From Bugula neritina (taxonomy: Eukaryota > Animalia > Bryozoa): a stretch of 27,458 nt of DNA. A model generated the notes under the pieces. The model saw nothing but the letters and a program-made list of their open reading frames with translations, was not told the DNA's origin and made no database searches. How positions within the stretch are numbered: position 1 is the first letter of the stretch; each line of letters begins with the position of its first letter. A program made the translations under genes and the position numbers. Where the stretch lies: the NCBI GenBank assembly GCA_964035545.1, contig CAXIUT010000176.1, positions 1 to 27,458 on the forward strand, given 5' to 3'. Shown here piece after piece: positions 1 to 27,458 of this stretch.

Positions 1-1
1 A

Positions 2-641
2 AACCTGCTTCAGTCATTGCAGACTATCACCGCCGTTTTGGAAAGTGATCCCGCGTTGAATGATAAAAATAATCCTGAGCCTTCACCGGCCCAGTTATTA
101 TTAAAAAAACAGTTGCCCTATATTACACAACGTATGCAGTTGGCCTTGGATAAATTGCGTGATCCAGAAGATGTAACGATTGAGCATATGTCACTGGAAA
201 ACTGGTGGAAGAAATTACAACATCGAATAAAGTCTGACGAGATAAAATTTCAGGCGCATGTTAAATCTAACCCTATTATTCCATTTGATCTTTTTGATAG
301 CGTCATTGAAAACTTATTAGAAAATGCCAGTTTTAAAGACAACTTGATCCTGATTTAAAAATCATTATTTCATTAATGACAGAGGATACGAACGTCAAAC
401 TTTCGATCTGCGATTCTGGTATTCCCATAGAAGAGACGATCGTTGAAAAACTATTTCAACAACCAATGAATTCAAAAAGTGGCTTGGGGATTGGGCTATA
501 CCAGGCTGCCCGTCAAGCTGAATTAAATGGTTTCAAGTTAAAGCTGATCCACAACGAGAGAGGCCGTGTTTGCTTTCAACTTTCAATAAAAAACAACGTG
601 GAGATGAGACGGATCAATATAATTTATTCCCGTGAGTTGTG

Positions 642-645
<4 letters not shown>
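2..645 (+). CDS. Sensor histidine kinase, C-terminal part (5'-truncated by the window; one apparent frameshift at ~333-340)
   Basis: The frame from base 2 reads NLLQSLQT (just after an H-box), then N-box VIENLLENA. Restoring one A in 'ttttaaagacaac' joins ORF 376..645, which has the G1 box ICDSG, F box and G2 box GLGIGLYQ of a HATPase_c domain. Confidence 0.85.
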
Positions 646-3911
<3,266 letters not shown>

Positions 3912-3912
<1 letters not shown>

Positions 3913-4421
3913 TGAAGTTTGATTATAAAAATAAATTATTTTTCTTATTGATCTCAGCTTTGGTTTTGAGCCTTACAGGCTGCGGTTATCACCTTCGTGG
4001 TTCTAACGTAGCGAACGAGTTGGATGTCAACAGCGTCTATCTCGATGTGACCAACTCACCTCTAATTCTCCGTGAGTTAAGAGAACAACTTTCAGTTCGT
4101 GATGTGGCTATTAGTAATAGTCCTCAAAGTGCTGATCGTACTATCCGACTCAACAATGAGCGCTATGAACGCCGTACTTTATCTGTCGATGAAAGCACGG
4201 GTAAAGTGACCGAGTTTGAACTTGAATATAATGTTCGGTTAGAAATCCTCACGCCAGATGATAAATCGCTCGCCGAGCCGCAAGATATTTATTTGATCCG
4301 CGCTATCACGTTTGACCCGAACGCGACTCTCGGTAAATACGATGAGGAAGAACTGATCCGTCAAGACATGATCCGAAGTGCAGCAAATTCAATATTGTTG
4401 CGTCTGCAAGCGCTTAAATAA
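3912..4421 (+). CDS. lptE: LPS assembly lipoprotein LptE
   Basis: ATG overlaps the leuS stop. Lipobox LTGC followed by GYHLRG. Conserved leuS-lptE-holA order. Confidence 0.92.
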
Positions 4422-4476
4422 TTTGCATAGGCATTTACTATAAGTGGTAAATGAAATACAAAGAGTTTTCCTTCCT

Positions 4477-4542
4477 GAGATCATTCCTCCTAAAGTCATT
4501 ATGATGACCAATTCTCTGGTCCTGAGTATCGCGAAGGATCTC
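4477..4542. repeat. Degenerate palindromic (REP-like) element between lptE and holA
   Basis: gagatc(4477)...gatctc(4542) arms, extended by gagttt/aaactc and agtggt/accact pairs out to ~4443-4557. Confidence 0.4.
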
Positions 4543-4577
4543 AAACTCGAAACCACTAATGAGTTGAATATAAATAA

Positions 4578-5621
4578 ATGAAACTCAGACCAGAACAACT
4601 CAACGCAAATTTATCTAACGGGAATCTATCACCCGTCTACCTGATCACCGGTGACGAGCCATTGCAAATGATGGAAACCAGCGATCAAATCCGCAACGCC
4701 GCAAAACAACAAGGTTACATAGAACGAACTGTTGTTGAAGTGACAAAAAACTTTGACTGGAACACACTTTTTCAACAAGCAGATACGCTTTCACTTTTCG
4801 CGACACAACGTTTAATTGAACTACGGCTTGGCTCATTTAAACCCGGAATCAAAGGTGGAAAAGCGCTGATCGAATATTGTGAAAACCTTCCTCAAGATAC
4901 TTTGCTATTGATCACAGCTGATAAGATTGAGTCACAAAGTCAAAAAGCAAAATGGTTCAAGGCACTTGAAAACACGGGTGTCGTTATCCAGATCTGGCCT
5001 GTCGATGCGAAAGCCTTACCACAATGGATCATAAAACGATTTGCAGATCGCGGTCGTCAGATCACACAAGAAGCCGCAACGTATATTGCCGACAATGTAG
5101 AAGGGAATATGCTCGCTGCCAGTCAAGAAATCGAGATCATTTTATTACTCAGCGAACAAACAAAACTTGAACTGGATGATGTAATGACGATTGGAGACAG
5201 CAGTCGTTATGATGTTTTCAAATTGACTGATGCAATTTTAGAAGGACAAACTGATCGCGCGATCAGAATTTTAGACGGACTACGCAGCGAAGGTTTAGAA
5301 CCGATCATTATTCATTGGGCACTCAACCGAGAACTACATAGCCTGTATAAAATGGCCAAAGATATTGCCAGCGGAAACCGCATCGAAAATGTGATGCAAA
5401 AACATCGTGTCTGGTCGAATCGCAGCAACCAGATCAGAAATGCCCTGCAACGCCACAAACCCCGTGGCTTACAAGTTCTGATCAAATCTGCAGCTAAACT
5501 AGAACAAACCCTCAAAGGCGCAAACCAGATCAAAAATGCCGACGCCTGGACAGAAACCACCTGGCTTTGTATGAGAATGTCAGGTGTGAGGCTTGAGCAG
5601 GGTTTGTTGAAGGCTTTTTAA
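4578..5621 (+). CDS. holA: DNA polymerase III subunit delta
   Basis: PVYLITGDEPLQ, LSLFATQRLIEL, VEGNMLAASQEIE, LRSEGLEP, VWSNR. 347 aa, and synteny fits. Confidence 0.95.
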   Translation: MKLRPEQLNANLSNGNLSPVYLITGDEPLQMMETSDQIRNAAKQQGYIERTVVEVTKNFDWNTLFQQADTLSLFATQRLIELRLGSFKPGIKGGKALIEYCENLPQDTLLLITADKIESQSQKAKWFKALENTGVVIQIWPVDAKALPQWIIKRFADRGRQITQEAATYIADNVEGNMLAASQEIEIILLLSEQTKLELDDVMTIGDSSRYDVFKLTDAILEGQTDRAIRILDGLRSEGLEPIIIHWALNRELHSLYKMAKDIASGNRIENVMQKHRVWSNRSNQIRNALQRHKPRGLQVLIKSAAKLEQTLKGANQIKNADAWTETTWLCMRMSGVRLEQGLLKAF

Positions 5622-5672
5622 AAAATAGGACGATCTTATTTGCTAAATTAATGAGCTGGTTATTATTCTACA

Positions 5673-6380
5673 ATGTCATTTGTATTTATCACCATAATTG
5701 CACTAGTTGTATTAATCCATTTTTCGGATGAATCGAATAATGCCGGTTTTAAATGGATAGGAAGAATTCTTCCACCACTGTTCTTACTATATTTTATAAA
5801 GATACCATTCGACTTTATAACATCTATTTTATGGTTGATTGCAGGTGGTATTATGGTTTTTTCTGTCGTAAGCCTAGTACGACATATTTTAGATCTCATA
5901 CTAAAATTCCATATTGATAGAATTTTTTTACCGGAAAACTTGATAACCCTAATCCGACCTCTCCTCGCTATCATTTGTTTTTTTACAGCGACACATTTTG
6001 TTTCACTGTCTATTTACTCAGCAAATGCAAAAGCACTAGATCTAGCGTTAGATATGAGAGAGCATGTGAAAAGTTTTGGAACATGTAATGAAAGTAAACC
6101 CGATTGGGCAGAAATTAACCCTAAGTCTGAAGATTCAATCGAAATGAGATACGGTGAGTATGGTACTAAATATAGACTTGTATATCGTTGCAGGCCAGAG
6201 TATGAAAGTTATACATATTCGGTACGAATAAATCAGGATGAATCGTTCTTTGTTGTAGGCAAATTTGATGGATCTATCGAAGTAACTTACGGAGATTTTG
6301 GAGCACCTGTGAAAATTTCTCTCACGGAGAATATTGATCTAGATGAGCTTGCTAAAATGAAGATTGAGTATAAGAAGTAA
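5673..6380 (+). CDS. Hypothetical membrane protein (about four N-terminal hydrophobic segments plus a soluble C-terminal domain)
   Basis: Intact 235-aa AT-rich ORF with hydrophobic stretches in the first ~115 aa. No recognisable family motif. Confidence 0.7.
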   Translation: MSFVFITIIALVVLIHFSDESNNAGFKWIGRILPPLFLLYFIKIPFDFITSILWLIAGGIMVFSVVSLVRHILDLILKFHIDRIFLPENLITLIRPLLAIICFFTATHFVSLSIYSANAKALDLALDMREHVKSFGTCNESKPDWAEINPKSEDSIEMRYGEYGTKYRLVYRCRPEYESYTYSVRINQDESFFVVGKFDGSIEVTYGDFGAPVKISLTENIDLDELAKMKIEYKK

Positions 6381-6399
6381 CCACTTCTATGTTAGTCAC

Positions 6400-6465
6400 G
6401 TAGGTTAGTGATAGCGTAACCCAACATCAAAACTTGTAGGAATACGCTACGCTATTCCGACCTAC
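6400..6465. repeat. Inverted pair of GTAG-type REP sequences (REPIN-like)
   Basis: gtaggttagtgatagcgtaacccaaca (6400-6426, + orientation) and tgtaggaatacgctacgctattccgacctac (6435-6465; reverse strand GTAG-gtcggaatagcgtagcgtattcc). Confidence 0.7.
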
Positions 6466-6482
6466 GATAATGAGTTTTTCTT

Positions 6483-6697
6483 CCCCTTCTGTCTTGCCGG
6501 AAATGAAAAAAATTATAAGGTTATCTGGCATGGACGCCAGATAAGCGCCGTCATGACAGGAAGTCATGTTGGCGCGTTACCGTAAGATTTTTTTTCTTTT
6601 TCGGGAAGCCGCTAGGCCAAGACATTGAGGCAGGTTTCTTTTGGGTACTTTTCTTTGTCCGAAAAAGAAAAGTACCTCGCCATCAAGGCGGAACAGG
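6483..6697 (+). repeat. ~215-nt multi-branched structured element (MITE-like repeat or ncRNA) with GGA loops
   Basis: Nested complementary arms: tgtcttg/caagaca, ccggaaa-A-run/T-run-tcgg, ttatctggc-ATGGAC-gccagataa, gcgcc..catgac-AGGAA-gtcatg..ggcgc, a perfect 13-bp ggtacttttcttt/aaagaaaagtacc, and cgcc/ggcg. Confidence 0.7.
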
Positions 6698-6739
6698 ATC
6701 TGAATTTTGTGAATAATACAGCCATGTATTATATAAATT

Positions 6740-6770
6740 TGTCAGAATACGTTACGCTATTTTGACTCTA
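6740..6770 (-). repeat. Third, degenerate GTAG-type REP copy
   Basis: tgtcagaatacgttacgctattttgactcta aligns with 6435-6465 in the same orientation, with the hairpin preserved. Confidence 0.6.
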
Positions 6771-6788
6771 AGAACTCTCTAAAGATAA

Positions 6789-7079
6789 ATGAAAAAATTC
6801 AAAGTACTTATCAATGGTCAAAACTTCCTCGTTGACCTGGAAGGCAAGCTAGGCCGTTATGGTTTTTACTCAAATATGTTCGTCGAAGCAACAAATCCTG
6901 AGGATGCAGAAAATCTTGCAGTCCAGACGATTCGTGAAAAAGAAAACCTTCGCAAGAGCATAAAAAATTCTAGAGACGACCCACCTATGATTTATGCTGA
7001 TGAAATAGTTGAGCTTGAATCATTTGAGGGTATAGATAATCTCAACCAAGGGCTAAGTTGGTATGAAGAAAAAATCTAA
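6789..7079 (+). CDS. Small hypothetical protein (96 aa)
   Basis: Intact ATG-started ORF with globular, acidic composition. No motif recognised. Confidence 0.7.
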   Translation: MKKFKVLINGQNFLVDLEGKLGRYGFYSNMFVEATNPEDAENLAVQTIREKENLRKSIKNSRDDPPMIYADEIVELESFEGIDNLNQGLSWYEEKI

Positions 7080-7107
7080 CTGAACATAAAAATACCAACT
7101 AAAGACC

Positions 7108-8199
7108 CTACTTCCTAAACGTCCAATACCGCTGATCATTCTTAACGACAGATCCCAAACCAAAGCGATTTTCTGCTCGTTGTCCTGTTTGTAATAATGA
7201 AAAAATATCTTCCATAATGCGGCGATCTTCTGCGAAATAGCTGTGGCCTAGTAATCCTCCGGAAGCATCACTGGCATCAATCGTTTCTACACCATCAACC
7301 AGGACTAAACCAGCGCCTGCATCACCTGCTCGGGGATAGCCATGGAAAGCTCTTGAGGCTTTTAAGGCGCGATCATTTGATGATGCATAGAGCGTTGTGT
7401 GAATACCGGTTCGGGCGATCCGGGGTGCCATGTCTTTGCGAAAAACATCAGCATCGATATCGGGTGAGATCATGACGATTTCACGGAATAACGCGAGATA
7501 ACTTTTCGGCAGATCACTGGCGAGTTTTGTAAAACCATGACCGAGCACGCGGTTTCCCATGCTGTGCCCTACGAGATAAATATCTTTGGCTGGAATTTCT
7601 TCAAGCATGGTTTTCAGGAAATCGACGAAATGGGTTGTGCTCCACTGTGCATTAGTTTCATCTTCGGTATAACCTGTCAAAGTGCCTTGAGACGGCCAAC
7701 TATATAAAACCACGGGGCCGTTGAACTTCAAATCACTGGCAAACTGGGCAAGCACTCGTGAGGCTTCGGTGAATTCGACGTTATAACCATGCACAAAGAT
7801 CATCACTTTTTTATCTTGTGTTTCATTCACCGCTTCAGATAGGTTCAAGATAAAGTCTTCTTTTGGCTGTGTATTCACGTCTGTCACTTTGATGTGTTTA
7901 TGATCGACAGGCTCCCATTCAAATTTTAGTAGTGAAGGCTCCTCATGCTCTCCCATCAAATGACCCGCTGGTATGCCAACTTGCGTCACACCGTAATACC
8001 GATCACCTCTTTCGCCACTGAATGCTTTTTGTTCATTACGATCTGGTGCGCGGTCAGTATGAAAAAAGATGTCGACCAGGCTAGGTTCTAACTGAGCGGG
8101 TAATTTATCAGGTTGTAACAGAGCCGGGGAATTACAAGCGGAAATAAAAGTAACGATTAATATCGTCAGGAAGCATTTATAACAGTTTATTTTAAACAT
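7108..8199 (-). CDS. Alpha/beta hydrolase lipoprotein (DUF900/esterase-like)
   Basis: Lipobox ISAC, oxyanion motif IFVHGYN, YSWPSQG, nucleophile elbow GHSMG, YASSNDRAL, GHSYF. Confidence 0.88.
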   Translation of the reverse strand: MFKINCYKCFLTILIVTFISACNSPALLQPDKLPAQLEPSLVDIFFHTDRAPDRNEQKAFSGERGDRYYGVTQVGIPAGHLMGEHEEPSLLKFEWEPVDHKHIKVTDVNTQPKEDFILNLSEAVNETQDKKVMIFVHGYNVEFTEASRVLAQFASDLKFNGPVVLYSWPSQGTLTGYTEDETNAQWSTTHFVDFLKTMLEEIPAKDIYLVGHSMGNRVLGHGFTKLASDLPKSYLALFREIVMISPDIDADVFRKDMAPRIARTGIHTTLYASSNDRALKASRAFHGYPRAGDAGAGLVLVDGVETIDASDASGGLLGHSYFAEDRRIMEDIFSLLQTGQRAENRFGLGSVVKNDQRYWTFRK

Positions 8200-8345
8200 T
8201 GGGAAATTTTCTTTTCTAATATATTAATGAGGTTGTCGACTGGGACTTTAGATATAAGAAAATGTTCCAGAAGATTCTCAGGCAACTTTCGAAAGTGTGA
8301 ATGTGTTAGTATTTTCCGACAAAAATAATCTCAATAAGGATAAAA

Positions 8346-8657
8346 ATGAGTTTCGATCAATACGAACGAGTCAATCAAAACCCCAAATTCCAGAAGCTGG
8401 TAAATAAGCGCTCATGGTTAGCCTGGCGACTATCTTCGATCATTTTGTTGATGTATTTTTCGTTTATTTTATTGGTCGCTTTTGTACCAGAATTCCTCGG
8501 AACACCCATTAACGATACCAGTTTGATTACCATTGGTATTCCGATAGGTATTGCGATCATTTTTATCTCTTTTGTACTCACTGGTATTTACGTAAGAAAA
8601 GCGAATGGTGAATTTGACCGGCTTAATCAAGAGATAATAGACGAGTCACAAGAATGA
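8346..8657 (+). CDS. yjcH: DUF485 inner membrane protein YjcH
   Basis: [11 protein letters not shown], two TM helices, [18 protein letters not shown] aagga. Overlaps the actP start. Confidence 0.9.
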
Positions 8658-10306
8658 AAACGCTATTTATTCTGACGACATTACTTTTTTCACAACTCGC
8701 ATGGTGTGCTGATGCCATTCAAGGCGAAGTAGAAAAACAACCTTTAAACATCTCTGCCGTGATCATGTTTTTGATCTTCGTTGTAGCGACCTTGGGTATT
8801 ACCTACTGGGCGGCCAAACGCAATAAAACCGTAGCAGATCACTACACTGCAGGTGGTGGTATTACGGGCCTGCAAAATGGGCTAGCGATTGCGGGTGATT
8901 ATATGTCCGCCGCTTCTTTTTTAGGAATTTCTGGTCTCGTTTATTTATCGGGTTACGATGGATTGCTTTATTCAATTGGGTTTTTGATCGGCTGGCCATT
9001 AATCCTTTTTTTGATTGCGGAAAGACTGCGCAATCTTGGAAAATATACCTTTGCGGATGTCGCTTCTTATCGGCTCGGTCAAACACAAATTCGCTCTCTT
9101 GCGGCATTTGGGTCGCTTGCGGTGGTTTCACTCTATTTGATCGCACAAATGGTTGGTGCGGGGAAATTGATCCAGCTTTTATTTGGTTTACCTTATGAGA
9201 TGGCCGTTATTCTGGTCGGTATTTTGATGATCTTATATGTCACTTTTGGTGGTATGTTGGCTACAACCTGGGTGCAAATAATAAAAGCGATTCTGCTTTT
9301 GTCAGGTGCGAGTTTTATGGCTTTTATGGTATTGAAACATGTCAATTTTGATATCAATCAACTCTTTCAATTAGCAGTAGATGCTCACCCGAAAGGGATT
9401 GAAATCATGTCGCCTGGTGGCCTGGTTTCAGATCCGATCTCCGCGATTTCTCTAGGCATAGCATTAATTTTCGGTACGGCGGGTTTGCCTCATATATTGA
9501 TGCGGTTCTTTACCGTTGCAGATGCGAAAGAAGCACGGAAATCGGTATTTTATGCGACTGGATTTATTGGCTATTTTTATATCCTGACATTTGTGATCGG
9601 TTTTGGTGCCATCGTGCTTGTGCTCACCAATCCGCAATATTTAGAAGCCGGTGGAAAATTGATCGGCGGAAATAATATGGCAGCGATCCATTTATCCAAA
9701 GCGGTGGGAGGTGATCTTTTCCTAGGCTTTATTTCTGCCGTTGCATTTGCAACTATCCTCGCAGTTGTTTCAGGTTTAACTCTGGCGGGAGCATCTGCAA
9801 TCTCGCATGATCTTTACGCAAGTGTGATCAAAAAAGGACAGGTAACTGGGCAAGAAGAAATTCGTATTTCAAAAGTAGCGACCATTGTTATTGGAATTGT
9901 CGCGATTTTACTCGGCATTTTATTTGAACAGCAGAACGTTGCTTATATGGTCGGGTTAGCTTTTGCGATTGCTGCCAGTGTCAATTTCCCCGTACTTTTC
10001 TTGTCGATGTACTGGCAAAAACTCACGACTCGTGGGGCGTTTATTGGTGGTTTTGCCGGACTTTTAACAGCGATCATTTTAGTGATACTTGGCCCCATTG
10101 TCTGGGTTCAGATCCTCGGTAATGATGCCGCGATTTTCCCGTATAAATATCCTGCTTTATTCTCTGTTGGGATCGCGTTTCTTTTAATTTGGTTCTTTTC
10201 GATTACGGATAAAAGTGGAAGGGCTGAAAAAGAGCGCAAGCTGTTTGATCATCAATACATCCGATCACAAACGGGTATTGGTGCTCATGGTGCGACAGAA
10301 CACTAG
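8654..10306 (+). CDS. actP: Cation/acetate symporter ActP (SSS family)
   Basis: [45 protein letters not shown]-terminal RSQTGIGA. 550 aa, paired with yjcH. Confidence 0.95.
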
Positions 10307-10347
10307 CCTTAATAATTTTCTTTCTTGACCTTAAATATGTTGCCAGG

Positions 10348-10391
10348 TTGGCATGCTTTTCGTATGAGTATTCTTAATTCATTTACTCATA
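10348..10391 (+). promoter_or_regulatory. Possible imperfect sigma54 site plus an inverted-repeat operator upstream of the GDH gene
   Basis: TTGGCAT-GCTTT-TCGT (GG-N10-GT instead of GC), then tatgagta-N13-tactcata (10363-10391). Confidence 0.3.
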
Positions 10392-10425
10392 ATTCACTTA
10401 GACAGAAAAGAATTAAGGCGGTGCC

Positions 10426-13344
10426 ATGTCAGAGATCATTGATCCAGTTTTATCAGAGGAGAATAACTATACAAAAAAGTTATTGATGACCAATCTTGAA
10501 AGTACAGTCAATCGAATCTTACCTACCTTTAAAGAAAATATGCCAGCGAGTTATTTCCACGCTGTAGACGAAACCGATCAAATTGCTCATATCAGTACAT
10601 TAGCCACTTCAGGGCTTGCAGGAATTGATCACAATTTAGTTCTTACCAGTAATTTTGGCCAGTGTTACACCTTTATCAATAATAAAGATTACAGTGGCCT
10701 GCTCAGTGAATTAATCCGTCAACTGCCGAAAGATAAACCTTTACAATCTGCCAAGGTCTTTACCTCAAAAAAAGGTGATGTCGCTATTGACATTTTTGAT
10801 TTCGAACCTCAGCGAACTTTTGAAACAAAGAACCCTGAAAATCATAAACGCCTTGACCAACTAATTGATTCAATTACAGAGTTTGAGCCCGATCTTGAAA
10901 TGGAAGATCTGATTAAACTACTGCATACCTGTTCAGAAGATTATGTTATGACGACGAGTGATCGTCGCCTATGTCAGCATTTTAGGATGATCCAGAATTT
11001 ATGGGGCACAGATGATGTAAAGCTCAAAACGTTGACGCATTCTAAGAAAGGTCTGACCGATATTACAATCGGATTTGGGAATGGCGATTCAAGGGAAATT
11101 TTTGAGCGTGTCTGTGCCTACTTTGGTCTGCATAACATCAACATACACCGCGCACATTTTGAAACATTTCTAAACGAAAAAAATGAGCGCGTTTCTTTGA
11201 TTGGATTTCTTATTTCTAATGAAGAAAAAAATAATATCGACTTAGATAGTAATGAGTGGAAAATTCATCTATCTCATTTACAAAGAATTCCTACACTAAG
11301 CGAAGATGTTTTAGCGCTGTATTTCAAAAATAATGGTTGGGGCTTGCAACATGCTGAATTGCTTTATGCAATGGCTCGTCTTGCACACCAACGTTTATGC
11401 AAAATAGATCCATACCAATATTCATTGGAACGCATTTGTGAAGTGTTAATAAAACATCACAATTTATCTCAGTCAATTTTTGAATATACATTGGTTAAAT
11501 TCAAATCAGAAAAAACATCTTTTGCAAAAAAATCACAAATAATTTTAGACGAAGATCTAATGAGCCTGTCCGAAAGTCATGCTGAAATTTTACGCACAAT
11601 TGAGATGGCAGCTCACAGTATTTTAAAAACAAATATTCATTTTGATTCTCGCTATGCGCTTGCTTTCCGTATTGATCCACCGTTTTTACAAGTGGCAGAT
11701 AGAGACGTTTTACCACATGGTGTGTTTTTTATGCATGGTAAAAATTTCATGGGATCTCATGTGCGTTTTAGAGATATTGCGCGAGGTGGCATGCGTATTG
11801 TGCGTCCAAGAAATGCGGATGATTATTTGCATGAATCTACACGTTTATATGACGAAAATTACGCGTTAGCCTATGCACAACAATTAAAAAATAAAGACAT
11901 TCCAGAAGGTGGATCAAAAGGTGTGTTGCTGACAACAGCAAATAGTGACCAAGAACAATGTGGTCGTGCATATGCAAATAGTATTTTAGATCTGATTTGT
12001 AGCGATGAAGAATCGAAATTGATCGACTATTATGGTGAAGAAGAATTAATCTATCTCGGACCGGATGAAAATGTTTCTCCGCAATTAATTGATTGGATCA
12101 TCAAACGTGCGCATGAACGAGGTTACCCAATGCCGAATACGTTTATGAGCTCCAAAGCTGAAACGGGAATTAATCATAAGGTATATGGCGTTACAAGTGA
12201 GGGTGTGACGGTATTCCTTGATACTGCTTTACGTCAAAGTGGGATTGATCCAACACGTGATCCATTTACAGTGAAAATCACCGGTGGCCCGGATGGTGAT
12301 GTTGCTGGAAATGAAATCCTTATTCTCCATCGTGAATATGGCGACAATGCCATCATTACTGGTATTGCCGATGGGAGTGGTACCGCGGAAGATCCTGCTG
12401 GTTTAGATCATCAAGAATTGATCCGCTTAGTTAAATCTAATCTGCCTATCATCGACTTTGATCAATCTAAACTAAGTACAGATGGTTGTATAACAAATGT
12501 GTCTACGCCTGAAGGAATCCAAGTACGAAATACAATGCATTTTCGACTTGTTACCGATGCCTTTATTCCTGCTGGTGGTCGTCCACAAGCAATTAATAGC
12601 ACAAACTGGCAACAATTTTTACAACCTGATGGAACACCTTCAAGCCGTATTATTGTTGAAGGTGCAAATCTTTTTATCACAGCGGAAGCAAGGAAAAAGC
12701 TTTCCCATTCTGGCGTTGTTATTGTCAAAGATAGTTCAGCAAATAAATGTGGCGTTATCTGTTCCAGTCTTGAAATTCTCGCTGGTATGCTGACAACCGG
12801 ATCACAATTCCTGAGCATAAAGGCGGAATATACTAAAGAAGTATTAGTTAGATTACGGTCGCTTGCGCAACTTGAAGCTAACGCTTTATTTCGTGCTCAA
12901 GCTCACTTCCCACATTTAACATTACCAGAACTAAGTATGGAAATGAGTGTTCAGATAAACCGACTCCAGGATGCCGTTGTTGAATTGATTATCAACCCAA
13001 CGAGAAGTCATCAGAAACAAATGCAAGCGCTGGTAAAAAAATATATTCCTGATGCCTTACGTGATCTGGTCGGGAACGAAGCTGTAGAGAAAGTACCGGT
13101 TATTTATACTCAGCAAATCGTCGCGTCTGTTCTTGCCAGTCAAATTGTCTATAACGAGGGTATCGATTTTTGTTGGCATATGAATAAAGAAGTGATGGCT
13201 GAACTTGCGCTTAAATATTTACATCATCAAGAAGAAATAAATGATCTGATTGAAATTGTTAGTTTAAGTAATATAGATCAAAAAGAGCGAATTGCCGCAT
13301 TACTTAAAGCGGGTGGAACAGGTGCAGCATTAAAACTTCATTAA
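10426..13344 (+). CDS. NAD-specific glutamate dehydrogenase, ~110-kDa class, with ACT-like N-terminal domains
   Basis: HVRFRDIARGGMRIV, QQLKNKDIPEGGSKG, YLGPDEN, GINHKVYGVTSEGV, TGGPDGDVAGNEI, FIPAGGRP, IVEGANLF, KDSSANKCGVICSS. Confidence 0.93.
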   Translation: MSEIIDPVLSEENNYTKKLLMTNLESTVNRILPTFKENMPASYFHAVDETDQIAHISTLATSGLAGIDHNLVLTSNFGQCYTFINNKDYSGLLSELIRQLPKDKPLQSAKVFTSKKGDVAIDIFDFEPQRTFETKNPENHKRLDQLIDSITEFEPDLEMEDLIKLLHTCSEDYVMTTSDRRLCQHFRMIQNLWGTDDVKLKTLTHSKKGLTDITIGFGNGDSREIFERVCAYFGLHNINIHRAHFETFLNEKNERVSLIGFLISNEEKNNIDLDSNEWKIHLSHLQRIPTLSEDVLALYFKNNGWGLQHAELLYAMARLAHQRLCKIDPYQYSLERICEVLIKHHNLSQSIFEYTLVKFKSEKTSFAKKSQIILDEDLMSLSESHAEILRTIEMAAHSILKTNIHFDSRYALAFRIDPPFLQVADRDVLPHGVFFMHGKNFMGSHVRFRDIARGGMRIVRPRNADDYLHESTRLYDENYALAYAQQLKNKDIPEGGSKGVLLTTANSDQEQCGRAYANSILDLICSDEESKLIDYYGEEELIYLGPDENVSPQLIDWIIKRAHERGYPMPNTFMSSKAETGINHKVYGVTSEGVTVFLDTALRQSGIDPTRDPFTVKITGGPDGDVAGNEILILHREYGDNAIITGIADGSGTAEDPAGLDHQELIRLVKSNLPIIDFDQSKLSTDGCITNVSTPEGIQVRNTMHFRLVTDAFIPAGGRPQAINSTNWQQFLQPDGTPSSRIIVEGANLFITAEARKKLSHSGVVIVKDSSANKCGVICSSLEILAGMLTTGSQFLSIKAEYTKEVLVRLRSLAQLEANALFRAQAHFPHLTLPELSMEMSVQINRLQDAVVELIINPTRSHQKQMQALVKKYIPDALRDLVGNEAVEKVPVIYTQQIVASVLASQIVYNEGIDFCWHMNKEVMAELALKYLHHQEEINDLIEIVSLSNIDQKERIAALLKAGGTGAALKLH

Positions 13345-13364
13345 GTTTCTCTGAAGGTTAGTGC

Positions 13365-13727
13365 ATGAATTTCAAGTCCAAAACGACCTGGCGAAATCTC
13401 TTTCTTTTCTTTGCCACGCTTATTTATTTTTTAGAAGGCATTCTGTTTAATCCTTTTGCGCTATGGAATTTTGTTCCATTATTAATTGCTTACAAATTGA
13501 TTTGTAATAGTTTAGATAAGAATTCCAAATCTCTATTCATTAGTTTTTTGATCTATTGTGTTTTAGCCCTGGGCTTATTATTTCTTGGGCATTTAGCATG
13601 GTATTTTGACTGGCAAGGTACAAAGACTAGCTCTTCAACTTCCGCACTACTTCTCCTTTTTCTACCTGTTTATGCATGCATTATTGGCGGCACAGGCTAT
13701 GCAATTTATTCGTTATTACTAAATTAA
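13365..13727 (+). CDS. Hypothetical membrane protein (about four TM segments)
   Basis: 120-aa hydrophobic, AT-rich ORF directly after the GDH gene. Confidence 0.65.
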   Translation: MNFKSKTTWRNLFLFFATLIYFLEGILFNPFALWNFVPLLIAYKLICNSLDKNSKSLFISFLIYCVLALGLLFLGHLAWYFDWQGTKTSSSTSALLLLFLPVYACIIGGTGYAIYSLLLN

Positions 13728-13752
13728 TTTTTAAAGAAAACGATTCTTTAAA

Positions 13753-14743
13753 CTAATCCCAAACCAACGGCGCTTCATCCATCATTGCCATTTGTTCCCG
13801 CAGTGAAAGAATATGTTCTTCCCAATAGTGATCAGAATTAAACCAGGGAAAGGCTTGCGGAAAAGCCGGATCATCCCAACGAATCGCAATCCAATAAGCA
13901 TGATGCATAATCCGCATAGTTCGTAGTGCTTCAACCAAATTTAACTCTGCACTATTAAATTCGTAAAAGTCTTCATAGCCAATTAATAGATCACCCAATC
14001 TTGCTGTCATATATTGTCGATCACCCGATAAAAAACATCCACAAATCCTGAATCGCGGGACCTGTTCTCGCATCATCAAAATCAACAATATGTGGGCCGT
14101 CGTCAGTCCAGAGGATATTGCCCGGATGAAAATCACAATGCAGTCTTAACGTTTCAATTTTCCCCGCACGATCAAAACAGCTTTTTATTCTACTGATGAC
14201 ATCGTCCGATAAACTGGCATAAGCTTCTTCGAGATGAGGTGGGATGAAATTATTCTTGATCAAAAATTCTCTGGGTGTGACCGCATAACTTTCAATATCA
14301 ATATTTGGACGATGTTGAAATTTTTGAGTTGAACCCATGGCGTGGATTCGCGCAATAAAGCGCCCCATTTGTTCAAGATGATCGGGATTATCTAGTTCTG
14401 GCGCACGACCACCGCGTCGCTGATAGATAGAAAATCGAAAAGGGCCGTGCTGATGTAATGTTTTACCATTATGAATAACTGGCGGAATGACGGGAATTTC
14501 TGCTCCACTTAAAGCAAGCGTATATTCATGTTCTTCAAGGATGGCATCATCACTCCAACGTTGCGGACGATAAAACTTTGCAACGATGGGTGCAGCATCT
14601 TCTAAACCAATTTGATAAACACGGTTTTCATAACTATTAAGTGCGAGTTGCCTGCCATCCGTGATGAGTCCAATCGATTCTATCGCGTCAAGTATTTCGT
14701 CAGGGCTGAGGTTCTTAAACGCTTCTGATGCGTCATGACTCAT
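13753..14743 (-). CDS. srkA: Stress response Ser/Thr kinase SrkA/RdoA (YihE); one apparent frameshift at ~14030
   Basis: LALNSYENRVYQ, VAKFYRPQRWS, RLHCDFHPGNILW, VDFDDAR, AIQDLWM. Removing one T gives WMFLSGDRQ, continuing to RWDDPAFPQAFPWF. Confidence 0.93.
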
Positions 14744-14746
14744 AGA

Positions 14747-15445
14747 TCAAGCTCGTGCTAATGCAACTAAACGAGCACGCACTTCTTCAGCCGTTGCTGC
14801 CGGTTCTGAAAAGGTAAACCTGACAATTTTATCACCCAGTCTTAAATGAAAACCTTCTTCATCAACACCCGCCATTACGGGATCTTTTTTACCAGTTTCT
14901 ATCTCAGCATCAGTACAATATTTTTTCATTGCATCGGCATGATCTTCATTCATATGCGTCACCATGCCGGCTTCTTGTTGTGCAGAAAATGGAATTGCTT
15001 TAAGTAACTTTTCGGATTCGATCCAGTGTATTTTTCCAAAGCCACCGATGAAGCGTGCACGCACTAATTCAAGTCGATAAAAATTAAAGTCATGTGTTTT
15101 ATGGTAACCACGCGATTGAGGAAAAAATTCATAATAACGCTGACTCGCTTGTTCCAGATCTTCTCCTTCCAGTTGATGAGCATCTGCAATCAACGTCAGC
15201 CTGGCACCTGTTTGTACTTCAACCACATCTTTCTCCGTGGTGATCAACGAGACTTTGGGATTCGCTAAAATATTTTTTGTATGCTGTGCAATCGTACTGA
15301 TCAATATTACCGGCTGACCGGTTTGATCGAGACAATACGGGACAATAGATCCAAAAGGATAACCCGGCATATCAACAGAATGAGTCGACAATATCCCTTC
15401 AACATTTTCTAAAAGTAAGGCACGTGCTTCGGTACTGGCTTTCAT
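14747..15445 (-). CDS. HugZ-family / pyridoxamine-5'-phosphate-oxidase-like protein with C-terminal DUF2470
   Basis: GILSTHS..PGYPFGSIVPY, ISTIAQHTKNI, RFIGGFGKIHW, MVTHMNEDHADA. Confidence 0.88.
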   Translation of the reverse strand: MKASTEARALLLENVEGILSTHSVDMPGYPFGSIVPYCLDQTGQPVILISTIAQHTKNILANPKVSLITTEKDVVEVQTGARLTLIADAHQLEGEDLEQASQRYYEFFPQSRGYHKTHDFNFYRLELVRARFIGGFGKIHWIESEKLLKAIPFSAQQEAGMVTHMNEDHADAMKKYCTDAEIETGKKDPVMAGVDEEGFHLRLGDKIVRFTFSEPAATAEEVRARLVALARA

Positions 15446-15452
15446 AATTTTA

Positions 15453-15936
15453 CTAGTCTCTGAAATTAGTGAATTGAACAGGTTGTTCTAACTTTGCTTC
15501 ACGTAACATCGCCATGACAGCTTGTAAATCATCGCGTTTTTTTCCCGTCACCCTGACTTGTTCACCTTGTATAGCGACCTGAACTTTTAATTTTTTATCT
15601 TTGATCATTTTAACAAATCTTACGTGCCATATCTGAGTTGATACCATGCTTTGCTGTCGCAACCATTCTGACACCTTTACCTAATTTTGTAATTTCGCCA
15701 ATGTCCAGACATCTGCTCTCAAGTTTTCGGCTGATCATTTTCGCCTGCAAAATATCAAGCACTTGTTTGATCTGAAAATCCGCTTCAGCGTGTAAGGTTA
15801 ATTCACGATCATTTTGTTCGACCTTGGTATCTGTACCTTTAAAATCGAAACGATTGGTGATTTCACGATTAGCTTGATCAACAGCATTAGTTAGTTCGTG
15901 TTGATCAACTTCAGAAACGATGTCGAATGATGGCAT
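15453..15936 (-). CDS. yajQ: YajQ family nucleotide (c-di-GMP)-binding protein; one apparent frameshift at ~15617
   Basis: [29 protein letters not shown] at the start and [29 protein letters not shown] at the end. Confidence 0.95.
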
Positions 15937-16032
15937 GTTACACCTCTTTAAATTTGTTACTTGTCAGTTTTATATTGTCATTTTGAACGGTAGTGTAGAG
16001 TTTTTTTTGTAGCCGATGAGCTAATTCTAATT

Positions 16033-16474
16033 AATCTTTCTTCTATAAGAAGCCGCTTCTATTTTTAAAACTGTCCTTTGTGGAAGTCACTAGCTCGACA
16101 TACTTGCCGAGTTTTGGAAACAGTAATGTCCGCTGGACAAAACTCCTCAATCTTTCTTTTTAGAAGTTACCTTTTCCTTTTAAACCATCCTTGGTGGATC
16201 TCTCCGGCTCGATATCTACACTTCGCATCCTGTTCCGTTTGATAACCGGCTAATGCTTCCTGCATTAGCGTTAATGAGACTGCGAGGCAATGCCTCGGTT
16301 CTCATTAACCCATGTCGAGCGTTCGAAAAAAATAATGTCCACTGGACAAATTTATTAACCTTTCTTTTTTAGAAGTTACTCTTTCCTTTTAAACCGTCCT
16401 TGGTGGATCTCTCCGGCTCGACATCCATGTCGAGCGTTCGAAAAAAATAATGTCCACTGGACATTATTTTTTTC
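16033..16474 (-). repeat. Three tandem ~116-nt structured repeat units; the middle unit carries a 94-nt insertion
   Basis: Units start at 16033, 16149 and 16357 (aa[t/c]ctttctt..agaag..ttttaaa..tcctt[g/t]gtgga..gctcga..aatgtcc[a/g]ctggaca). Units B and C are nearly identical; A is degenerate. Confidence 0.92.
16440..16474. terminator. Perfect inverted repeat with A/T tails; likely intrinsic terminator of the DUF2333 gene (potentially bidirectional)
   Basis: gaaaaaaataatgtcca-c-tggacattatttttttc (17-nt arms), abutting the DUF2333 stop codon. Confidence 0.6.
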
Positions 16475-17452
16475 TCACCCCTGTTCAAGTAAGTTTCTTA
16501 GATCTATAACGGCGGAGTTTGCTCTTGAAAGATACGATGCCATTACCAAAGAGTAATTTGCCGTGAAACCAAAGCCAGTGCCGTTTAACACCATTGGGCT
16601 CCATGTGAAGTCCTGTGTAGCTTCTAATTCTCGAATAATTTGTCGCATACTGATTACGGCGTTTTTCTTTTTTAAGACCTGGTTAAAATCTATTTCCATC
16701 GCATGCATCAAATGTGCTAATGCCCATGCTGTGCCACGTGCTTCGTAAAAGACATCATCTATTTCTAGCCATGGTGTTTTGATCTCTTGTATTGCTTCAG
16801 ACGGTGTAGCTTGTGAGGCTTCTGAATCACCTTGCAGATCAGTATTGATTCGTACTTGGCCGACGCTTGCACTGAGTCGTTGAGATAAACTCCCTAAACG
16901 TTTTTCTACGAGGGATAACCATTCACGTAAATTATCGGCTCGAGCATAAAATTGTGCATCTTGATCGGCTGAGTTTTGCAAACGTGATAGATAGCTCTTT
17001 AATGATTTAAGACCTGTCTTGTATTCCGACTCCGTTGCAGGAAACATCCAGGATTCACTGTCATAGTGCAACAGCGGTTCCGCATTCATCAGATCTTTAT
17101 CTTCTGTTGAGGTTGTTTGCGAACGGCTGAGATCATTTCTGAGAACTCTTGCCATGTCACGCACCTGGACTAGAACACCGAATTCCCAGTTTGGGATATT
17201 GTCCATAAACAGACTGGGCGGCATCATGTCATTACTTAAATATCCGCCACGTTTATTGAGTAGCGTTTCTGTTACATCGATCAATGTTGCGGTTGTGGTA
17301 TATCCAGTAACCGGTTTTTCTTGATCAGATCCCAGACGATTGACTACTGCTTCACGCACATCAAAAGCATCCGGTTCACTATCCCAATAGAACATCAAAA
17401 CCAACATAATGAAGATAATGAGTCCTACGCCTATACCAATATTTTTTTGCAT
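16475..17452 (-). CDS. DUF2333 family protein
   Basis: N-terminal TM then YWDSEPD, LLNKRGGYLSND, MDNIPNWEFGVLVQVRD, FYARADNL, TPWLEIDDVFYEARG, SPMVLNGTGFG, DLRNLLEQG. Confidence 0.9.
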   Translation of the reverse strand: MQKNIGIGVGLIIFIMLVLMFYWDSEPDAFDVREAVVNRLGSDQEKPVTGYTTTATLIDVTETLLNKRGGYLSNDMMPPSLFMDNIPNWEFGVLVQVRDMARVLRNDLSRSQTTSTEDKDLMNAEPLLHYDSESWMFPATESEYKTGLKSLKSYLSRLQNSADQDAQFYARADNLREWLSLVEKRLGSLSQRLSASVGQVRINTDLQGDSEASQATPSEAIQEIKTPWLEIDDVFYEARGTAWALAHLMHAMEIDFNQVLKKKNAVISMRQIIRELEATQDFTWSPMVLNGTGFGFTANYSLVMASYLSRANSAVIDLRNLLEQG

Positions 17453-17549
17453 TTGAAAATACCCGATTGATTTATAGTGATGAGGCTAAGGTAATTCGGT
17501 CTTTTGGGCAAGTGAGATTGTTGTGAGACTGCGATTAGATTGACTAGAT

Positions 17550-17858
17550 TTATTTGATTGCTGTCTTAATTGTGTCGCTATTACCAAGGTTATCGAGCCA
17601 GGTTAAAGAAAGCACGTCCCCAGGTTGAGTCTCTCCAAGATGGAATGAGAAAAATGGGTTTGTAGAAATACCGGTTCCAACATATGCGCTCATGACTAAT
17701 TCGTCATTTAATAGACAGCTGACCTCCCGAATATGATGGATTGGGAGAACGCTTTGGGTTTGTGGATCTTTACGACGTCCCGTTTCCATCGCATGACGAA
17801 TAATCACGCTTACGGTGGTAATACCAGATTCTGTTTTTGTACGCAGTTTAATCGTCAT
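17550..17858 (-). CDS. soxZ: Thiosulfate oxidation carrier complex protein SoxZ-like
   Basis: HAMETGRRKD, GISTNPFFSF, PGDVLSLTWLDNLG. Downstream of a soxY-like gene. Confidence 0.85.
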   Translation of the reverse strand: MTIKLRTKTESGITTVSVIIRHAMETGRRKDPQTQSVLPIHHIREVSCLLNDELVMSAYVGTGISTNPFFSFHLGETQPGDVLSLTWLDNLGNSDTIKTAIK

Positions 17859-17887
17859 ATAAAGCTATAATATTTGAGTTGTAGAAG

Positions 17888-18346
17888 TTATTCGCAACCA
17901 CCTTTAAGCACTTCAATATATTTTTGGTTTATGCAGATTTCATCCTTTGTTTCTACAACAACGAAAACATTAGATGATTTTGCCAGCTTAATTCGAGTGC
18001 GTAAAAAATCGCCTTTACCTTTACCCAGAAATGAGAATTGAGCCAGCAATGAAACGGGGTTTTTTTCAGCAAGCAGGCTAATTCTTTGTACATCGCTGAT
18101 ATCCGTTTTGATCGTAAGTGGAACAATGGCACCATTTTCTGCACCCGGTGGCATTTCAATTTGGATCCTGTCGGATTTTTTGATCAATCGATCACCAAAT
18201 AATTCTTTCAATACTTCAGGGTGAGTTTCTTTTTCAAATGCAGCGGTTGGCCATTCAGCTAGAACTTTTAAAGGGAAGAGGAAACCCGCCTTTATTAGGG
18301 CGATTGAAACCGTTATTGATCTGAGGAAATATCTGCGATGATTCAT
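17888..18346 (-). CDS. soxY: Sulfur carrier SoxY-like protein with a Tat signal and variant C-terminus GGCE
   Basis: Twin-arginine HRRYFL, AEWPTAAF, AENGAIVP, EKNPVSL, RTRIKLAKSSNV, and C-terminal EVLKGGCE. Confidence 0.82.
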   Translation of the reverse strand: MNHRRYFLRSITVSIALIKAGFLFPLKVLAEWPTAAFEKETHPEVLKELFGDRLIKKSDRIQIEMPPGAENGAIVPLTIKTDISDVQRISLLAEKNPVSLLAQFSFLGKGKGDFLRTRIKLAKSSNVFVVVETKDEICINQKYIEVLKGGCE

Positions 18347-19785
18347 TCTTTTAAGGCCGCTTCTTCTTCGAGTTCTTTTTCTAATTGTTCCAATCTAGCT
18401 CGTATTCGCTGTCGGTAATAATAATCAAGATTTTCTGATCGCTCTGCGTTTCTTAATTGATCACTCGCCAGCTGAGTATCACCACTGAGATAGTGATATT
18501 CAGCTAATGCTAAATGTGAATCTACCATGGAACCCGATCGGCCCTCAGCCTCAGCTAATAATTCGTAGTATTTTCGATCAGCACCATTTTGAATGCCGAA
18601 ATCCAGTAATATGGCTTTTGCCGCCTGGATCTGATTTACCTGTAATAAGGTTTCAGTAAACTTCATTACAACCGGCTTATAGCTTGGATATAACTTATTT
18701 AACTGAGAATAAATCTTCAATCCTTTTTCGTAGTTACCCGCTTCACTTTCTAATTCCGCAAGAGCAAGTAGGTAGCTGACATTATCCTTATCTTTATTCA
18801 ACAACACATTTAATTGATGACGGGCTTTTTTAATTTACGATCGCGACCTAAGGCGAGCGCATAACCATAGCTGGTAGCTTCTTTCGAAGTATAACTCCCT
18901 TCTTTTAGTGCGGTTGCAAATGTCTTCACTGCTTCTCTTGGACTTTTTGCAACCATAACCCGGATCCTTTCTCTTGCAAGTAAAAAAGCCTTACTATCCT
19001 GATGGTTTCGTGGTGGATAGAGTTTCAAACGGTTTAACGAATCCGCAATACGTGAAACCGTCACAGGATGAGTCCGAAGATATTCAGGGAAAAACTTTGG
19101 ATCTGTTAAGCGATTTGCTTTTTGTAACCGCTCAAAAAAGCCGGCATGCCGGTAGGATCAAACTCTGCGCGATATAACAACGCCATTCCCACCCGATCTG
19201 CTTCTTGCTCGTTTGCTCGTGTGAAGTCGATTTGATACTGAGCACCTCCAGCTTGAACCGCAGTTAATGCTGCAAGACCGGCATTTGGATTAGCGATACC
19301 AACCAGTAATGATCCAATCATTGCAACCGCAAGCGGTAAGCTCATCTGGCTTGCCTGTTCAAAACTTCTCGCCATATGGCGTTGTGTCACATGGGAAATT
19401 TCATGAGCGAGAACCCCAGCAAGTTCACTTTCTGTATGTGCATTTAAAATCAGACCAGCATTCACCCCGATAAACCCACCGGGGGCTGCAATGCATTAAT
19501 ATCTCTCGCAGCGATGGTGAAAAAAGTAAACTCCTGACCCGCTCCATCACTGTTCAAAACCAATCGACGGCCAATTGCTTGAAGATACTCCTGCGTTTCT
19601 AAATCATCTAAAATTGCACCATATCCCTGCAAACGGCGTAAAAAAGCAGCACCTAATTGGCGTTCTTTCTCTGGGGAGATAATGGTTGCAGCGGAATCTC
19701 CTATATCGGGTAGTTCGACAGCTGAAGCGGTCAAAATAAAGATGGCGACTAGACTACCTAGTAATGTTGGAAATGCTTTTTTCAA
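18343..19785 (-). CDS. bepA: Beta-barrel assembly-enhancing protease BepA (M48 peptidase plus TPR); three apparent frameshifts (~19490, ~19135, ~18830)
   Basis: Signal peptide then LPDIGDS, repaired INAFAAPGG, ESELAGVLAHEISHVTQRH, FTRANEQEADRVG, EYLRTHP, and a TPR-like C-terminus. Confidence 0.9.
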
Positions 19786-19956
19786 AATTCCTGTCCGTTA
19801 CATACTGAGATCCATATGACACAGAATATGGTCAAATGTTCTAAGCTTCCAATTGTTAACAAGAGCCATTTTCACTCATAAGCAATGCAAGGTAAAATCC
19901 CTCGCACATATTTACTCAGTGCAAAATGTAAACTTGATCAAAAAGGAAAGATTTAT

Positions 19957-21219
19957 ATGACAAAGCGAAACGCATTTTATGCCCAGTCTGGTGGTGTTAC
20001 TTCCGTAATTAATGCCTCAGCTTGTGGGATTATTCAAACTGCTCGAGAGAACGGTGACAAAATCGGCAAAGTCTATGCGGGACGTAATGGCATTATCGGG
20101 GCCTTAACAGAGGATTTGATCGATACCTCTTTAGAATCTGACGAAGATATTAAAGCTCTTCGGCATACACCGTCTGGAGCATTTGGTTCGTGCCGCTACA
20201 AATTAAAGCCAACCGATCAGGGTACTGAAGAGTACGAACGAATTATTGAAGTTTTGAAAGCGCATGACATTGGTTATTTTTTCTACAATGGTGGCGGGGA
20301 TTCCCAGGATACATCTCATAAAATGGCGATTATGAGTGAAAAGCTTGGTTATCCGATCACATGTATTGGCGTTCCTAAAACCGTCGATAATGATCTACCT
20401 ATTACCGATAACTGCCCAGGTTTTGGATCGGTTGCAAAATATGTTGCGGTTTCCATTCGAGAAGCCGGTTTCGACGTTGCTTCAATGGCTAAAACATCCA
20501 CTAAGGTTTTTGTCATGGAGGTCATGGGACGTCATGCAGGCTGGATCGCGGCAGCTGGCGCACTCGCAGCAGAAAAAGAAGGCGATTCACCTCATATTAT
20601 TCTTTTTCCTGAAGTGGTTTTTGATCAAGAAAGGTTTTTGGATCGCGTACAACAATGTGTTGAGAAGTATGGATACTGTGCGATTGTCGTATCAGAAGGT
20701 CTACAAAATGCGGAAGGTAAGTTTATGTCCGAGGCGGGGGGTACAGATGCCTTTGGTCACGCACAATTAGGCGGTGTCGCTCCTGTTATAGCTCAAATTA
20801 TCAAGGATGCGCATGGTTATAAATACCATTGGGCCGTGGCGGATTATTTACAACGGGCGGCTCGACATATCGCGTCTAAAACAGATGTCGATCAAGCCTA
20901 TGCGCTTGGGAAAGCGGCTGTTGAATTTGCATTAGCAGGAAAAAATGCCGTCATGCCGACAATAGTCAGAACGTCTGACAACCCTTATCAATGGGAGATT
21001 GGAGAAGCTCAATTAGCAGATGTTGCTAATGTCGAGAAAATGATGCCAGAAGAATATATTTCTGAAGATGGATTTGGAATTACTGAAGCGTGTCGCCAAT
21101 ATCTACAGCCTTTAATTGAAGGAGAAGATTATCCACCTTATAAAAATGGATTGCCGGATTATGTAGAACTGAAGAATGAACCGGTTGAGAAAAAACTCAC
21201 CAGTACCTTTGATATTTAA
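19957..21219 (+). CDS. pfp: 6-phosphofructokinase, probably pyrophosphate-dependent
   Basis: [58 protein letters not shown] 19957 lies behind RBS aagga. Confidence 0.9.
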
Positions 21220-22418
21220 AAGAGCTCAATATCTCCGGTATTCATACTTTCTTGATTGACGGCTTTTTTCTCGAGTTGTTCAAATACAATTTTATTTTGC
21301 GCGATTAAGGAATCTAGTGACTCGGTTGCTTGAATAACTCTTTTTTCATAATCTTCTGATGCTTGGGCATTGTGTAAATTTGACATCGCAAGTACAAATT
21401 CTTCCAAAGCACCAAAGCGTCTTCGCATATGGGACAAAAGCTGCCCAATCATATCTTCAAATTGTAGGGAGATTACACCAGCGGTCACGTGATCCTGAAT
21501 TTTTGTTGAGATATCATAGATTTTCTGTGACTGATCTGAGGCATTTTGATTTAGCTCAGAGACATCTGACCACATATTACTTACAGATTCCTGTGACTCA
21601 AGAACTTTATCAATATCCGTTTTTGCAACTTCCTGGACATCTACATCAACCGAACGAATAGACTCTTCAATTTCCGCGACTTTCAAACCGATCTGATCAC
21701 TGAATTGCTGGGTTCGTTGGGAAAGGCTCCTCACCTCATCTGCAACAACCGCAAAACCACGCCCTGCTTCACCAGCACGAGCCGCTTCGATTGCTGCATT
21801 AAGTGCTAATAAATTAGTTTGAGATGTGATCTGATTTACATCCGTCACGAGTTGGCTAACAGATTCCACATGGGTGATAGCCTCATCAAAACGAGAACCT
21901 ATTTGACTGCTTGTTGTGACCATTTGTTGTATGACATTCACAAACTCATTAATAATTTCTTCCGTTTTTTTAGAAGACTGTTTTAGACTTTTTGTTTCTT
22001 CTTGATGTTCTTCACCTGATGCAGTATCCAGTAATTCGTCTACAAGATTTTTTAATAATTCTTGCTGACCCGCTGATTCAGACTCTAAACCCGTAAAACT
22101 TCCAGACAGCTTCTCAGTTGCACTGTTAACAATATCAAGGGTTTGATCAAGCTCATCATTAATAAAACCAAATTGCTCAGAACTTTGAATTAATGCTCGC
22201 TCATGTAAGACGTCATAGTTACGAAATAACTCTTCATAACGCTCTACCTCACTGCTCTGTGAAAGTTTTTCTTGGGTTTTCTGTTTTTGAGGCCACACAG
22301 AAAGAAAAAAGATCGTTGCAAATATACCTGCAGAAACAAAAACTGACGGTACAAAAAGTGCCGAAAAAAAACCAAGTGCGGATAAAGTAACTACTGTGTA
22401 CTTCTTTTGATTTGCCAC
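21216..22418 (-). CDS. Methyl-accepting chemotaxis protein with a short N-terminal TM hairpin and C-terminal GDIELF
   Basis: Signalling hairpin [34 protein letters not shown], and SLQFED. Confidence 0.93.
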
Positions 22419-22453
22419 AATGATATTTGCCTTATTTGTAGGTTGTTACAGCA

Positions 22454-22480
22454 CTAGCGGCACTTTGGCCTTGTTCTTTA
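22454..22480 (-). promoter_or_regulatory. Sigma28 (FliA) promoter of the MCP gene
   Basis: Minus strand reads TAAA-N15-GCCGCTAG versus consensus TAAA-N15-GCCGATAA, ~35 nt upstream of the GTG start. Confidence 0.7.
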
Positions 22481-22494
22481 ATGTAAGTTATTCA

Positions 22495-22511
22495 TACAAA
22501 TATGGTGCCAA
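22495..22511 (-). promoter_or_regulatory. Candidate sigma54 promoter of the MCP gene
   Basis: Minus strand reads TTGGCAC-CATAT-TTGTA versus TGGCAC-N5-TTGCW (one mismatch at -12). Confidence 0.5.
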
Positions 22512-22617
22512 TTAATTGAAACACAAAAGCTTTTATATATAGCTAGCTCATTTATTCAGATCCTTAAGCAATGTACAATTCGGCCTACATTCAAGTGCAT
22601 AAAGTATAGAGGAACGC

Positions 22618-23364
22618 ATGGCAGGTCATAGTAAGTGGGCAAACATCAAACATCGGAAAGGACGCCAAGATGCAAAGCGTGGCAAAATTTTCACTAAGCT
22701 GATTAGAGAAATCACGGTTGCAGCTAAATTAGGCGGAGAAGATCCAAACAGTAATCCACGATTACGTGCTGCAATAGATGCCGCTCTTTCGCAGAACATG
22801 ACCAAAGACACGATCGAACGTGCAGTAAAACGCGGTGCTGGTAGTGAAGAAAACGATAACATGGAAGAAATTCGTTATGAAGGTTATGGCCCTGGTGGCG
22901 TTGCTGTCATGGTAGATTGCATGACGGATAATAAAAATCGTACCGTTGCAGAGGTGCGTCATGCATTCACTAAGTTTGGTGGCAATATGGGCACCGATGG
23001 ATCAGTTTCGTATTTATTCAGTAAAATCGGGGTGATTAGTTTTGCGCCCGGGGCGGATGAAGATGCTGTGATGGAAGCTGCCTTAGATGGTGGCGCGGAT
23101 GATGTAGTCACTGAAGAAGATGGCTCAATTGAAGTTATCACCAGCCCTGAAGAATTCGGCTCTGTTAAAGATGCACTGGATCAAGCTGATCTAAAAGCAG
23201 ACATGGCAGAAGTCACTCAACGTGCATCAACTTCGGTTGAGCTTTCAGCAAGCCAGGCAGAAACCATGATGAAGCTGACTGATACATTAGAGGATCTGGA
23301 TGATGTTCAGGAAGTTTACTCAAATGCAGAAATCAGCGATGAAATTCTGGAGTCACTTGGTTGA
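22618..23364 (+). CDS. yebC: YebC/PmpR family protein
   Basis: [45 protein letters not shown] gagga. Confidence 0.97.
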
Positions 23365-23876
23365 AGCCAGATAATCATCCTGTAAGAATTTTAGGGATAG
23401 ATCCAGGTTCCCGTATTACTGGATTTGGGATTATCGATGTTCATGGCCAAAAAAATAAACACGTTTATAGCGGTTGTATAAGAACCTCAAAAGACGGTGG
23501 CTTTCCAGGCAGGTTAAAAACTATCTTTTCTGAAGTGTTTGCACTGGTTCAAGAGTATCGCCCTCAAGAACTGGCTATCGAAAAAGTATTTATGAATAAA
23601 AATGCGGATTCAGCACTTAAATTGGGCCAGGCCAGGGGTTCTGCCATGGTCGCAGCGATGCAAGGTGATCTTGATGTGTTTGAATATAGCCCAAACCGGA
23701 TCAAACAATCCATCGTTGGGCGTGGACACGCCGATAAAACCCAAGTCCAGCATATGATCAAAATGTTATTAGTACTCTCAAAACCACCGCAGGAAGATCA
23801 AGCTGATGCACTGGCTGTGGCGATCTGTCACGCGCACTCAAGACAATCAGAAATACTGTTGAGAAATTCCGCATGA
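23361..23876 (+). CDS. ruvC: Crossover junction endodeoxyribonuclease RuvC
   Basis: [43 protein letters not shown]. Confidence 0.96.
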
Positions 23877-24478
23877 TTGGTCGACTACGAGGTTTGTTAC
23901 TGGAAAAACAACCACCGCATTTATTGATCGACGTAAACGGCGTGGGTTATGAAGTCGAAGCACCGATGACAACTTTCTATAAACTCCCGGAGCTTAATCA
24001 GGAGGTTCAGCTATTTACGCATTTAGTCGTGAGGGAAGATGCCCAATTATTATTCGGATTTTTCACCGAAGATGAGCGACGTTTATTCCGTACTTTGATC
24101 AAAGTTAATGGTGTTGGTGCAAAAGTCGCGTTAGGCATACTCTCCGGAATTGAAGCACAAGAATTTGCTAATTGCGTGCATGAAAATGACACCGCACGTT
24201 TAATTCAGCTACCTGGTATCGGCAAAAAAACAGCAGAACGTTTGATCGTTGAAATGCGAGACCGGTTAGATGACTGGGAGATCAAATTAGCAAATTCCGA
24301 AGGTGCAGTTAGGACTAAACCAAGTCAATCATCTATCGAAAACGATGCAGTAAGTGCCCTCGTTTCACTTGGCTTCAAACCACAAGAAGCGAGCCGTGCT
24401 ATTGCCGATCTGGATATCGATGGTTTGAGTAGTGAGGATATAATTCGTCTCGCCTTGAGATCCAGCGTTAAAAAGTAA
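23873..24478 (+). CDS. ruvA: Holliday junction branch migration protein RuvA
   Basis: [61 protein letters not shown]. Confidence 0.97.
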
Positions 24479-24739
24479 TAGTGCTGAAACTCAAATGTAC
24501 TAACCCTAATTTTATCAAGTGAAACGTTTTTAAAACTTCATTGCGGAGATGCTTTGTATCTTCACAGGTAACACTACGTGGTCACTTCTCCAGCACACAC
24601 TCAGACCCTATTCCAAAATCAACTTACCGTTACTTTCCCTTAACCGTATCTATCACATCGATTCAGTTATAATCCGACCGAAAAATAGTTCCTTAATCCC
24701 AGTGCCATTCAAGATAACGCCGACGTATTTACCAAGATC

Positions 24740-24854
24740 TGTCGCCCACAGACGACAACCCCCCCCAAAAAAGCACACCTCCATTTTTAGAGTTTTTTTA
24801 ATTAATTGATTTAATTAACAATAGTTGGTTTTGAATGTTGGTCCTTTTTTTGCA
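24740..24854 (+). promoter_or_regulatory. Candidate sigma54 promoter module: enhancer palindrome, IHF site and -24/-12 element
   Basis: TGTCG-N8-CGACA (24740-24757); AATCAA-TTAA-TTA on the minus strand at 24799-24811 (matches WATCAAN4TTR); TTGGTCC-TTTTT-TTGCA at 24838-24854 with GG-N10-GC spacing. Confidence 0.55.
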
Positions 24855-24948
24855 CAGCCTACTAACTTGGTCCGTGCTTCTATAAACCATGATAACCAGG
24901 GAAGAAACCTCTTACTAAAGTGCAGTATAAAAAGGCCAGAAAAACAAA

Positions 24949-27458
24949 ATGAAAGCACCAATCAAACAACAAATCCACACAGAAACTAACACAAAACCCG
25001 GTAAACCATGGCGACGACTGGCATTGCATTCTGCTGTGGCGACAGCGCTGATAGGCGGTGGTTATGGTGGTCGACAAGCTTATGCCGGTACTTGCGTCGG
25101 GCCTACACCTAACTTTGTTTGTTCGAATGCGGCCAATAGCGCCGCGGATACAACCCAGAACTTAACTGCGGTGGGTAATTTGCTGTCCGTCGTGCTTAAC
25201 TCAGGTTTTGGGATTGACACACGAATCAGTGGTGGCAATGCCTTTACCCTAGATAGCGACAGTGGAATTACCTTCAGTGCCAGTGGCAACGTACCGCTAA
25301 TTGCCGGCGCCAGTAGTGGTATTTATGCGACGAGTAGCAGTAGCTCTAGTGATTTAAGTATTAACACCACAAACGTTGATGAGGTGATTGGCACAAGTAG
25401 CCACGGGATTCATGTAGAAGCTAAAGGTAACATAAACATTACCACGGCCGATGTGAGCGGCGTGTATGGCATTTATGCTGATGGTGATAGCTTTGGAGGT
25501 GGAAATGGCAGTGTGACTATCGACAGTACTGCAGGCATGGTTAGCGGAACTACAAGAGGGATTAATGTAGATCAAACAGCTGGTGATATTAAAATTACCT
25601 CAGCCGATGCGAGTGGTGATTCATATGGCATTTATGCTGATGGCGATGGCAATGTGACCATCGACAGCAGCGCAGGCAAGGTGAATAGCGCAAGTGGCTA
25701 CGGGATTTATGTAGAAGCAAAGGGCAATATTAACATCACTACGGCCGATGTGAGTGGTGCTTCCTATGGCATTTATGCTGATGGCGATACAGTAAATGGT
25801 GGCAATGGCAGTGTGACCATAGATACTACTGCAGGCGTAGTTAACGGTACTAATGCTGGGATTGCTGTAGATCAAACAGTTGGTGATATTAAAATTACCT
25901 CAGCCAATGTGAGTGGTGATTCGTATGGCATTTATGCTGATGGCGGTGGCAATGTGACCATAGACAGCAGCGCAGGCAAGGTGAATAGCACAAGTGGTTA
26001 CGGGATTTATGTCGAAGCAAAGGGCAATATTAACATCACTACGGCCGATGTGAGTGGTGCTTCCTATGGCATTTATGCTGATGGTGATAGCTTTAATGGT
26101 GGAAATGGCAGTGTGACCATAGATACTACTGCAGGCGTGGTTAGTGGAAGTACTGATGCTGGGATTGCAGTAGACAACACTAATGGCGATATTAACATTA
26201 CTGCGGCCGATGTGAATGGTGATTCGTATGGTATTTATGCTGATGGCAATGGCAGTGTGACCATCGATAGCAGCGCTGGAAAAGTCGAGAGTGCAAGTGG
26301 TTACGGGATTTATGTTGAAGCTATGGGTAATATTAACATCACCACTGCTGATGTGAGTGGTGCTTCCTATGGTATTTATGCTGATGGCGATAATAGTAAT
26401 GGTGGCAATGGTAGTGTAACCATCGACAGTACGGCAGGTATGGTTAGTGGATCTAATGCTGGGATTCAGTCAGATGCTAGTAATAATATTAAAATTACCA
26501 CCGCAGATGTGAGTGGTGGTTCTCATGGCATTCAAACTAGCAATAGTAGCAGTAACACCGTTACCCATGAGGTTACCGTGTCTGCGGGCAGCACTGTCAG
26601 TGGCGACACTAGCTATGGCCTGCGTATATATCAAGGAACAGGTACGACTGGATCGATAAACGCTACTGTGACCAATAACGGTACGATCACATCTAATAGC
26701 ATCACAGCCTTGGATACAAACAGCCGTTTGACCATTACCAATAACGGCACCATTCGTGGTGGTCAAAGTGGTAGCAATCGTGTCGCGATAGATGCCAGCG
26801 ATGTAACCACAGGCCAAAACATCATTCACCAACAAGCTGGTCAGATAGACGGCAAGATTTTGCTAGGTACTGATGTCGATACGGTCAACATTACCGGTGG
26901 TGCGGTTAGTGGTGAGATAGTCGGCAAGGGCGATAACGATATAGTGAATGTGAATGTAGGCGCGGGCAATACTTTTGTCTCAAATGGCTTGAACGATGTC
27001 AGTAAGGTCAATATTGACAGCGGCACGCAACGTCAGGTGGGTGATATCGCGGGTACGACTGAGGTTGAGATAGATGCCGGTGCTAATATGGCGATTGTTG
27101 ATACGGTTGATACCGACTCGATTTCTCTGTTTGGTGATGGGCACCTGACCTTCTTCTTGGATGGTTCTGATACTAGCTTGTTAAATGCTGATGTCTTTAA
27201 CTTAACGGGTGTGGAAAGTGTCTTCCTTGATTTAGCGATAGACGATCCCAGCACCTTTGCAGTAAACCAAATATTCACCTTGGTCGATTATGATACCTCA
27301 CAAACTGGCTTATTCCGTTTTGATGATAACGGCACCACATCGATATTGACCGATGGGTCAAGCTTCGATCTGACCTCGGGCGGATCATTGCTGAGTTTTA
27401 TGATCGATTATGATCATGATTTAGGCGCCGGTGATTTATCGGTTGCATTGCAATTGAC
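24949..27458 (+). CDS. Large secreted/surface beta-helix-type repeat protein (autotransporter passenger-like or PEP-CTERM type), 3'-truncated by the window
   Basis: Hand translation from ATG 24949 is open for 836 codons: MKAPIKQQ..WRRLALHSAVATALIGGGYGGRQAYA|GTCVG..FVCS, then G/N/S/T/D/I-rich repeats. Absent from the ORF track, presumably because no stop codon lies in the window. Confidence 0.9.
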   Translation, partial: MKAPIKQQIHTETNTKPGKPWRRLALHSAVATALIGGGYGGRQAYAGTCVGPTPNFVCSNAANSAADTTQNLTAVGNLLSVVLNSGFGIDTRISGGNAFTLDSDSGITFSASGNVPLIAGASSGIYATSSSSSSDLSINTTNVDEVIGTSSHGIHVEAKGNINITTADVSGVYGIYADGDSFGGGNGSVTIDSTAGMVSGTTRGINVDQTAGDIKITSADASGDSYGIYADGDGNVTIDSSAGKVNSASGYGIYVEAKGNINITTADVSGASYGIYADGDTVNGGNGSVTIDTTAGVVNGTNAGIAVDQTVGDIKITSANVSGDSYGIYADGGGNVTIDSSAGKVNSTSGYGIYVEAKGNINITTADVSGASYGIYADGDSFNGGNGSVTIDTTAGVVSGSTDAGIAVDNTNGDINITAADVNGDSYGIYADGNGSVTIDSSAGKVESASGYGIYVEAMGNINITTADVSGASYGIYADGDNSNGGNGSVTIDSTAGMVSGSNAGIQSDASNNIKITTADVSGGSHGIQTSNSSSNTVTHEVTVSAGSTVSGDTSYGLRIYQGTGTTGSINATVTNNGTITSNSITALDTNSRLTITNNGTIRGGQSGSNRVAIDASDVTTGQNIIHQQAGQIDGKILLGTDVDTVNITGGAVSGEIVGKGDNDIVNVNVGAGNTFVSNGLNDVSKVNIDSGTQRQVGDIAGTTEVEIDAGANMAIVDTVDTDSISLFGDGHLTFFLDGSDTSLLNADVFNLTGVESVFLDLAIDDPSTFAVNQIFTLVDYDTSQTGLFRFDDNGTTSILTDGSSFDLTSGGSLLSFMIDYDHDLGAGDLSVALQL
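25384..26532 (+). repeat. Intragenic tandem repeat, ~300-nt (100-aa) period, ~3.8 copies
   Basis: gggatt[c/t]atgtngaagc at 25405, 25702, 26002 and 26305. YGIYADG is encoded seven times (25465, 25624, 25765, 25924, 26065, 26227, 26368). Confidence 0.95.

Follow-up and report, generated by a model that had tools for sequence, protein, structure and literature searches.

The consensus site of CsrA and RsmE is CANGGANG, the SELEX consensus for CsrA is RUACARGGAUGU, and a CsrA dimer can bridge sites about 27 nt apart. Csr/Rsm regulation relies on decoy RNAs, which to our knowledge have been described for some lineages only. In integrative elements that target tRNA genes, the tRNA segment from the crossover point to the gene end is repeated, an intact tRNA is restored, and elements can accrete in tandem. 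Sponge RNAs of the CsrB/RsmY/RsmZ type have a promoter of their own, as a rule GacA/UvrY-dependent and preceded by a palindromic box. For the RNA family TwoAYGGAY (RF01731; Rfam clan CL00106), binding of CsrA has been proposed (PMC4333381). TwoAYGGAY of Pseudomonadota is reported to be multi-copy, clustered and mobile-element-like, and some of its variants to carry extra GGA hairpins (Minerva preprint, bioRxiv 10.64898/2026.09.22.753630). The preprint is the nearest published account to the family of elements considered here.

The window, i.e., the whole stretch of DNA analysed, is an entire 27-kb contig (27,458 nt) of a 216-Mb assembly of 321 contigs. Its source bacterium is an uncultured gammaproteobacterium, whose nearest relatives among sequenced genomes have 87–89% identity to the DUF2333 protein of the window. 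Between the DUF2333-type gene and yajQ, for both of which the minus strand is the sense strand, lies an array at 16030-16474 that consists of three head-to-tail units: canonical unit C, unit B with a 94-nt insertion, and decayed unit A. The features, in the direction of transcription, are as follows.

16475..17452, minus strand: DUF2333-type gene, upstream of the array (open reading frame list; 116 homologous loci)
16474..16480, minus strand: 5' heptamer GGGTGAG of the element (present at all three clade loci, i.e., DUF2333, mdh and HIT)
16349-16474, minus strand: unit C, canonical (repeat alignment)
16440..16474, minus strand: P1 of unit C, a perfect 17-bp hairpin with apex UGUCC-AGU-GGACA, then a U-run (inverted repeat I3, 100% complementary)
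16416..16435, minus strand: P2 (hp1) of unit C, 7-bp stem and loop AUGGAU
16405..16414, minus strand: mini-hairpin GGA-GAGA-UCC of unit C (predicted independently by RNAalifold)
16393..16404, minus strand: P4 (hp2) of unit C, ACC-AAGGAC-GGU
16349..16392, minus strand: A-rich tail of unit C, holding one more unpaired GGA
16140..16348, minus strand: unit B, 209 nt, made of about 115 nt plus an insertion of about 94 nt
16030..16139, minus strand: unit A, decayed (alignment A1; model score)
15453..15936, minus strand: yajQ, downstream of the array (open reading frame list), broken by a +1 frameshift near 15615

In repeat alignments, 16113-16216 is 82% identical to 16322-16425 and 16064-16120 is 75% identical to 16387-16443, and a 39-nt block is fully identical between 16310-16348 and 16425-16463, with 62% identity at 16101-16139. 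The array went undetected by Tandem Repeats Finder. An initial annotation of this DNA had described three tandem units of ~116 nt. The repeat structure stands, but unit B is longer owing to its insertion, and every hairpin listed in that annotation is present at its coordinates. The TGA within the heptamer (16475-16477) terminates the DUF2333 gene, and the heptamer is nearly invariant in family alignment A3. The P1 hairpin of unit C looks like a bidirectional intrinsic terminator; its arms covary from locus to locus, and its core palindrome is confined to these elements in the seven genomes of the bacterium's taxonomic family. The core of P2, CAUGGAUG, fits the consensus CANGGANG, and the GGA of its loop is invariant in A3; its stem has a compensatory change from U-A to C-G in two relatives (L055 and L006), with different stems elsewhere. 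The mini-hairpin corresponds, in shortened form, to the variable P3 seen family-wide, as relatives with long linkers have a larger hairpin at this place. The core of P4, CAAGGACG, likewise fits CANGGANG. The P4 helix has compensatory changes in two of its three pairs and is 99% paired in alignment A2, which, as well as A4, was fitted to the model and hence leans towards its structure.

The insertion of unit B (~16217-16309) sits within the loop of the first hairpin and splits that hairpin, while a short hairpin with a U-run (16326-16348), the mini-hairpin and hp2 (16184-16195) are intact. It brings in a hairpin with an AGGAA loop (16249-16269), a ACAGGAUGC site (16225-16233) and a GC-rich hairpin (16270-16309), and no second copy of it was found in G000, G001, G002, G006 or G007. 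The AGGAA-loop hairpin resembles a hairpin with an AAGGAA loop located just 3' of mdh in G002 (L124), where the element is missing; given this likeness, these genomes may contain another small GGA-hairpin family. In unit A, the first loop has become AAGUAU and thus lost its GGA, the mini-hairpin is broken, and hp2 is weakened; this unit scores 65 bits with covariance model R1, compared with 109 bits for unit C. The form of an intrinsic terminator, i.e., a GC-containing hairpin followed by a U-run, is seen at 16440-16474 and 16326-16348 and more weakly at 16117-16139, and is absent from family members at other loci, in that the first hairpin at the mdh and HIT loci has no U-run.

A coding role for the array was considered and rejected: reading frames continued past the stop codon are not conserved between loci and stop immediately in L102, and a small open reading frame beginning in the palindrome is over after five codons in L006. 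A promoter scan detected no sigma-70-like promoter on the minus strand of the array. A promoter within the palindrome was also dismissed, as a −10-like hexamer occurs at the DUF2333 locus only and the scan was empty.

Exactly 15 GGA trinucleotides occur on the minus strand of the array and 7 on the plus strand, as a hand count in the initial annotation had estimated. Compared with 2000 dinucleotide shuffles (mean 10.0, sd 2.1), this excess is modest (P 0.017), and the units are copies of one another, so that the GGA occurrences cannot be counted as independent. Three of the 15 GGA belong to exact matches of the stricter CsrA/RsmE core CANGGANG, compared with 0.15 matches expected (P 0.001), and each unit has two covarying hairpins with GGA loops. 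Both strands fold far better than shuffled sequences (z −7.9 for minus, −8.6 for plus); as palindromic DNA folds well on either strand, these z-scores alone do not pick a strand.

Comparison with close relatives reveals the history of the site. The element is located 3' of the DUF2333 stop codon in L055, which has two units, the second decayed, and in L006, where at least two identical units are present and the contig ends within the array. In element-free relatives at ~80% identity, yajQ starts 10–30 nt past the DUF2333 stop codon, and this tight spacing shows that the element is an insertion into an old, tightly spaced gene pair. In this clade, the element is also found 3' of mdh (two units in G001, one in G006) and 3' of a HIT-family gene (one unit in G002, a deletion remnant in G006). 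At the three clade loci it is always co-oriented with the upstream gene, and at mdh and HIT it is followed by a convergent gene. GGG-TGA-G terminates the host gene wherever the site is occupied, whereas different glycine and stop codons are used where the orthologous site is empty; GTGAG is hence contributed by the element itself, which lands after GG. Each genome of this clade has one or two loci with an intact element, and decayed copies are represented by unit A of the window, the second unit of L055 and the G006 remnant. Growth by tandem duplication, as proposed in the initial annotation, is borne out by the presence of one, two or at least two units at the same site in relatives.

yajQ itself is frameshifted in the window near 15615 (15453-15936, minus strand), where ATTTGTTAAAA is found in place of ATTGTAAAAA of relatives; the split gene is either a pseudogene or the result of a homopolymer sequencing error. 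Elsewhere in the window, a 300-bp tandem repeat (25382-26532; 3.8 copies, 83% identity) is probably part of a large repetitive protein gene.

The wider family has a common architecture. Alignment A1, of nine units, supports four helices, i.e., the P1 palindrome, a 7-bp hairpin with an A(N)GGAU loop, GGA-GAGA-UCC and ACC-A(N)GGA(N)-GGU, and RNAalifold gives the same four helices unguided. The family consensus, spanning about 90–145 nt, comprises GGGTGAG, a long P1 with an internal loop, GCGAACG, P2, C(C/U)GGGG, the variable P3 and P4. The P2 loop reads CA(N)GGA(U)G, with the position after GGA being variable (CA(N)GGA(N)G), and the P4 loop reads CCA(N)GGA(N)GG. Among 43 sequences, 92.1% of cells are paired, compared with 72.4% in shuffles and 33–48% when partners are slid, and double (compensatory) changes occur in 22 of 29 pairs, a number reached by none of 500 shuffles. 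G·U and U·G pairs outnumber A·C and C·A pairs 40 to 12 (binomial p 6e-5), indicating that the GGA (minus) strand is the strand under structural constraint, in agreement with the strand favored in the initial annotation. The stems vary and GC content ranges from 39% to 69%, yet the GGA of either loop stays invariant. The GGA hairpins noted in the initial annotation are thus real, conserved and constrained, and both loops fit the CsrA/RsmE consensus.

Searches with covariance model R2 gave family matches in 32 of the 151 genomes sampled from the same class, with one to at least 25 copies per genome, some genomes holding 9 to at least 25 copies each, and in five of 151 genomes in a phylum-wide sample. 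A metagenome scan with the palindrome core plus GAACG yielded more than 120 contigs, most of which have the same architecture, and about 45 of the first 100 match model R1; a metagenome pattern built on the second hairpin block gave no matches. The array of the window represents three tandem copies of one member of a large Gammaproteobacteria family of mobile structured elements, and its membership of such a family is well established. Rfam 15 does not contain the family, as gathering-score scans returned only tRNAs and E-value scans nothing relevant; in the searchable literature no description of it was found, and the core sequence gave unrelated matches only. The family appears uncatalogued, unless the extended TwoAYGGAY model of the Minerva preprint covers it.

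Three further subtypes are seen at metagenome loci (L150-L269). These have GTGAG or GGGTTCG, a P1 with apex TGTCCAGTGGACA, GAACG, and a hairpin plus CCGG; they are devoid of GGA loops, and their downstream parts differ. In G119 (L329, L331-L334), elements form tail-to-tail doublets in which the last GGA hairpin is common to both as an inverted repeat. The P1 apex there is of the CCGGUGG or CUUAACG type, unlike that of the window, and thus varies by lineage.

Insertion of the element follows recognizable rules. By a rough call based on open reading frames, the upstream gene is co-oriented with the element in 20 of 27 copies (binomial p ~0.01), eight of which share their stop codon with it; in the wider family, the downstream gene is co-oriented in nine of 18 cases. 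Of ~35 GGA-loop copies from metagenomes, 11 have a heptamer whose TGA closes a long open reading frame. The insertion junction, with GTGAG directly after a G-run of the host, is conserved. In several copies located in tRNA genes, a duplicate of tRNA nucleotides 1-19 or 1-25 precedes the element and the intact tRNA follows it, as seen for tRNA-Lys (L190), tRNA-Arg (L261) and a tandem pair (L180); at a tRNA-Ser gene of G021 the partial copy is longer. The duplicated pieces span the region from the insertion point to the end of the mature tRNA and, by analogy, recall the att sites of integrases. In G032 (G032:C1:1015893-1017320; L335 994-2421), seven tandem units of 145 nt with 96% identity are each composed of tRNA-Met nucleotides 1-25 plus the element, and an intact tRNA-Met closes the array; past this gene are 2.7 inverted units, each with the complement of the tRNA 3' end. 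The family thus tends to form tandem arrays, of which that of the window is one.

In G054 (e.g., L319 3045-3149), at least 25 near-identical copies lie inside a larger repeat with flanks conserved on both sides, and an IS110-type transposase, a possible carrier, is encoded 1.4 kb from one of the copies. This genome also has seven CsrA matches, at least five of which are on one 197-kb contig. No tie to Y1 transposases of the RAYT/IS200 type could be shown, as these are found in all seven genomes of the bacterium's family, with or without the element.

Among known RNAs, TwoAYGGAY is the best Rfam match of unit C (30.6 bits, E 0.011), and the L006 copy scores 25.6 bits, both below the gathering score of 43. 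Of the Csr/Rsm families, the Rfam check suggested in the initial annotation returned only this one. In five genomes with 9 to at least 25 element copies, as well as in metagenome members, RF01731 was silent at E up to 1. Like TwoAYGGAY, the element has two adjacent hairpins with A(Y/R)GGA(Y) loops, and short segments at both loops agree nearly letter for letter with the TwoAYGGAY consensus. With respect to the AYGGAY loop, hp1 (AUGGAU) fits, and hp2 is AAGGAC or AAGGAU in the window, with R for Y, and AUGGAU at the mdh loci; family-wide, the second loop position is A, U or G. Unlike TwoAYGGAY, the family has no enclosing basal stem and has instead the 5' module of GTGAG, P1 and GAACG. The single-unit loci L102 and L121 hold one palindrome with no 3' partner, and the apparent basal stem in the window results from pairing of two neighboring copies of the palindrome.

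A genuine TwoAYGGAY RNA (RF01731; 46.5 bits, gathering score 43) is located in the window at 6475-6627 on the plus strand, 10 kb from the array. It starts 95 nt past the open reading frame 5673-6380, with a GATAAT hexamer ending ~6 nt before its start, and is flanked by a 17-nt motif, GAATACG(C/T)TACGCTATT, upstream at 6440-6456 and downstream at 6745-6761. One TwoAYGGAY RNA each was detected in G002 and G004, and none in G001, G003 and G005.

The element shares with the CsrB, RsmX, RsmY and RsmZ sponges several GGA motifs in hairpin loops and single-stranded linkers, a unit of ~115–125 nt, ends formed by a hairpin plus a U-run, and growth by duplication. Unlike these sponges, it has no Rfam match among them, neither a promoter of its own nor a GacA-type box was found, and it resides at gene 3' ends and in tRNA operons as a mobile element that is multi-copy in many genomes. 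In being small, non-coding, hairpin-forming and intergenic, in varying in copy number with doublets and arrays, and in presumably often being transcribed within neighboring mRNAs, it is similar to REP/BIME, REPIN, ERIC and MITE-like repeats. Compared with those repeats, it is larger and multi-helix, has RNA-type covariation with a G·U bias, is oriented with respect to the upstream gene and supplies a stop codon to its host gene upon insertion, and neither terminal inverted repeats nor short target duplications were seen in the family. Duplication of tRNA ends, restoration of the tRNA and tandem accretion are features in common with tRNA-targeting integrative elements, but the inserted DNA is short (~100–145 nt), encodes no integrase and also enters stop codons of protein genes with no visible duplication. 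The E. coli rrA, rrB and rrF sRNAs located between dual terminators (PMC8144298) differ in being unrelated in sequence, non-mobile and bound to rRNA operons.

Taking these features together, we consider that the element is a CsrA-binding RNA module within a mobile family, with a probability of about 0.5 as judged from sequence comparisons. Binding of CsrA is proposed because GGA is invariant in two covarying hairpins, because the loops fit the consensus, and because of the below-threshold kinship with TwoAYGGAY. Both loops of unit C read CANGGANG, the first being close to the SELEX optimum, and the two GGA of a unit are ~27 nt apart. Both the G·U bias and the orientation bias support function at the RNA level, with the GGA strand as the RNA. 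In this clade, the element landed on the last glycine codon of DUF2333, such that its own TGA became the stop codon and the old, tightly linked DUF2333-yajQ pair was split. Multiplication at the site followed, one copy gaining the 94-nt insertion with two more GGA sites and another decaying. The proposed functional form is an RNA of the GGA strand, made by transcription from the upstream gene or, elsewhere, from tRNA promoters; at this locus the DUF2333 gene probably supplies the transcript. The paired GGA loops would bind both faces of a CsrA dimer, and the array in the 3' untranslated region might serve as a multivalent CsrA decoy or as a CsrA-dependent stabilizer/terminator module. As the strong terminator-like P1 precedes the GGA hairpins in the window, transcription from DUF2333 would require read-through; the empty promoter scan of the units also counts against the CsrA-binding reading. 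The sister subtypes retain GTGAG, P1, GAACG and a hairpin and have no GGA loops, so mobility, or another protein, may be what the family core serves, with the CsrA sites as a possible addition. More tentatively, a widespread class of mobile RNA modules could place paired high-affinity CsrA sites in well-expressed transcripts (tRNA operons and gene 3' ends) and amplify in tandem, and would thereby constitute a mobile sponge with tunable copy number, perhaps the missing Csr/Rsm antagonist in the many gammaproteobacterial lineages that have no known CsrB- or RsmZ-type RNA; on sequence grounds we regard this wider idea as possible, although rather doubtful.

The presence of CsrA itself is compatible with this CsrA-binding reading. 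The initial annotation had recommended a search for csrA, and a search of the window's assembly did not find the gene; the csrA neighborhood and mdh of the same bacterium were likewise not found, showing that the bacterial genome is present there only in fragments and that the absence of csrA is uninformative. CsrA is encoded in all seven genomes of the bacterium's family. Among the sampled genomes of the class, it is present in 30 of the 32 that bear the element and in 93 of the 119 others, a weak association since CsrA is nearly universal in the class. Some elements are located just downstream of csrA (L273 (G021:C7) 658-1273; G147:C69; G032:C1 near 2768000), and one such unit is preceded by a partial tRNA-Ser. 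This proximity was dismissed as meaningful in itself, as it is explained by the conserved csrA-tRNA-Ser-tRNA-Arg neighborhood and the preference of the element for tRNA genes; elements adjacent to csrA could be co-transcribed with it.

An alternative that we hold to be possible but somewhat unlikely is that of a selfish element acting at the DNA level, in the style of a REP, a MITE or a miniature integrative element. In that case, a mobilizing enzyme would recognize the hairpins and the GTGAG end, the GGA loops would either touch that enzyme or have arisen by chance, CsrA would play no part, and repeated insertion or slippage would have produced the array incidentally. The patchy, multi-copy distribution (up to at least 25 copies), the conserved junction after the G-run, the partial duplication of tRNA genes up to the tRNA ends, reminiscent of integrase att sites, the tail-to-tail doublets of G119, the 5' module shared with subtypes that have no GGA loops, and the decay of units (unit A, L055 unit 2, the G006 remnant) are all consistent with such an element. 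Its difficulty lies in the RNA-type signals, i.e., the G·U to A·C ratio of 40 to 12 and the orientation bias of 20 in 27, and in the retention of invariant GGA in two separate loops across 39% to 69% GC; moreover, no enzyme could be linked to the element, the Y1 transposases being present in all seven genomes of the bacterium's family, carriers or not. The initial annotation had opposed a REP- or MITE-type repeat to a CsrA-related RNA. The element does belong to a multi-copy mobile family, but one with a clear orientation bias and RNA-type covariation, such that the mobile-repeat and RNA readings merge rather than being mutually exclusive.

A hairpin plus U-run closes both unit C and unit B, and in size and GGA density these units resemble RsmX/Y/Z; the array might therefore be taken for two or three independent CsrB/RsmZ-like sRNA genes with their own promoters, ending at the next hairpin and U-run and measuring ~125 nt and ~210 nt, and tandem rsmX genes are indeed known (PMC7911923). 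Such a dedicated gene, which the initial annotation had proposed, is improbable: the minus strand of the array has no sigma-70-like promoter, the element begins at the stop codon of the upstream gene and abuts unrelated coding sequences at three loci, which leaves no common upstream promoter or GacA-type box, the first hairpin at mdh and HIT is without a U-run, and no CsrB, RsmY or RsmZ match was obtained in Rfam even at E up to 10. The other proposal made there, a long CsrA-controlled 5' leader of yajQ and downstream genes, accords with the position of the array directly upstream of yajQ on its sense strand, but we consider it very improbable, because convergent genes come next after the same element at mdh and HIT, just nine of 18 downstream genes are co-oriented, no GGA site falls on the ribosome-binding site of yajQ, which is ~90 nt past unit A, and yajQ is frameshifted in the window. 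There is equally little chance that the array is a plain terminator stack insulating DUF2333 from yajQ; the perfect 17-bp hairpin with A- and U-tracts (16440-16474) and the two further hairpin/U-run sites would suit this function, but the U-run is not conserved across the family and the covarying GGA hairpins, which are the best-conserved part, would be left unexplained.

Overall, the analysis confirms the observation reported in the initial annotation and supports part of its interpretation: the element resembles TwoAYGGAY and Csr/Rsm decoys, and its dynamics are like those of REP or MITE repeats. Even without CsrA, it is a well-supported, unannotated structured element that merits an Rfam entry, with an unusual insertion signature in which the stop codon of a gene is replaced or tRNA ends are duplicated. 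It carries two near-ideal candidate CsrA hairpins, occurs in about one-fifth of the sampled species of the class, forms arrays, and would hitch-hike on tRNA promoters and gene 3' ends. If the CsrA-binding reading is true, it would link genome parasitism to global post-transcriptional control and would explain the origin of sponge RNAs by accretion.
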